Notes under the pieces: model-generated | Database searches by the model: none | Seen by the model: only the letters and a program-made list of their open reading frames with translations | What the model was told of the DNA's origin: nothing | In this document: piece by piece, positions 1-64,000 of the stretch | Layout: each line of letters begins with the position of its first letter | How positions within the stretch are numbered: the stretch's first letter is position 1 | Made by a program: the position numbers and the translations under genes | Assembly: GCA_025059045.1 (NCBI GenBank) | Contig: JANXEA010000013.1 | Coordinates: forward strand, 33,896-97,895 | Length of the DNA stretch: 64,000 nucleotides | Direction of reading: 5' to 3' | Origin: Candidatus Bathyarchaeota archaeon | Lineage (GTDB): Archaea; Thermoproteota; Bathyarchaeia; Bathyarchaeales; DTEX01

Positions 1-788
1 TTGTATTTGTAGCCCATTTCTGCAGGTTCATGACCTCTTATAACAAAGCGTATTCTAAGCATTCTTATGAAAGATTCCGTCACATCCTCGCCAAATATGT
101 ATCCCGCACCACGTGATGATGGGATTGCACCTCTGATTTCATCCGACGGATCACTCCACAGGATCTCTTCGAGATGGCTCTCCATAGGATGTTTCTCAAA
201 CGCGTAGGCTACATCGTCGATGGTCCTTGCTTTGCTTGGTACCCCGCCATGAAGCATGACGCATTTTTCCTCAACTAGGACGCATGTGTAGAATTTTCTG
301 AATAGCTCGCTTAGCCTACTGTAGACGGATTCCCATCCTGCACCCATCTTCATTTTGATGTGGATAGGTAGATCATGCGGATGGGCTAGTAGGTCTTCTG
401 GCCCCTCGTGGTTCCCTTGCAAAAGTATCACATTGTTGGGGAACATGGACTTCAGGTTTAAGACTACATAATAGACTTCTGGAGATTGAAGTCCTCTGTC
501 CCCATAATCCCCCAAGAAGATGATGTACTCGTCAGGTTTGTCCGCTCTCTCCAAGAAGTTGGAATCCGCCAAAATCTTTCCAAGGCTCTGCATATCCCCA
601 TGGATATCGCCGATGACGGTCGCTCTTCCAGAGGCAGGGAGACGGACCAGTCTTCCGATAATCTTAATCTTCTCCGAAGTTCTTTCTCTCTCAGAAACTA
701 AGATGCGCTCAACTTTATCCACTAAGCTGAGAATGCTATCTGAATCTGAATCCTTCGCCTGCTCTAGGATCTCTGAAAGACTTTTCAT
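1..788 (-). CDS. PPP-family serine/threonine protein phosphatase (calcineurin-like metallophosphoesterase); C-terminus cut by window edge
   Basis: Own translation of the minus strand from the ATG at 788-786 gives MKSLSEILEQAKDSDSD...VIGDIHGD...FLGDYGDRG...LLQGNHE, i.e. the GDxHG, GDxxDRG and GNHE motifs. It is absent from the ORF track because it runs off the window. The + ORFs 486-701 and 520-816 are its antisense shadows. Confidence 0.8.
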   Translation of the reverse strand, partial: MKSLSEILEQAKDSDSDSILSLVDKVERILVSERERTSEKIKIIGRLVRLPASGRATVIGDIHGDMQSLGKILADSNFLERADKPDEYIIFLGDYGDRGLQSPEVYYVVLNLKSMFPNNVILLQGNHEGPEDLLAHPHDLPIHIKMKMGAGWESVYSRLSELFRKFYTCVLVEEKCVMLHGGVPSKARTIDDVAYAFEKHPMESHLEEILWSDPSDEIRGAIPSSRGAGYIFGEDVTESFIRMLRIRFVIRGHEPAEMGYKY

Positions 789-853
789 ACAAAACGTCAC
801 TGAAATGGATCAGTGAGAAATGATTTATTAAAGTTTGTGAATTACGTAACGAT

Positions 854-1942
854 TTGCATTATGGTCAGGTGCAGCCCATAATGCCAACTGCAAAAAGAAT
901 AGGTTTAGGCTTCAACGAGACTTTGGGCGCAACAATCCTGCCCTCACGTTGCATTGGATGCGGTTCATGCGTCGCAACTTGCCCAGCCAGCTGTATCGAA
1001 TATATTGATGGAAAACCATCCCTCAGGGGAGAATGCAGGTCATGCGGAATATGCTCAAAGATTTGTCCAAGATACGAGCTGCCCCTGTCAACTCTGGAGG
1101 AACTTGCTTTAGGAAGAAAAAGGGGTCCAAATGAACCGTTTGGTGTCTATAGAAGCTTGTGGGTGGCAAGAAGCATGGATGACAGAATATTAAGGGTATG
1201 CCAAGATGGCGGCGTCGTAACCTCTTTACTCAACTTCGCCCTGAAGAAGGGAATTATTGACGGGGCAGCTTTGTCTGGAGTAGACGAGAATGAGCCCTTA
1301 AGAGCTGTCCCCCGCCTTGCTCTCACAGAAAACAATTTGGTCCAATGTGCTGGGACACGATACAATTACTCGCCAAATATTCTCGCATTCGGAGAGGGAT
1401 TAGAGAGGGGGAAAGAGCGGCTTGCCTTCGTTGGAACCCCCTGCCAAATACAAGCTATTAGAAGAATACAGCATTTGCCGCTGAGAAGATTTTCAGACCA
1501 TCTGAGCCTAACCATCGGTCTCTTTTGTAGTGCATGCTTTACCTATGATGGTTTAGTAAAAGACTTCATATCTGGAAAGATGGGAATCGATCCATCAAGC
1601 ATAAAAAAGCTCAACATAAAAGGTCAGCTAATCATAACTATGAAGTCTGGAGACGTGAAGACGGTGCCCCTTAAAGAGATAAGGAAATATACTGCTAGAT
1701 GCGTTGAAGGATGCTCAGACTTCTCCGCAGAATTGGCGGACGTGTCAGTCGGCGGCTTAGGCCTGGAAGACTGGACAATGACGATACTTCGAACAGAATT
1801 TGGCGAAAGAGTCTTCATGGAAGCCAAGGCTAATGGCATAATTGAGGCGAAACCGTTAGATGAAGTGGACGGTAAGATCCTAGATCTACTTATAAGAATG
1901 TCGGTTAGGAAGCGTGAAGCTTCAGTTCTCACCCGTGCTTAG
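854..1942 (+). CDS. Coenzyme F420 hydrogenase/dehydrogenase beta-subunit family protein (FrhB/FpoF-like) with N-terminal 2x[4Fe-4S] domain
   Basis: Two ferredoxin motifs (CIGCGSCVATCP and CRSCGICSKICP) are followed by an FrhB/FdhB-like body. The start is TTG at 854, with an alternative ATG at 881. It is adjacent to mch and fwdCA. Confidence 0.7.
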   Translation: MHYGQVQPIMPTAKRIGLGFNETLGATILPSRCIGCGSCVATCPASCIEYIDGKPSLRGECRSCGICSKICPRYELPLSTLEELALGRKRGPNEPFGVYRSLWVARSMDDRILRVCQDGGVVTSLLNFALKKGIIDGAALSGVDENEPLRAVPRLALTENNLVQCAGTRYNYSPNILAFGEGLERGKERLAFVGTPCQIQAIRRIQHLPLRRFSDHLSLTIGLFCSACFTYDGLVKDFISGKMGIDPSSIKKLNIKGQLIITMKSGDVKTVPLKEIRKYTARCVEGCSDFSAELADVSVGGLGLEDWTMTILRTEFGERVFMEAKANGIIEAKPLDEVDGKILDLLIRMSVRKREASVLTRA

Positions 1943-2912
1943 GGGATGGAACTGGATTAAAGTCTAGAGACTTCATCAACATCTCCTTACTTGTCTCTCC
2001 AGCGCTGTAGATCCTCCCCGTTTTAATATTGTGGATCAAGGTTTTAGCTGGAGCGAAGGCTTCTGGATCAATCTTCTGGAAGTTGAAATCTGCCTCCTTA
2101 AAGATCTCCCTAAACAATCTGCCATAATACTTTGATGATGAGAAGACGGTTCTTGAAACGAGACTCTGGAGCACACCTTCATCCTCCCAATTTAAGGTGC
2201 AGCCGAATATGCCGCCATATAATACGGCATCGTTACCTCGACCCATCGCTTCAATAATGTCTGGATGGGGCAACATTATGGGAGCAGATCCCCATGCAGC
2301 AGCAATCCTCATTGGATCTACGCCCAGTTCAAGAAGCCTGTAAACACCTGTCTCGACTATCCGGCCCGAAATCTGCGTCAACCCAGCAATAGATCCCGTC
2401 GGCACAAGGATCAAGAACAAATTTTTTGGATCGACATCACATAAGCCGGCTATCATCTCGATAACCTCAGTCGGCGGTCTCCTTTCAGCTTCTAGCACAA
2501 GGACAGCAACATCCGATTTCTCACTATAGCCTATCCTCTCAAAAATACGCTTTGGCTTAAGAGCCAAGGCCCTGGCAGGACCAGATCCTATCGCCTCATA
2601 ATCGCTAACTCTAATATGCCAGCCGGCAAGCTGCGCCCCTAGAGTAGATATGGCCGGATGATCCGTGTATACCGAGATGTAGGGAAGGCCAAAATCTTCT
2701 TGGATGCTCATCGAGATACTTGCTTCACCGAGCCCGCCTAGGCATATCTCCGTTATCTTTTCGCCTGTCAATAGCCCTCCCTGCGCCTCTAACCCTGCAT
2801 CAATAAGTGTAGCGCCCAAACCGGCCTCTTCAATTTTCACGCCATACCTATTTGGCTGTTCTATGATTTCCTCCAATATTTTGAATGCGTTACGATTCAT
2901 TTCAAGGCTCAT
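1929..2912 (-). CDS. mch: Methenyltetrahydromethanopterin cyclohydrolase
   Basis: 327 aa. The N-terminus (NRNAFKILEEII..P..YGVKIEE...GATLIDAGL) and the overall length are typical of Mch. It lies directly downstream of fwdA-fwdC. Confidence 0.88.
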   Translation of the reverse strand: MSLEMNRNAFKILEEIIEQPNRYGVKIEEAGLGATLIDAGLEAQGGLLTGEKITEICLGGLGEASISMSIQEDFGLPYISVYTDHPAISTLGAQLAGWHIRVSDYEAIGSGPARALALKPKRIFERIGYSEKSDVAVLVLEAERRPPTEVIEMIAGLCDVDPKNLFLILVPTGSIAGLTQISGRIVETGVYRLLELGVDPMRIAAAWGSAPIMLPHPDIIEAMGRGNDAVLYGGIFGCTLNWEDEGVLQSLVSRTVFSSSKYYGRLFREIFKEADFNFQKIDPEAFAPAKTLIHNIKTGRIYSAGETSKEMLMKSLDFNPVPSPKHG

Positions 2913-2940
2913 AATATACCATCCCAGTTTCAGACACTAA

Positions 2941-3663
2941 CTAAAGATATTTCTCATAGGATCTTAGTTGCGGATTCTTCTCCTTGGCGACGAAAAGCTT
3001 CCCCTCACCGCCCTCCGCAATATCTCCGATGAAACGATAAAATGGTCCCTGGATCACTTCACCGTCTATTTTAACATTTTCTCTAATCGAATCAATGATA
3101 AAAGTTGGGAGAACAGTTGGCATATAGCCGCACACTATGATCCTGCCGTTAAGCATATTGGCCCCTGCCCTCCCACCACAATCACCACCTACAAGTATTG
3201 ATCCGTCCTTCATGTTGGCGCCTGCAAACTCGCCCACATTCCCCATTATCCTTATGAATCCCCCCATCATGTTGCGTCCAACCTCATTACCAGCATTTCC
3301 ATGCACGACGATTGTTCCGCCCCTCATACCATTCACTTCTCCCCGAAGTGTCGAGCCCACATGATCGTCTGCAGAACCGAAAATCTCGATCCTTCCTCCC
3401 ATCATCATGCACCCGACCCAAGAGTCCGCATCACCCATAACAATTATTTCGCCTCCAACCATCATCTCGCCCAAACGCATCCCTATATTTCCCTCGATGA
3501 ATATCTGACCGTTTGTCATCTTGGCACCGACCATCCTAACTTTGTCCAGGTCACCGTATATCTGGATTATGCAAGGCTCTGGGTATTCTTTATCACATCT
3601 AATCTGGAACAGGTCTTCTAGGTGGCGAAGCTTATTTCCCTCCCAAACCGTGAATGAGGACAC
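2941..3663 (-). CDS. fwdC: Formylmethanofuran dehydrogenase subunit C
   Basis: 240 aa of repeated G-x-x-G-x-x-(M/V/I)-x-G-G beta-helix motifs (GEMMVGGEIIVMGDA, GCMMMGGRIEIFGSA, GNEVGRNMMGGFIRIMGNV) typical of the FwdC/GXGXG family. Confidence 0.85.
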   Translation of the reverse strand: MSSFTVWEGNKLRHLEDLFQIRCDKEYPEPCIIQIYGDLDKVRMVGAKMTNGQIFIEGNIGMRLGEMMVGGEIIVMGDADSWVGCMMMGGRIEIFGSADDHVGSTLRGEVNGMRGGTIVVHGNAGNEVGRNMMGGFIRIMGNVGEFAGANMKDGSILVGGDCGGRAGANMLNGRIIVCGYMPTVLPTFIIDSIRENVKIDGEVIQGPFYRFIGDIAEGGEGKLFVAKEKNPQLRSYEKYL

Positions 3664-3761
3664 TTCTTCGATAGCTCGGCCTGAGAATCGATCGGGGCTT
3701 ATGCATTCCGCGTAGACAGGAACCTTGAATTGCTTTCTAGGAGTAAGTATGTACTTAATTT

Positions 3762-5471
3762 TTATACCTCCGCTTTTACAGAGATAGGTGATGAGTTCCT
3801 AATGAAACCTTCATGAATAAAATAATTGTCCATCTCAACCGTCCAATAATCTCTAAACCTCTCTTTTAAGTCCTTAATCGCTGTCTCATAAAGTTCCATT
3901 CGTGAATGGCAATTGAACCTCACGTCCACCCAATAGGTGCGCCCCTCAGCAGATCTAGTTACTTTGCCATCCCATACGATAATCTTTCCACCCTTGATCA
4001 CATATTTAGCGTTTTGAAATGCCTTCCGAACATTCTTATGCCTTCTTGAAAGGTCGGTCTCTCGCGGGTTTAAATCATAGATGGCTATGTCCGCATCTGC
4101 TCCCACACCCAGGTGCCCCTTTGTGGTAAGCCCAAGAGATCTGGCTGGACCGGCACGAGTGATAATAGCAACATCGTAAAGGTCATACTCTCTATCGATG
4201 CTTGGTAGGAGACTTCTCTTCCTAGCCTTCGCATTAGCCTTATTAAGGGTCGCCTCTCGCGACCTGCGACTAACAAGCCAAGAGATTATTCTAGGATATG
4301 TTGTAAAGGGAGCCCCGTTCGGGTGGTCAGTGGTCAGGAATATTTTCCATGGGTCCCTAATCAGTAATGCGAGCTCAAGCCCTATAGACCACATTATGGC
4401 GTGCACATAATTCTTCCTTCTATACTTGAATGGAACTATGCCTGCTCCTGTCTCGGTCTCTACATCATGATTTACCCATTTATTCCCACTCAATCCGTAA
4501 AGCGTGTATTGCCAAGGGCCGTCAGCAGTCATCGTTGTTGTATCCACAAACGCTATCTGACCCATGTCTATAGTCACATGAGTGTGACTGTTAACGTAAC
4601 TGGAGATCTCCTCGGCCCCTGACCTCATCGTTCTCCAATCCTCTCCCTTGAATGAACTGAACTGGCAATGCGTAATGTGTAGTATCGGCTTATTTCCAGA
4701 TGCTAGATCCTCGACGCATCCCATCGTCTCTAAGGTCGTCTCATAATTCCCCGGCTGACCCAGGCGGTTAGTGTGCAGATGTAGGGAGTGTGGCATATTC
4801 AAGATCTTGTTGACCTTGCAAAGGCCGCGGACTATCTGCCTAGGCGTAATACCAAAATATGTGATCTGATCATCGAGGCTTTCAACATTCCCCCCAAAAC
4901 CCCACGCTTCAACTCCGCCTGGATTAACAACCTTAATCGCATAGCCCTTAGTCGCACTGATCATCCAAGCAACATGCATCGCACACTCTTCAATCATGTC
5001 CCTGCTAAGATACTCTAGCACAAACCACCAGTCGCCGAGCAGGGGAAAAGTGACCTTATCAAGGATCGGCGTGTCCGCAAGTTCCTCATGGGCGTGCCGG
5101 GCCTCAAGCGGCGGCATCGATGGATTGCATATCATAGTGTAACCCATTCGAGCATAACGGTAACCAGTTATGAAGGTTGTCGGAACCGAATGCCCAACCC
5201 CCGATCTTAACCCTGAAGTCTTAGGCTCAAAATCCTTGAAATGATCTTCAGGCCTTATGAGACGCCCCATATTGACCTCGGATCCTGCGATATGAGTGTG
5301 AATATCAACACCACCTGGCATAACAGTCCTGCCTGAAGCATCAATAACCTTAACTACCTCGCCCTCTATCCTATCGACAACTTTGCCATCATCAATAAGA
5401 ATGTCCATAATGTCTCCCTTCACGCCGTTCATGGGGTCGAAGACGAAACCGTTCTTGATCAGTAGTTTCAA
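3762..5471 (-). CDS. fwdA: Formylmethanofuran dehydrogenase subunit A (amidohydrolase fold)
   Basis: 569 aa. The N-terminus reads LIKNGFVFDPMNGVKGDIMDILIDDGKVV...PGGVDIHTHIAG, which includes the metal-binding HxH. The TTG start is preceded by AGGTGG. Confidence 0.9.
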   Translation of the reverse strand: MKLLIKNGFVFDPMNGVKGDIMDILIDDGKVVDRIEGEVVKVIDASGRTVMPGGVDIHTHIAGSEVNMGRLIRPEDHFKDFEPKTSGLRSGVGHSVPTTFITGYRYARMGYTMICNPSMPPLEARHAHEELADTPILDKVTFPLLGDWWFVLEYLSRDMIEECAMHVAWMISATKGYAIKVVNPGGVEAWGFGGNVESLDDQITYFGITPRQIVRGLCKVNKILNMPHSLHLHTNRLGQPGNYETTLETMGCVEDLASGNKPILHITHCQFSSFKGEDWRTMRSGAEEISSYVNSHTHVTIDMGQIAFVDTTTMTADGPWQYTLYGLSGNKWVNHDVETETGAGIVPFKYRRKNYVHAIMWSIGLELALLIRDPWKIFLTTDHPNGAPFTTYPRIISWLVSRRSREATLNKANAKARKRSLLPSIDREYDLYDVAIITRAGPARSLGLTTKGHLGVGADADIAIYDLNPRETDLSRRHKNVRKAFQNAKYVIKGGKIIVWDGKVTRSAEGRTYWVDVRFNCHSRMELYETAIKDLKERFRDYWTVEMDNYFIHEGFIRNSSPISVKAEV

Positions 5472-5571
5472 GATTCCACCTATCCAGACAGTCTGTCAGC
5501 GCTGAAGAAGTAAGAACAGAAACGAACTTTCCATCAGGAAGTATAAAATCTTTTACGCCCTTAAAGAATGT

Positions 5572-6144
5572 TTATCGCGCATGTAGGGCTATTCTTTCCA
5601 TCTCGTTCCTTTTCTGCACTGCATAGCTTCCCGGATCCTTGTTCGCTGCTGCGATTATCTCGTCAGCGAGGCATTCCTCAAAGGGTTTAGGATTACCAAA
5701 GGCCGCTTTCCTAGCGCCTTCCGCTATGAACCTTAGGGCCAAGTCGACCCTCCGCTGGGGGGATATGTCAACCGCCTGTGGATAGGCAATTCCGCCATAA
5801 ATAATCCTTGTAATGTCCTCACAAGGCGCTGAGTTCTCGACCGCTCTTACGAGAACCTCAACTGGATTACGTCCCGTGCGGAGATTAATGATCTCAAAAG
5901 CTTTTCTGACGAAGTTTATTGCCCTAGCCTTCTTTCCCGCATTCTTTCCTGGTCGCATGAGGCTGTTTACAAGTCTTTCCACTATGTTTAATCGGGATTT
6001 GTGAAACCTGTGATGTTCATGCCTTCCCATTGTGTGTGGCAAGTGGACTGGTGTTAGGGAAATGTACCTTTGTAGCCCTAAATCCTTAACCTCCACGTTG
6101 AAGTCCCATTTTCCGAAGATCTTTAAATTCTCCAGCTCGCTCAA
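5572..6144 (-). CDS. rps7: 30S ribosomal protein uS7
   Basis: 190 aa. [20 protein letters not shown]...[19 protein letters not shown]...[22 protein letters not shown] is the archaeal S7 pattern. Confidence 0.9.
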
Positions 6145-6201
6145 TCATTTCACCATTCAATAGGGTGGATTAATCTTGAACATTACATCATTATTTAAGC
6201 A

Positions 6202-7146
6202 TTATGAAAGCGTCCATTTACCTAAAACATAAGCGAAGATCGCCTTGGAAGAGTGAAGCCTATTCTCAGCTTGATCCCAGACTATCGATCTCGGACCGTC
6301 GATAACTTCGTCCGTCACTTCCTCCATCCTATGCGCTGGCAAACAATGCATGAACAACACTTGGTCTGAGGCTTTCTCTAAGAGTGCCGATGTTACTTGA
6401 TATTTTGGAATGAAAACCCTCAGCCTCTCCTCCCTTTCAGCCTCATCGCCCATTGAGACAAACGTGTCTGTGTAAACAATATCCGCGTCTTTGACAGCTT
6501 CAACCGGATCCCGGACTAACCTTACTTCTGACCCGCTTAATCTCGCGTTTTCAAGCGCCCACTTAAGTACTGTAGGATCAGGCTCAAAATTTTTTGGGCA
6601 GGCTACGGAAATATTGATTCCAACTTTACTGCATGCAATAAGAAGGGAATTGCAAACGTTATTTCCGTCTCCTACGTATGCGAGCTTTAAGCCTTTAAGC
6701 GAACCATGTTTCTCCCATATAGTGTATAGATCTGCAATGGCCTGGCATGGATGATGCAGGTCTGAGAGCGCATTGATGACTGGTATTAAAGCATACTTAG
6801 CCATCTCTTCAAGATCTGAATGTTTATGAACCCTCATAACCAATCCGTCTACATACCTGCTTAGAACCCGAGCAGTGTCAGCGATCGTTTCTCCCCTTCC
6901 GAGCTGCGACTCGCTCCACCCCAGATAGATGGCGTTTCCACCTAGTTGATGGATCGCCACTTCAAATGAAAGCCTTGTCCGAGTGGATGGCTTCTGGAAC
7001 AATAAAGCGATATTAAATCCGTGGAGAAGCTTCCCCACCCTATTGGCTTTCTTCTTGAATGTGTCTGTGGCCTCCAGCAGTTTCCAGATCTCTTCTTCTG
7101 TGCACTCTTGGAGTGTGAGAAAGTCGCGGCCCCTCTTCTCAATCAT
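6202..7146 (-). CDS. argF: Ornithine carbamoyltransferase
   Basis: Contains the STRTRLSFE, HPCQ, DGNNV, SMGDE and HCLPAHR motifs. The ORF extends to 7191, but the internal ATG at 7146 (MIEKRGRDFL) avoids overlap with the leuS 3' end. Confidence 0.85.
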   Translation of the reverse strand: MIEKRGRDFLTLQECTEEEIWKLLEATDTFKKKANRVGKLLHGFNIALLFQKPSTRTRLSFEVAIHQLGGNAIYLGWSESQLGRGETIADTARVLSRYVDGLVMRVHKHSDLEEMAKYALIPVINALSDLHHPCQAIADLYTIWEKHGSLKGLKLAYVGDGNNVCNSLLIACSKVGINISVACPKNFEPDPTVLKWALENARLSGSEVRLVRDPVEAVKDADIVYTDTFVSMGDEAEREERLRVFIPKYQVTSALLEKASDQVLFMHCLPAHRMEEVTDEVIDGPRSIVWDQAENRLHSSKAIFAYVLGKWTLS

Positions 7147-7174
7147 CTTCCATTCCCCATTCACATCCAGCTCC

Positions 7175-10060
7175 TCAGGCACCCTCCACATAGATAGCGG
7201 GCCTTAAAGGTTTTGCAACCCCTGCTTTTCCTTTTGGGTCATACTTCTCCGAATCATCCTCACTATATACATAAATTTCGGTATTCAGCTCGCGTCTCAG
7301 CAGACTGGCGGCGTCCATGATTATTTCCTTCTCATCTATCTTCCCGGCTCTAATTCTTCTCTCCCTTATCGCCTGTGGAAGAGAATTGATTTCACCCACT
7401 ATCTTCGAGATGTATTCAGCAGTCTTCCTCGCTTTCTCTTTTTCCCCTGCAAACTCTTTCATGACGTCGCGGATCTCAACCTTTCTCTCCAAGGACTTTC
7501 GGAGAATATTTAGGTAGATGTCCCATTTCCACTCTGAGCAGACGTAGTAGCATATCCTTCTGGGCGACACCTTAGTCGCCTTCAAAATATTATTTGTGTC
7601 CTCAAGCAGAGCTCTAACGTAATCCTCGATCTCTTCTGCTGCAGCATCAATCAAGGATTCATCATATCTCGGCCACTCTGCAACTGAGATGAAGCCTTTA
7701 TTCCCAAGCAGCTGCCATAGTTCCTCACTTAGGTATGGGATAAATGGTGATAAGAGGCGAAGCCAGATGTTAGCAACTTCCCTTAAAACTTTTGGATTAG
7801 GCTTCTCCGTCCTACGCATATACCAGCGAATGTCATTCCAAACCTCGAAGAACGCTATTTCAGCAGCCGTCCTAGTCTTCATGACTTGAATGGCCTCAGT
7901 TACCGCCCTGATTCTCCTATGAAGAACCGAGAGAAGCCATCGGTCGATGCTCCTCATCTCGCTGGCGCCTTCAAGGTTTATCATCTCATTTATGAACCTG
8001 TATAGAGCTCTTAGCTTCCCATCTATGCTTCTGGCATTCTCCTCCCGCCAGTCAGGATCATCCATATCCTCAGCCGCAAGAAGCAGAGTCAACCTTGTAA
8101 CATCGGCGCCTAAACGGTCAAGTGCGCTCTTAAGTGTTACAAAATTCCCCTTAGACTTCGACATCTTATCGCCTTCGATTGTTAAGACTCCATTGACACC
8201 GATCCCTTTAGGCCAATATTTTCTCGGGAATAACGCTACATGCTGGAAGATGAAGAATGATAGGTGATTCGGCACTAGCTCCTTGGCTGAAACTCTAAGG
8301 TCAACTGGATACCAGTACTCGAACTCGCTTTTCATCTCCGCCAAAATTTCACGGCTTATACCTGTCCTATTAGAGATTTCCTCAGCATTTCCATCTCCGA
8401 AAAATATGTAGTCGAAAACTTCATTCATTAACTGTTCAGCTTTGACTCCATGCTGCCTTATGGGTTTTGCAATCGTGTAGAAGGCCATGTAGATTGTCGA
8501 GTCGCTTAGAGTCTCAACTATCCAGTCTGGGCTCCATGGGAGTGGGGTGCCCAATCCGGTTCGCCTTGCGCATGCCCAGTCTCGAAGCCAATCGATCTTA
8601 TCGTGGAAATAGGCACGAGCCGCCTCAGGGTATATTTTTGCCTGATCAACCGCTTCATGAGCCAGCTTCTTCCAGTCATTGTCTGAGTATCTTAAGAACC
8701 ATTGATCTGAAAGAACTTTCACAATGCATGGAGTTGTGCAGCGGCAAATGACCTTCTGGGGCAGATCATACATTGAATCTGCTATTCCCATCTTCTTGAA
8801 GTCTTCTATGAGCTCCGCCTTAACATCTTGAACTCTTCTGCCAGCATACTTGCCAACAATTGACTTCAAGATGCCGGTATGAAACTCCTCCCTATATATA
8901 ATTGATGTTGCCTCTTCAACTCTAGAGTCAAACTGGTCTTTTATGCCCATTCGTTCTACAATTTCTATGGCTGGATAATCGCCGAAATCTTTTATGCTGA
9001 TTAATGAAATAGGCCTAATCGATTTAACGACTTCAGGTTGTATACCGAATTTTTTAAGTTCCTCTGGTTTTGAAATCAAATCTTTGATGGCGATCCAATC
9101 TGCAGGCGCATGGGCTGGAACGCTGTAAACCACGCCTGTCGCAGAGTTTGGATCCACAAACCATCCTGGCAGTATCGGAAGTTCTCTACGAGATACTGGG
9201 TCAATAAAGTATTTTCCTATTAGCTCGGCTCCCTTAAACTCACGGATCTTCTCAATGTTCTTGAGCTGCTCCTTGAGTTTGAAGGCGGCCTCTCTGCTCA
9301 CGATCCAATTCTCGCCGTCTACCTTTGCCTCAACGTAAACCGCATCTGGATTTATGAACATGTTTGTGACGCCATAGATGGTTTCGGGGCGGAAAGTTGC
9401 GGCAGGCAGATATGAATCGCCAAATCTAAACTTTAGCAAGGTGTATTCTTCTGGTGATACGCCTTCTCCCTCCAGTCTATCATGGTCGCCTGTAGGGCTT
9501 TCGCATTTTGGGCACCAGACAACAGGATGGGTTCCCCGGGCCACATATCCCTTCTTCCGAAGCGTCTCATACTGCCACTCAATAAATCGGCTGTATGTAG
9601 GTTCAAGGTATGTTGTGTGAAACTCTCTTCTCCAGTCTATTGAGAAACCGATCCTCTTAACTGCCTCTCTACTTTCCCTCGTATAATACTCAGCCATATA
9701 AATAGGGTCTACGAACCTCTGAAGATCATCATCTTTGACGCCGTCAATCTCCTTAAGCGCTCTAATCAAGTCTTTATCACCCATCTTCACCCTGAGCGCA
9801 GCTCCAACTATAGGCTCACCCGTCCAATGCCAAGCCCAGGGCCAAAGAGTGTTGAATCCTCTCATACGCATGAAACGCGCGAAGACGTCAACTCGAGTCG
9901 CAGTGAACGCATGACCAATATGTAAGGGGCCATTCATGTAGGGATATGGAAACGTTACAAAGCATTTCTCCCGTCTAGGATCAGGGTCAGCCTCGAATAT
10001 TCGGCTTTCCTCCCACCTAGACCTCCACTTATCTTCTATCTCTCTCCAATTAAGTGACAT
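7175..10060 (-). CDS. leuS: Leucyl-tRNA synthetase
   Basis: 961 aa. Class I motifs PYMNGPLHIGH (HIGH) and KMSKSKGN (KMSKS); archaeal-type length. Confidence 0.95.
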   Translation of the reverse strand: MSLNWREIEDKWRSRWEESRIFEADPDPRREKCFVTFPYPYMNGPLHIGHAFTATRVDVFARFMRMRGFNTLWPWAWHWTGEPIVGAALRVKMGDKDLIRALKEIDGVKDDDLQRFVDPIYMAEYYTRESREAVKRIGFSIDWRREFHTTYLEPTYSRFIEWQYETLRKKGYVARGTHPVVWCPKCESPTGDHDRLEGEGVSPEEYTLLKFRFGDSYLPAATFRPETIYGVTNMFINPDAVYVEAKVDGENWIVSREAAFKLKEQLKNIEKIREFKGAELIGKYFIDPVSRRELPILPGWFVDPNSATGVVYSVPAHAPADWIAIKDLISKPEELKKFGIQPEVVKSIRPISLISIKDFGDYPAIEIVERMGIKDQFDSRVEEATSIIYREEFHTGILKSIVGKYAGRRVQDVKAELIEDFKKMGIADSMYDLPQKVICRCTTPCIVKVLSDQWFLRYSDNDWKKLAHEAVDQAKIYPEAARAYFHDKIDWLRDWACARRTGLGTPLPWSPDWIVETLSDSTIYMAFYTIAKPIRQHGVKAEQLMNEVFDYIFFGDGNAEEISNRTGISREILAEMKSEFEYWYPVDLRVSAKELVPNHLSFFIFQHVALFPRKYWPKGIGVNGVLTIEGDKMSKSKGNFVTLKSALDRLGADVTRLTLLLAAEDMDDPDWREENARSIDGKLRALYRFINEMINLEGASEMRSIDRWLLSVLHRRIRAVTEAIQVMKTRTAAEIAFFEVWNDIRWYMRRTEKPNPKVLREVANIWLRLLSPFIPYLSEELWQLLGNKGFISVAEWPRYDESLIDAAAEEIEDYVRALLEDTNNILKATKVSPRRICYYVCSEWKWDIYLNILRKSLERKVEIRDVMKEFAGEKEKARKTAEYISKIVGEINSLPQAIRERRIRAGKIDEKEIIMDAASLLRRELNTEIYVYSEDDSEKYDPKGKAGVAKPLRPAIYVEGA

Positions 10061-10064
10061 CCAA

Positions 10065-12851
10065 TCACCCTAGGATCATTCGTCTAACAACCATTTTTGC
10101 CTTTTCCAAGGCCTTAGAAGCTCCCTCAACATTCTTTCCACCTCCCTGAGCGAATTCCAGCCTCCCGCTCCCCCCTCCGCCTAACTCGGGTGCCGCCTCC
10201 TTAACTACCTCATTAGCTTTGACTCCCATCTTCAGCGCTTCCCTTCCAACCATTGCCACGAGTCGAGCGTTAGTGGCATCTGTTAACAGGAAGATGACGA
10301 TGGCTCTTTGGTCCAAAGTAATTATTTCACTTGAGATTCTAATCGCCAAGTCCACGTCGAAGTCTTCGCTGCTGAATATTCCTGAGACCAAATGAAGGCC
10401 TGAGATATCCTCGGCGGCTGACAAGTGTTTTTCCGCCAACAACTTTGCCAGAAGATCGGTGAGCCGTTCTTTATCACGACGCAGTTCCCTATACTCCGTA
10501 ATCGTCTGTTCAAGGGTCTTTGCCACACTATCCTTCTGGACACCCAATAAATTGGCAGCTTTTATGAGATTAGATTCCTCCTCTTGCGTGAACTTTAAAG
10601 CCGAGAGCCCTGTTGAGAATACGATCCGCTCCACCCCATCCTGGATCCTTTCGGTATGAACTATTTTGATCAATCCAATCTCTCCGGTGCTCTTGCAGTG
10701 AGTTCCCCCGCACGCTTCAACCTCCCAGTCCCCAGTCTTCACTACCCTTATCTCCCTTCCAGGCACAACCCCGCCTTGATACAATCTGAAACCGAAGAGC
10801 TTTTCCGCTTCTTCTCTAGGAAGCAAAAAGACTTCGATGGGTATATTCTTCATTATAACATCGTTTGCAAGCAGCTCTATTCTATAGATCTCGTCGCTGG
10901 TAAGCCGCTTTGGATGTGAAATGTCAAGTCGCCCCTTGTCAGGCTCTTTCTGCGCGCCAGACTGCCAAACATGTTGGCCGAGCACACGCCTCGCCGCGCC
11001 CATGACGATATGCGTTGCAGAGTGACTTCTCATCAGACCGCGCCTATACTCCTCGTCGATTATTCCTTCCACATCATCTCCGATTCTAGGCACAGCGCCC
11101 TCTAGAAAATGTGCTATGTGTTTCCCGATCTTTTGGACATCTACCACCCTAGCTCTTGAAAGATTAAACTCCAAGTAACCCTTATCTGCTGGTTGTCCCC
11201 CGCCCTCGGGATAGAAGGCAGTCCTATCCAACACTACCACATTCTCATGTACGCCGATAACTTTAGCGGAAAACCTTGTTAGATAAGCGTCCTCATAGTA
11301 AAGTTTTCTAGTCTCCGGCAGATCGGAGAATATTCTACTCAGCTCTTCTATCTTAACTTCTGTGGAACCCTCTAAAGACCTTGGCGCCTCAACATGCCTT
11401 TGAGCTACATAACTATAAAAGTTGTCCGGTATCCTGACCTTTATCCCCTCGGCCTCCGCGTTTTCAAGTACAACCTCGGGTGTAAGTCCATGCGAATCGT
11501 ATAACTCAACCATTTTCTCTAAGGGTATCTCCTGGAATCCCTTTGCCCGCAGATCTCCAATCGTCTTCTTTATAAGATCTCTTCCCCTCTCAATGGTTCG
11601 TGTATACTTCTCTCTTTCAATCTCGATTAACTCGAATATCTCGTCCCGCATCTCTTTCAATTGCGGAAAATCTTTCGACCAGCGTGATATCTGCATGTCT
11701 ATTATCTCGAGTATCCTATCCTCTATGGAGAGCCTCTTCAAAAGCCTTAGAGTTCTTCTAATCATTAACCTTGCTAGGTAACCCTCCTGCACGTTGGACG
11801 GAACTACGCCCTCCGCAAGTAGGAAGGTGAGGCATTTTGTGTGGTCTGCCACAGCGAACACATCGACAACCGGGCTTAGGATAGAAGCGATCTCTTTCTC
11901 ATCAAAACCTAATCTTTCCGCTATCCTTCTGAAATTCTCGGCTCTGCTGTACGTTCTCGTAACCTGGATTCTCCCGGAAACCTTGGAAATCCTAGCTAAA
12001 AGTTTTTCGTCGAACCTCTCTATCCCAGCCATCTGCCTTATCTGATCTATAAGGTCACCGTAAACCGCCTCAAATCCACTCGGGCATCCCCTTGAGAGCC
12101 ATGTGAACCTTTCAATCCCGTAACCCGTGTCAACCGTTCTTATGGGAAGCTCCAAAAACTCGTCATTAATAACCTTATATTTCATAAAGACGAGTGTGGC
12201 AACTTCTAGCCCTTGAATTATGCTTTCAAGGTCAGGTCCAGCATTTCCTCCCCCTGACCATATCCCCTCCTTATAGGTAACATCTTCAGAGTTGACACCC
12301 AATTCCTTGGTTACAAATTCGTGATGAAACCTGACCGTCTCATCCTTCCAGTAAACTTCCTTGTCCGGATAGTTGAATGCGTGGTGTCCTCCCATCTCGA
12401 ATATGGTTAGGTGGCGACCAAAGGTGAGGCCTACACTGTCAACATCGGGAAATCGTAGGCATGGCTGGCTAATCACCAATGGGTTTGATGGTGGCGGAAT
12501 TATTCCCTCGGTAACGTAAGGCTGAAAGTTGATGATGCTGGCGTTGGTGAAATAAACGTCATCTCTCCATCTGGCTACCACTGGATATGGTTTGATTCTT
12601 GTATGGCCTCTCTTCTCAAAGAAGGAAAGGAAAGCCTCTCTCATCTCTTCAAGGGTGTAAGGCTTTTTTGTAGGCGGTTTGCCGATAAAATTGTAGTCTG
12701 CACATCCGCTTGCCGAAGATTCGCCGCATAGTTCTAGGTCAGATCTCTGTGTCCAGAAGTACTCCCCGCACTTAGGGCACATTTTCCTTACAAATCCATT
12801 CTCGTCAAAGAATGGTAGATGATATTCGGACTCAGGAAAGCGCATCCGCAC
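10065..12851 (-). CDS. alaS: Alanyl-tRNA synthetase
   Basis: 928 aa. Archaeal AlaRS N-terminus with a zinc ribbon (CPKCGEYFWT), editing-domain motifs HSATHI and CGGTHC, and a C-terminal DHHA1-like region. Confidence 0.95.
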   Translation of the reverse strand: MRMRFPESEYHLPFFDENGFVRKMCPKCGEYFWTQRSDLELCGESSASGCADYNFIGKPPTKKPYTLEEMREAFLSFFEKRGHTRIKPYPVVARWRDDVYFTNASIINFQPYVTEGIIPPPSNPLVISQPCLRFPDVDSVGLTFGRHLTIFEMGGHHAFNYPDKEVYWKDETVRFHHEFVTKELGVNSEDVTYKEGIWSGGGNAGPDLESIIQGLEVATLVFMKYKVINDEFLELPIRTVDTGYGIERFTWLSRGCPSGFEAVYGDLIDQIRQMAGIERFDEKLLARISKVSGRIQVTRTYSRAENFRRIAERLGFDEKEIASILSPVVDVFAVADHTKCLTFLLAEGVVPSNVQEGYLARLMIRRTLRLLKRLSIEDRILEIIDMQISRWSKDFPQLKEMRDEIFELIEIEREKYTRTIERGRDLIKKTIGDLRAKGFQEIPLEKMVELYDSHGLTPEVVLENAEAEGIKVRIPDNFYSYVAQRHVEAPRSLEGSTEVKIEELSRIFSDLPETRKLYYEDAYLTRFSAKVIGVHENVVVLDRTAFYPEGGGQPADKGYLEFNLSRARVVDVQKIGKHIAHFLEGAVPRIGDDVEGIIDEEYRRGLMRSHSATHIVMGAARRVLGQHVWQSGAQKEPDKGRLDISHPKRLTSDEIYRIELLANDVIMKNIPIEVFLLPREEAEKLFGFRLYQGGVVPGREIRVVKTGDWEVEACGGTHCKSTGEIGLIKIVHTERIQDGVERIVFSTGLSALKFTQEEESNLIKAANLLGVQKDSVAKTLEQTITEYRELRRDKERLTDLLAKLLAEKHLSAAEDISGLHLVSGIFSSEDFDVDLAIRISSEIITLDQRAIVIFLLTDATNARLVAMVGREALKMGVKANEVVKEAAPELGGGGSGRLEFAQGGGKNVEGASKALEKAKMVVRRMILG

Positions 12852-12900
12852 TCATCCCTGGAATCAGGCGTCCGTTGCAGTTAAGAGTAGAAGCCATCAT

Positions 12901-12910
12901 AAATTTAAAC
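12901..12910 (-). promoter_or_regulatory. TATA-box-like element upstream of alaS
   Basis: The minus strand reads TTTAAATTTA about 50 nt upstream of the alaS start. The same TTTAAAT core is seen upstream of rps13 and rps15. Confidence 0.35.
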
Positions 12911-13110
12911 TTATATTATAACATAAGAGACTGGCTAATTCCGCTGATATAATTGAATATAATTGAGCACTAATTCGCCGTTATGAGCCTAAATCTCTTT
13001 GGCCGCCTGATAGGTTATTAACTTCTGCTCCTCAGATGCCTATACATAGATCATCCATTGATTAGGAAGAGTGAAAGAAGGATTGCGATTGACCAGTGAT
13101 AGTTGATGAT

Positions 13111-13419
13111 CTAGCCGAAAAGTGCTCCAAGCCCCGCTAGGGCTTCCTCCTCTGTCTTCTCTTCCTTCTTCTCTTCTTTTGGCTTTTCATGTGTCGTGGG
13201 GGCGGATGGAGCTGCTGATGGTACTTGTGGCGCAGCCATGAAGGGTGGTGCAGACTTTATAGCCTCCGAAATGTCTATTTCGGATAGCGCCGCCACTAAA
13301 GCCTTAACTCTATGCTGATCAACCGTTATGCCAGCTGCTTCCAGAACTTTTGTTATGTTATCTTCATCGATTGGTTTTCCAGCTCTGTGGAGAAGCATGG
13401 CCGCATATATATACTCCAT
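13111..13419 (-). CDS. rpl12: 50S ribosomal stalk protein P1 (L12e)
   Basis: 102 aa. [22 protein letters not shown] at the N-terminus, then an Ala/Pro hinge, then the acidic tail [21 protein letters not shown]. Confidence 0.9.
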
Positions 13420-13608
13420 TACTCAATCACCATCAGACTATTCGGAATTCTGAAGATGCGTGTTCTAATACTTAAATATGTCGGAAAATCTTGGTGAAAA
13501 CAGATGCCGCATAAACTTCTACAAACCAGTTTTTCTTTTCCCTTTCTAGATTTAGTGATACTCTTATATAGAAGACGTTTACTCCTTTCTGTTAAGAGTC
13601 TATTAGGA

Positions 13609-13803
13609 ATGGATGGGTCAAATTTGGGCTTAGCGTCATTCATCAAAGCCTGTTCAAGACTTCTTCATTTGGCTAGAAAGCCGGACAGGAATGAGCTTTG
13701 GCAGACCGTAAAAGTCTGTGTTTTGGGAATAACGACCATTGGCACATTGGGGTACATAATTAAGATTCTCGCCTCATTCATGATGGGAAGCATTCCTGGG
13801 TAG
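13609..13803 (+). CDS. secE: Preprotein translocase subunit SecE (Sec61 gamma)
   Basis: Internal ATG of ORF 13504-13803. The 64-aa product has KPDRNELWQTVKV followed by one TM helix (VLGITTIGTLGYIIKILASFM). It sits immediately upstream of spt5, as in other archaea. Confidence 0.7.
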   Translation: MDGSNLGLASFIKACSRLLHLARKPDRNELWQTVKVCVLGITTIGTLGYIIKILASFMMGSIPG

Positions 13804-13838
13804 GCGGCTTCATTATGGGCGGTAAAAACTCGAGGACA

Positions 13839-14306
13839 ATGGTGTACGCTGTGCGAACCACTGTCGGCCAAGAGAGAAATGTTGCTAATCTTGTAAATAA
13901 CAGGGTTGAAGCCAACAAGATACCGGTTAAGGCGATACTTGTTCCCGAAACTTTGAGAGGCTACATCTTTATAGAGGCTGAGGGTCCACACATCATTGAG
14001 GATGCCATCTCAGGAGTGAAACACGTCAGATCGAGGGTTCCCGGAGTTGTTTCTTTATCAGATGTGGAGAAATACATTATTGTCAAACCTATCATCGAGG
14101 AGCTTAAAGTAAACGATATAGTTGAAGTGATAAGCGGCCCATTCAAGGGTATGAAAGCGAAGATAACGTCTATAGATAGAACTAAGGAGGAGGTTACAAT
14201 GGAGCTCCTGGAGGCGACTTTCACGATGCCGATTACTGTTCACGCAGACTACGTTAGAATAGCGGAAAAATCGGAAAATGTTGAGGGTGAAGGTGCAAAT
14301 GCCTGA
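13839..14306 (+). CDS. spt5: Transcription elongation factor Spt5 (NusG)
   Basis: NGN domain (VYAVRTTVGQERNVA...GYIFIEA) plus a KOW motif (GDIVEVISGPFKGMKAKI). The ORF starts at 13815; the ATG at 13839 fits the family N-terminus. Confidence 0.85.
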   Translation: MVYAVRTTVGQERNVANLVNNRVEANKIPVKAILVPETLRGYIFIEAEGPHIIEDAISGVKHVRSRVPGVVSLSDVEKYIIVKPIIEELKVNDIVEVISGPFKGMKAKITSIDRTKEEVTMELLEATFTMPITVHADYVRIAEKSENVEGEGANA

Positions 14307-14796
14307 GAAAAAGGTTGTTGAGGTTCTCGTAAGCGGCGGGCAGGCTACTGCGGGTCCGCCGATTGGCCCGGCATTAGGCCCATTAGGTGTGAACGTTGTA
14401 GCAATAGTTAACAGAATAAATGAGGAGACAAAGGAATATGCGGGAATGAAGGTGCCGGTAAAGATAATTGTGGATGTGGAGACGAAGAGCTTTGAGATCT
14501 CTGTTGGAATACCGACCACAGCCGCCCTGATTGTTAAGGAGGCAGGGATTCAGAAGGGATCGGGAAAACCGAATACTGAAAAAGTTGGCAATTTATCCTT
14601 TGATCAGGTTGTAAAGATAGCGAGGATTAAACGTTCAACACAACTTTCAAGAGGTCTAAAGGCCTCAGTGAAAGAGATTATAGGAACCTGTGTGAGCATG
14701 GGCGTAACCATTGATGGGAAAGATCCGAAAAACGTTCTCAAAGAGGTTGATAAGGGACTTTACGATCACATGCTCATTGATAAAGTTGATAAGTAA
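14299..14796 (+). CDS. rpl11: 50S ribosomal protein uL11
   Basis: VEVLVSGGQATAGPPIGPALGPLGVN is the diagnostic L11 N-terminal motif. The ATG at 14299 lies within ORF 14278-14796. Confidence 0.9.
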   Translation: MPEKKVVEVLVSGGQATAGPPIGPALGPLGVNVVAIVNRINEETKEYAGMKVPVKIIVDVETKSFEISVGIPTTAALIVKEAGIQKGSGKPNTEKVGNLSFDQVVKIARIKRSTQLSRGLKASVKEIIGTCVSMGVTIDGKDPKNVLKEVDKGLYDHMLIDKVDK

Positions 14797-14844
14797 CGTT
14801 TTTATTGTTGACAGAGCAACTTGATAATTTCCAAGGCGTGTAAA

Positions 14845-15495
14845 ATGTCTTTAGAGATGAAGAGTATTAAGGCAGCGATTCAAGAGATGAGAAATAAATC
14901 CCCAAAAAGGAATTTTGAACAATCGGTAGAATTGATCATAAACCTTAGCGGCGTTGACGTGAAGAAACCGGAGGAAAGAATACAGGAAACGGTTGAACTT
15001 CCTAGACCAATAGGCAAGAAAGTGAAGGTAGCTGTGATAGCGAGTGGGGACATGGCTTTAAGAGCTAGGAAAGCTGGCGCAGACCTGGTTCTAGAGGGTT
15101 CAGATTTGGAAGGCCTAGCAACTGATAAGAAGAAACAGAGAAAAATTGCAAATGAGGTTGACGCGTTTATTGCGTCAGCTCCGCTTATGCCTCTGGTAGG
15201 CCGTACCCTCGGCGCCATCCTTGGACCAAGAAACAAGATGCCAACGCCAGTTCCGCCCACAGCGAATATTGAAGAAGAGATTGAGAGGCATAGGAGAATC
15301 GTGCAGATTCGAGCGCGTGGACAACCTGTTCTCCAATGTAGAATTGGAACAGAAAGTATGGCGGATGACGACCTCGCTGAAAACATACAGGCGGTGATAA
15401 ACAAATTGAGGGGTCGCCTTAAGAGGGGTCTCAGTGATATAGGCGGGGTCTTCATAAAAACCACTATGGGCCCGCCTGTAGAGATTAGAATCTAG
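14845..15495 (+). CDS. rpl1: 50S ribosomal protein uL1
   Basis: RNF.QSVEL.INL..VD.KKPE, GADLV and PLMPLVGR.LG.ILGPR.KMP are L1 family features. The ORF begins at TTG 14821; the ATG at 14845 is preferred. Confidence 0.9.
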   Translation: MSLEMKSIKAAIQEMRNKSPKRNFEQSVELIINLSGVDVKKPEERIQETVELPRPIGKKVKVAVIASGDMALRARKAGADLVLEGSDLEGLATDKKKQRKIANEVDAFIASAPLMPLVGRTLGAILGPRNKMPTPVPPTANIEEEIERHRRIVQIRARGQPVLQCRIGTESMADDDLAENIQAVINKLRGRLKRGLSDIGGVFIKTTMGPPVEIRI

Positions 15496-15506
15496 AGGGA
15501 TGAAAG

Positions 15507-16355
15507 TTGCAAAGACAATCTCTCATGCGGAAAGCGGAGAAGGTTGAAGAAGTAGCTATCTTGATCCGCAATTATCAGATCATTGGGATAGCGGATCTAT
15601 ATAAGGTTAGAGCTTCTCAGCTCCAGGAAATTAGGAAAAAACTGGATGGAAAGGCTGTCTTACGTGTGATAAAGAATACCCTCTTCGAGAAAGCGCTTAT
15701 AAAAATGGGTAAACAGTCGGTTCTCGACAAGATAAGAGATCATTTGAGAGGTTCTAACCTTTTTCTGTTCACAAATCTCAATCCATTCAAACTTGAACTA
15801 ATTCTCGAGAAGAGCAGAGTAAAAGACTTCGCAAAAGCTGGAGATATTGCCACAGAAGATGTGATAGTTCCAGCGGGGAATACTGGGCTTCCCCCCGGCC
15901 CGATTATTAGCCAGCTAAGCTCGGTTGGTATTATGACGAGAATAGAGTCTGGAAGCGTCTGGATCAACCGGGACACGGTAGTAGCTAGGAAGGGTGAGAG
16001 AATATCGGAGAGTCTCGCGCCGATTCTGTCGAAGCTGGGGATAAAAGCTGTTGAGATGGGGCTCACAATTAAGGTTGTATGTGACGGCGAATCCGTTTTA
16101 ACTGAAAAAGAATTGAAAATGGATTTGGACATGTATAAGAAGCATATAAGCGCCGCCCATGAGGAGGCCATGAAGGTTTCGCTTTACGCGGCTTATCCGA
16201 TGAGAGAAAATGTTCGGATCCTTATTTGGAGAGCGATTCAGGAAGCCCATAACCTCTCCGTTAACTCGGCTTATCCTTGCAGCGAGAATATCAGAGATCT
16301 AATAATCAGGGCATACTATGAGGCTCTTGCAATATCGAACAAGATTCCTGGCTGA
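15507..16355 (+). CDS. rpl10: 50S ribosomal stalk protein uL10 (P0), lacking the usual acidic C-terminal tail
   Basis: The N-terminal L10 domain (KVEEVAILIRNYQIIGIADLYKVRASQLQEIRKKL) is followed by repeated P1-binding spine helices (AYPMRENVRILIWRAIQEA and AYPCSENIRDLIIRAYYEA). The protein ends at ...ISNKIPG. Confidence 0.85.
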   Translation: MQRQSLMRKAEKVEEVAILIRNYQIIGIADLYKVRASQLQEIRKKLDGKAVLRVIKNTLFEKALIKMGKQSVLDKIRDHLRGSNLFLFTNLNPFKLELILEKSRVKDFAKAGDIATEDVIVPAGNTGLPPGPIISQLSSVGIMTRIESGSVWINRDTVVARKGERISESLAPILSKLGIKAVEMGLTIKVVCDGESVLTEKELKMDLDMYKKHISAAHEEAMKVSLYAAYPMRENVRILIWRAIQEAHNLSVNSAYPCSENIRDLIIRAYYEALAISNKIPG

Positions 16356-16362
16356 TCGAAGA

Positions 16363-17181
16363 CTACACCTTCTGAACTTCTAGATTGGTATCAGATACGA
16401 GGCGCATGAGTCTTTCCTTATCTTTTCCTTCTATCCCCTTCCAATCCAAAAGTATCTTTTTCACTGGCTCAAGGTTTCTTTGGATGCAATGCATCAAAAT
16501 ATCTTTGTCAAGTACTTTAACCATGTACTTTGGAATTATGTGACCGAAAGCTGTCTCCGTCTCAAGCGCCATTCTTGTGAATTTCATATTGTAATGTGGT
16601 CCGCCGATTCCCACAACTGTCGGGCTTATGTTACGGTTTGAAGCGGCTGCAATGGCTCCCTTCGCCACTATTGCAGCGGCCTCCGAAGATGTCCACTCCC
16701 TCATCGTGCTTCCAAGCTCAACAAACAATGTGGGGATGTCGAGTGAAGGTCCATGGTGTGTGCACTCATACGAAACTTCATACCCAAGGTCCGCCTCCTC
16801 ATGAGCCTCTTTCATTGCTTTAAGGGCTTCCTTCATTGCGCTTGCGGGAGCTATCGAAACTTTTCTTGGAAGCCCGCCTAAAGATTGTTCCCCAATGTTG
16901 CCTGGAACGTGAACTGATAAAGTAGGCCTCCCACTTTCACTTTTATGTCTAGAGATAAATATTACCAGTCGGGTATCAGGTGGAAATTGGATGGACTGCG
17001 AATTTACAGATTCCTCATCTATGAAGCAGAGTTTTAGGGTCTCCCCGTCATTAAGACTTTTTGCGTAATATTGGTTGCCGAACATTATTGAATCCTGCTT
17101 TTCAAAATGATAGTCTTCAATGAGATGTTTGGCAATGTTTAAGGCGGCAACGTCAAGGTTAGATGCAATTATAAGCGACAT
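16363..17181 (-). CDS. dtdA: D-aminoacyl-tRNA deacylase, archaeal type
   Basis: 272 aa. Length and pattern (IIASNLD.AALNIAKHL...ISRH.S..G.P.L.VH..GN...E.THHGP) match the archaeal DtdA family as I recall it. Confidence 0.75.
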   Translation of the reverse strand: MSLIIASNLDVAALNIAKHLIEDYHFEKQDSIMFGNQYYAKSLNDGETLKLCFIDEESVNSQSIQFPPDTRLVIFISRHKSESGRPTLSVHVPGNIGEQSLGGLPRKVSIAPASAMKEALKAMKEAHEEADLGYEVSYECTHHGPSLDIPTLFVELGSTMREWTSSEAAAIVAKGAIAAASNRNISPTVVGIGGPHYNMKFTRMALETETAFGHIIPKYMVKVLDKDILMHCIQRNLEPVKKILLDWKGIEGKDKERLMRLVSDTNLEVQKV

Positions 17182-17271
17182 ACCTTTCCGGCTCTGCTGG
17201 AATCACGTTCTGAAGAGTTAAAAGTCTCTCTAACTGGCGAACATTTGAAAGATTAAAAAATATTAAGGTGA

Positions 17272-17496
17272 TTAAGCCTCCGCGAGAGTTTCGCTGCTTC
17301 TAACGCCTTCGATTCCATTAATCTCGCTTGTCGCTCTTCTCAGCTCTTTGTAGTCTTCAACCTCGATGAAGACAACTAGGTCGAACCTTCCATAGCATAG
17401 ATATGCCTTTCTGACACCTGAGACTGCGCGAACTTTTCGTAGAATAGTCTCAGCCTTTGTAGGTACAATCTTTAACAGTACACATGCATTCAGCAT
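17272..17496 (-). CDS. Stand-alone Lrp/AsnC ligand-binding (RAM) domain protein
   Basis: 74 aa with a beta-alpha-beta-beta-alpha-beta RAM pattern (ACVLLKIVPTKAE...V..VSGVRKAYLCYGRFDLVVFIEVEDYKEL...I..IEGVRSSETL). It has no HTH domain. Confidence 0.7.
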   Translation of the reverse strand: MLNACVLLKIVPTKAETILRKVRAVSGVRKAYLCYGRFDLVVFIEVEDYKELRRATSEINGIEGVRSSETLAEA

Positions 17497-17512
17497 TCTA
17501 TTTCACTCACCT

Positions 17513-17743
17513 TTAAATTTTGATTTCTACAAGAGTCTCGGTAAATACGACTCCTGCAAGCCTCCCAATCCTTAGCACTGTGGACTGTAGCTCCATAGGT
17601 TCAAGATCGCCTAGATCAACCACGACATCATATCTGCCTAGAACTGGAAAGACCTTCTCAACACCCTTAATTTGCCGAATTTTTTGTACAACCTCATCAA
17701 ATCTGCCGTGTGAAGTTCTCACTAACACGCATGCTGAAACCAT
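17513..17743 (-). CDS. Stand-alone Lrp/AsnC ligand-binding (RAM) domain protein, paralog of the neighbour
   Basis: 76 aa with the same RAM pattern (ACVLVRTSHGRFDEV...IKGVEKVFPVLGRYDVVVDL...LAGVVFTETL). It sits in tandem with 17272-17496. Confidence 0.7.
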   Translation of the reverse strand: MVSACVLVRTSHGRFDEVVQKIRQIKGVEKVFPVLGRYDVVVDLGDLEPMELQSTVLRIGRLAGVVFTETLVEIKI

Positions 17744-17862
17744 TTTGATCCCTCGAGGATGGTTATATGCCTAGATTTATTAATATGTTTCCTAACTTTG
17801 AATGAGCGTGACGTTGCAAGTTTTCCGTTTTCTCTAAATTTGCAAGTTTGCTTAGCGCAAAC

Positions 17863-17870
17863 TTTAAATA
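17863..17870 (+). promoter_or_regulatory. TATA-box-like element of the rps13 operon
   Basis: TTTAAATA lies 17-47 nt upstream of the candidate rps13 start codons (17887 and 17917). Confidence 0.45.
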
Positions 17871-17916
17871 AAATCCAGCATCTTCCATGATGATCAACGG
17901 TCTGAAGGCAAAGTTG

Positions 17917-18372
17917 ATGTCCAGAGAATTCAAGCATATTGTCCGCTTAGCAGGTAAAGATTTAGATGGATCCCTTAAGGTAGCTTATGCTCTCAGCGGC
18001 ATAAAAGGGATAGGCGTTAGACTTGCTAACGCCATTATTAGCAAAGCCGAGATTCCGGCTGAAGAACGTTTAGGCTTTCTTTCGGAGGGCGATGTAAGAA
18101 AGCTGGAAGAGATAATCAATAATGTGGAAAAATTTGGTTTTCCCTCGTGGCTTCTAAATTACCGCAGAAATCCGGAAACCGGTGAGGACAATCATCTTAT
18201 TACATCCGACCTAGATCTCCAGGTTAAAACCAATATTGAGAGGATGAAGGAGATCAGGTCGTGGCGTGGATATCGGCATGCATACGGTCTTAAAGTGAGG
18301 GGACAGAAGACAAGAACAACTGGCAGGAAAGGCAAAGCGGTAGGTGTGAAAAAGAAGAGGGAGGCGAAGTAG
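17917..18372 (+). CDS. rps13: 30S ribosomal protein uS13
   Basis: EFKHIVRLAGKDLDG..KV..AL..IKGIG and the C-terminal RGQKTRTTGRKG are S13 features. The ORF starts at 17887; the ATG at 17917 gives the usual length. The start codon is uncertain. Confidence 0.88.
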   Translation: MSREFKHIVRLAGKDLDGSLKVAYALSGIKGIGVRLANAIISKAEIPAEERLGFLSEGDVRKLEEIINNVEKFGFPSWLLNYRRNPETGEDNHLITSDLDLQVKTNIERMKEIRSWRGYRHAYGLKVRGQKTRTTGRKGKAVGVKKKREAK

Positions 18373-18373
18373 G

Positions 18374-18919
18374 CTGGGCGATCCTAGAAGACAGAAGAAG
18401 AAGTATGAGTCTCCACGTTTCCCTTGGCGGTCAGACGTTTTGGAGGCTGAGCTCCGTCTCCTAGGAGAGTATGGTTTAAGAAACAAGGTTGAGCTCTGGC
18501 GTCATAAGACCATGTTGTCAAAGATTAGGGGGATAGCGAGATCGCTCCTCAGCATGCCACCTTCGGAAAGGGCTGCCCGTGAATCTTTACTTCTGGGGAG
18601 ATTGAAGAAGCTCGGAATCTTATCGGAAGAATCGGTTCTGGACAATGTTCTCGACCTGACAGTTGAGGATATTCTCGAAAGAAGACTTCAAACACTTGTC
18701 CTCAGGAAGGGACTTGCGAAGACGATTTATCAGGCTCGGCAACTAATAGTCCATGGACACATAGCAATAGGGGATAAAAAAGTTTTCTCTCCAGGGTACC
18801 TTGTTCCCAAGGTGGAAGAGGAGAAAATTAGGTACGCGCCTACAAGCCGATTATCCAGCCTAGATCATCCTTTAAGGCAAACAATTTTAGCCGTGGCTAA
18901 GGAGGAGAATGCTGGATGA
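18374..18919 (+). CDS. rps4: 30S ribosomal protein uS4, apparently initiated at CUG
   Basis: The conserved S4 N-terminus [17 protein letters not shown] is encoded in frame upstream of the first ATG (18440). No ATG, GTG or TTG exists between the in-frame stop at 18347 and that motif. The CTG at 18374 sits 9 nt after GAGGGAGG. Confidence 0.85.
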
Positions 18920-19314
18920 GTAAAAAAGAGGAAAAATGGGGTGTTGTTCACATATATAGCTCATACAATAATACGATTGTCCATATAACCGATCTTTCTG
19001 GAGCTGAAACCATAGCGCGAGCTTGCGGTGGAATGTTTGTAAAGGCTGATAGGCTGGAGTCCTCACCATATGCTGCCATGAGGGCTGCTGCGCATGCCGC
19101 AAGCATCGCAAAAGATAAGGGGATAACGGCGATCCATATTAAGGTGCGTGCGCCCGGGGGATCTGGTGCAAAGACTCCTGGACCGGGAGCCCAAGCTGCC
19201 ATCCGTGCTTTGGCTCGTGCAGGTTTCAAGGCGATAGGAAGGATAGAAGAGGTTACGCCTTTGCCTCATGATGGAACTAGACGAAAAGGCGGTCGGAGAG
19301 GACGCAGAGTCTAG
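18916..19314 (+). CDS. rps11: 30S ribosomal protein uS11
   Basis: 132 aa. [21 protein letters not shown]......GG and IKVRA.GG...[16 protein letters not shown] are the S11 pattern. Confidence 0.9.
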
Positions 19315-19417
19315 CCTCCATATACTGGTAAACATGTTGGCGAAAAGTTGAAATAGCTCTCCAATCTTATGTGAGAAAACCTAGGCCAAGATGGATTTTC
19401 CATTATGAGGTTTAAAG

Positions 19418-20260
19418 ATGAGCTTTCGGATAATGAGCAGGACTGAAAGTTCGATGACCTTCCTTGTGGAAGGCGTGTCGGCCCCTCTAGCGAATACTCT
19501 AAGGAGGATCATGCATTCAGAGGTTCCGACAATGGCCATAGACGATGTGGTGGTCATCGAAAATTCATCGGTTCTCCATGATGAGATCTTGGCTTTAAGG
19601 CTAGGCCTAATCCCGTTAAAGACAGATCTGGATGCTTATAATCTTCCTGAAGAATGTGAATGCAGAAGTGAACTTGGATGCAAGCTTTGCCGGGTGATCC
19701 TAACGCTTGACGTCCAGGCCGAAGGCTCTGTCAGAACAGTCTATTCGGGGGATCTGGTCTCTGAGGATCCAAGAATCATTCCTGTGAGTGACAGAATCCC
19801 CATAGTCAAGTTGGCTCCTGGTCAGAGGATTAGGCTTGAAGCATATGCGAAATTGGGTCGCGGAAAAGACCATGCCAAATGGCAGCCTGTCTCTGCATGT
19901 GTTTATAGGCATGTGCCCATAGTGGAAATAGATGGGAAGGTCTGCGATGCATGCGGAGCATGCGTTCAGGTTTGCCCCAAGAAAGTTCTGAAGAAGTATG
20001 GAAATAGTGTTGAAGTGGCGGATTTGATGAGCTGTACCTTATGCGAAGATTGTGTAAGAGCGTGTAAGAAGGATCCTTCCGCCATAAAAGTGATGAAGAA
20101 AGAAGATTCCTTCATCTTCTATATAGAAGGAACAGGCTCTCTCCCGATTGAGCGGATCCTAACCGAAGGTTTGAAGATTTATGAGAAAAAGTTTTCCGAA
20201 TTTGTTAAGAAGTTAATGGAGATTCAAAATGAGCCCCAAGAAGCGGTTGAGGAGCACTAA
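19418..20260 (+). CDS. rpoD: DNA-directed RNA polymerase subunit D (Rpo3) with Fe-S cluster domain
   Basis: 280 aa. N-terminal F.VEGV....ANTLRRIM..EVPT.AID.V....N.S...DE..A.RLGLIP, with an internal CDACGACVQVCP...CTLCEDCVRAC insertion. Confidence 0.9.
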   Translation: MSFRIMSRTESSMTFLVEGVSAPLANTLRRIMHSEVPTMAIDDVVVIENSSVLHDEILALRLGLIPLKTDLDAYNLPEECECRSELGCKLCRVILTLDVQAEGSVRTVYSGDLVSEDPRIIPVSDRIPIVKLAPGQRIRLEAYAKLGRGKDHAKWQPVSACVYRHVPIVEIDGKVCDACGACVQVCPKKVLKKYGNSVEVADLMSCTLCEDCVRACKKDPSAIKVMKKEDSFIFYIEGTGSLPIERILTEGLKIYEKKFSEFVKKLMEIQNEPQEAVEEH

Positions 20261-20600
20261 TCCGGAGCTTATAAACATCATTCGGTTGCTAGAGAAAAAA
20301 TCACGGGAGAATGATGCGCCAATCTGGAGAGATATAGCGGAAAGGCTCTCCAAACCGAGAAGGAGAAGAATAGCCGTAAATGTGAGTAGGATAAACCGTT
20401 ATGCCCTACCCGATGAGGAGGTAGTTGTGCCTGGAAAAGTCTTAGGAGCAGGAAAAATAACTCATCCAGTAAAAGTTGCAGCGCTCTCGTTCTCGGAGCA
20501 GGCAAGGCTGAAGATAATGGCTGCGAAGGGGAAATGCTTATCCATTCCGGAATTAATTGAGATGAACCCAAAAGGCTCAAGGGTAAGAATCATTGGGTGA
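20229..20600 (+). CDS. rpl18e: 50S ribosomal protein eL18 (L18e)
   Basis: 123 aa. TNPELINIIRLLEKKSRENDAPIWRDIAERLSKPRRRRIAVNVSRIN is typical L18e. It overlaps the rpoD 3' end by 32 nt. Confidence 0.85.
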   Translation: MSPKKRLRSTNPELINIIRLLEKKSRENDAPIWRDIAERLSKPRRRRIAVNVSRINRYALPDEEVVVPGKVLGAGKITHPVKVAALSFSEQARLKIMAAKGKCLSIPELIEMNPKGSRVRIIG

Positions 20601-20610
20601 AGTTGCATTG

Positions 20611-21054
20611 ATGGGGGAATCAGGAAAGGCTGAGGTTACGGTGATAGATGCTAAGGGTCTAATTCTTGGAAGAATGGCCAGCATAGTTGCTAAGAGGCTT
20701 CTTGCAGGCGAAAAAATAGTCATAGTTAATGCTGAAAAGGCGTTGATTTCTGGGAAAAAAGCGAGTATAATCGAGGAGTCGATGAAGTTTCTTGAGGTTG
20801 GGCATTATAGGAAAGGTCCAATTCACCCAAGAAGACCTGACACCATCGTCAAGAAGGTGATCCGCGGGATGCTTCCCCGGAAAAAGCCCCGGGGGATCCA
20901 GGCATTAAAGAGGTTAAGAGTATTTATCGGTGTCCCTCGAGAATTTGAAAATGTAGAAAGGGAAACTATCTCGGAGGCAGATGCGGGAAAGCTTAAATGT
21001 CCATATATTACGGTGTCTCAACTTTCGCAGAGTATCGGTTGGAAGGGAGAATAG
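20611..21054 (+). CDS. rpl13: 50S ribosomal protein uL13
   Basis: VIDAKGLILGRMASIVAKRLL.GEKIVIVNAEKA.ISG...H.....RPD.I.K..IRGMLP. The ATG at 20611 follows the rpl18e stop; the ORF-track TTG is at 20593. Confidence 0.9.
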   Translation: MGESGKAEVTVIDAKGLILGRMASIVAKRLLAGEKIVIVNAEKALISGKKASIIEESMKFLEVGHYRKGPIHPRRPDTIVKKVIRGMLPRKKPRGIQALKRLRVFIGVPREFENVERETISEADAGKLKCPYITVSQLSQSIGWKGE

Positions 21055-21056
21055 AT

Positions 21057-21467
21057 ATGCCCGAAGCGAAAAGAGTTCTGGTTATCAGCGGAAAACGTAA
21101 AACAGCCTTTGCAAAGGCGATAATAAGACCCGGAGTTGGGAGAGTCAAGATAAATAGGGTTCCACTGGAGATACTTAATCCTGAGGTTGCAAGGGAAAAG
21201 ATTCGTGAACCACTGTTGCTAGCGGAAGATGTCTTAAAAGGGGTGGACATCGACATTAGGACGAGGGGCGGCGGCTTCATGGGGCAGGCTGAAGCCGCCC
21301 GAATAGCTATTGCAAGGGGATTAGTGAAGTGGACGAAGAGTACACATCTAAGAAGCTTATTCATGAAGTATGACAGGACGCTCATTTCAGGAGACCCTAG
21401 GCAGAAGGAACCGAGGAAGTTCGGTGGGCCGGGTGCGCGAGCACGTGATCAGAAGAGCTATAGGTGA
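21057..21467 (+). CDS. rps9: 30S ribosomal protein uS9
   Basis: SGKRKTAFAKA.IRPG.GRVKINRVPLE...RGGG.MGQAEA.R.AIARGLV...DPR.KE.RK.GG.GAR...QKSYR. Internal ATG of ORF 20997-21467. Confidence 0.9.
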   Translation: MPEAKRVLVISGKRKTAFAKAIIRPGVGRVKINRVPLEILNPEVAREKIREPLLLAEDVLKGVDIDIRTRGGGFMGQAEAARIAIARGLVKWTKSTHLRSLFMKYDRTLISGDPRQKEPRKFGGPGARARDQKSYR

Positions 21468-21495
21468 CATGATCGCTGAAAGGAGATGAATGAAA

Positions 21496-21723
21496 ATGAT
21501 AATACCCGTGAGATGCTTTACCTGTGGAAAAGTCATAGGCGATAAATGGGAAGAATTTGCGAGGAGAGTTAAGGGTGGGGAGGCAGCTGGAAAAGTCCTT
21601 GACGAGCTTAAGATAAAGCGTTATTGCTGCCGCAGAATGCTTCTATCTCATGTCGACATTATTGATGAAATTATCAAATTTTACGATAAAACGATAATTG
21701 AGAGCAAGAGTAAAGAGGAGTGA
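21496..21723 (+). CDS. rpoN: DNA-directed RNA polymerase subunit N (Rpo10)
   Basis: [21 protein letters not shown]......[24 protein letters not shown] lies 10 nt upstream of the ATG at 21496; the ORF track starts at 21490. Confidence 0.85.
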
Positions 21724-21728
21724 TGAAA

Positions 21729-22979
21729 ATGTCTACCGTGATTGAAGATGTGGTAGCACGCAAGATAATAAATAGTAGGGGAGACCCGACGATCGAGGTT
21801 GACGTCTTCACCGCTGAAGGGTTTGGCAGCGCTTCAGCGCCCAGCGGGGCAAGTACTGGACGAGCTGAAGCCATACCATTTCCTAGAGGCGGAGTTGACG
21901 AGGCAATTAAGAAGGTTGAAGAGATCATCGCGCCGGAGATTATTGGACTATACGCCGACGACCAGTATGAAGTAGATAAAATATTGCATGAAATTGACGG
22001 TACAGATAACTTCGCTAACATAGGGGGAAACACTGCCTTCGCGGTCTCACTCGCCGTGGCAGACGCGGCCGCAGATACTTATGGTCTTCCATTATTCCAG
22101 TATCTCGGAGGCTTTCTTGCCTCAAGTTTGCCGTACCCTCTTGGAAATGTTCTTGGCGGCGGAAAACATGCGCTTGGAAAGGCGACTGATATCCAAGAGT
22201 TTCTGGTTTTACCGGTCGGTGCGCCTTCCTTCGCTAGGGCGGTTGAAGCAAACGTGGCCGTCCACAAGAAATTGAGGGATATCCTGAAGAAGATTGATCC
22301 AACGTTTACTGGGGGAAAGGGGGATGAAGGAGCTTGGGCGCCAAACATCACAAATGATGAGGCGCTCGAAGCAGTGTTCACCGCATGTGAAGAGGTAAGC
22401 GAGGAGGTAGGTTTCTCTTGCAGAGCCGGTTTGGATTTCGCATCATCATCCCTTTGGGACCCGGAGAAGAAAGGATACGTCTATTCACGGGATGGGCTGA
22501 TTAGAAGTACGGAGGAGCAAATGGAATACGTCATCAGCCTGATTGAAAGATATAAGCTCGTCTATGTAGAAGACCCGTTCCATGAAGAAGACTTTGAAAG
22601 CTTCGAAAAACTAACCTCAAAAGTCAAGGACTGCCTTATCTGCGGCGACGACTTATTTGTGACCAATGTTGATAGGCTAAGGTTGGGTGCGGAAAGAAGG
22701 GCTGGTAACGCGATAATCATCAAGATGAACCAGGTTGGTACTTTATCTGACACATGGGAGACGACGAAATTTGCGAAGGACCATGGCTATGTTCCCGTGG
22801 TTTCTCATAGATCTGGAGAGACAACATCTACACATATTTCTCATTTGGCTGTTGCTTTTGATGCACCAGTAATTAAGACCGGGGTCATCGGAGGGGAAAG
22901 AGCAGCCAAGCTGAACGAGTTAATCCGCATTGAAGGGATTATTGGACCCAGAGCAATGATGGCAAGACTAAAAATCTAG
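21729..22979 (+). CDS. eno: Enolase (phosphopyruvate hydratase)
   Basis: ARKIINSRGDPTIEVDV...SAPSGASTG..EA......IKMNQVGTLS....SHRSGET. Confidence 0.95.
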   Translation: MSTVIEDVVARKIINSRGDPTIEVDVFTAEGFGSASAPSGASTGRAEAIPFPRGGVDEAIKKVEEIIAPEIIGLYADDQYEVDKILHEIDGTDNFANIGGNTAFAVSLAVADAAADTYGLPLFQYLGGFLASSLPYPLGNVLGGGKHALGKATDIQEFLVLPVGAPSFARAVEANVAVHKKLRDILKKIDPTFTGGKGDEGAWAPNITNDEALEAVFTACEEVSEEVGFSCRAGLDFASSSLWDPEKKGYVYSRDGLIRSTEEQMEYVISLIERYKLVYVEDPFHEEDFESFEKLTSKVKDCLICGDDLFVTNVDRLRLGAERRAGNAIIIKMNQVGTLSDTWETTKFAKDHGYVPVVSHRSGETTSTHISHLAVAFDAPVIKTGVIGGERAAKLNELIRIEGIIGPRAMMARLKI

Positions 22980-22993
22980 AGGAAGAGTGGGAA

Positions 22994-23641
22994 ATGGCTG
23001 AAAAGGAAGGCGAGGTTTCTCAACCAGCAGCTGAGGGACTACTGCTCCCCCAGGACGTAATGCTGTCCGCTGGCATCCATATAGGCACAAAAATAAAAAC
23101 AAAGGACATGGAGCAATTCATCTATAGAGTTAGAAGTGACGGATTATTTGTGTTGGACATAAAGAAGACGGATGAGCGGATTAGGACCGCGGCCAGGTTC
23201 CTGTCGCGTTTCGATCCTTCAAAGATAGCGGTGGTTGCGGCTAGATTATATGCGCAGGAGCCAGCCAAAAAGTTCTGCGAGGTCGTAGGCGCAATTCCGA
23301 TAACTGGTAGATTTGTCCCCGGAATGCTTGTCAACCCAGTCTATCCAAAACGTATAGAGCCGGATGTCATCTTGGTATCGGATCCTAGGGCAGACATCCA
23401 AGCCATTAAAGAAGCTTCAGCCTTGGGGATACCAGTTGTCGCCTTATGCAGCACGGACAACGACTTCGCAAACATTGATCTGGCGATACCAACAAATAAT
23501 AAGGGGCGGCGGGCTCTGGCCGTGATATATTGGCTCCTTGCCCGTCAGATTCTCCGTGAGAGAGGGGAGATTCCGCCTGACGGCAACATATCTCTCTCCA
23601 TAGAGGACTTTGAAGTGAAAATAACTGAGAAAACAGAATAA
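22994..23641 (+). CDS. rps2: 30S ribosomal protein uS2
   Basis: 215 aa. GIHIGT.....M..FIYRVRSDGL.VLDI.KT.ER......DPR.D.QAIKEA...GIPVVALC.TDN is the archaeal S2 pattern. Confidence 0.9.
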   Translation: MAEKEGEVSQPAAEGLLLPQDVMLSAGIHIGTKIKTKDMEQFIYRVRSDGLFVLDIKKTDERIRTAARFLSRFDPSKIAVVAARLYAQEPAKKFCEVVGAIPITGRFVPGMLVNPVYPKRIEPDVILVSDPRADIQAIKEASALGIPVVALCSTDNDFANIDLAIPTNNKGRRALAVIYWLLARQILRERGEIPPDGNISLSIEDFEVKITEKTE

Positions 23642-23747
23642 TGCTAATTTTCTACAAGCCTCTCTAATCTTTAAAGGCTTTTATATTCTTAGATAGACCA
23701 GAATAATTGATTCTGCATAGCTTCCTGATGCGGGGAGGAGATTCACT

Positions 23748-24602
23748 CTGGTAAAGAAGATTAGAAATGCATGCGTATCGGGTAGCTTCTATTCCGGGTC
23801 ACCGCAGTCCCTGAGAAGACAGATAGAAGAATGCTTCAAGCATGAGTTTGGACCCGGCAGCATTCCAACTGTCAATAAGGATGGGCCTAGAAGAATTGTA
23901 GGGTTGATGTCGCCGCATGCTGGATATATGTACTCTGGACCCGTGGCGGCCTACGCCTATCATCGTCTTGCCCTCGACGGATTAATAGAGGTTGCGGTAA
24001 TTCTTGGTCCGAACCATACTGGATTAGGAAGTGGAGTGGCTATGATGGAGGAGGGGGTTTGGCGCACACCTCTGGGGGACGTAGAAATTGATACAGGCTT
24101 GGCAAGGCAGATTAGGCGGGTATGCGGCATCATCGACATAGATGAATCGTCCCATATATATGAGCATTCAATCGAGGTTCAGCTCCCTTTTCTACAGTAT
24201 CTGTACGGGTCTTCATTCAAGATTGTTCCAATATGCTTTATGATGCAGGATCTTGAAACATGTAGAGATGTTGGAGAATCTTTGGCCGAATCCTTAAATG
24301 ATAGGAACGCTGTTGTGATTGCGTCCACCGACCTAACCCATTATGAACCGCAAAGGGTAGCGTATGGAAAGGACATGAAAGCCCTGAATGCCGCATTAAA
24401 ACTTGATGAGGAACTTTTCTACTCAATAATTCAGGAGAATAGGGTCTCAGCATGCGGGTATGGTCCTGTAACTGCTATGATTAGATCTGTGAAAAGAATG
24501 GGAGCGGGCAAAGCCGAATTATTGGCATACAAGACCAGCGGAGACATCACCGGGGACACATCAGCAGTTGTTGGATACGCTTCTATGGTATTCGAGAGAT
24601 AG
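23748..24602 (+). CDS. MEMO1-family protein (AmmeMemoRadiSam system protein B-like), apparently initiated at CUG
   Basis: The ORF-track product starts at 23904 (MSPHAGYMYSGPVAA...). The family-typical N-terminus IRNACVSGSFYSGSPQSLRRQIEECF is encoded in frame upstream with no ATG, GTG or TTG. The CTG at 23748 lies 7 nt after GGGGAGGAG. Confidence 0.72.
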   Translation: MVKKIRNACVSGSFYSGSPQSLRRQIEECFKHEFGPGSIPTVNKDGPRRIVGLMSPHAGYMYSGPVAAYAYHRLALDGLIEVAVILGPNHTGLGSGVAMMEEGVWRTPLGDVEIDTGLARQIRRVCGIIDIDESSHIYEHSIEVQLPFLQYLYGSSFKIVPICFMMQDLETCRDVGESLAESLNDRNAVVIASTDLTHYEPQRVAYGKDMKALNAALKLDEELFYSIIQENRVSACGYGPVTAMIRSVKRMGAGKAELLAYKTSGDITGDTSAVVGYASMVFER

Positions 24603-24628
24603 AGCAAACCTTCTAGGAAGTTACAGGG

Positions 24629-25612
24629 TTGAAAGAATCTGCATCCGCTTCTGCGCCTGGAAAAGTCATACTGTTCGGTGAGCACTTTGTTGTGTATGGA
24701 AAGCCGGCTTTGGCGACAGCTATCGATATGCGTGTGACCGTCAAGGCTAGGCCTAGAAGGGATGCAAGAATATTCGTCAATTCAATAGATGTGAAGGTTT
24801 CGGGGTACTGTGATGGTGATGTGATTCATATTTGTGATGGTGATTCAAAGGCTGGGCGGAAACTTGAGCCCATCTTCTCAGTGGTAAGGCACTTCCAAAA
24901 TGTGACTGGAAAATCCGGTGGGGTCGAATTAGAGATCAAATCGGAGATACCTGCCTCCTCTGGATTAGGCTCGTCTGCCGCGGTCTCTGTTGCCTCCGCA
25001 TCCGCGTTGGACCGTTTATTCAATACTGGATTGTCGAGGGATGAAATCCTCAAGATATCCATGGAGGCCGAGAAAATCGTTCACGGAAACCCTTCAGGGA
25101 TAGATCCCGCCGCATCCATTTACGGCGGGTTCATCTTGTATCAGAAGGGGAAAGGGGTCGAAAGGCTAGATTTAGACATTGACCTACCCATCATTATTGG
25201 GGATACTCAAATGGAAAGGTCGACTGGCGAAATGGTTAATCGTGTCTCTCAACTTAGAACTAGGTATCCCGCCCTTATAGACAAGATCGTATGCCTAGGT
25301 GAAGAGATTGTGACCCAAGCTCTCGAGGCCCTCAAGAATAGGAATCTTGAAGCCTTAGGCGAAATAATGAATATCAATCATTCCCTCCTAAATGCTATTG
25401 GCGTATCAAATATGCGGATCGAAAGGCTTGTTCAAGCCGCAAGAGACGCGGGGGCTCTGGGAGCTAAGCTGACAGGCGCAGGTGGCGGAGGATGCATAAT
25501 TGCTCTTGGTACCCGCGACAAAATTTCCGGCATTGCTGAGGCTATACAGAATGCTGGTGGAAGGCCCTACATAACCAAGAGATCAATGGATGGAGTGAGA
25601 TTTGAAGAGTAA
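24629..25612 (+). CDS. mvk: Mevalonate kinase
   Basis: GHMP kinase motifs: APGKVILFGEH.VVYG, IPASSGLGSSAAVSVA and KLTGAGGGGC. Confidence 0.9.
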   Translation: MKESASASAPGKVILFGEHFVVYGKPALATAIDMRVTVKARPRRDARIFVNSIDVKVSGYCDGDVIHICDGDSKAGRKLEPIFSVVRHFQNVTGKSGGVELEIKSEIPASSGLGSSAAVSVASASALDRLFNTGLSRDEILKISMEAEKIVHGNPSGIDPAASIYGGFILYQKGKGVERLDLDIDLPIIIGDTQMERSTGEMVNRVSQLRTRYPALIDKIVCLGEEIVTQALEALKNRNLEALGEIMNINHSLLNAIGVSNMRIERLVQAARDAGALGAKLTGAGGGGCIIALGTRDKISGIAEAIQNAGGRPYITKRSMDGVRFEE

Positions 25613-26405
25613 TCTCATAGTGTTGAAGCTCGGCGGATCCGTCTTAACCTTCAAGGAGAAACCTATGTCTCCTAACTTCGAATCAATCCGAAGACTGTCT
25701 AACGAGTTAGCTCGGGCCCTAAGCATGGGGTCAAAGAAGATAATCCTCATCCATGGCGGGGGAAGCTTCGGCCATCCGATTGCATGCCACTATAAAATTG
25801 CTGAGGGCTTCATCGAGAATGATCAGTTGTTCGGTTTCGCCGAGACACATGCGGCTATGCTCTCACTTAACCGTCTAATCTTGCAGGGTCTTCTCGATTC
25901 CGGTGTTCCCGCTTTAGGCATGGCGCCCTCCTCATTCATCATGACTAAGAAGGGTCGAATTCACCTATTCAATTATAGACCCCTGCTTAAGGCGCTTGAG
26001 ATGCGTTTGACTCCGGTTCTTTACGGTGACGCCGTACTTGATGTCCATCAGGGATTCTCGATACTTTCAGGCGATCAGATAGCGGCGCACATAGCCGTCA
26101 AATTTGGAGCTGAGAAGATGATAATGGGCGTAGATGTGGATGGACTGTATGATTCTGACCCTAAGTTGAACTCTGCGGCTCAACTAATAATACATGCCAC
26201 GGTTAAAGACCTTAAACGCATGTGCAAAACATCAGTTAGGGGGAGTTCTTTAGACGTGACCGGTGGGATGATGGGTAAAATACGTGAGCTTATTGAACCG
26301 GCGAACCGTGGTGTCCAGATCTTAATAGTTAACGCTTCGAAGCAAGGTAATATTGAGAAGGCATTGAAGGGGGAGGAAGTTATTGGAACAAAGATCACGA
26401 CGTAG
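25602..26405 (+). CDS. Isopentenyl phosphate kinase
   Basis: Amino-acid kinase fold: VLKLGGSVLTFK...ILIHGGGSFGH......SGD......DVDG.Y..DP. It sits between mvk and fni, as in archaeal mevalonate operons. Confidence 0.85.
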   Translation: MKSNLIVLKLGGSVLTFKEKPMSPNFESIRRLSNELARALSMGSKKIILIHGGGSFGHPIACHYKIAEGFIENDQLFGFAETHAAMLSLNRLILQGLLDSGVPALGMAPSSFIMTKKGRIHLFNYRPLLKALEMRLTPVLYGDAVLDVHQGFSILSGDQIAAHIAVKFGAEKMIMGVDVDGLYDSDPKLNSAAQLIIHATVKDLKRMCKTSVRGSSLDVTGGMMGKIRELIEPANRGVQILIVNASKQGNIEKALKGEEVIGTKITT

Positions 26406-27519
26406 GTTTGGGGATAAGGAAATCGTGGAACGAAAGGAGGAGCATATAGATATCTGCTTAAGAGAGGATGTCGAGGCAAGAAGGATGAGTGCAGGCTTCG
26501 ATGACGTCTTTCTGGTTCACAGGGCCGCGCCTGAGATAAACCTGAGCGACATTGATTTGTCAACGGTTTTTCTCGCGCATAAATTTTCAGCACCCATTTT
26601 CGTAGAAGCTATAACCGGGGGAACAGAAAACGCTGCGAAAATAAACGCCGCCATCGCAGAGGCGGTTGAAGATCTAAATATTGGGATGGGGGTTGGGAGC
26701 CAAAGAGCCGCCCTAGAAAAGTCTGAACTTGAAAGTACGTATAGGATTGCAAGGGAAAAGGCGCCAACGGCTTTTCTCGCCGCAAATATTGGCGCCTCAC
26801 AGATCTGCATGGAGGGTGGCGCAAGATTAGCGGAGAGGGCTGTGGAGATGATAGACGCTGATGCTCTCGTAATTCATCTCAATCCACTACAAGAATCGAT
26901 ACAACCTGAAGGCGAAGTAAACTACTCCGGAATACTTGGAAAAATAGATGAGATCTCTAGGGCATTAGATGTGCCGGTTATCGTGAAGGAGACTGGTGCC
27001 GGCATATCTGCGGAGGACGCGAGGAGGTTGAAGGGTGCTGGCGTCTCGGCTATAGATGTCGCTGGGGCTGGTGGAACAAGCTGGGCAGCTGTCGAATATT
27101 ATAGGGCGAAGAAACGTCAGAACCATCTTAGAGAGGAGCTTGGGATAAGTTTGTGGGATTGGGGGATACCAACAGTTGTCAGTCTAGTCGAGGTCTCGCA
27201 GTCAGTAGATTTACCCCTCATAGCGTCAGGAGGTATTAGGTCGGGGCTGGACGCGGCTAAATCGTTAGCTATAGGCGCGTCGCTAGCAGGGTTCGCTCTT
27301 CCAATACTTGAAGCAGCCTCGAAGGGCAGCGAGAATGTGAAGAGAAAGATCGCCCTCGTCATTCACGAATTAAGAACAGTAATGTTTCTTAGCGGCGCAT
27401 CAGACCTTGAAAAGCTGAGAAGCGTACCAATTGTGATAACTGGGAGGACAGCCGAATGGTTAAGAGCCAGAGGTTTCCAGATTGAAACATACGCTAGAAG
27501 AGGGGGATTAAGAGAATGA
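26383..27519 (+). CDS. fni: Isopentenyl-diphosphate delta-isomerase, type 2 (FMN-dependent)
   Basis: RKEEHIDICL, VGSQRAALE, VIVKETG.GIS, DVAGAGGTSWA.VE and ASGGIRSGLD.AK.LA.GA. Confidence 0.9.
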   Translation: MEQRSRRRFGDKEIVERKEEHIDICLREDVEARRMSAGFDDVFLVHRAAPEINLSDIDLSTVFLAHKFSAPIFVEAITGGTENAAKINAAIAEAVEDLNIGMGVGSQRAALEKSELESTYRIAREKAPTAFLAANIGASQICMEGGARLAERAVEMIDADALVIHLNPLQESIQPEGEVNYSGILGKIDEISRALDVPVIVKETGAGISAEDARRLKGAGVSAIDVAGAGGTSWAAVEYYRAKKRQNHLREELGISLWDWGIPTVVSLVEVSQSVDLPLIASGGIRSGLDAAKSLAIGASLAGFALPILEAASKGSENVKRKIALVIHELRTVMFLSGASDLEKLRSVPIVITGRTAEWLRARGFQIETYARRGGLRE

Positions 27520-28595
27520 GAACAGATGATGTGGAGAAGATACTCAGGGAGAAAGCAGAGATTATAGATAGGTGTATTGAAAAGTTTGTGCCAAGAGAGA
27601 TGACCGAAGCATATGTGCTTTCGATGATTAGGCCGCTTAGAGGCGACCTCGACCTCGTCGCCTTGAATGAAACGATATCCAAACCCTTCTGGGAGTTTCT
27701 TGATAGGGGAGGAAAACGTTGGAGAGCCACACTCTTCCTTATGGTGTGCGAAGCCTTAGGGGTCAGATCAGATGATTTCCTAGATCTGGCGGTCATCCCT
27801 GAGATAATTCATAATGGCACATTAATAGCGGATGATATAGAAGATTCGTCAAGTTTTAGGAGAGGCAAACCGTGCACTTATAAGATATTTGGATTAGACG
27901 TAGCCATAAACCTCTCAAACTTCATGTATTTTATCCCATTACTGGCGCTTAGGGAATATGAAAAGAAACTTTCCAATGAGAAGATTAAGAAGCTCTATGA
28001 GATCTACGTTCAGGAGATGGTTAACCTTAGCCTTGGGCAGGCGATAGACATAGCGTGGCATAGAGATCTGACCCCCAAGTTCAAAGTTTCTGAGAGGCAT
28101 TACATGCAGACCTGTGCCTTCAAGACTGGAACGTTAGCAAGGATGGCGGCGAAGATGGCGGCCGTGATCGCTGGTGTTGGTGACGAGGTTGTTGAGAAGA
28201 TTGGACGATTTGCAGAGTCTATTGGTATAGCATTCCAGATCCAAGATGACCTGCTAGACCTTACTGGACAAAGATTCGCCGAGGGGAAAGGTGGGTTGGG
28301 GATGGACATAACAGAGGGGAAGCTAAGCCTAATCATGATACATACTTTAGAGGTAGCGGAGGATGGTGATCGGAAAGAGCTTGAATGGATACTCAGGATG
28401 CATACAGAGGATGAACGCGAGAAGAGGAGGGCGATCTCGATAATCAATAAGTATGGGTCGATTGAATACGCCCGGAAAGTAGCGGCAAGGATCGTAGAGG
28501 AAAGCTGGAGTATGGTGGATGGGTTCCTCCCCCAATCGCCGGCTAAAGAGATGTTGAAAGCCTTAGCCCATTACCTAATTGAGAGGCAAGTGTGA
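27516..28595 (+). CDS. idsA: Polyprenyl (geranylgeranyl) diphosphate synthase
   Basis: Carries the first aspartate-rich motif (IADDIEDSS), the second (FQIQDDLLDL) and RGKP. Confidence 0.85.
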   Translation: MRTDDVEKILREKAEIIDRCIEKFVPREMTEAYVLSMIRPLRGDLDLVALNETISKPFWEFLDRGGKRWRATLFLMVCEALGVRSDDFLDLAVIPEIIHNGTLIADDIEDSSSFRRGKPCTYKIFGLDVAINLSNFMYFIPLLALREYEKKLSNEKIKKLYEIYVQEMVNLSLGQAIDIAWHRDLTPKFKVSERHYMQTCAFKTGTLARMAAKMAAVIAGVGDEVVEKIGRFAESIGIAFQIQDDLLDLTGQRFAEGKGGLGMDITEGKLSLIMIHTLEVAEDGDRKELEWILRMHTEDEREKRRAISIINKYGSIEYARKVAARIVEESWSMVDGFLPQSPAKEMLKALAHYLIERQV

Positions 28596-28637
28596 CGTGT
28601 CGAGTATCTGACGCTGATCATTTACAAACATGAATCT

Positions 28638-30389
28638 TTGGTGGGTTGTTTGTCATCTCAGGATATTAGGGAAATTGTTAGGAAGATCGCCATAGCAAAT
28701 GCGATCGCTCATAAGGGTAAAGCCCAGAGTGGCCCTGTTCTTGGAAGACTGCTCGCGGAAAGGAATGAGTTGAAGTCGAGGATAGATGAGATCCGCAAGA
28801 TAGTTGAGGATGTGGTCCAAGAAGTGAACATGATTCCTGTGGAAGAGCAGATTGAGATTGCGAAGAAAAATTGGCCGGAAATCCTTTCAAGAAGCAAGAT
28901 TGAGGAGAAGAAGGTACTTCCACCCTTGCCTAACATTGAGAAGTATTCGCAGATTGTAACAAGGTTTGCTCCAAACCCGGACTGCGTTCTACATCTCGGA
29001 TCTGCCAGGGCGATAATTCTCAGTCATGAATATGCTAGGCTGTACAATGGTCGTTTCATACTTAGGTTCGAAGATACTGATCCGAGATTAAAACGTTCGT
29101 CGCTAGAATTCTTTGATCTGATAAGGAATGATTTGGAATGGCTTGGTTGCAGGTGGGATGAGGAGTATATCCAGAGCGATAGAATGGAAATCTACTACCA
29201 GTATGCTGAGAAGCTGCTAAGAGATGGAAACGCGTATGTTTGCACTTGCAAGCGAGAGGATTTCCGAAGGAAGGTTATGAAAAGGGAGGCCTGCCCCTGT
29301 CGAGACTTAACTCCGGAGGAAAACATGGTCCGGTGGAAAAGGATGATTGATGGAGGATATGAGGAAGGGGAGGCGGTTATGAGGATCAAGACGGATCTCG
29401 AGCATCCTAATCCAGCGGTTCGCGACTGGCCTGCTTTCCGTGTGATATCGCCGAAAAAGTATCCTCATCCTAGACTGGGTGCAAAATATTATGTGTGGCC
29501 GCTCTTTGCCTTTGCGAATGGTGTTGATGATCACCTAAACGGTGTCACCCACATCATCAGGGGAAAGGAGCATCTTACCAATCAGATGAGGCAGGAGTAT
29601 CTGTATCGATACTTAGGATGGAAGTATCCGGAGGCAATTCATTATGGGAGACTAAAGATTGTTGGCGCCTCTTTAAGTAAATTTAAAATCCTGAGGGGCG
29701 TTCAGGATGGAACATATACGGGGTGGGATGATCCGCGCCTTGCAACTTTCATGTCGCTTAGGAGGCGTGGCATAACGCCTGAAGCGATTAAGCGCCTCAT
29801 CATAGAGATTGGCCCCAGACCCGTGGATATAACACTTAGCTGGGAGAATCTGTACGCCATCAATAGGAAGATTGTCGACCCAATTGCGGATAGATACTTC
29901 TTCGTAGATGATCCGGTAAGGCTCGTAATTAATGAGGTTCATAAGGAATTCGTAGCTAGAATCCCCCTTCATCCGGATAAACCTGAAAGGGGAAATCGTG
30001 TACTCAGGGTTGAGCCGGATGGGGGAAAGGCTGAGATTTATGTTTCAAGCCGCGACATGGGACTTTTGAATGTTGGAAAAATTGTTAGGCTGATGGAGCT
30101 ATTCAATGTGAGGGTTCAGAGTGTTGGTAGTAGAGAAATCACCGGAGGGTTCGTAAGCGAATCTTATGAGGATGCTAGGAGGGTTGGGGCGCCTCTAATT
30201 CACTGGTTGCCGCCTAGGGATACAATTTCATGCCACGTCGTGATGCCAGACGCATCAATTAGAAAGGGGCTGGCTGAAGGGAACCTACGTGGGGTCTCAG
30301 TTGGCCAGATCATCCAGTTTGAGCGTTTCGGCTTCGTCAGAGTTGACAAGACAGGTGAACCGACAATAGTGTTTTTTGCTCATAGATAA
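28638..30389 (+). CDS. gltX: Glutamyl-tRNA synthetase (archaeal/eukaryotic type)
   Basis: 583 aa. RFAPNPDCVLHLGSARA (HIGH-like), RFEDTDP, and LSKFKIL in the KMSKS position. The start is ambiguous among TTG 28638, GTG 28641 and TTG 28650. Confidence 0.9.
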   Translation: MVGCLSSQDIREIVRKIAIANAIAHKGKAQSGPVLGRLLAERNELKSRIDEIRKIVEDVVQEVNMIPVEEQIEIAKKNWPEILSRSKIEEKKVLPPLPNIEKYSQIVTRFAPNPDCVLHLGSARAIILSHEYARLYNGRFILRFEDTDPRLKRSSLEFFDLIRNDLEWLGCRWDEEYIQSDRMEIYYQYAEKLLRDGNAYVCTCKREDFRRKVMKREACPCRDLTPEENMVRWKRMIDGGYEEGEAVMRIKTDLEHPNPAVRDWPAFRVISPKKYPHPRLGAKYYVWPLFAFANGVDDHLNGVTHIIRGKEHLTNQMRQEYLYRYLGWKYPEAIHYGRLKIVGASLSKFKILRGVQDGTYTGWDDPRLATFMSLRRRGITPEAIKRLIIEIGPRPVDITLSWENLYAINRKIVDPIADRYFFVDDPVRLVINEVHKEFVARIPLHPDKPERGNRVLRVEPDGGKAEIYVSSRDMGLLNVGKIVRLMELFNVRVQSVGSREITGGFVSESYEDARRVGAPLIHWLPPRDTISCHVVMPDASIRKGLAEGNLRGVSVGQIIQFERFGFVRVDKTGEPTIVFFAHR

Positions 30390-30449
30390 CTGCAAACCGC
30401 GAAAATCAGATTCCTTTGACTACTGTTAAATAAGAATTGACTGAATCGA

Positions 30450-30719
30450 TTATTCTTTTTCTCTGTCCGCCTTCTTCAAGGTTGCTAAGGCCTTTTCGGC
30501 TACTGAAACGCAGCTTAAAAGGTCATCTATCGTTGAAAGAAAGGTCATAAGGTTCTCGTCTTCGTAGGTTATTAAAACTGAGACTTGGTTTCCTCTTCGT
30601 GAGGATTTTATTGAGATGTTTTTGGGTGTTTTGAGATTATCTGGTGAGACTGCTTTGAAAATAGCTTCAGCCTTTCTTGAATCATCATATTCAAGGCTAA
30701 TTTTGGCTTCCACTTTCAC
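30450..30719 (-). CDS. Pcc1-family KEOPS subunit paralog (possible Pcc2)
   Basis: 89 aa. It has the Pcc1/CTAG-like pattern of a beta-rich N-terminal part followed by a long C-terminal helix (LMTFLSTIDDLLSCVSVAEKAL). It overlaps the recJ-like gene 3' end by 23 nt. Confidence 0.6.
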   Translation of the reverse strand: MKVEAKISLEYDDSRKAEAIFKAVSPDNLKTPKNISIKSSRRGNQVSVLITYEDENLMTFLSTIDDLLSCVSVAEKALATLKKADREKE

Positions 30720-32160
30720 TCAGACTCATCAAGCTAGCCCTTACTAAATCATTAACGTATGCGATGAAGCTTTTAATATGCTCGATGGGAACCTGTGCCC
30801 CTGCGGCAATATTATGGCCTCCTCCGATTCCTGAAAACTTCTCTGCCGATATTCTCATGATCTCCCCTATGTTGAATCCCTTTTCCGTCATTTTTTCATT
30901 TGTTCTCGCCGAGAATTTCGCTATGTTTTCCTCTGGAACAATTGAATAAGCTATCAATGGTTTCTCGCTTTTAGGCAGGTTCGTTGCCAGTATTGATGAG
31001 ATTGTGCTCACTAGGCTCTCATTAATGTTCTGGCCGCCATGTATCACGTAAATGCTGTCCATCTCCTCTATCCTTTCCTTATTCGTTTCTAACAATTTTA
31101 GGTGCTCTGAAATGAGCTGCCTATATTCCTCGAGGGCTACATTCGCTTCCGCTAAAGCCGCGTTGCGGTCGCCTAAGCATATCGCAATTCCTACACCAGC
31201 CCTTCCCGTTCTTCCTACAGCGTTTAAAAGCATGGAATACTCTCTGGCGTCTCGAAGTGGGGTCCAAGGCTCTTCACGCTTAAGCACGTAGGCTGTGCCG
31301 ATTAGGCTTGTGGCGGACTCGCTTCTGTAACCCTTCGACAAGAGGTACTCGCATAAACCAGAGAAGATTCTTTGTTTCTCTTCATGTGAAAGGTCTCTTA
31401 AAGCCAGCCACTTCTCGTCCCTTTTGAGCGGAATTCCCAGCTTAGTGAGAAAGGCTATGGATCTATCCTCCTGTCCACTTATACCCGGTATATACGGGTT
31501 GGTTGTCAACGCTAGCGCTTTATATATGGGTCTTGTCTCCCTTCCGAATAGTAGGAGATCGGTCTCTTCTTCTAGGTAGCCAGCTTTTACCGCATCCTCA
31601 ACAATGATTTCGTTAACGCCGCCTAGCCTCCTCTCCTCATACTTGTCTTGCATATCGCCTAATGCTCCGATTACGGCGAGATGGGCTAGGTCAACATTAT
31701 TCTCCGAGATTGCCTTGGATGCAAGATAGACTGTTCCGGCTCCGCTTAATTCCTTTCCGCCGTCTATCCCGCAAAGTGTTGGATTTATATGCAGTATACT
31801 TTCGTCATCCCTACCATCTTCAGGTTGGTGATGATCGAATATGATTATGTTTTTCGCTTCAGCCTTTTCTTTTATTAAGCCCAGATTTCCCCCGCCCATG
31901 TCACACATGATTATGATGGAATCCTTTTCCAAGGAAATTTGTTGTAGAACCTTTTCGTCAAGCCATCGCTCGATGCGTATTCTAAATGCCGCATCCAGCC
32001 TAGATAAAAAAGCTCCGGCAATCCCGGCTGCAGATATGCCGTCTGCATCTCGATGAGATATGACGAGAAAACCTAATCCGTTGTTCGCTGCCTCTAAAAT
32101 CCTTTCGGCAGCCTCTTTCGCCCTATCCATTAGGTCCGAGGTTCTCTTGTTAAAGGCCAT
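30697..32160 (-). CDS. RecJ-like DHH/DHHA1 phosphoesterase (GAN/Cdc45-like)
   Basis: 487 aa. DHH motifs (ISHRDADGISAAG, MCDMGGG, IFDHHQP) and C-terminal GGGH (IGGGHNIAAGAQV). Confidence 0.8.
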   Translation of the reverse strand: MAFNKRTSDLMDRAKEAAERILEAANNGLGFLVISHRDADGISAAGIAGAFLSRLDAAFRIRIERWLDEKVLQQISLEKDSIIIMCDMGGGNLGLIKEKAEAKNIIIFDHHQPEDGRDDESILHINPTLCGIDGGKELSGAGTVYLASKAISENNVDLAHLAVIGALGDMQDKYEERRLGGVNEIIVEDAVKAGYLEEETDLLLFGRETRPIYKALALTTNPYIPGISGQEDRSIAFLTKLGIPLKRDEKWLALRDLSHEEKQRIFSGLCEYLLSKGYRSESATSLIGTAYVLKREEPWTPLRDAREYSMLLNAVGRTGRAGVGIAICLGDRNAALAEANVALEEYRQLISEHLKLLETNKERIEEMDSIYVIHGGQNINESLVSTISSILATNLPKSEKPLIAYSIVPEENIAKFSARTNEKMTEKGFNIGEIMRISAEKFSGIGGGHNIAAGAQVPIEHIKSFIAYVNDLVRASLMSLSESGSQN

Positions 32161-32171
32161 AATAATTCAGG

Positions 32172-32612
32172 CTACCTCGTTGTGAGCACCAGCGGCGTGT
32201 ACTTCCAATCCGGTGGTAATACGCCTTTCCGTTTATAGTATTCTGATAGGTTGTGGATTTTAGACTCGACGATGAGGATGGCCCTCTTATTATACTTGTC
32301 GGCCTTATGTTTCTCGACGTGAGCGCGTAGTCGGGCCGCTTTCCTGAGGAGAGATTCGAGATCCTCTGGAATAGAGGGTGCGATCCCATGCTTCTTCAGT
32401 ATATCTGTTATGCTCTCTCCTGTGGCAGCCTTAACGAGCGGTATACCGTATTGATCCCTCAGTATCACGCCTATCTTGCTTGGGGAATTGCCCTCCCTGG
32501 CCAATTTGACAACTAGCGCCTCCACCTCTTCAGAGGTGTATTTTAGCCAGGCGGGGCTCCGTCTGCTAAGCGGTCGAGTGGAATGAGTCTTCCCCTTCTC
32601 CTTCTTGGGCAC
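32172..32612 (-). CDS. rps15: 30S ribosomal protein uS15
   Basis: 146 aa. PAWLKYTSEEVEALVVKLAREGNSPSKIG.ILRDQYGIP..K..TG plus a C-terminal HLE.H.KD is the archaeal S15 (S13e) pattern. Confidence 0.9.
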   Translation of the reverse strand: MPKKEKGKTHSTRPLSRRSPAWLKYTSEEVEALVVKLAREGNSPSKIGVILRDQYGIPLVKAATGESITDILKKHGIAPSIPEDLESLLRKAARLRAHVEKHKADKYNKRAILIVESKIHNLSEYYKRKGVLPPDWKYTPLVLTTR

Positions 32613-32652
32613 TTCTTATCCTCCGTCAGGGTCTTTCATAACTGGAAATCAG

Positions 32653-32662
32653 ATATTTAAAA
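32653..32662 (-). promoter_or_regulatory. TATA-box-like element upstream of rps15
   Basis: The minus strand reads TTTTAAATAT about 40-50 nt upstream of the rps15 ATG (32612). Confidence 0.4.
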
Positions 32663-32906
32663 GCTTTGTCAGAATAGTATTTTTATTATGTTAAGATGTT
32701 TAAAGACTTCCAAATTGCAGTACTTTTTGTCGCGAATTTAGGCGTCTGCAAATATATGTTTTAGAGACTGATGATTTCATACATCCGAACGTTAAGATTT
32801 AGTTATTTCGTTGAGTTGTTCGTTTTAATTTGCAAGGCATCAAATACGTATGCCATCCGCATAATGCAGTAGTAGATCTTCGCCAAATATGAGTCAAGTT
32901 CCTAGA

Positions 32907-33461
32907 TCATATGCCGCCCTCAGATTTGTACCATACCGCGAATTTTCGTAATGCTTGAGCGCGGTGAGAGAAGAGGTTCTTCTCATCGATAGGCATCTCT
33001 CCAAACGTTTTACCGATTGAGTTATCCGGTTCAAATATTGGGTCGAATCCAAAACCCGAATCTCCACGGGGCTGCAACACTATTCTTCCTTCGGCAACAC
33101 CTTGGAAACACTTGACGCCTCCTCTTCCATTGCAGAAGGCGACAACTGACTTAAAGAAGGCCCTACGATCATCTTGGCCCTCTAAGAGCTTTAGAACCCC
33201 TCTTACCCCTATTGTTCTATAGACGTAGTTGGAATACGGGCCTGGAAAGCCGTTCAACGCATTTATGAATAGGCCAGCATCCTCCACAATTATGGGCAAG
33301 TGCAATTGCTCTGATGCCTCCAAGGCGCTTCGAATAGCTATCTTCTCAATGTCGTCTTCTTGAATTTCCACTGCTTTGATCCTGAGCATGGCTAATGATA
33401 CTCCGAACTCTCTAAGAACTTTACGTGCCTCATTAAACTTGTTTATGTTCGAAGTAACCAT
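32907..33461 (-). CDS. Non-canonical purine NTP pyrophosphatase (RdgB/HAM1 ITPase)
   Basis: VTSN..K..E....L......EIQ......A......VEDAGL.I.AL.GFPG.YS......FGFDPIF......KT.GEM....KN..SHR. The internal ATG at 33461 fits the family N-terminus; the ORF extends to 33515. Confidence 0.85.
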   Translation of the reverse strand: MVTSNINKFNEARKVLREFGVSLAMLRIKAVEIQEDDIEKIAIRSALEASEQLHLPIIVEDAGLFINALNGFPGPYSNYVYRTIGVRGVLKLLEGQDDRRAFFKSVVAFCNGRGGVKCFQGVAEGRIVLQPRGDSGFGFDPIFEPDNSIGKTFGEMPIDEKNLFSHRAQALRKFAVWYKSEGGI

Positions 33462-33521
33462 GAATACTAATTTTCCAAACGGGAAAACATTTGATGCTAA
33501 GCCACCACACCCCATAGCCTT

Positions 33522-35196
<1,675 letters not shown>

Positions 35197-35300
35197 TTAA
35201 AGGCGTGACTACCGAAAGCTTGACCGGAACAATCTACTCGCATATTTTTATCTACGGTCCGCAAATAATAATATATGTGATACTTAATGTGGTGGCTGCC

Positions 35301-35684
35301 ATGACGAGACAAGAAGATATGGAGCAGAAGGCCCTACAGATAATCATGAATTCAGGTGAAAAAGGGATACTGCAATCTGAGCTTTGGAGACAGATGAACG
35401 CAAGTAGCAGGGAAGGGTCACGCATCTCAATTAGGCTTGAGAAAAGGGGGCTCATCCATCGCGAGCGTACTCTCTCGGATGGAAGATGGACCTACAGGTT
35501 GTTCTCGAAGAGGCAACCTATCACAATTGACTCAATCCTCTCATGCCCATGCCTAACATGCAATGAAAGCCTGAGATGCGGCGCAGGAGGAAAGACTAGC
35601 CCAAATGACTGCGAACTGTTAACTCAATGGATACTAGACTCTTCAGCGAAAGAAACTGAGGCATCGGGTGGAGGGGATGATTGA
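35301..35684 (+). CDS. Winged-helix protein with C-terminal cysteine cluster (candidate TFE-beta/RPC34-like)
   Basis: Internal ATG of ORF 35079-35684; the upstream part of that ORF overlaps kae1 antisense. It has a WH-like segment (EQKALQIIMNSGEKGILQSELWRQMNASSREGSRISIRLEKRGLIHRE) followed by CPCLTCNESLRCGAGGKTSPNDC. Confidence 0.5.
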   Translation: MTRQEDMEQKALQIIMNSGEKGILQSELWRQMNASSREGSRISIRLEKRGLIHRERTLSDGRWTYRLFSKRQPITIDSILSCPCLTCNESLRCGAGGKTSPNDCELLTQWILDSSAKETEASGGGDD

Positions 35685-36286
35685 CTAGCGACTGGAGAAG
35701 ACGAAGGAAAGATCACTTCAGTAAGATGGCTAAGAAAGAGAATTATAGGTCACGCGCATCCTTCAAGCTTCTAGAAGCCATAAGAAAATATGGCTTCATA
35801 AGAGACGGGGACGTTGTAGTAGACTTAGGAGCCTACCCAGGAGGGTGGCTCCAGGTCGCGAGAGAGATAGTTGGCGATAACGGTTTTGTCTTGGGGGTGG
35901 ATCTTCGAAAAATAGAGCACTTAGGCTTCGATAATGTCCAAACCATCATCGGAGACATCCTAGATCGCGAAACTGTGAATAGAATAAAGGCCATATTGCC
36001 AAGGCAGGCCGATGCAGTGATCTCGGATGTTTCGCCAAATGTTTCTGGAGTATGGGAAGTTGATCACGCAAGGCAGATAGAGCTCGCTGAACGCTCGCTC
36101 AGCATAGCCATTTCAATTCTGAGGGTTGGAGGGTCATTCTTCGTTAAGGTCTTCAGAGGTGAACTATTCGAAGAGTATCTAAAGCATGTTAAGAATTTCT
36201 TTCTAGATGTTAGAGTATTCAAGCCTAAGGCAAGCAGAACCGAAAGCGCAGAGATCTACGTGCTCGGCCTGAATTATCAGGCTTAG
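35681..36286 (+). CDS. rlmE: 23S rRNA 2'-O-ribose methyltransferase RlmE (FtsJ)
   Basis: YRSRA.FKLLE......I..GD.VVDLGA.PGGW.QVA......DVSPN.SG....DH.....L........L..GG.F..KVF.G. Confidence 0.85.
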   Translation: MTSDWRRRRKDHFSKMAKKENYRSRASFKLLEAIRKYGFIRDGDVVVDLGAYPGGWLQVAREIVGDNGFVLGVDLRKIEHLGFDNVQTIIGDILDRETVNRIKAILPRQADAVISDVSPNVSGVWEVDHARQIELAERSLSIAISILRVGGSFFVKVFRGELFEEYLKHVKNFFLDVRVFKPKASRTESAEIYVLGLNYQA

Positions 36287-36308
36287 CATATGCCGTAACC
36301 TTCAATAT

Positions 36309-37490
36309 TCACCCTGCTGCAATTTTAGAGATGATCTCGACTGCCGTCTTTAACCCGTCATATCTGGCGACTACTCTCCTGATCTCCTCAACATTCCTTC
36401 TATATTCCTGATCGGTTAGCATCTCCATAACCGCGTCAATAATAGTTTCCTTATTCACGCTCTCTTGCTCGAGCACTTTAGCTATTCCCATCTCATATGC
36501 CCTCTTAGCATTATTGATCTGCTCTGTGTGGCTTGGAGTGGGAATGAGAATAAGCGGCTTCCCATAAATAATGCCCTGCGTCAAAGTTCCATGCCCCGCC
36601 CTGGATATGAGGATGTCACAAGCCTTAAGAAACTCGAACCTATTTGGAATCCAGCTATATACAACCACATTCTTCTTACGCGCCAATTCAGCGGAGTTTC
36701 CAGGATTCCCAAGAGAAACCACGACTTGATAATTGTCCGGAAAGTCTAATGCGATGTTTTGTAGGACCTGAGCTATGTAAGCCCTTTCTTTTACAGGCCC
36801 GCTAATAGATATTAGAACTAATGGAAGATTGATGTCGAAACCAAGCCTTTGCCTGATCTCATCCTTACTAGGCAGCTCCTCCGGTCTCACCGGCAGTATT
36901 GGACCAATAAGCTCCACACGCTTCTGATAGGCGTTAGGTATCCTCAGGTTCCCAGCAGACAACGTGTATGGCGGCGGAAAGTCAGGTATCAATAGATACC
37001 CAGATCCACTTGTCCAAATCTTGCCGATTATGGCCAATGCTCCTGTATCAACAAGCTTCGCTAACCTCAGTAATCTTGATCTACGAGGTATAATTATCTG
37101 AAACTGATTCAGGATACATACGTCAGGAATGTTTAAGGCTCTTGCCGCCAAGAGAGGCGAGACCCTGGAGTCTGAAACTACTACATCAGGCTTGAATGCA
37201 CGCATATACTTTATTTCGCATTCAATCTGATGAGTAAGAATCAACGACGCCAAAAATGGACCGGGATTAGCCACGGTCTGCCTAAAATCAACAGTCCCAT
37301 CAGGCTTCACTCTGAACTCTATTGGAGGCGCCTCAAAAAATGGAAGACCCTCCTGTTTAAGATACTCGACTGCATCCCCGTAAGTCGAAAACAAAACCTC
37401 AGCACCATATTTGGCAAGATGCCTTGCGATTGGAACACATCTTCCTACATGCCCAAATCCAAGCCCGCAGACGCCGAAATAAACCTTCAA
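36309..37490 (-). CDS. GT-B fold glycosyltransferase (MGT/UDP-glycosyltransferase-like, GT1/GT28 type)
   Basis: 393 aa. N-terminal G-loop (GVCGLGFGHVGRCVPIARHL) and a C-terminal donor-binding region (SRAGHGTLTQGIIYGKPLILIPTPSHTEQ.NNA). Confidence 0.7.
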   Translation of the reverse strand: MKVYFGVCGLGFGHVGRCVPIARHLAKYGAEVLFSTYGDAVEYLKQEGLPFFEAPPIEFRVKPDGTVDFRQTVANPGPFLASLILTHQIECEIKYMRAFKPDVVVSDSRVSPLLAARALNIPDVCILNQFQIIIPRRSRLLRLAKLVDTGALAIIGKIWTSGSGYLLIPDFPPPYTLSAGNLRIPNAYQKRVELIGPILPVRPEELPSKDEIRQRLGFDINLPLVLISISGPVKERAYIAQVLQNIALDFPDNYQVVVSLGNPGNSAELARKKNVVVYSWIPNRFEFLKACDILISRAGHGTLTQGIIYGKPLILIPTPSHTEQINNAKRAYEMGIAKVLEQESVNKETIIDAVMEMLTDQEYRRNVEEIRRVVARYDGLKTAVEIISKIAAG

Positions 37491-37613
37491 ATCCCCTCAC
37501 CGAACCTTATGAAATTTGTGACTGAGCATTATTGAAAGTTTCGCGAATCACAATATTCAAAAATAAATGAAAGCCTATGAATCTTTCATAATCATTGTCG
37601 ACAAGAAACCATC

Positions 37614-38252
37614 CTACTTCTCTAACCCGAACATGTCTCGAAACCTTTCGCTATAGGTCAAGGGGTCAGTTTCCCTTACCGTCCCACTATCCACATCAAC
37701 AACATATATGGAATGAAGCCTTGCGTTCCTTATTTCCTCAAGAGTAACAGGAGGATTGCTATAATACAGATCGCAAAGATCCTTCGCCTGTCTTATCTCC
37801 TCTTCACGGCGATGGCGAGGCGGCCTCAAAAATATTGGATGAATCGGCATTACATAATGAGGTGGAATTGCAAGGGCAAACTTGTCAGCATAACCGCTAT
37901 ATCTCGTGATCTTACTGGTTATCCTAGCATTTATATACGTTGTCGGATCAAGGGCGTGCTCCGGGGGGACAAACCCTGTTTCAACCTCGACTATCAGGCG
38001 TCCCATGCCCTTTTGCCCAAATATATCACATGAAATATTGTTCAAAGTCTTCTCAACCTCTACAGAATAGCCGGATAGAATGAGGTGCTTGGCGCAGACT
38101 AGCTCCATAACTGAATGGTTGATCTTTACCAAGTTCCTCCTATATAAAGCGATTAAATGATCCCTCAAGATGACCATTTCTCTGAGAATATTTTCATCAT
38201 CCTTACAGAGTCTACTTACCAGCTTATCCAAGTCTTTCTCAAATTTCCCCAA
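37614..38252 (-). CDS. Uncharacterized protein with Hjc-like PD-(D/E)xK nuclease-fold signature
   Basis: 212 aa. MELVCAKHLILSGYSVEVE...CDIFGQKGMGRLIVEVETG resembles the E...D...ExK core of archaeal resolvase-type nucleases, but reads E-V-E. I recognise no family for the N- and C-terminal extensions. Confidence 0.55.
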   Translation of the reverse strand: MGKFEKDLDKLVSRLCKDDENILREMVILRDHLIALYRRNLVKINHSVMELVCAKHLILSGYSVEVEKTLNNISCDIFGQKGMGRLIVEVETGFVPPEHALDPTTYINARITSKITRYSGYADKFALAIPPHYVMPIHPIFLRPPRHRREEEIRQAKDLCDLYYSNPPVTLEEIRNARLHSIYVVDVDSGTVRETDPLTYSERFRDMFGLEK

Positions 38253-38482
38253 TCTTTTTTATTCCACCCGGATAGAGAAATTAGACATAGCCTCCACATT
38301 TAAGCTTTTATTTTAATCAGCAAAGAATCTTCAGTCAAAAGGGCTAGATCTCGCCTCAAGCAAGAAATAGAAGGCAGGAAACATAATGGTCGCCATAAAT
38401 TAACTTCATAAGAGAATTTAGCCAAATATTAGGCTCTACTCAAAAATGCTGTACCTCTTAGTCAACTCTTATGTGCAAAAGA

Positions 38483-38490
38483 CTTATATG
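38483..38490 (+). promoter_or_regulatory. TATA-like element upstream of the structured RNA candidate
   Basis: CTTATATG lies about 22-29 nt upstream of the first base of the terminal helix (38512). Confidence 0.3.
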
Positions 38491-38511
38491 TTACGGGGAG
38501 AATTTTTATTT

Positions 38512-38741
38512 CCCCGATCAGAGGGCAAGCTTCAAGTATTGCATTGAGGCAAGGACGCATTAACCGAAATGGCTGAAGGTTAATGCGTGAGAAAGACTTG
38601 CCTCAATGGGCCACTCAATACTTTAGGCGCAATGCGGTTAGGCCTCGAGCATACCAGTTTAAATGGCTGGAAAACTGGTATGCGACAAAGACGGTGCCTA
38701 ACCGGGCTAAGCTTGCGCCGGAGGCTTAGTTCTGATCGGGG
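38512..38741 (+). ncRNA. Unclassified, internally duplicated structured RNA candidate (about 230 nt)
   Basis: Hand-folded nested helices. Trunk: 38512-22/38731-41 (11 bp) and 38523-32/38709-19. Arm A: 38534-41/38616-23, 38542-53/38597-608 (12 bp) and 38555-65/38578-88 (11 bp). Arm B: 38635-43/38696-704 (9 bp) and 38649-59/38673-83 (11 bp). The two arms share the loop core AAAUGGCUG and the 3' strand GA(G/C)AAAGAC. A T4 tract lies at 38751-54. Strand was chosen from the purine-rich unpaired strands. Confidence 0.6.
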
Positions 38742-38752
38742 GTTCCAAAATT

Positions 38753-40513
38753 TTAAGACTCGACTGTTCTCAATCGACTTCTATACATCTCAATTATCTC
38801 TGATACTGTTGTCGCGTCTTCAGCTGATTTATCAATTCGATAGTTTCCAGTAAACCTTGGAAATCTGATGGCTAGGCCGCTTCCCCTTCTTATAACATCT
38901 TGCGCACATGTGTGGATTGGACTTAATGTGATTTCTGCACCTATTATTTCAAGAACAACCTTAGGCTCGAACCAAATGTCAGCTTCAATTTTAGATTCAA
39001 CCCTTGGATGACGATGTGTGATCTTATGTTTCTCCATCATCTCCGGAATTTTGAGGAGGTCCTCATCTGTGAACCCTGATCCACACTTGCAGACCGTTTC
39101 GAAAACATCATCTTGAGGGTTGTACGCAGCAAGCAAAAGTGCACCGAATGTTCCCGCTCTCTTTCCCCTTCCATGAAAGGCTCCGACCACCACTAACTCT
39201 ACAGTATCTATCATCTCACTCTTATAGTCTCGTTTATACTTGATCCATAACCATCCCCTCGCCCCGGCCTGATATATAGAGTCTTCGCCGATAGACTTGC
39301 ATACAAGTCCCTCGCAGCCATTTTCTATAGCCTCCTCAAAGAAGCGTTCAAGCTCCTCAGGATTATCCGTCAGAATATAATTCGCTATGTTAATTCTCTC
39401 ATTTGGTTTAATTATCTGTTCAAGGACCCTGTGCCTAGTCTGGTAGGTCTCAGCAGTAAAGTCTTTTCCGTCTGCATATAACACGTCGAAAACGAAAAGT
39501 GAGACCGGATATTCCTTGACGGCTTCTTCTATACCATACTTCCGCCTTCTATGCATCAGTTCTTGGAACGGCTTCATCTCGCCAGTGTCAAGATCCACCG
39601 CAACACACTCAGCCTCAATAATGGCTTGATGAGGAATTATCCATCCCCGAACTAATTCAACAGCATCTGGATACTGATCCGTTATATTCTCAAGTCTCCT
39701 AGAAAAAAGTATGACTTTGTCCCCGTCCTTGTGGGCCTGTATCCTTTCTCCATCATACTTGTACTCAGCTATGCATCTTCCACCAAGTTTTTCCAAGATC
39801 TCCCTTGGCGAGCTTAAACGTTCGGCAAGCATAGGCCTGACAGGGCATCCTATCGAAACCTTAAAATCCTTAAGCCCCTCTACACCCATCTCAGCAGCGG
39901 CTTTTGCCACCTTCCCAAGGTCAGAGGAGACATTATATGCTCTCTCGAATAGGGGTCTTGTCTCTTTCCCGCCACCGTAGGCGATGGCTAATGCGTCGAG
40001 AACAGTCATATCTGCGATGCCGAGGCGTAGCTTACTTGTCACCGTCCTTATGAGATACTTCGCCTCTTTAGGTGTAGCATCCATGAGTAGGCCAGTCAAA
40101 AGATTTATCTTCTGATCAGTGGCGCCTGCCCCTGTGGTCTTCGCCATCTTGTCAAGGGTGTGATATACCCTTTCAACTGTAAGGGGATGAGTGAAAAAAG
40201 TAGACTGGAGCCTTTTTGCCAGCATCTTCTGAGCGGTCTCCCCTAGATCTCCAGTTACCTTCAAGTCTTCTTCAATCTCACTTTCCTTTCTACCACTAGC
40301 TCTTGCAACAGCTCTTACAGCAAGTTTCTCAGCCACTCCTATCTCAATCCCAGTAAAATCTGGGTAAAGTTTTCCCTGCGTTAAATAAACAACTTTATCG
40401 ATCAATGTCTTCGGAGTTTTTCTAAAAAACTCTACAAGGTAATCCGTCATCTCAAGCCTCTTAGTTGTATCTTCAATTTTTTCATATGCCTCAGCAACCA
40501 GAGAATACATCAA
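38753..40513 (-). CDS. lig: ATP-dependent DNA ligase
   Basis: 586 aa. Adenylation motif I (AEYKYDGERIQ) and motifs EGLV.K, LLLAAY and GSGFTDE. Archaeal Lig1-type length. Confidence 0.95.
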   Translation of the reverse strand: MMYSLVAEAYEKIEDTTKRLEMTDYLVEFFRKTPKTLIDKVVYLTQGKLYPDFTGIEIGVAEKLAVRAVARASGRKESEIEEDLKVTGDLGETAQKMLAKRLQSTFFTHPLTVERVYHTLDKMAKTTGAGATDQKINLLTGLLMDATPKEAKYLIRTVTSKLRLGIADMTVLDALAIAYGGGKETRPLFERAYNVSSDLGKVAKAAAEMGVEGLKDFKVSIGCPVRPMLAERLSSPREILEKLGGRCIAEYKYDGERIQAHKDGDKVILFSRRLENITDQYPDAVELVRGWIIPHQAIIEAECVAVDLDTGEMKPFQELMHRRRKYGIEEAVKEYPVSLFVFDVLYADGKDFTAETYQTRHRVLEQIIKPNERINIANYILTDNPEELERFFEEAIENGCEGLVCKSIGEDSIYQAGARGWLWIKYKRDYKSEMIDTVELVVVGAFHGRGKRAGTFGALLLAAYNPQDDVFETVCKCGSGFTDEDLLKIPEMMEKHKITHRHPRVESKIEADIWFEPKVVLEIIGAEITLSPIHTCAQDVIRRGSGLAIRFPRFTGNYRIDKSAEDATTVSEIIEMYRSRLRTVES

Positions 40514-40549
40514 ATTTGATTCCCTCTAATAACTTGGTTAGAAGCAACT

Positions 40550-41440
40550 TCACTCACGTACCTTCACCCCACAATTTGGACAGTAGATTGCGTCGATTGG
40601 CAGTCTCTGCCCACATTTATAGCAGAATCTGGGATTAAAGGCTACAGGAACGCTCTGAATAAGTTCTACCTGTGTTAATGTCTCTTCACTTTTACGCAGC
40701 ATGTGGTACAGGTAAGTCATGCTGATTGGCTGAAGAGGTTGCATGATGGATGTAATAACACTTACAATTAGCCAACGTGCAATTACGTTTTCACCCGCAA
40801 CCGCATTTCCAACAAGATATCCCAAACCATACATCAAATAGGTCAGGGCTAGAATCAGAAAGACCCTCATCCAATAGTTGCTGGCCAGTTTTCTGCTACG
40901 CCGAAAACTCACGATTACCCCTGCATCCTCAATAACCGCAACTTGAACAGATAAGCTGAAAAGAACAAATGCGTAGAGACCTGGAAAGATCAAAAAAATT
41001 GTTCCCACAACCACAAGAAAGCTATAAGCCAAACTGACCATTAATACTGACCAAACATTCGAGAGGAAAAGGCCCAAACTTTTTCTTAAACTCATTTCTC
41101 GACCTCCAATGAGAAAATGGGTGCATGCAGTAGCTATCCCATATGGTAAAGAATAAAAAGTCCATATCGCCACTGTCAATGCGCCAGCTATCGGAACCGC
41201 TATCGAAAGATAATTTATCAATGAAATAAGAAATTCCTCAGAGAAATTCTCAGTAAGAGTGAAGGATGGAAGAAAACATTTTGCGAGCCCAACGATCCAG
41301 ATAACCGCAATATTCGTTAGTAAAAAAGGAAGATAGAAGACTGCAGGCTGTGAGACATAGATCCTGAAAGCTTCACCCATAACCCTTCCAACAGAGGGTA
41401 CATGAATGATGTACCGATCCTCAAATGATTTAGGAAACAC
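40550..41440 (-). CDS. Polytopic membrane protein with C-terminal zinc ribbon
   Basis: 296 aa with about 6-7 hydrophobic segments. The C-terminus reads CYKCGQRLPIDAIYCPNCG. Confidence 0.6.
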   Translation of the reverse strand: MFPKSFEDRYIIHVPSVGRVMGEAFRIYVSQPAVFYLPFLLTNIAVIWIVGLAKCFLPSFTLTENFSEEFLISLINYLSIAVPIAGALTVAIWTFYSLPYGIATACTHFLIGGREMSLRKSLGLFLSNVWSVLMVSLAYSFLVVVGTIFLIFPGLYAFVLFSLSVQVAVIEDAGVIVSFRRSRKLASNYWMRVFLILALTYLMYGLGYLVGNAVAGENVIARWLIVSVITSIMQPLQPISMTYLYHMLRKSEETLTQVELIQSVPVAFNPRFCYKCGQRLPIDAIYCPNCGVKVRE

Positions 41441-41611
41441 TTGATCTTCGCACCTTTAACCATTAAGGATTACTTGGCAGCCCTGAATCGATAATTAAGC
41501 TTATATTCCTCGCAATTATTCTTTGCGTTGCAATGATCGCCTCAAAGTCTCATGTTTTATATTCTACTTTCCTATTATAAGGGATAGTGACTGCGAAGGA
41601 ATCGGGCGGGC

Positions 41612-42646
41612 ATGGGCGTAGATTTAAGCGGACTTGTACCGAAGACCCCTGTCGATCTGAGAAGTCTCAGCGGTAAGCGGGTCTCAATAGACGCGTATAA
41701 TGCTCTCTACCAATTCCTTGCGATAATTAGGCAGCCCGACGGCACTCCCCTTAAGGACAGGAGCGGAAGAATAACAAGTCATCTCAGTGGCTTGTTCTAC
41801 AGAACATGTAACCTACTGGAGTTAGGAATCAAAGTGATTTACGTATTCGATGGAACCCCACCAGACCTCAAAGAAGCAGAAATAAAAAGAAGATCAAAGA
41901 TTAAGGAAGAAGCCCAGCTCAAGTACGAGAAGGCATTAAACGAAGGCAGGATAGAGGAGGCGAGAATGTACGCCCAGATGACCTCCCGTCTGAAGGATTA
42001 TATGGCCGACGACTCAAAACGTCTCCTAACATACATGGGGGTCCCTTGGATCCAGGCTCCCTCCGAGGGAGAAGCACAGGCGGCACATTTAGTAAAAAAA
42101 GGGGACGCAGACTACTGCGGAAGCCAAGATTTCGACAGCCTACTATTCGGGGCCCCCCGTCTCCTCAGAAATTTAACGATTTCCGGCAGGAGGAAGCTGC
42201 CGAGGAAGAATGTTTACGTCGAGGTTGTACCTGAAGTTGTCGAACTTGAAAAGGTTCTAAAAGAAAACGGCATCACAAGAGAGCAACTAATCGACATAGG
42301 AATACTGATCGGCACGGATTTTAATCCGGACGGCGTGAAAGGCATGGGACCAAAAACAGCACTAAAACTTATTAAGAATTACGGGTCTCTTGAGAACGCT
42401 CTCGCCGTCTTGAAGGATTTAGAATTTCCCGTGAACCCCGCATCAATACGAGAAATTTTCCTACATCCACAAGTAACCGACACATACAGGATTGAATGGA
42501 AAGAGCCTGATGTTGAGGAAACTGTAAAATTTCTCTGTGGAGAAAGGGACTTTTCTGAGGATCGAGTTCGAAAAGCCCTAGAAAAAGCCATTGAAGGCAT
42601 GAGTGAATCTAAGGCTAAGAAAACGCTGGAATCATGGTTCAACTAA
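41612..42646 (+). CDS. fen: Flap endonuclease 1
   Basis: MGVDLSGLV......L.GK.V.IDA.NALYQFL..IRQPDGTPL.D..GR.TSHL.G...R......G.K..YVFDG.PP..K, plus SEGEAQAA and GTDFNP.G.KG.GPKTA. Confidence 0.95.
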   Translation: MGVDLSGLVPKTPVDLRSLSGKRVSIDAYNALYQFLAIIRQPDGTPLKDRSGRITSHLSGLFYRTCNLLELGIKVIYVFDGTPPDLKEAEIKRRSKIKEEAQLKYEKALNEGRIEEARMYAQMTSRLKDYMADDSKRLLTYMGVPWIQAPSEGEAQAAHLVKKGDADYCGSQDFDSLLFGAPRLLRNLTISGRRKLPRKNVYVEVVPEVVELEKVLKENGITREQLIDIGILIGTDFNPDGVKGMGPKTALKLIKNYGSLENALAVLKDLEFPVNPASIREIFLHPQVTDTYRIEWKEPDVEETVKFLCGERDFSEDRVRKALEKAIEGMSESKAKKTLESWFN

Positions 42647-42764
42647 TCATTTCATGTAAAAAGGTGGTGTATAAATACAAGATTTATTAATTGTTCGAGA
42701 AGCAATATTTTCCGCCAAACCTGAGAAAACAAGATGGGGGGAAAGTAAACACGGTGAATCCTGT

Positions 42765-44273
42765 ATGAAGATCCGAGAAAACGAAGCATTGATCCTCAAG
42801 TTACTAAAGGAAGCTGGAGGCCGTCTCCTCCTGAACGATGTTGTGAAAATCAGCAAACTAACACATGCAGCAGCTATGCGTGCAGCAATGTCCCTCGAGC
42901 TCAAAAATTTGATTAAAATAAGTGAGAAACAAAGTTCAATAGCAAAACTGACCGATGAGGGAAGATCATACGCGGAGAGTAAGCTCCCGGAGAGACTCTT
43001 GATCGAATCTCTTCAAAGTCTCGGCGGCGAGGCGTATATTGAAGATGTTCTACGACAAGCCAATTTAAGAAAGGAGATGCATGTCATTTCTTTGGGGTGG
43101 GCCATTCGTAAGGGATGGGTGAAGGCGGAGCCGCAGGGAGGTAAGATCCAGCTCATAGGGGAGCCAGCTGAGGGAGAAGACGAAAAACTTCTTTCGCTCC
43201 TAAACAAGAGAGGAACAATTAATATTGAGGACCTTGACCCTCAACTTCAAGAGGCCCTCAAGGTTCTAAAAAGAAGGAACCTCGTCATCGTACGCGTTGA
43301 GAAACTTATAGACCTAGAGTTGACTAAGAAAGGTTTGGAAGAGATTGAACGTGGAATCGAAGTTCTGAGGGAGGTCAGTCAACTCACGCCGGAAATAATA
43401 GTTTCTGGAAAATGGCGTGAATTAGCATTGAAGGAATATGACATTAGAGCGCCCGTGGCTCGCACATGGCCGGGAAAGAAACATCCCTACCTGAGATTCT
43501 TGGACGAATTGAAGGAAAAGTTGGTTGCCCTAGGCTTCAAAGAGATGACGGGGCCAATTGTGGAGATGAGCTTCTTCAATTGCGATGCACTCTACATGCC
43601 GCAGGATCATCCGGCAAGGGAAGTTCACGACATGTATTTCATAAAGGATCCGGAATACGGTGATCTCAGCAGGTACAGACGTTTCCTTGAAAATGTAAGA
43701 GAGACGCATGAAGGAGGATGGAAAACAGGGTCTAAGGGATGGAATTACCCATTTTCAGCATCAGAGGCTGCGCGCCTAATGCTTCGCAGCCAGACGACAT
43801 CATTAAGCGCTCGGACATTAATGAGCGAAGATCTAGAGATTCCTGGAAAATACTTTGCAATAGCTCGCTGCTACCGACCCGACGTCATTGACAGGACGCA
43901 TTTGACAGAGTTCAATCAAGTGGAGGGTATAGTTGTCGGAGAAGGATTAACCCTCCGAGATCTTTTAGGGATACTGGAAAAATTCGCTAAGGATGTTGCA
44001 GGCGCCGATAAAGTGAAGTACAGACCCGATTACTTCCCATTTACTGAACCAAGTGTTGAACTTATAGCCTATAAGGAAGGGTATGGCTGGATGGAGTTCG
44101 GCGGATCAGGTATTTTCCGTCCAGAAGTCACTTTACCCCTTGGAGTAGAGGTTCCTGTCCTTGCATGGGGTCTAGGGGTTGACAGGCTATTCATGATGAA
44201 GGCAGGAGTCGACGACATTCGCTATCTTTTCACTCATAAGCTTGATTGGCTAAGGGAAATGAGGGTGGTTTAG
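42765..44273 (+). CDS. pheS: Phenylalanyl-tRNA synthetase alpha subunit
   Basis: 502 aa. N-terminal winged-helix repeats, then class II motifs (HPAR...D.F, RSQTTS, FAIARCYR, GSGIFRPEV, AWGLGVDRL). Confidence 0.9.
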   Translation: MKIRENEALILKLLKEAGGRLLLNDVVKISKLTHAAAMRAAMSLELKNLIKISEKQSSIAKLTDEGRSYAESKLPERLLIESLQSLGGEAYIEDVLRQANLRKEMHVISLGWAIRKGWVKAEPQGGKIQLIGEPAEGEDEKLLSLLNKRGTINIEDLDPQLQEALKVLKRRNLVIVRVEKLIDLELTKKGLEEIERGIEVLREVSQLTPEIIVSGKWRELALKEYDIRAPVARTWPGKKHPYLRFLDELKEKLVALGFKEMTGPIVEMSFFNCDALYMPQDHPAREVHDMYFIKDPEYGDLSRYRRFLENVRETHEGGWKTGSKGWNYPFSASEAARLMLRSQTTSLSARTLMSEDLEIPGKYFAIARCYRPDVIDRTHLTEFNQVEGIVVGEGLTLRDLLGILEKFAKDVAGADKVKYRPDYFPFTEPSVELIAYKEGYGWMEFGGSGIFRPEVTLPLGVEVPVLAWGLGVDRLFMMKAGVDDIRYLFTHKLDWLREMRVV

Positions 44274-45980
44274 ATGCCGACGGTGGAATACATAAGAGAA
44301 GACTTGGAATCTCTAATAGGCACACCGCTGCCAAGAGAAGATGGCGCCTTAAACGAGATTCTGCTATACGTAAAAGGCGAAGTAAAACACGTCGATGATG
44401 AAGAAATCCACATAGAATTCAAGGATAGTAACCGTGCAGACCTATGGGGCGCAGAAGGACTTGCAAGAGCATTAAGAGGAATCATGGGATTGGAGAAAGG
44501 ATTAAAGAAATATGAGATCAAAGGCAACTCAGGTGTCGATGTATTCGTTGACAGAAGACTAAGCAATATCAGACCTTATATCGCTTGTTCAGTCGTCAAG
44601 AATGTCAAGCTGACTGGCGCCGCCATTAGACAACTGATGCATTTCCAAGATAAACTCGATCAAACTTATGGGAGAGATAGGCGGAAAACATCGATTGGAC
44701 TATACAACTTCGACCTGATAAATCCGCCTCTAGATTATAAAGTAGCCGAACCGGAAGAGATCCGCTTTATCCCATTAGATTTTGATAACGAACTATCACT
44801 AAAGGAGATATTAGAACTTCATCCTAAAGGGTTGAAGTATGCCCACCTAGTCAGGCCGCATCCAGTTTGGCCCATATTCATGGACTCTAAGAAAAAAGTC
44901 CTTTCTTTTCCACCAATCATAAACTCGAATGACTTGGGAAGAATCACAGAAGAAACCGTCAATGTTCTGGTCGAAGTCACCGGGACATCCCATAAAACGG
45001 TGCAGGATACCCTGAGAAATGTAACTTTCGCCCTAGCTGACCGTGGAGGAGAAATCTACACAGTGAAAGTTCACTACCCCTGTGAGAATATGGGCGTTGA
45101 AGTAACCCCGCGCATAGAGACCGAGAAGCATAAAATAGAGATTAGATACGTGCAAAAGATACTTGGATTAGACATTAACCTATCTCAAGTCATAGAATAT
45201 TTAGAGATGTTTAGATACGGGGTAACTGAGATATCGGAGTCCCACATATCCGTAGAGGTGCCTTGTTATCGTGTGGACGTTTTACATCCAATCGATATAG
45301 TTGAGGACATCGCGATAGCTCATGATTACAACAAGATTCAGCCAAGATGGCCTCAACTCTCAACCGTTGGAGGGCTATCTGAAAAGACGCGATTAGCAGA
45401 TATTACGCGGGAACTCATGATCGGCTTAGGGTTCCAAGAAGTACTCACATACTCCCTGACTAGCCAAGAAATTCTATTCGCGAAGATGAATGTAGAGCCG
45501 GAAAAAGTAGTTGAAATTGCAAACCCAAAACTCACTTCTATGACTTGCCTTAGGAGCTGGTTGCTTCCTTGCCTTATGGAATTCTTAAGCCATAACCTTC
45601 ATGTGGAATACCCGCAAAGAATCTTTGAGGTGGGTCCATGCGTTATCCCTGACCCAAAAGAAGAGAATAAAGTCCGTGAATTCAACGATCTCGCCGCGGT
45701 GATCATTCACTCCGAAGCCAATTTCACAGAGGCGAAATCGATACTAGACGCATTCCTTTCGAACCTAGGAATCGCCTATGAGATTTTAGAATGCGATCAC
45801 GGCAGCTTCATACAGGGAAGGACGGGGAGAATAATGGTCGGTGATGAGGAAGCCGGCATAATAGGAGAGATACATCCACAAGTTCTCTGGAATTGGAATC
45901 TTGAAAATCCTTCAGCCGCATTCGAGATTAACATTGACAAACTAAGAAAGCACCTCAAAACCTCTGGCAGAGGCACATAG
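44274..45980 (+). CDS. pheT: Phenylalanyl-tRNA synthetase beta subunit
   Basis: 568 aa, immediately after pheS (TAGATG junction). B3/4 and B5 domain pattern of archaeal PheT (PPIINS.DLG.IT..T.NVL.EVTGT). Confidence 0.9.
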   Translation: MPTVEYIREDLESLIGTPLPREDGALNEILLYVKGEVKHVDDEEIHIEFKDSNRADLWGAEGLARALRGIMGLEKGLKKYEIKGNSGVDVFVDRRLSNIRPYIACSVVKNVKLTGAAIRQLMHFQDKLDQTYGRDRRKTSIGLYNFDLINPPLDYKVAEPEEIRFIPLDFDNELSLKEILELHPKGLKYAHLVRPHPVWPIFMDSKKKVLSFPPIINSNDLGRITEETVNVLVEVTGTSHKTVQDTLRNVTFALADRGGEIYTVKVHYPCENMGVEVTPRIETEKHKIEIRYVQKILGLDINLSQVIEYLEMFRYGVTEISESHISVEVPCYRVDVLHPIDIVEDIAIAHDYNKIQPRWPQLSTVGGLSEKTRLADITRELMIGLGFQEVLTYSLTSQEILFAKMNVEPEKVVEIANPKLTSMTCLRSWLLPCLMEFLSHNLHVEYPQRIFEVGPCVIPDPKEENKVREFNDLAAVIIHSEANFTEAKSILDAFLSNLGIAYEILECDHGSFIQGRTGRIMVGDEEAGIIGEIHPQVLWNWNLENPSAAFEINIDKLRKHLKTSGRGT

Positions 45981-46080
45981 ATTAAATTAAATCTCCAGTT
46001 CTCTTCAAATTTTAATTTAGGAAAAATTTATTTTCCCCTGCGCAATCACTTTCAAATGGTTATGAGATGAGCCAATAATC

Positions 46081-46290
46081 CCGCCGACCCTCATCTATGA
46101 GGTCCGCCTAAACGGACTCGACCGAGATGGAAACCTTATCCATCTATGGGGGAGGGCGTACCCAGGGGCGGAACAAGGCGGGCGTGGGTGTCAAAACTCC
46201 GCGTCAGAGAGAGCCCAGTTGAGAAGAGCGCGCCCGCTCTGCAGTGAAACTGGGTGTTAGTAACGCGGAACACATTGACACCCACGATAA
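46081..46290 (+). ncRNA. GC-rich structured RNA candidate containing an H/ACA-like guide hairpin (family unassigned)
   Basis: A GC-rich island in an AT-rich 438-nt gap between convergent pheT and rpl24e. Domain 1 (46082-46158) is closed by 46082-92/46148-58 and holds two hairpins. Domain 2 stacks H1 (46183-94/46275-86, 12 bp), H2 (46198-204/46263-69), an 8/7-nt internal loop, H3 (46213-20/46248-55), a GAGA/GCAGUGA loop, and H4 (46225-30/46235-40). ACACA lies at 46270-74. Boundaries are uncertain and may extend to 46035-46390. Confidence 0.45.
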
Positions 46291-46418
46291 AATTCTACGC
46301 AGATATGAATATCTGGAAGAACGAAGATGATGTATGCTGAGAGTTCATTTTAGATAATGGAACATATTTTAATCCATTACGCAGTGGAGGAAAAATTTCG
46401 GCGAAGAGAGATTACACC

Positions 46419-46625
46419 TTACGTCAAACTTGGCTTAGCTCTTTCTTCCTTCATATAATAATCTGTCCACTTTAGTTTGCGGGGATCCCGCTTCAATTTG
46501 ATGGCATTCTTCCGACATTTACTGGAACAGAACCATTGTACAGTTCCATCATTATTAACATACATTATCCCAGTTCCTGGATGAAATTCATGACCGCAAA
46601 AACTACAACTTCGCGACTTTGGCAT
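46419..46625 (-). CDS. rpl24e: 50S ribosomal protein eL24 (L24e)
   Basis: [40 protein letters not shown]. The internal ATG at 46625 was chosen; the ORF reaches 46634. Confidence 0.9.
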
Positions 46626-46674
46626 TAGTAACACCGGCCGCTATTTTCAACAAACCGAATGAGGCTCACTCCCT

Positions 46675-46893
46675 TCATTTAATTTTTCTAGCTTCTCTTT
46701 CAGTCTCTCGCAGCATGAGTATATCGTCCAGCCTTACAGGACCTTTAACATTCCTTGTTAATATTCGTCCCTTCTCCGGACCATCGAGTATTCGAACACG
46801 AACAACCGTCACTTCACCCGCAACCCCTGTTCTTCCAATAATCTGAATGACCTGCGCAGGTGTCGGTACTTCCTCTTCTTCTTTTCGGCTCAT
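46675..46893 (-). CDS. rps28e: 30S ribosomal protein eS28 (S28e)
   Basis: [60 protein letters not shown]. Confidence 0.9.
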
Positions 46894-47273
46894 CAGCCTG
46901 ATCCTTCCCTAATCTTCGCAACCCTTGCGATTATTTCTTTAATCAAGTCTCCAGCTTCGCCAGGATCTATTATTGAGGCAGAAGCAGAATTCACCTCAAT
47001 ACCCACGGAGGCGCCTAATTTAGCCTTGCTTGGAACAAAAACGTAAGGTATCTTCCTTTCATCGCATAGGATCGGCAGATGAGCAACCACTTCTGGTGGA
47101 TCAACATCCTCGGCGATCACAACAAGCTTCGCCAAACCACGTTCAATAGCCTTAGTGGTTTCGTTAGTTCCCTTACGTACATTTCCCGTCTTAGAGGCTA
47201 TTTGCAAAGCTTCATAAGCCGCGTTCGCAACTTCATTTGGAACTTGAAACTTAACATAGAACGGCTTCGACAT
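46893..47273 (-). CDS. rpl7ae: 50S ribosomal protein eL8 / L7Ae (K-turn binding protein)
   Basis: [79 protein letters not shown]. The ORF extends to 47315. Confidence 0.9.
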
Positions 47274-47413
47274 CCAGACCACCGAAACCTCATCAACATA
47301 CGTTTCAGTTTGCAACCAGGCTCCTAACTATTATGGGATCTCCCTATATATGTTGCGGTTTAATGATTTTTAACGGTCGCTCTAAAGACTATGGGGACGG
47401 TGTTGTCATGGAT

Positions 47414-47659
47414 CTAAACTGTTACTACCCTTTTAACCTCCGGTACTCTTGCCTTCAAATATCTCTCTACACCGTATTGGATGGTCAACTGCGACATCGG
47501 ACAACCAACACACGCACCCTTAAGTCTAACCTTCACTGTCCCATCGTCGTCCACATCGATCAGTTCAATATCCCCGCCATCAGCCCTAAGCCTGTACTGT
47601 ATCTCACTTATGGCTTTCTCAACTTCCTTCTTCAATATTGCGCACCTAACCCTACCCAA
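47414..47659 (-). CDS. NifU C-terminal-domain (Nfu-type) Fe-S cluster scaffold/carrier protein
   Basis: 81 aa. I..RLRADGGDIELIDVDDDGTVKVRLKGACVGCPMSQLT...GVE. carries the CxxC Nfu motif. Confidence 0.8.
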   Translation of the reverse strand: MGRVRCAILKKEVEKAISEIQYRLRADGGDIELIDVDDDGTVKVRLKGACVGCPMSQLTIQYGVERYLKARVPEVKRVVTV

Positions 47660-48016
47660 TAACCGTCAACATGAAAATATAAGTGTTTCCAAATATTACG
47701 TGCAGGTTATCTGGTCTTGATAATCGAACAGAATGCGTCCCATCCTCTGAGAAATCCGGAAAAATTGCCTCGATTACACGAGGATTTCCTCACGTATGAA
47801 GGATGCTTTTGGATGATTTTCTAATTTGACGAAACCTTCGTCCTAACCATTTTTTTTCCTTGCACATTCGCTCATCCGGGTTGGCAACTAAGGCTTAATC
47901 AACAATCTTCCCCCCCCCAACGAGGATAATGTTTTTTAGTTTCCATAGGTATCTTCTCAAGATAAATAAGTGGGTCCGAAGATATCCTATACTGGTTTGA
48001 TGGAGAGGTGATGTGG

Positions 48017-48751
48017 ATGTCCGTATTCGCAGTTCCCGGAGCGTATGATCGTGCAATAACCGTATTCTCACCAGACGGCCGACTGTTTCAGGTGGAATAT
48101 GCGCTTGAGACGGTCTATCGCGGCCCAACAATAATCGGTATTGTATCCTCCGAGGGTGTAGTCATCGGAGCGGAGGAAAAGATTGAGTCAAAATTGCAGG
48201 ATCCTAATTTCAGTCAGAAAATATATGAGGTTGATGAGCATCTCGGAGCCGCTGTTGTTGGCATAAGTTCTGACGCGCGTATATTGATCGACGAGTCAAG
48301 AGTGTATTCTCAAAGCAACAGACTGCTTTATGACGAAGCCATCGATGTAGAGATAGTTACAAAGAGAATAGGGGATATAATGCAACTCTACACGCAACAT
48401 GCAGGGGTTAGACCTTTCGGAGTCTCCATAATCTTTGCAGGTGTAGATAAAGTTGGACCGAGACTTTTCACAACAGATCCAAGCGGTTCATACAGAGCAT
48501 ATAAGGCAGTTGCTATAGGGGTCGGAAGGGAAACATGCGAGAATATTCTTAAAGAGGAGTACCGAGATGACTTAACCCTTGAAGAAGCAATAAGATTGGC
48601 CGTAAAGTGCCTCGCGAAGTCTATCCAGTCGAGGGAAGAGCAGCCAAGGGTTAAGATTGCCGTTGTCCCCGCTAAAACAAGGAAGTTCAGACTCTTATCT
48701 GATGAGGAGGTTCAGAAGTACCTTAAAGAATTCTTAGGCAGTGGAACGTGA
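48017..48751 (+). CDS. psmA: Proteasome subunit alpha
   Basis: AYDRAITVFSPDGRLFQVEYA is diagnostic. GGAGAGGTGA lies 6 nt upstream of the ATG at 48017; the ORF track starts at GTG 48008. Confidence 0.92.
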   Translation: MSVFAVPGAYDRAITVFSPDGRLFQVEYALETVYRGPTIIGIVSSEGVVIGAEEKIESKLQDPNFSQKIYEVDEHLGAAVVGISSDARILIDESRVYSQSNRLLYDEAIDVEIVTKRIGDIMQLYTQHAGVRPFGVSIIFAGVDKVGPRLFTTDPSGSYRAYKAVAIGVGRETCENILKEEYRDDLTLEEAIRLAVKCLAKSIQSREEQPRVKIAVVPAKTRKFRLLSDEEVQKYLKEFLGSGT

Positions 48752-49440
48752 TGAGTAAGAATTACACGGTTGCCAGAATAAATATAGATGGAAAAACTTT
48801 TGAACTTTTGGTTAAGCCAGAACCAGCCCTATCTTATAGAGAGGGAAAGCCTGTCTCCCTATCCGATATACTTGTGACTGATACTGTATATAGTGACGCA
48901 AATAAGGGTCTACGCGTCTCAGATGAGGATCTTAAGCATGCTTTTGGAACATTAGATATTCAGAAAATTGCGCAGACAATACTCCGGAAAGGTACTCTCC
49001 TACTTACCTCCGAGCAGAGACGCCGAATGATCGAGGATGTTAAAAAACAAATAATCGCCTTCATTTCCAGAAATGCTGTTGATCCGAAGACAAAGCTTCC
49101 CCATCCACCCACAAGAATAGAGCAGGCCTTGGAGCAGATACATTTCTCTGTAGATCCATTTAAGAGCGTTGAAGAGCAAGCTAATGAGGCGATCAAGCTT
49201 CTCCGATCAATTCTACCTCTAAGCGTCGAAAAAATAACAATTTCCGTAAAGATACCCGCGCAATATGCAGGCAGAGCTTACGGCGCTGTTAAATCTTTCG
49301 GCACAGTCAAAAGCGAATCATGGTTGAGTGATGGGTCGTGGTCGGCGACGGTGGAGATGGCTGCAGGATTTTATGGACCATTTCTCGAGAAGATCGGAGA
49401 AATTTCTAAAGGAACCCTTGAGGTAAAAATTCTAAAGTAG
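48751..49440 (+). CDS. sdo1: Ribosome maturation protein SBDS/Sdo1
   Basis: ARINIDGKTFELLVKPEPAL.YREGK......L.....Y.DA.KG.....E.L..AFGT.D....A..IL.KG.L.LT..QR. The start overlaps the psmA stop (TGATG). Confidence 0.9.
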   Translation: MSKNYTVARINIDGKTFELLVKPEPALSYREGKPVSLSDILVTDTVYSDANKGLRVSDEDLKHAFGTLDIQKIAQTILRKGTLLLTSEQRRRMIEDVKKQIIAFISRNAVDPKTKLPHPPTRIEQALEQIHFSVDPFKSVEEQANEAIKLLRSILPLSVEKITISVKIPAQYAGRAYGAVKSFGTVKSESWLSDGSWSATVEMAAGFYGPFLEKIGEISKGTLEVKILK

Positions 49441-49454
49441 AAGGTGGTTTAGGT

Positions 49455-50153
49455 TTGTCAATTTTTTTCGGCGAAAGACAGATTGTAACCCCTGGGGATT
49501 TGTTGGCGGAAGGAGATTTTCTATCGGGCCATAACACCTACAAGTACGGATCCAAGATATATGCCAGCAGGCTTGGACTAGCTGAATGCAAAGGAAAAAG
49601 CATACAGGTTGTTGCGTTGAATAATTTTTATATTCCATCCGTCGGCGATCTTGTTATTGGAAAAATAGTTGACATAAACATGCATGGATGGACTTTAGAC
49701 ATAAACTCGCCCTATCTCGCAATACTGAAAGCTTCTGAAGCTCTTAAGAAACAGTTTCGGCCACAGAAAGATGAGTTATCCGAGTTTCTAGACGTGGGTG
49801 ATTTGGTTTTCGCTAAAATTATCGCCTTTGACAGGACGCGGAATCCGAGCCTAACTATACGTGAACCCGAACTGGGGAAAATTACACATGGCCAAATTGT
49901 AAAAGTATCACCTGCAAAGATTCCTAGGATTATTGGAAGGAAGGGTTCCATGATTACCATGCTGAAGAGGGAGACCGAATGCAACATAACAGTCGGACAG
50001 AATGGTTTAATCCATATATCTGGCAAAGATCCGGAAAATGAGAGGATCGCGATTTTAGCGATAAGGAAGATCGAGCAAGAGGCTCACACCTCGGGATTAA
50101 CGGACCGCGTAACTGAGATGATTAGAAAAGAAAGAGGTCAGAAAATAGAATGA
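49455..50153 (+). CDS. rrp4: Exosome complex RNA-binding subunit Rrp4
   Basis: S1 domain ([29 protein letters not shown]) plus KH domain ([33 protein letters not shown]). Confidence 0.9.
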
Positions 50154-50896
50154 GCAACCGTGTAAAACTCGTTGATGAGAATGGAATAAGGATAGATGGA
50201 AGAAAACTGAATGAGTTAAGACCTTTAAAATTAGAAGTAGGCGTACTAAGTAACGCGGATGGCTCCGCCTATATAGAGCAGGGCAAGAACAAGATTCTCG
50301 CCGCTGTATACGGTCCAAGAGAGGTTCATCCCAGACACCTCGCCCTGCCAGACAGAGCAATACTAAGATGCAGATATCATATGGCCCCATTCTCTGTAGA
50401 AGAACGAAAGTCGCCAGCGCCATCCAGGAGGGAGGTTGAACTTTCTAAGGCAATCAGAGAGGCGCTTGAACCAGCCATCTTCCTAGAAAAATTCCCCGGA
50501 ACATCTATCGACCTATTCATAGAGGTGTTACAGGCGGATGGAGGGACAAGATGCGCTGGGATAACCGTAGCCTCGCTCGCTTTGGCGGATGCTGGCATAC
50601 CAATGAGGGATCTTGTTGTGGCATGCGCGGCTGGAAAAGCCGATGGACATCTGATCCTAGACTTGAACGACGCAGAAGACAAGGAGGGAGAAGCTGACGT
50701 GCCAATAGCCTATATGCCAAACTTCAATGCGATTGTACTCTTACAGATGGACGGCTTATTAACTATTGAAGAGTTTAAACAAGCAATTGAGCTAGCATTA
50801 AATGGATGTAGGGAGATATACCGCCTCCAAAAGGAGGCTCTAAAAGCCAAATACCTCGCCATAAAAGAGGAGGTCGCAGAGGAAGTAGAAGAATGA
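50150..50896 (+). CDS. rrp41: Exosome complex exonuclease Rrp41 (RNase PH fold)
   Basis: R.DGR...ELR......[21 protein letters not shown] and [34 protein letters not shown] overlap with rrp4. Confidence 0.92.
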
Positions 50897-51690
50897 ACTC
50901 GATAATGATCTCCAAATTGAGGCAAAAACAGATTGCACAGCAGATTTCAGCGGGTAAGAGGCTGGACGGCCGGGGGCTAACCGAATATCGGCCGATCACC
51001 ATTGAGACGGGAATAATTGAAAAGGCGGAAGGCTCGGCTAGGGTGCGATTAGGCAAGACGGAAGTTATGGTCGGGGTTAAGATTGGCCTGGGCGAACCAT
51101 TCCCGGATCGTCCTTATGAAGGTGTATTAACAGTTAATTCAGAATTTGTTCCATTGGCTTCCCCCGAATTTGAAGCGGGTCCGCCGAGTGAAGAATCCGT
51201 CGAACTTGCAAGGATTGTAGATCGAGGGATCAGAGAATCAAAGGCGATCGATCTAATGAAACTCTGCATTATTCAAGGCAAGAAAGTATTTGTGGTTTTT
51301 ATTGACATATACGTCCTAAATCACGATGGCAATCTCATCGACGCCTCAGCATTAGCTTCGCTAGCCGCATTAATAGATTCTAAGATCTACAAATACGAAG
51401 TAAGGGATGGAGATGTCGTGAAAAAACCGGGTTACGATCCGCTGCCAATCCAAAATTACCCAATAGCAGTAACTTTTGCCGACATAAGCGGCAAACTCGT
51501 AGTAGACCCCTGGCTGGATGAAGAGGAAGTTATGGATGCCAGAATAACTCTCAGCTTCGACAAAGACGGGAAAATATGTGCCGTACAGAAGGGGGGCTCT
51601 GGCATGCTTACTCCGCAACAGGTTATTGAAGCGGCTATAACGGGGAGAGAGAAAGCGGAATATCTAAGAAGAATGGTGGTGAAGGACTAG
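50893..51690 (+). CDS. rrp42: Exosome complex subunit Rrp42 (RNase PH fold)
   Basis: G.R.DGR.L.EYRPI.IETG.I.KAEGSA.V.LG.T.V..GVK. ATGA overlap with rrp41. Confidence 0.9.
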
Positions 51691-51957
51691 ATGGGTAAGA
51701 AAAAAAGATTGAAGAAGATGGGGCCTGTAGGCGGCTTCGGCGTAAGATATGGTGCAACAACAAGGAAAAGGTATATCGAAGTCGTAACAAAGTCGAGAGA
51801 CCGCTATACCTGTCCGCAATGTAACACTGAGAACGTCAAAAGAGAAAGTGTTGGGATCTGGATATGCGAGAAATGTGGATCAAGGTTTACCGGAGGCGCC
51901 TACACACCATTTACAAAACTTGGTGTAACTGCAGATAGAGTCTCAAGAACGAAATAA
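51691..51957 (+). CDS. rpl37ae: 50S ribosomal protein eL43 (L37Ae)
   Basis: G..G.RYGA..RKR...V.......Y.CP.C......R...GIW.C.KCG..F.GGAY.P.T is the zinc-ribbon L37Ae pattern. Confidence 0.9.
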   Translation: MGKKKRLKKMGPVGGFGVRYGATTRKRYIEVVTKSRDRYTCPQCNTENVKRESVGIWICEKCGSRFTGGAYTPFTKLGVTADRVSRTK

Positions 51958-52012
51958 GAATGGAAATGTAAACAATACATGAGGGTTTAAACAGCGCAAC
52001 CTATCCTCAGAG

Positions 52013-52555
52013 ATGATTCTAATTACAACCTCGCGAAGACCTACTCGAAGAATAAGGTCACTCTGTAAAGACATGAGTCTTTTAATACCTAACACGGTGA
52101 GGGTTAACAGGGGGAAAATGAGCATTAGAGAGGTTGCTGAAAAAGCCCTTACCGTAGGCGAAGGCAAAGCGTTAATCATCGACCGAGGTCAGAACGGATG
52201 CGCTAAGATTAGATTTATTAGGGTAGAAAAAGAAGCCGCAACAATTCTAATTTTGCATATAAAGGGATTTAAGCTGATGAGGGAATTTAGAACAAAAATC
52301 TCAAAAGAACTGTACAGGGCTGCTTGCATAGAAGATAAAAAATTCCAAGATCAAGACGAGGAAAGACTTAAAAGGTTCTTGTCGGATTTTCTCGATTTGC
52401 CGCTCATGAGTCAAATTGCAATGAAAAAGGATCACACATATATTTCCTTATCATCTCAGTCGGAGCATCTCTTGAAACTTTCCTTTTATTCCTATCCGGG
52501 CAATATTGAGATAGGGCCACGTCTAACCATCTTAAGGGTTGAGTGGAAAACTTGA
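52013..52555 (+). CDS. Brix-domain ribosome biogenesis protein (Imp4-like)
   Basis: 180 aa. MILITTSRRPTRRIRSLCKDMSLLIPN..R.NRGK.S, in the conserved position after rpl37ae in the archaeal exosome superoperon. Confidence 0.8.
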   Translation: MILITTSRRPTRRIRSLCKDMSLLIPNTVRVNRGKMSIREVAEKALTVGEGKALIIDRGQNGCAKIRFIRVEKEAATILILHIKGFKLMREFRTKISKELYRAACIEDKKFQDQDEERLKRFLSDFLDLPLMSQIAMKKDHTYISLSSQSEHLLKLSFYSYPGNIEIGPRLTILRVEWKT

Positions 52556-52842
52556 CCAAGAAAGCTGAAGCGTTAATCCAGATTTATTTTCCCTCAAAAG
52601 AGGATGCAATAGTAGCTGAGAAGTCGTTGAGACCTGAAGAAAGAAGCTTGCCATCTGAACGTTCAAAGGTTCAGATTAGGCGGAGAGGTAGAAAAGTAAC
52701 ATTATATTTTGAATCGAAGGATGTGCCGGCGCTGAGAGCCTCTATAAACTCATTCCTATGTTGGATGTATCTTTTGAGAAATCTGCAGAATTTCATATAC
52801 TTAGGCATAGAGAATGATGAATGTGACAAAGCAGAGAAATAA
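52543..52842 (+). CDS. pcc1: KEOPS subunit Pcc1
   Basis: 99 aa. AEALIQIYFPSKEDA.......P.......S.V.I......V.L.FES.DV.ALRASINSFLCWMYLL. This is the superoperon position typical of the Pcc1 family. Confidence 0.7.
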   Translation: MENLTKKAEALIQIYFPSKEDAIVAEKSLRPEERSLPSERSKVQIRRRGRKVTLYFESKDVPALRASINSFLCWMYLLRNLQNFIYLGIENDECDKAEK

Positions 52843-52962
52843 ATTATCCTACAAAAGTCATGAAAACCTTATATGTGATCTCCATAAACACTAGGCATTA
52901 TTGTTTAGACAGTTAAAGGTTCTCGCCAAATTCTTTAGAAGACTGTTCATGCTTGGCTTAAG

Positions 52963-53292
52963 ATGGTGAAAATGAGCGCAAACATTAAAAAAATAGCGTT
53001 AGAAAGGATAGCTACCCTATTCCATCTCGCGAGAGAGGCGGCGAATGACAGACCGGAACTTGCGGACAGATATGTTGAAATTGCTAGAAAGATAGCGATG
53101 CGTTCACGTGTTAGAATTCCAAAAGAGTACAGAATCTTTTTTTGTAAACGCTGCAAACGTTTTTTGGTTCCAGGGGTTGGTTCACGAATACGAATACAAC
53201 CTCGGAGAGAACCACACGTAGTAATCACATGTAAGCATTGTGATGCAAAAAGAAGAGTGCCGCTAAGAAGATCCTATAATAGAAGGAGTTGA
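52963..53292 (+). CDS. rnp4: RNase P protein component 4 (Rpp21/Rpr2)
   Basis: IALERIATLFHLAREA......LADRYVEIARKIAMR.RV.IPKEY...FCKRC..FLVPG...R.R........VITC..C is Rpr2 with a zinc ribbon. Confidence 0.8.
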   Translation: MVKMSANIKKIALERIATLFHLAREAANDRPELADRYVEIARKIAMRSRVRIPKEYRIFFCKRCKRFLVPGVGSRIRIQPRREPHVVITCKHCDAKRRVPLRRSYNRRS

Positions 53293-53406
53293 CTAATCTA
53301 AAAGTTTGTTCATCAAGAATGATTCAGGGGCAATCTCTATGAGAAACTAAAAAGTATTTATAAGACTCTGCAGAATAAGACAAAAGATGCCGCAAAGACG
53401 GAAGGA

Positions 53407-53868
53407 ATGATATTGCCAACCCCCTATGACGTGCCCGCTCATATGCTAATCGAACGGCTCGCCGCCCACCTAAAGAATAATGTAGAGAGTATAAGGCCTC
53501 CTGAGTGGGCTCCATTCGTCAAGACTGGTGTATTCGCCGAAAGGCCTCCTGAAAACCCTGACTGGTGGTACATTAGGTGCGCATCTATCCTACGTAAGCT
53601 TTACATGAAGGGTCCAATTGGCGTTGATCATCTCCGCCAAGAGTATGGAGGCAGGAAAGATAGGGGAACTAAGCCTGAGCATACTCGTAAAGGAAGCGGG
53701 GCAATAGTGCGTAATGCTCTTAAACAACTGGAAAAAGCCGGGCTCGTAAGAACAGAGGAGAGAAAAGGACGGGTTATAACCCCTGAGGGGAGAAGGCTAC
53801 TCGATCTAATCTCAACAGATCTCAAGAAAGAGTTGGAGAAACGTATACCAGAGCTCAAAAAGTACTAG
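53407..53868 (+). CDS. rps19e: 30S ribosomal protein eS19 (S19e)
   Basis: YDVPAHMLIERLAAHLK......PEWA.FVKTGV..ERPP...DWWY.R.ASILRK.Y..GP.GV..L...YGG...RG..P.H...GSG.I.R.AL.QLE.AGLV. Confidence 0.9.
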   Translation: MILPTPYDVPAHMLIERLAAHLKNNVESIRPPEWAPFVKTGVFAERPPENPDWWYIRCASILRKLYMKGPIGVDHLRQEYGGRKDRGTKPEHTRKGSGAIVRNALKQLEKAGLVRTEERKGRVITPEGRRLLDLISTDLKKELEKRIPELKKY

Positions 53869-53883
53869 CGGGGGTAACTTTTT

Positions 53884-54216
53884 TTGGGCGAAGATGAGGA
53901 GCTTGAGTCACTGCGTAGGAAGAGGCTGATGGAGATACAGCAAAGGCTTGTTGAAGAGCAGCAGCAAGCAGAATCTGAGAGGCGGCTCGAGATGCAGAAG
54001 CAAGCATTACTCAGAAAAATACTTACCCCCGAGGCAAGGCAAAGGCTGACAAATCTAAAGATGATTAAACCGGAATTTGCCACGCAGGTTGAATTACAGT
54101 TGATTCAAATTGCACAACAGGGAAGAATCAATCTGCCTATTAATGATGAACAGTTGAAAGAGATCCTTTTCAGGTTGCAGAGTGATAAGAGGGAGATAAG
54201 AATTAGGAGAGCTTGA
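53884..54216 (+). CDS. PDCD5/TFAR19-like double-stranded DNA-binding protein
   Basis: 110 aa. [16 protein letters not shown]....QQQ.....[35 protein letters not shown]...I.DEQLKEIL. Confidence 0.75.
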
Positions 54217-54217
54217 T

Positions 54218-54373
54218 ATGGCTAGACATAAGCCTAAAGCGAAGAAGAAGAGGTTGATTAGAGCTAGTAGACTCAGCAGAGCTGTTCCAGCCTGGGTTAT
54301 GGTTAGGACTCATGGTAAGGTAAGGCTGAGTCCTAAGAGGAGACACTGGCGAAGAACAAAAATAAAGCCGTAA
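54218..54373 (+). CDS. rpl39e: 50S ribosomal protein eL39 (L39e)
   Basis: Own translation; the ORF is below the track's size cutoff. [51 protein letters not shown], 51 codons, ATG 54218 to TAA 54371-54373. Confidence 0.85.
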
Positions 54374-54389
54374 TGGTGCGTCACTAACC

Positions 54390-54788
54390 ATGAGCAAGGA
54401 TGAAACTGAAGAGAAGGGAAAAGTCGTCTCGGAACAAGAGTCCAAAAGTGAGGCTCAAGCTTCGATAAAAGAGGAAACCAGGGAAGAGGAAGAGGTAACA
54501 ACATCTGCAAAGGAGAAGAGAGACATCGTTGAGGAGCGAGTTTACACAGTTCCACTAAGAAGAGCTTGGTTAGCCCCTCGCAATGTGCGTAGTGAAAAAG
54601 CTACGAGAACACTTAGAGAGTTTATTATGAAGCACATGAAAACCGGAATTAACTCCATAAAGATAACTAATGAGGTTAACGAGAAGATATGGAGTAGAGG
54701 CATTCAGAAGCCCCCCCGAAAAATCAGGGTGAGAGTGGAGAAAGACTCTGAGGGTGTTGTAACAGTCTATCTTGCAGAGAGGAGCTAG
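54390..54788 (+). CDS. rpl31e: 50S ribosomal protein eL31 (L31e) with about 45-aa acidic N-terminal extension
   Basis: The core ERVYTVPLRRAWLAPRNVRSEKATRTLREFIMKHMK...IKI...VNEKIWSRGIQKPPRKIRVRV is L31e. It is preceded by MSKDETEEKGKVVSEQESKSEAQASIKEETREEEEV. Confidence 0.85.
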   Translation: MSKDETEEKGKVVSEQESKSEAQASIKEETREEEEVTTSAKEKRDIVEERVYTVPLRRAWLAPRNVRSEKATRTLREFIMKHMKTGINSIKITNEVNEKIWSRGIQKPPRKIRVRVEKDSEGVVTVYLAERS

Positions 54789-54792
54789 CCTG

Positions 54793-55515
54793 TTGCCGAT
54801 CTTCCTGCTGGACGTGTTCGGCAGCCCCAGCATCGGTGTCTTCATAAAAGTTACTGAACGTTTCATTATAGTTCCCAACCATTTGCCAGAAAGCAAGGTG
54901 AAAAAGCTCCAAAACTGGTTTGACATAGATGTCGTAAGAACCAATATTGGAGGCTCAATCGTAGTTGGATCACTTGCCTGTGCGAACTCTCATGGAATCG
55001 TTCTACCACATTACATTTGGGATGAAGAGTTGGAGAGACTGAAGACACTAAAGGACGTGAACATTACAGTTGCAGACACCAAAAGAACAGCATTTGGAAA
55101 CATGGTTCTAGCTAATGATTATGGAGCGATTGTAGACCCAAGACTCACAAATAGAGAGAAAAGGATAATCTCTGACTCTCTAGGCGTTGAAGTCGTTTCT
55201 GGAGAGGTTGCTGGGTTACCATATGTTGGAGCATTGACAACGGCAACAAACAAAGGTGTCTTAACCCATCCATTAGTCAAGCCTGAAGAAGAGAAGCTCT
55301 TGGAAAGCATCTTGAAGGTTTCTGTGGGTAAAGGAACGGTGAACTGCGGAATACCTTATATAGCGACTGGACTTATAGGAAACAGTAAAGTTGCGGTTGC
55401 AGGTTCCCTGACAACAGGGCCCGAGATATTCATGATCGGTCGGGCTTTGAGGATGGATGAGCAATATGACCGAAGTGAAAACCTACTTGATCTCCGGCAG
55501 AATAAGGAAACCTAA
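54793..55515 (+). CDS. eif6: Translation initiation factor 6 (aIF6)
   Basis: Five-fold pseudo-repeat pattern (GSPSIGVF, TNIGGS.VVGSLA.ANS.G...P, T.AFGN..LAND.GA.V.P, VGAL..A.NKG.L.HP, PYI..GLIGNS..AV.G). The TTG at 54793 follows the rpl31e stop; the ORF-track TTG is at 54772. Confidence 0.9.
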   Translation: MPIFLLDVFGSPSIGVFIKVTERFIIVPNHLPESKVKKLQNWFDIDVVRTNIGGSIVVGSLACANSHGIVLPHYIWDEELERLKTLKDVNITVADTKRTAFGNMVLANDYGAIVDPRLTNREKRIISDSLGVEVVSGEVAGLPYVGALTTATNKGVLTHPLVKPEEEKLLESILKVSVGKGTVNCGIPYIATGLIGNSKVAVAGSLTTGPEIFMIGRALRMDEQYDRSENLLDLRQNKET

Positions 55516-55672
55516 CCTCAAAACGACATTCAAAAAGAGGATAAGGGCCTTAAAACCTGAAGACGCGATAGAGGAGATTTTCAAAACTCTTGGAAGCAAG
55601 CATAGGGTCAAACGCTATCATATAAAAATCGAAAGGATAGAGGAGGCCAAAGATGACCAAGCCGACAGTTGA
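55457..55672 (+). CDS. rplX: 50S ribosomal protein eL20 / LX (L18Ae)
   Basis: 71 aa. VKTYLISGRIRK.....F.K.IRALKPEDAIEEIF..LGSKHRVKR..I.I..IEE. Conserved position between eif6 and pfdA. Confidence 0.8.
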   Translation: MSNMTEVKTYLISGRIRKPNLKTTFKKRIRALKPEDAIEEIFKTLGSKHRVKRYHIKIERIEEAKDDQADS

Positions 55673-56132
55673 TGGTGAAACGAATTCGGCAAGTCAATCT
55701 GCGGAGACACCCGAGGAAGAGGCCAGAAGGCTAATCGTAGAGCTAAGGTTGCTTGAAGGAACAGCTGAAGCCCTACAATCGAGAATAAACTTCCTAAACG
55801 CCGCCTTCAATGAATTAACCCTTGCAAGTAAAACTCTGGAAGGAATCGAAAAAGAAAACGTTAATGCCTCGATCTTCGTACCCATAGGAGGCGGCTCATA
55901 CATAAAGGCAAGTCTCAGCGAAACAGATAGGGTGGTATATGGTATAGGCGCAGGAGTGGCAATTGAGAAGTCGATTAGCGAAGCCAAAGATGGGATAGCG
56001 AATCGTCTATCCCAGATAGAAAGGACAAGACAGGCCTTAGAACAACAACTGACACAAGTCTTTCACCGCATCCAAGAAGACCAGAATAGAATCCAAGAAC
56101 TGTCTAGAGCCTTGAGAACCCGTGAGAGATAA
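55653..56132 (+). CDS. pfdA: Prefoldin alpha subunit
   Basis: 159 aa. Coiled coil, then a beta hairpin (IFVPIGGGSYIKA...D.V.YGIGAGVAIE), then coiled coil. Confidence 0.8.
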   Translation: MTKPTVDGETNSASQSAETPEEEARRLIVELRLLEGTAEALQSRINFLNAAFNELTLASKTLEGIEKENVNASIFVPIGGGSYIKASLSETDRVVYGIGAGVAIEKSISEAKDGIANRLSQIERTRQALEQQLTQVFHRIQEDQNRIQELSRALRTRER

Positions 56133-56138
56133 TTAGGA

Positions 56139-57050
56139 ATGTTTGAGAAGATTCGGCAAGGCGTATCAAACTTTATAGATAGGGTCGCCAAAAGCGAGCT
56201 GAAAAGCGAAGATTTGCAGGCAGCACTCCAGGATTTCAAGTTAACCCTCATTGAGAATGATGTTGCGGTTATCGTGGCGGACCATATATGCGAAGAAATT
56301 GAAAGAAGGCTGGTTGGCCGGAGAATAAATAGGTTCGAAGACAGGAGAGAACTGGTCAGAGAAACGCTGTTTTCCATCCTAATGGAAACATTGCAACCCA
56401 CAGAGACTGTAGACCTCTTCGAATTGATTAATGGTAAGAGGGCAATGCGTGAACCGTTCACAATGGTCTTTATAGGGATTAATGGAACGGGAAAAACTAC
56501 AACGATAGCAAAAATGGCTTACCACTTAACTAAGAATGGTTATTCCGTGGTGTTAGCATGTAGTGACACATTTAGAGCTGGGGCTATCGAGCAGATTGAG
56601 ACGCATGCTAAGCGTCTAGGTCTCCCAGTGATTAAGCATAAATACGGCTCAGATGCTGCCGCCGTGGCTTTTGACGCGGTTCAATATGCGAAGTCAAGGG
56701 GGATAAACGTTGTGCTAATAGACACGGCAGGTCGAATGCAGACAAATAAGAACCTACTTATGGAGATGCAGAAGATCGTGCGTGTAATCAATCCGGACAT
56801 GGTCATTTTTGTTGGAGACGCCCTCGCCGGCAATGACGCTGTTATGCAAGCAGAGGAGTTTAATCGATTCGTTAGGATTGACGGATCAATTATGGCGAAA
56901 TTGGATGCAGATGCTAAGGGGGGAGCGGCGATTTCAATAGCCTACGTCACAAGGAAGCCGATTCTATTCGTAGGCACCGGACAGAAATATGAGGACCTAA
57001 AACCTTTTGATCCGGAGATGATAGCTAAACAAATAATTTATTCGCGGTGA
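56139..57050 (+). CDS. ftsY: Signal recognition particle receptor FtsY
   Basis: NG domain with GINGTGKTTTIAK, DTFRAGA, DTAGR and AKLD.DAKGG. Confidence 0.92.
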   Translation: MFEKIRQGVSNFIDRVAKSELKSEDLQAALQDFKLTLIENDVAVIVADHICEEIERRLVGRRINRFEDRRELVRETLFSILMETLQPTETVDLFELINGKRAMREPFTMVFIGINGTGKTTTIAKMAYHLTKNGYSVVLACSDTFRAGAIEQIETHAKRLGLPVIKHKYGSDAAAVAFDAVQYAKSRGINVVLIDTAGRMQTNKNLLMEMQKIVRVINPDMVIFVGDALAGNDAVMQAEEFNRFVRIDGSIMAKLDADAKGGAAISIAYVTRKPILFVGTGQKYEDLKPFDPEMIAKQIIYSR

Positions 57051-57661
57051 TTAATCTCTATTTAAGCGGAAGGAATGAGATTGCTATGAAAATAAAGCCT
57101 CCTCTGATTCTAGGTATACTTGGACCATTAGTAGCCTATATTTTTATATGGGTCTCGATTTCTTCATCTCCCTGGTTTAGCTGGTATAAGAATGCTCTTA
57201 GTGACTTGGGACATGCTGGAAGAAGCTCGTCCGCGCCCTTCTTTAATTTCGGTCTTGCCTTATCCGGATTTATTAATATAATTTACGCATGTACCGTGTT
57301 CAGGAGACACGCAAAATACACGAGCTACTGTCTAGCCTTCTCGGCATTTATGCTTCAACTGGTCTCCGTTTTCGACGAGATATACGGATTTATACACTTC
57401 ATCGTGTCAGTATGCTTCTTCATTTCCGCAGCCATATCCTGTCTTGTATACGCTGTTGAAAAGAGATCATTCTTCGCTCTTATCGCCTTCGTTATTGGTT
57501 TAAGTTCATGGGTGCTCTATTGGTTGGGCATTTATAAAGCTGGTGTGGCAGTTCCAGAAATTATCTCAGCGATTGCAGTCACCTCTTGCATTTTCTTGTC
57601 TGTTTGGAGGATTGGAACCGAAACGGATGCAGAGAATAAAGCTAACGTGACTGTAGCGTAA
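57047..57661 (+). CDS. DUF998-like integral membrane protein
   Basis: 204 aa with about 6 TM segments. The S.LG......FN.GL..SG pattern after TM1 resembles the DUF998 family as I recall it. Confidence 0.5.
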   Translation: MINLYLSGRNEIAMKIKPPLILGILGPLVAYIFIWVSISSSPWFSWYKNALSDLGHAGRSSSAPFFNFGLALSGFINIIYACTVFRRHAKYTSYCLAFSAFMLQLVSVFDEIYGFIHFIVSVCFFISAAISCLVYAVEKRSFFALIAFVIGLSSWVLYWLGIYKAGVAVPEIISAIAVTSCIFLSVWRIGTETDAENKANVTVA

Positions 57662-57807
57662 GACGGTTCAAAATAAATTCAGTTTTTCATGTTAATGCAA
57701 GTAGTGACATCGGTTAAGATTTGAGTTTTCAACAATTAAAAAAAAGATTTATGTTGAGAGGACAAGATTTCCGATGGGAAACTGCATACTCCCATAGAGG
57801 ATCATGT

Positions 57808-58122
57808 ATGAAGGTCGCTGTGAGATATTTTGGAAAGATCAGAGAGTTATTTAATATTAAGAGAGAAGAATATGAAGTTCCTGAAGGTATTTCAATTGCA
57901 GATTTAATTGTAAATGTAATTCCCGAAGCACACAAGGAAGTCGCTGAGGTCTGGAAGGGAACGATCTTCAGAACTTTTAAAGGTGAAATATTGAAGGACA
58001 AAAATGGGATGCCGATTCTTCAAGAATACCTAATCCTAGTGAATGGTCGATCATGCAGACTCGAACATAAACTTAATAATGGAGACGAAGTTGCTATTCT
58101 CCCACCCTTCGGCGGGGGATAA
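57808..58122 (+). CDS. moaD: MoaD/ThiS-family ubiquitin-like sulfur carrier (SAMP-like)
   Basis: Internal ATG of ORF 57721-58122: MKVAVRYFGKIRELF......VNG.......L..GDEVAILPPFGGG. Beta-grasp length with a C-terminal Gly-Gly-Gly. Confidence 0.7.
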   Translation: MKVAVRYFGKIRELFNIKREEYEVPEGISIADLIVNVIPEAHKEVAEVWKGTIFRTFKGEILKDKNGMPILQEYLILVNGRSCRLEHKLNNGDEVAILPPFGGG

Positions 58123-58139
58123 AAAATGAAAAGAAGGTT

Positions 58140-58592
58140 TTGGTGTCTCTTATGAGAGTTAAGGTGAGCGATAAACTTGACGAATTGATAGATCTAATAG
58201 GCAGCTTAAGGAGAACGTCTGAAGAAATAGGTGCAATAATGGTGTTTATAGGAATTGTTAGGGGATCAGCAAACGGAGAAAAAGTCAGACACCTTGAGTA
58301 TGAGGCACATGAGGAGTTGGCGGCTGAAGCGCTGCAAAGGATAATTGGGGATCTAAGAGAAAAGTATGGCATAATCGACGCAGTCCTAGAGCATAGAGTT
58401 GGTGTAGTAGGGGTTGGGGGAGACATTATGTATGCGATAGTGGCATCTAAACATCGGGAGGAAGGCTTTAAGGCATTAACTGAAATGGTTGAAAGAGTTA
58501 AACGTGAAGTACCAATATGGAAAAAAGAGGTAAGAGAAACAGGGCCTTGCTGGGTAGAGAATATTACCGAAGAGAGAGATTCATGCGTTTAA
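58140..58592 (+). CDS. moaE: Molybdopterin synthase catalytic subunit MoaE
   Basis: 150 aa. GA...F.G.VR......V..LEYEA.E..A...L..I.........I....HR.G...VG......V.S.HR...F.A....V...K...PIWKKE. Confidence 0.85.
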   Translation: MVSLMRVKVSDKLDELIDLIGSLRRTSEEIGAIMVFIGIVRGSANGEKVRHLEYEAHEELAAEALQRIIGDLREKYGIIDAVLEHRVGVVGVGGDIMYAIVASKHREEGFKALTEMVERVKREVPIWKKEVRETGPCWVENITEERDSCV

Positions 58593-60125
58593 CCTGCTTA
58601 GTTGATTAAAGATCTTCTCAATAGTTCTGTAAAGGCTTTTATACGTGCTGTACTTTGTCTCATAGAGTTTCTCTGCATCATCTTTCGGCGAGAAGCTCTG
58701 CTTTTCTTTGCATATTTTCGATGCAGCTTCCTCCACGCTTCTGTACGCCTTGACTCCAACACTCGCCAATATTGCTGCTCCTAAGGCAGCTGCCTCAGTC
58801 ACATTTGGAACGATCACATTTCTCTTAGTGACGTCTGCCTTCATCTGGAGCCAGAATGGTGATTTCGCACCCCCGCCGATGGTGCGCAGTTCCGTTATGG
58901 GGGTTCCATGAGATTCAATGGCCTCCACATTGCTACGTAGCTCGTAACATAGCCCCTCAAGTATAGCTCTGATGACCTCCTTTTTGCTGTGAGCCAATGT
59001 TAATCCGATAAATGCCCCACGAGCATTTCTGTTGAATGTCGGTGTTCCGCTACCCTCAAAATATGGGAACAAAAATAGATCTATGGAGCCTATCGGAGCG
59101 TTTGAAGCCATAGAAGTCAGTATATCATATGGATCCACACCAAGCCTTTTCGCCTCTTCCTTCTCCTTATCTGCGAAATTGTCTCTAAACCATCTTAAAA
59201 TGACTCCGCTTGTGGGATTGAAGCCGAACATGAAGAACTTGTCTTCAATGACATAGTGATGAACCGCGAATCCCTGCTGCCGCATCCTCCTTGTTAATCT
59301 CATGGACTTGAGGACAACGCCTATACATTCTACGGTTCCAGTAGCATCCATTGCAGGGCCCGTCGCAGTAATTCCGGCCCCTAGTGCACCGCATGGTTGA
59401 TCATGTCCTCCAGTGACGATTACGGTTTCCTTGGAGAGTCCAGTCTTCTTGGCGACTCCCTCATCAATTTCGCCTACTACATAACCTGATGGACGAATTT
59501 CTGGAAGACTGCTCTCTTCAAGTCCCGCAGCCTCAAGTATTTCGGACGACCACTTCTTCTTTTTAATGTCGAACATCATTGTCCGGGATGCCACTGAGTA
59601 ATCTGTCACGGTTTTCCCGCAGAATTTTAAGTTAAGATAGTCTTCCCAGCAGAGAAACATCCACGTCTTTCGGTATATTTCCTCCTCGTTCTCTCTGAGC
59701 CATTGTATTTTGGGAAGAGGGTAAATTGGCATTAAGGAAGTTAGGGGTTGACCGGTGATGGCGTAAACCTCGTCTTTGCCGAAGTTTTCCTCCAGCCAGC
59801 GAGTCTGTCTTACCGCCCGAGCGTCGAAAGTGGTCATACTCCAATATAATGGGTTGCCATTCCTGTCAACTGGTATGAATGCGTCGCCAAGAACGCTGGT
59901 TCCTACTGCTGCAATATGCTTAGGATCTATCTTTCCATTAATGATGCTGGATCTTATTACAGAGATTATGGTTGTCCATACCTCTTCTGGATTTAGCTCA
60001 GACCAGTCTGGTCTGCGATGATAGAGTTTGTATTCTCCGTATGCCGACGAAATTATTTGCCCGTCAACATCAAAGATGACTGACTTACATCCAGTCGTAC
60101 CGACGTCTAAACCGAGTATGTACAT
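58581..60125 (-). CDS. FGGY-family carbohydrate kinase (rhamnulokinase/xylulokinase-like)
   Basis: YILGLDVGTTGCKSVIFD (phosphate-1 loop), TGGHDQPCGALGAG and IGGGAKSPFWLQMKADV. The internal ATG at 60125 fits the family N-terminus; the ORF reaches 60161. Confidence 0.8.
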   Translation of the reverse strand: MYILGLDVGTTGCKSVIFDVDGQIISSAYGEYKLYHRRPDWSELNPEEVWTTIISVIRSSIINGKIDPKHIAAVGTSVLGDAFIPVDRNGNPLYWSMTTFDARAVRQTRWLEENFGKDEVYAITGQPLTSLMPIYPLPKIQWLRENEEEIYRKTWMFLCWEDYLNLKFCGKTVTDYSVASRTMMFDIKKKKWSSEILEAAGLEESSLPEIRPSGYVVGEIDEGVAKKTGLSKETVIVTGGHDQPCGALGAGITATGPAMDATGTVECIGVVLKSMRLTRRMRQQGFAVHHYVIEDKFFMFGFNPTSGVILRWFRDNFADKEKEEAKRLGVDPYDILTSMASNAPIGSIDLFLFPYFEGSGTPTFNRNARGAFIGLTLAHSKKEVIRAILEGLCYELRSNVEAIESHGTPITELRTIGGGAKSPFWLQMKADVTKRNVIVPNVTEAAALGAAILASVGVKAYRSVEEAASKICKEKQSFSPKDDAEKLYETKYSTYKSLYRTIEKIFNQLSRLNA

Positions 60126-60160
60126 GATGGACACCAAACTTATAGTGTGATGTTTCATCA

Positions 60161-61435
60161 CTAATTTTTTGCAGGCGCCCTTTCAGACTCGATCTTCTCC
60201 TGATAGCCGGATTCTATATAGGCTTCGATAGGATCTAAGGGTAAACCTTTCTCGAGTCTAGCCATTCCAATGATCGGTCTCACATCAGTGAGAAAAGCGT
60301 CTAGGAGAACCCTAGTGGAAAGTATTATCTCATTCTTTTTTTGGTATTTCTCAAGAGTTTCACGATCAACCGTTAATGCTTTGCAGTATGATATCATAAG
60401 GGAGTCAACAGAGTGAAGAACGGCATGCATCCTGTTCTCAAGCGCTGAGCATTGATCAATCACGTATGTCCAGTCTTTACCCTTATCTCTGTTACCGATA
60501 ACACCGCCGCTAACTAATTCATGAAAAATTCTGAATAGCTGAATGTTTGGTTCAACAGCATGATCGTCGTCAGCAGCATATCTAGTGTTGAAATGCATTC
60601 CTCCCAACATCTCCTTGTCAATTAATCTTGCCACAATATGTTCTACATTGACTCCGTGAGGATGATGGCCTAAGTCAATGATTACCCCTGCTCTCTCGCC
60701 AAGATCCTCCGCTAGATCACAGGCAACGCCAAAATCTGAGATCACCGTATGATACGTGCCGGGCTCGAAAAGCTTATACTCGATCAACATCTTCACGGAA
60801 GTAGGCATCATTTCGTAAACTTTTTTTAATGATTCTCTAAGGTTTTTTTGTGCAGTGCGCATGTTTACTTGTCCGGGATAAAGAGAGCCGTCTGGAAACC
60901 ATAATGTTAGAACGTTATTCGCGTATCTTGCAGCTATCTCCGCGGCTGTAAGACTGTGGTTAATTAGTCTAATCCTGACCCTTTCGTCATTATTTGATAG
61001 GCTGCCAAAATGTGTACCTTCAAGAAAGTATGTTGGGCTCACCGTTCCTATCTCGAGGCCAATCTTGTTGGCATATCTCTTCAGCTCCTTAAAAGATTCA
61101 GGACTTATCTCATCAAATGGAGATTGAGTCGGATCGTCCCAGCCTACGTGAATACTAACTCTGGGTGTGGCACCTGTTAACTTATGAATGAAGGCTGCAT
61201 CGTCGAATTTCTCATATATGTTTCTTGCAGCGCCAGGCGGAATGTACCCGCTGAATCTTCCACCACCAAAGGGTCCAAAGACCCATGAAGGAACCTCAAC
61301 TGTGAAGTCAGAAACTTTTCTCTTCACCTCATCTATGTCAATGTTCCTCTTTGTCAGCTCCTTTTCCAAGCTGCTATACTTAGTAGATATCTCTTTCTCG
61401 ATGTTTTTGAAACTCTTCATCATCAACTTCACCAT
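60161..61435 (-). CDS. L-rhamnose isomerase family protein (xylose-isomerase-like TIM barrel, Pseudomonas/actinobacterial type)
   Basis: 424 aa. VEVPSWVFGPFGGGRFSGY, IIDLGHHPHGVNVEHIVARLI....LGGMHFN.RYAADDD and VIDQC resemble my recollection of the Pseudomonas stutzeri-type L-rhamnose isomerase. Confidence 0.7.
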   Translation of the reverse strand: MVKLMMKSFKNIEKEISTKYSSLEKELTKRNIDIDEVKRKVSDFTVEVPSWVFGPFGGGRFSGYIPPGAARNIYEKFDDAAFIHKLTGATPRVSIHVGWDDPTQSPFDEISPESFKELKRYANKIGLEIGTVSPTYFLEGTHFGSLSNNDERVRIRLINHSLTAAEIAARYANNVLTLWFPDGSLYPGQVNMRTAQKNLRESLKKVYEMMPTSVKMLIEYKLFEPGTYHTVISDFGVACDLAEDLGERAGVIIDLGHHPHGVNVEHIVARLIDKEMLGGMHFNTRYAADDDHAVEPNIQLFRIFHELVSGGVIGNRDKGKDWTYVIDQCSALENRMHAVLHSVDSLMISYCKALTVDRETLEKYQKKNEIILSTRVLLDAFLTDVRPIIGMARLEKGLPLDPIEAYIESGYQEKIESERAPAKN

Positions 61436-61537
61436 CCGGGAAAAATGTGATATTTCTTATTAATATCGGTTAAGATAAATCTTAATTGCCGGATTTTTTA
61501 TCCCAATATGTAGAATCGATGGGATAGTGACGGCTGA

Positions 61538-62218
61538 ATGAGTGGAGGGGAATCAGAAGAACTGAGGCTTATAAAAAAGATTGTGGAGGTCTCTAAGAGG
61601 CTTTATAATAGGGGGCTCGTCTCCGGTGCTGGTGGAAACGTTAGTGCGAGGCTTCCGGGTTCAAGTGAAGTCTTCGTCACGCCTAGCGGATTATGCAAAG
61701 GCTTCTTGAAGGCCTCTGACATCATTAAGGTTGATTTAGAAGGAAGGTTAATTGAGGGAAAACTTAAGCCAACATCGGAGACTCCGATGCATACTGAAAT
61801 TTATAAGGTTAGAAGCGACGTTAATGCGATAGTGCATGCGCATCCCCCAGTTTGTACAGGCTTTGCTTGTGCTGGAATTTCACTTAACGTTCCGGTTTTC
61901 CCGGATTCAATCGCTATGGTTGGGGACATTGGAATAGTTGAATACATTACGCCTACGACTGATGAATTAGCGAAGAAGGTTGCTGAATACTCGAAAAGTT
62001 ACGATGCTCTCCTACTTCTAAATCATGGAACAATAACCGTTGGTTCAAGTCTCGAGCAGGCTTATCAAAGAACCGAAATACTTGAAGATCATGCGAAAAT
62101 AGTATTGGTTTCAACCTTGCTTGGGGGACCCAAAGTCCTATCAGAAGAGGAGGTTCTGAAAATAAGGGGACTAAAAACAGAGAAATACCGTTTGGATGTT
62201 GTAGGTAGACAGAGATAA
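61538..62218 (+). CDS. Class II (zinc) aldolase/adducin-domain protein (rhamnulose-/fuculose-1-phosphate aldolase-like)
   Basis: 226 aa. GAGGNVSAR......VTPSG..K........V.L.G.......KP.SETPMH.EIY..R.DVNAIVHAHPP and LL.NHG..TVG.SLEQA. Confidence 0.8.
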   Translation: MSGGESEELRLIKKIVEVSKRLYNRGLVSGAGGNVSARLPGSSEVFVTPSGLCKGFLKASDIIKVDLEGRLIEGKLKPTSETPMHTEIYKVRSDVNAIVHAHPPVCTGFACAGISLNVPVFPDSIAMVGDIGIVEYITPTTDELAKKVAEYSKSYDALLLLNHGTITVGSSLEQAYQRTEILEDHAKIVLVSTLLGGPKVLSEEEVLKIRGLKTEKYRLDVVGRQR

Positions 62219-62301
62219 ATATTCACAACTGCCGTTAAGCCAATCCTGCTATGCTATGGATGATGGGCTTCAGTTTTAAATGTTTGGAGACCCGTATCTA
62301 A

Positions 62302-63048
62302 ATGGATCGTATTGAACAAAGTTTCGAACGTTACCAGAGGCAGATTCTAATCGATGGCTGGGGTGTAGAGGGGCAAAGAAAGCTTAGGGCTGCAACGGTA
62401 GCGGTTGTAGGTGTTGGAGGATTAGGCTGCACATCATCAATACAACTGGTTGTTACAGGTGTCGGAAAGCTAATACTGATAGACCATGATAAAGTAAGTT
62501 TAAGTGACCTGAACCGTCAGATCCTCTATTCGAGTCCTGATGTGGGAAAGTATAAGGTCGAGGTTGCAAGCGTCAAGCTTAGGCTCCTAAATCCCGACGT
62601 CCAAGTAGAAGCGTATGTCGAGAGTGTTGATGAAGAGAATGTATCCTTTCTATTGAAAGATGCGGAAGTTATTGTTGATGGGTTGGATAAATGGAAGACC
62701 AGATTTATAATAAATGACTATTGCTTAGAGAGGCGGGTTCCGTTTGTTCATGCAGGGGTTTCAGGCTTCTGCGGTCAAATCTCTACTATTTTACCTGGTA
62801 AGGGGCCTTGTCTCCGATGCATTTTTCCGCAAGAGCCTGCCGAGAAAGATGTGGTTCCCGTTTTAAGCGCAACGCCCGCACTACTGGCATCTCTCCAAGC
62901 AATGGAGGTGATCAAGCTTCTGCTGGGAATAGGCAAGCCTCTGATAGGTAAGCTACTTTTCATTGATGGGGAAGAGTCGTCCTTCGAGGTCATTGACGTA
63001 AAGATCAACCCTAATTGTCCGGTATGCGGAAAAATGGTTAATGAATAA
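62302..63048 (+). CDS. ThiF/MoeB/UbaA-type E1-like adenylyltransferase
   Basis: RYQRQIL....G.EGQ.KL..A.V.VVGVGGLGC......L...GVGKL.LIDHD.V.LSDLNRQ, with CLRC and CPVCG zinc motifs. Confidence 0.85.
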   Translation: MDRIEQSFERYQRQILIDGWGVEGQRKLRAATVAVVGVGGLGCTSSIQLVVTGVGKLILIDHDKVSLSDLNRQILYSSPDVGKYKVEVASVKLRLLNPDVQVEAYVESVDEENVSFLLKDAEVIVDGLDKWKTRFIINDYCLERRVPFVHAGVSGFCGQISTILPGKGPCLRCIFPQEPAEKDVVPVLSATPALLASLQAMEVIKLLLGIGKPLIGKLLFIDGEESSFEVIDVKINPNCPVCGKMVNE

Positions 63049-63097
63049 CATCTGAATACCTTAATCTTCTTTACAGATAGATCAACTTTTTGGCTGC

Positions 63098-64000
63098 CTA
63101 TTTTTGAAGGATGGGAATTCTCGTCATTGCTGACAATAGCCTTATAGGTGATTTCTTCTCTCTGAAGTCTCTTACCATAGCTGCTAAATCATAATTGTAT
63201 TCTGTCTCACATGTTTCGATAAGCTTCTTTACTCTTCTCATCCCATATGAGAAGATGAAGTTCAGCCCGGCTCGCTGTAGCGGGTTCTTTAAGCTAACTC
63301 TTGCCCAATCCCTTATGAGTTCAGGCGCCCAATCTAAATTATGTTTCCAACATTCTAAAAATAGTTCGGCATGCGTAGGCGTCATTCTTTCAAGCGAGAA
63401 GGATTCGGTCTCTTTTCTAAGCCTTCCAGCAGTAACTAGGAATAGGGGTACAATCAGGCTTTTGAAGGGCCGCAAATTCTTAATCAATTCTAGGGTGATT
63501 TCCGCATCTTTTTCTGTCTCTCCAGGAAGGCCGAACATTAATGTTGCACATGGAACCCAATTGTTGTCTGATAAAATTTCAAAAGCCTTGACGACGATTG
63601 AAGGCCACTCCTCAGGCTTGAATGGTCTGCATTTCCCCATCATGTGCCGCTTAATTAGATTCGGGCTTCCGGTCTCGATTCCAGTCTGACCGCTTAACCA
63701 GCGTTTTTCATTAACATTCAAGATACAAGAGATTTCTTCAACCAGATCTGGCGCGGCAGCAACGGATGCCAACGCGAAATGGCTAATCCCAACTCCTTTG
63801 ACACCCGGATGATTCTTCACTGACCTGAAAAGTTCAAGAACGGCTTCTCTATTGACATCGATGCCCCTCGCTCCATACCGTAACACATCTTCTGCATGTA
63901 GGAGAGGTTGTCTTCCAGCCCTCAGATTCACTTCGACTTCCCGTAGAATATGGGGGATTGGGAGACAACGGTGTCGCATCATCGTCGGCATGCAGAAGGC
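63098..64000 (-). CDS. Radical SAM superfamily protein; C-terminal part only, N-terminus beyond window
   Basis: The reading frame stays open to the window edge. GQTGIETGSPNLIKRHM.GK, MFGLPGETEKD and neighbouring sequence are typical of the distal barrel of B12-binding/radical SAM-type enzymes. The CxxxCxxC motif would lie outside the window. Confidence 0.65.
   Translation of the reverse strand, partial: AFCMPTMMRHRCLPIPHILREVEVNLRAGRQPLLHAEDVLRYGARGIDVNREAVLELFRSVKNHPGVKGVGISHFALASVAAAPDLVEEISCILNVNEKRWLSGQTGIETGSPNLIKRHMMGKCRPFKPEEWPSIVVKAFEILSDNNWVPCATLMFGLPGETEKDAEITLELIKNLRPFKSLIVPLFLVTAGRLRKETESFSLERMTPTHAELFLECWKHNLDWAPELIRDWARVSLKNPLQRAGLNFIFSYGMRRVKKLIETCETEYNYDLAAMVRDFREKKSPIRLLSAMTRIPILQK

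Follow-up and report, generated by a model that had tools for sequence, protein, structure and literature searches.

A candidate non-coding RNA family of Bathyarchaeia, built of pseudoknotted modules on a conserved platform, and its probable pairing with a PD-(D/E)XK-like protein

To our knowledge, few classes of structured RNA have been described in archaea beyond rRNA, tRNA, SRP RNA, RNase P RNA and the guide sRNAs. The closest described systems come from several quarters. The Y RNAs, which accompany Ro60/Rsr and are found in bacterial rsr-yrn loci, are small RNAs with their own transcription signals: the two ends of the RNA pair in a conserved basal stem that bears a conserved internal loop or bulge, the distal part is modular and varies among lineages, and the gene lies beside that of the presumed partner. 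Omega-RNA and tracrRNA, which serve TnpB, IscB and Cas9, are pseudoknotted structured RNAs encoded directly beside a nuclease-fold gene. In SAM-I riboswitch P2, the lysine riboswitch and P4-P6 of group I introns, a long helix carries a conserved hinge and A-rich unpaired segments, and the apical loop reaches a site near its own base. These traits are seen, or are predicted, in the RNA described here.

The window analysed is a 64-kb stretch of DNA from a Candidatus Bathyarchaeota archaeon. Judged from its sequence and that of its homologues, 38512-38741 on the plus strand is a stable, independently transcribed small ncRNA gene of about 240 nt. The RNA is predicted to represent a new, previously undescribed ncRNA family; a search of the literature found no account of it or of the protein family of its neighbour, p212. 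The core of the family is a basal platform made of an end helix of 10-12 bp, a conserved internal loop and an invariant AGGCUUU/AAGGCUU helix with G-U wobbles. This platform carries one or two modules of about 75 nt, two in the window, and each module consists of two helices of 11-13 bp across an A-rich one-sided hinge (A opposite GAnAAAGA). The features are as follows.

37614 to 38252, minus strand: p212, a PD-(D/E)XK-like protein of 212 aa, divergent from the RNA and its proposed protein partner (adjacent in almost all adequately flanked loci).
38472 to 38489, plus strand: RNA promoter, with the BRE-like TGTGCAAAAG at 38472-81 and the TATA box TTATAT at 38484-89, ending 22 nt 5' of P1, the first paired base.
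38512 to 38523, plus strand: 5' strand of P1, pairing with 38730-38741 in the terminal helix of both RNA ends (predicted fold; compensatory changes in 8 of 10 pairs, 27 homologues).
38523 to 38533, plus strand: GGGC, which lines the basal internal loop on its 5' side, and AAGCUUC (38527-33, pairing with 38721-27), the 5' half of the P2 base; family-invariant sequence, with an invariant U-G wobble.
38534 to 38623, plus strand: arm A (fold and homologues; 76 bits against the one-arm model).
Arm A helices, plus strand: basal stem 38534-41/38616-23, P3a 38542-53/38597-608 and P4a 38555-65/38578-88 (predicted fold and compensatory changes).
Arm A hinge, plus strand: G38554 opposite GAGAAAGA at 38589-96.
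Arm A loop and bulge, plus strand: loop GAAAUGGCUGAA at 38566-77 and 3' bulge GGCCACU at 38609-15.
38570 to 38574, plus strand: pseudoknot A, loop UGGCU with bulge GGCCA at 38609-38613 (two-sided compensatory changes).
38626 to 38719, plus strand: arm B (predicted fold and homologues).
Arm B helices, plus strand: basal stem 38626-32/38713-19, P3b 38635-43/38696-704 and P4b 38649-60/38672-83 (predicted fold and compensatory changes).
Arm B hinge, loop and bulge, plus strand: hinge opposite GACAAAGA at 38684-91, loop 38661-71 and bulge GGCUA at 38705-09.
38664 to 38668, plus strand: pseudoknot B, loop UGGCU with bulge GGCUA at 38705-09.
38721 to 38741, plus strand: GAGGCUU (38721-27), the 3' half of the P2 base, AGU (38728-30), which lines the basal loop on its 3' side, and 3' strand of P1 (38730-41).
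38751 to 38754, plus strand: T4 tract, a likely archaeal oligo-T terminator, abutting the convergent ligase gene at its stop codon (38753-55).

On the plus strand, the minimum free energy of 38512-38741 is -110.9 kcal/mol; 200 dinucleotide shuffles gave -69.3 +/- 4.2 kcal/mol, and none of them equalled it (z = -9.9); the minus strand of the same segment also folds strongly (z = -10.9). Two short overlapping ORFs, of 48 and 88 aa, cannot be conserved because most homologues measure just 133 nt. The transcription signals recur with the RNA: the promoter motif GTGCAAAAG-nn-TTATAT, which occurs once in the window, ends 22-27 nt 5' of P1 in nearly all homologues and a run of at least four T starts within about 12 nt 3' of P1 in most of them, the spacing of promoter and T-tract being fixed across more than 40 homologues.

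Homologues were searched for with a covariance model of the one-arm form, R1, which matched the window, 19 ligase-homologue loci, 24 metagenome loci and 13 p212-homologue loci, with scores of up to 157 bits and on one strand only. The window holds one copy of the element, and the one-arm model found no second copy there or in 80 ligase loci. More than 45 loci of Bathyarchaeia carry homologues, the majority one-armed and about 133 nt long, and the arm is tandemly duplicated in the window RNA and its closest relatives. Double compensatory changes were seen at 39 of the 54 pairs in a set of 27 distinct one-arm RNAs, in which paired cells make up 96.8% of the total; the slid-partner control paired 24-46% of cells, and none of 500 shuffles reached 96.8%. 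At the level of the module (27 modules), double changes occurred in 27 of 29 pairs, including four of the five pseudoknot pairs. Other positions do not vary. The P2 base, a 7-bp helix that reads AAGCUUC/GAGGCUU in the window, is invariant in sequence across the family: GGCUUAGAC, in its 3' region, is the same in 27/27 one-arm RNAs, as is a U-G wobble (27/27). The basal loop reads GRGCA/RAGYA on its 5' side and ARA (AGA/AAA) on its 3' side family-wide, and the apical loops (AAAUGGCUG core) and the GA(G/C)AAAGAC 3' strands are likewise conserved throughout the family. The models score about 150 bits on the plus strand versus about 29, and at most 34, bits on the reverse strand. The invariant U-G wobble, this difference in score, the upstream BRE/TATA and the 3' T-tract therefore place the RNA on the plus strand of the window.

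Much of what an earlier note had read from the letters of the window is borne out by these results. It had described a structured RNA of no known family, which agrees with a stability well beyond shuffled controls (z = -9.9), with the covariation of the homologues and with the absence of an Rfam match. The terminal helix and the helices of both arms that it had drawn are present in the predicted fold and backed by compensatory changes; its view of the arms as diverged copies of one module is confirmed by the single-module relatives, which show the duplication directly, and the covarying stems with conserved unpaired purines, on which it had relied, are seen in the family (39/54 pairs double-changed in 27 one-arm RNAs). 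The strand that it had put forward is upheld, and its TATA box and T-tract keep a constant spacing in over 40 homologues. Its second trunk helix, 38523-32 with 38709-19, was mis-paired: the fold and the homologues give 38527-33/38721-27 and 38626-32/38713-19 instead. What it had overlooked are the pseudoknots of the arms, the prevalence of the one-arm form, the tie of the RNA to p212 and not to the ligase, and the conserved core of basal stem and internal loop, which RNAs of other Thermoproteota share.

In both arms, the apical loop (YRRCU) forms a 5-bp pseudoknot with the 3' bulge that follows the arm, and four of the five pairs covary; across the modules of the family its size is 4-5 bp. Independent loop/bulge variants are CGGCU/GGCCG, CAGCU/GGCUG, CGAC/GUCG, ACCAGU/ACUGGU and GCCCAG/CUGGGU, and the loop is separated from the bulge by about 22-24 bp in all arms, roughly two A-form turns. 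The hinge would allow the upper helix to bend down alongside the lower; with this fold-back the loop would reach the bulge and the module would become a compact two-helix bundle. In loci L006 and L007, arm B lacks the A-rich hinge and keeps the loop-bulge complementarity. The fold-back geometry is therefore not the whole story, and pairing of loop and bulge between molecules would be an alternative to it.

Comparison with known classes of RNA and of genetic elements gave no assignment. No Rfam family reached its gathering score over the whole window, none that was relevant appeared at E <= 10 over 38200-38850, and ARAGORN found no tRNA. The earlier note had also proposed a K-turn-like site, with attention to an L7Ae gene in the window, and this proposal runs counter to the canonical rules. 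In a K-turn, a 3-nt bulge separates a canonical stem from a non-canonical one whose first pairs are tandem sheared G-A/A-G (G1b, A2b, A1n, G2n). Here a single A faces GAnAAAGA across the hinge, a 1 x 8-nt loop; the would-be G2n forms a Watson-Crick pair with an invariant C atop P3, and the P3 pairs beside it covary; at the apical loop, the 3' 'GA' is variable (UGAA, UAAA, GAAA); at the basal loop, a K-turn would leave a C-stem of 2 bp and break the invariant 7-bp P2 base. The L7Ae ORF (46893-47327, minus strand) is uninformative on this RNA because L7Ae is universal in archaea. The internal loops are all one-sided (3') and P1 is followed by no conserved ACA, which speaks against an H/ACA sRNA, with its two-sided pseudouridylation pocket, its K-turn or K-loop in the upper stem and its ACA box 3' of the hairpin, and the sole Rfam match of that class lies elsewhere, at 38229-38348 on the minus strand, where 25.9 bits versus a gathering score of 100 is noise. 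A box C/D sRNA (RUGAUGA and CUGA, about 50-70 nt) is equally rejected: the RNA has no RUGAUGA, its lone CUGA sits inside the pseudoknot loop, and its length is 133-230 nt. Archaeal SRP RNA (RF01857) gave no match at E <= 10 or at the gathering score, and the same tool detected the true SRP RNA of locus L143 (2029-2339) with 141 bits; membership of the SRP class is rejected because of this pair of results. For RNase P RNA (types A, M and T) no model matched at E <= 10, the hexamer GGCUUA being all that is in common. A riboswitch or cis leader is rejected because, in the window and its relatives, the T-tract and then a convergent gene follow on the same strand; a MITE or IS remnant, because the element occurs once in the 64-kb window and always in orthologous position beside p212 or the ligase; and a type III toxin-antitoxin RNA, an array of near-identical short repeats co-transcribed with a toxin gene just downstream, because the strand is opposite to that of p212, the module is mostly single, the locus is single-copy in a housekeeping neighbourhood, and p212 has no PADLOC match. 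Finally, GGCUUAGA...AGCAGGC resembles the loop of 23S rRNA helix 43 in the GTPase-associated centre of E. coli. This likeness is rejected as mimicry: its register is at odds with the pairing, and the loop would be broken by P1.

The protein p212 is modelled by AlphaFold2 with a pLDDT of 91, and its best Foldseek matches in the PDB are all PD-(D/E)XK nucleases (SfsA, XisH, HindIII, Bax1, Can2 and Hjc), although weak ones (best E = 1e-3, TM about 0.3). The superfamily is marked by an alpha-beta-beta-beta-alpha-beta core that carries conserved acidic residues on strands 2 and 3 and a lysine. Searches of Pfam, NCBIfam, PADLOC and PDB sequences returned no match. Residues H46, E67, D76, E89, E91, K114 and Y118 stay unchanged in homologues of as little as 26% identity, by which p212 looks like an enzyme. 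Its predicted pI is near neutral (6.7), atypical for RNA-binding proteins. Clustered at 50% identity, the family falls into 245 clusters.

Genetically, the RNA belongs with p212, and not with the ligase. p212 adjoins the RNA in 17/19 genome loci and, among the 22 metagenome loci whose flank is long enough, in 21, and the two occur together with no ligase nearby in L084-86, L132/133 and L135. Their promoters stand back to back, and in the spacer between p212 and the RNA (38253-38470) no conservation was found except for these two promoters. The pair is found across at least four differing gene neighbourhoods. The RNA loci L008 and L100 have no adjoining p212, and the distant p212 homologue of L137 has no RNA nearby. 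The pairing extends beyond the Bathyarchaeia. The p212 homologues of L138 (Thermoproteota) and L141 (Thermoprotei) are 100% and 47% identical to P0151, itself 36% identical to the p212 of the window, and directly downstream of each lies a convergent RNA (z = -9.2 and -11.9, respectively) with the same basal motif; the orientation is divergent in Bathyarchaeia and convergent in these two loci. The motif, P1-GRGCA...GGCUUARA-P1', is present in L134, L138 and L141, which retain the basal platform and have the module swapped for unrelated interiors. A scan of 1.14 Mb for it returned 63 matches versus about 3 in shuffles, and all but about 3 of them are these RNAs; the matches in L028, L099 and L121, situated in coding-like sequence, are chance ones. 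In L140 and L143 (Nitrososphaeria, with distant p212 homologues), the regions downstream are structured and lack the basal motif; they are putative unassigned RNAs at 3224-3445 of L140 (Nitrosocaldus) and 3146-3379 of L143 (Nitrososphaerales), both on the minus strand. The shared location of RNA and p212 in Bathyarchaeia and in some other Thermoproteota suggests an undescribed RNA-protein pair.

We hold, with moderate confidence, that the new ncRNA is most likely the RNA partner of p212. The conserved platform may be the docking site for the adjacent PD-(D/E)XK-like protein, and the two may act as a ribonucleoprotein in which the RNA would scaffold, regulate or target the enzyme. A stronger form of this proposal, which we put forward tentatively and consider rather unlikely as it stands, makes the RNA an obligate subunit of a new RNP enzyme that is conserved in Bathyarchaeia, Thermoprotei and related Thermoproteota: a nuclease of PD-(D/E)XK type that would depend on, or be gated by, a pseudoknotted scaffold docking through GRGCA/GGCUUARA. 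The main competitor of the partnership with p212, unlikely in our judgement, is an ncRNA that stands alone in a structural or regulatory role unconnected with p212, their adjacency reflecting a compact bidirectional promoter and conserved synteny. The loci in which one member occurs without the other (L008, L100, L137) and the lineage-dependent orientation fit such an RNA; against it, the pair moves jointly among at least four gene neighbourhoods and the adjacency is kept at about 36% identity of p212 despite the rebuilt arrangement, and inherited synteny or promoter sharing alone is therefore hard to sustain.

The remaining explanations concern the nature of the RNA itself. Intermolecular self-assembly is known for other ornate orphan RNAs, and pairing of loop and bulge between molecules could build head-to-tail dimers or higher oligomers; the two-turn spacing in all arms would suit this, as would arm B of L006 and L007, which has no hinge: its straight 21-bp helix cannot fold back, yet loop and bulge are still complementary. 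The A-rich hinge is nevertheless almost invariant and P3 (12-13 bp) agrees in length with P4 (11 bp), a condition of fold-back, and we regard self-assembly as improbable. We give still less credit to a trans-acting ligand sensor or a ribozyme, in which unpaired purines and pseudoknot would form a pocket, in tandem as in the glycine riboswitch: the nucleotides of loop, hinge and bulge are highly conserved and the self-contained module occurs as a tandem duplicate, but the RNA is followed by a T-tract and a convergent gene, with no co-oriented gene downstream, neither a ribozyme family nor a riboswitch family among those known was matched, and L134, L138 and L141 keep the platform with the module replaced. 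That the element is not a plus-strand RNA gene at all, and is a 3'-UTR or terminator structure in the ligase transcript, a palindrome or protein-binding site in DNA, or a MITE-like mobile element, seems to us very improbable. It does begin 11 nt past the ligase stop codon, has terminal inverted repeats and folds well on the minus strand too (z = -10.9). The conserved G-U/U-G wobbles would, however, be A-C mismatches on the other strand, where the score drops from about 150 to 29 bits; promoter and T-run lie on the plus strand; and the element is found with no adjacent ligase, is single-copy in the window and present once per locus, and in the 80 ligase loci occurs only beside the ligase.

The partnership with p212, if real, would bring a new cellular machine to light in Bathyarchaeia, which are abundant uncultured archaea, and would offer a handle on the functions of two orphans, the RNA and the protein family; in its stronger form, it would be the first RNA-dependent enzyme of the PD-(D/E)XK fold class in a housekeeping setting. 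The comparative support for the RNA is unusually full, with compensated nested helices, a covarying pseudoknot, a promoter and terminator of its own and close genetic linkage to an uncharacterised protein family that looks catalytic. Modular evolution is visible in it, as one arm, two arms or an exchanged interior on a constant platform, and the module, a compact natural fold, is worth structural study.

Set against the known systems, the RNA resembles archaeal SRP RNA as a stable, long, hairpin-like archaeal RNA, and differs from it in having no GNAR tetraloop, helix 6/8 pair or Alu domain and in measuring mostly 133 nt; GAAGCAG in the basal loop is loosely like the symmetric loop of SRP helix 8, in permuted form. 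In L143 (Nitrososphaerales), the p212 homologue has a canonical SRP RNA immediately upstream. The 3'-proximal GGCUUA by the terminal helix resembles CR-V of RNase P RNA, and the 5' GARGYARG loosely CR-I, the two regions that form P4, as they stand in E. coli M1 RNA; unlike RNase P RNA, it has no ACAGAA, no P4 with a bulged U and no P2/P3, and its interior is unrelated. In contrast to omega-RNA and tracrRNA, there is no variable guide segment and no transposon ends or repeats, the T-run comes within about 12 nt of P1, the gene is single-copy among housekeeping genes, and the protein is PD-(D/E)XK-like and not RuvC/HNH. From SAM-I P2, the lysine riboswitch and P4-P6 the RNA differs in that no Rfam family matches, the hinge is a 1 x 8-nt loop that departs from the K-turn rules, and the gene stands alone, being neither a 5' leader nor part of an intron. 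With the Y RNAs there is no homology of sequence or structure; here the RNA is archaeal, and the putative partner encoded beside it is PD-(D/E)XK-like instead of a Ro60 ring.

The plus strand at 38512-38741 carries the gene for a structured RNA whose family is absent from Rfam 15, and which we consider very probably a genuine new family of non-coding RNAs. Folded as RNA, this strand reached -110.9 kcal/mol against -69.3 ± 4.2 kcal/mol for dinucleotide shuffles (z = -9.9, far below the shuffled controls), and its sequence agrees with the description in the earlier note. The minus strand folded similarly strongly (z = -10.9), so that energy alone is insufficient to assign the strand. The claim that the element belongs to no known RNA family also held: Rfam gave no family at gathering score in the whole 64-kb window and no match overlapping the element at E ≤ 10. 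A tRNA search of positions 1-64000 found none, which leaves the element, single-copy in the window, as the sole RNA gene recognised there; a literature search found no earlier description. A weak match to a Tetrahymena H/ACA snoRNA at 38229-38348 (minus strand), which scored 25.9 bits where the gathering score is 100, was judged noise; it covers the start and promoter region of p212, and the spacer is unconserved in relatives. The features surrounding the element are the following.

37614-38252, minus strand: flanking ORF of p212, 212 amino acids, without Pfam family
38484-89, plus strand: TATA box
38751-54, plus strand: T4 tract
38753-40513, minus strand: flanking ORF of the ATP-dependent DNA ligase

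Scanning genomes with the ligase protein gave 80 loci, nearly all labelled Bathyarchaeia, and the element was found in 18 of them by nhmmer and in 19 by a later covariance model, in each case immediately 3' of the ligase and on the strand opposite to it. Two contigs, labelled as a Krumholzibacteriaceae bacterium (L017) and a Promethearchaeota (L071) MAG, encode ligases 72-74% identical to that of the window; both probably come from Bathyarchaeia and entered these MAGs as binning contaminants. The commonest form of the homologues has a single arm and about 133 nt; two arms occur in the window and its nearest relatives (loci L001, L002, L005, L006, L007, L010, L019, L081 and L084). The internal duplication proposed earlier, with the arms as copies of one module, is therefore real and evolutionarily recent: in the two-arm form one module has been duplicated in tandem, while the outer frame has stayed constant.

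Consensus of the one-arm RNA, from the ends to the apical loop (the basal platform comprises P1, the internal loop and the base of P2)
P1: 10 bp, pairing of the two RNA ends
Internal loop: 5' RAGY, 3' AGA
P2: 15 bp, the first 7 bp (AGGCUUU/AAGGCUU) sequence-invariant
3' bulge: 7 nt, GGCCGGn
P3: 13 bp
Hinge: A opposite GAnAAAGA
P4: 11 bp
Apical loop: 12 nt, RAAACRGCUGAA

The covariation of the stems that had been claimed was borne out at several levels. RNAalifold on 12 sequences showed compensatory changes at 32 of 49 pairs. In a set of 27 distinct sequences, including 24 true matches from a metagenome pattern scan, 96.8% of cells were paired, against 24-46% with slid partners, and both sides had changed at 39 of 54 pairs; none of 500 shuffles reached the observed values. 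Alignment of nine two-arm RNAs supported both arms (51 of 73 pairs compensated). Two details of the earlier note were lost. Its trunk helix pairing 38523-32 with 38709-19 is replaced, in the predicted fold and in the homologues, by the base of P2 (38527-33/38721-27) and a basal stem of arm B (38626-32/38713-19), and none of the three candidate K-turn-like sites qualifies by canonical criteria; L7Ae is indeed encoded in the window, as an ORF with its signature at 46893-47327 (minus strand).

Each module contains a covarying pseudoknot between the core of its apical loop and the bulge at the base of that arm, and complementarity is kept through changes on both sides. Among 27 diverse modules, double changes were present at four of the five pseudoknot pairs and 94% of cells were paired.

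Loop and bulge partners of the pseudoknot
CGGCU with GGCCG: common form
CAGCU with GGCUG: common form
UGGCU with GGCCA and GGCUA: the two window arms
CGAC with GUCG: metagenome locus L100
ACCAGU with ACUGGU: L007, arm A
GCCCAG with CUGGGU: L006, arm A

A nearly invariant A-rich hinge connects P3 and P4, whose lengths match, and in the simplest geometry P4 would fold back alongside P3. In L006 and L007, arm B is without the hinge and still keeps the loop-bulge complementarity, and therefore loop and bulge may instead pair between two molecules.

The assignment to the plus strand, made earlier from purine-rich loops and weak promoter and terminator signals, was strengthened by the homologues. 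In the one-arm set the wobble U19-G122 is invariant (27/27) and G16-U125 is frequent; on the opposite strand both would be A-C mismatches. Scores of the covariance model were about 150 bits for one strand and at most 34 for the other. Nearly all loci have a BRE/TATA motif, GTGCAAAAG-nn-TTATAT, whose end lies 22-27 nt ahead of P1, and in most a T-run comes within about 12 nt after P1; promoter and terminator are on the same strand as the RNA. The promoters of the RNA and of p212 are back to back in one-arm loci, and 150-250 nt apart, with an unconserved spacer, in two-arm loci.

The RNA is genetically linked to p212, not to the ligase. Of 19 genome loci, 17 have a p212 homologue adjoining the RNA (the exceptions being L001, which ends at the RNA, and L008), as have 21 of the 22 metagenome loci whose flanks are long enough (the exception being L100); L008 and L100 are the only two loci in which the RNA has a neighbour other than p212. 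At 6150-6857 (plus strand) of L008, from Bathyarchaeia, a different ORF of 235 amino acids, partly N-masked, stands beside the RNA in place of p212. Pairs of RNA and p212 also occur in contexts without ligase (L084-86, L132/133, L135). When the contigs of seven p212 homologues were fetched, six had, just upstream and in divergent orientation, an RNA matching the one-arm model. In the seventh, L134 from Bathyarchaeia (1645-1808, minus strand), promoter, P1, basal loop and the beginning of P2 are retained, and an unrelated hairpin (z = -5.0) replaces the pseudoknotted module. The architecture is modular, on a conserved platform.

Distant p212 homologues are labelled as belonging to other lineages of the Thermoproteota, and the linkage persists across these lineages as it does across rearrangements. 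Directly downstream of the p212 homologue of L138 (Thermoproteota), and likewise of that of L141 (Thermoprotei), is a convergent RNA that folds strongly (z = -9.2 and -11.9, respectively), has a TATA box of its own and shares the basal motif P1-GRGCA...GGCUUAAA-P1' of the Bathyarchaeia RNA; the one-arm model matches both at E ~1e-4 despite their differing interiors. L138 has its own candidate loop-to-bulge pseudoknot (GGGAGGC/GCCUCCC). Over 1.14 Mb of sequence the basal motif occurred 63 times against about 3 in shuffles, and only about 3 instances look like chance. In the L141 MAG, the long gap that follows the p212 homologue also holds a candidate box C/D sRNA (3550-3604, plus strand) with sub-threshold Rfam matches to sR1 and sR5 (24.7 bits, E = 0.01). 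Structured regions that are likewise downstream and convergent were found in L140 (Nitrosocaldus sp.; 3224-3445, minus strand, 222 nt, z = -5.2) and in L143 (Nitrososphaerales MAG; 3146-3379, minus strand, 234 nt, multi-branched, z = -8.6), the latter abutting the stop codon of the p212 homologue (2501-3145) on the other strand. The GRGCA/GGCUUARA basal motif is absent from both, and neither matched Rfam (at E ≤ 10 for L143). Just upstream of its p212 homologue, L143 also carries a canonical archaeal SRP RNA (2029-2339, plus strand, 141 bits), and further downstream a tRNA (3931-4015, plus strand). No RNA is present at the distant homologue L137.

The p212 protein matched nothing in Pfam, NCBIfam, PADLOC or the PDB sequences, and it belongs to a small family, with 245 clusters at 50% identity. 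AlphaFold2 modelled it with confidence (pLDDT 91), and the model resembles only PD-(D/E)XK nucleases, and these weakly. Seven residues (H46, E67, D76, E89, E91, K114 and Y118) stay unchanged in homologues down to 26% identity, which suggests an active enzyme. The basal platform would bind p212, and the two would act jointly as a ribonucleoprotein; that the RNA works together with p212 is a reading to which we give even or slightly better than even chances. The nearest functional analogy to such a pair, one that implies no homology, would be Y RNA with Ro60.
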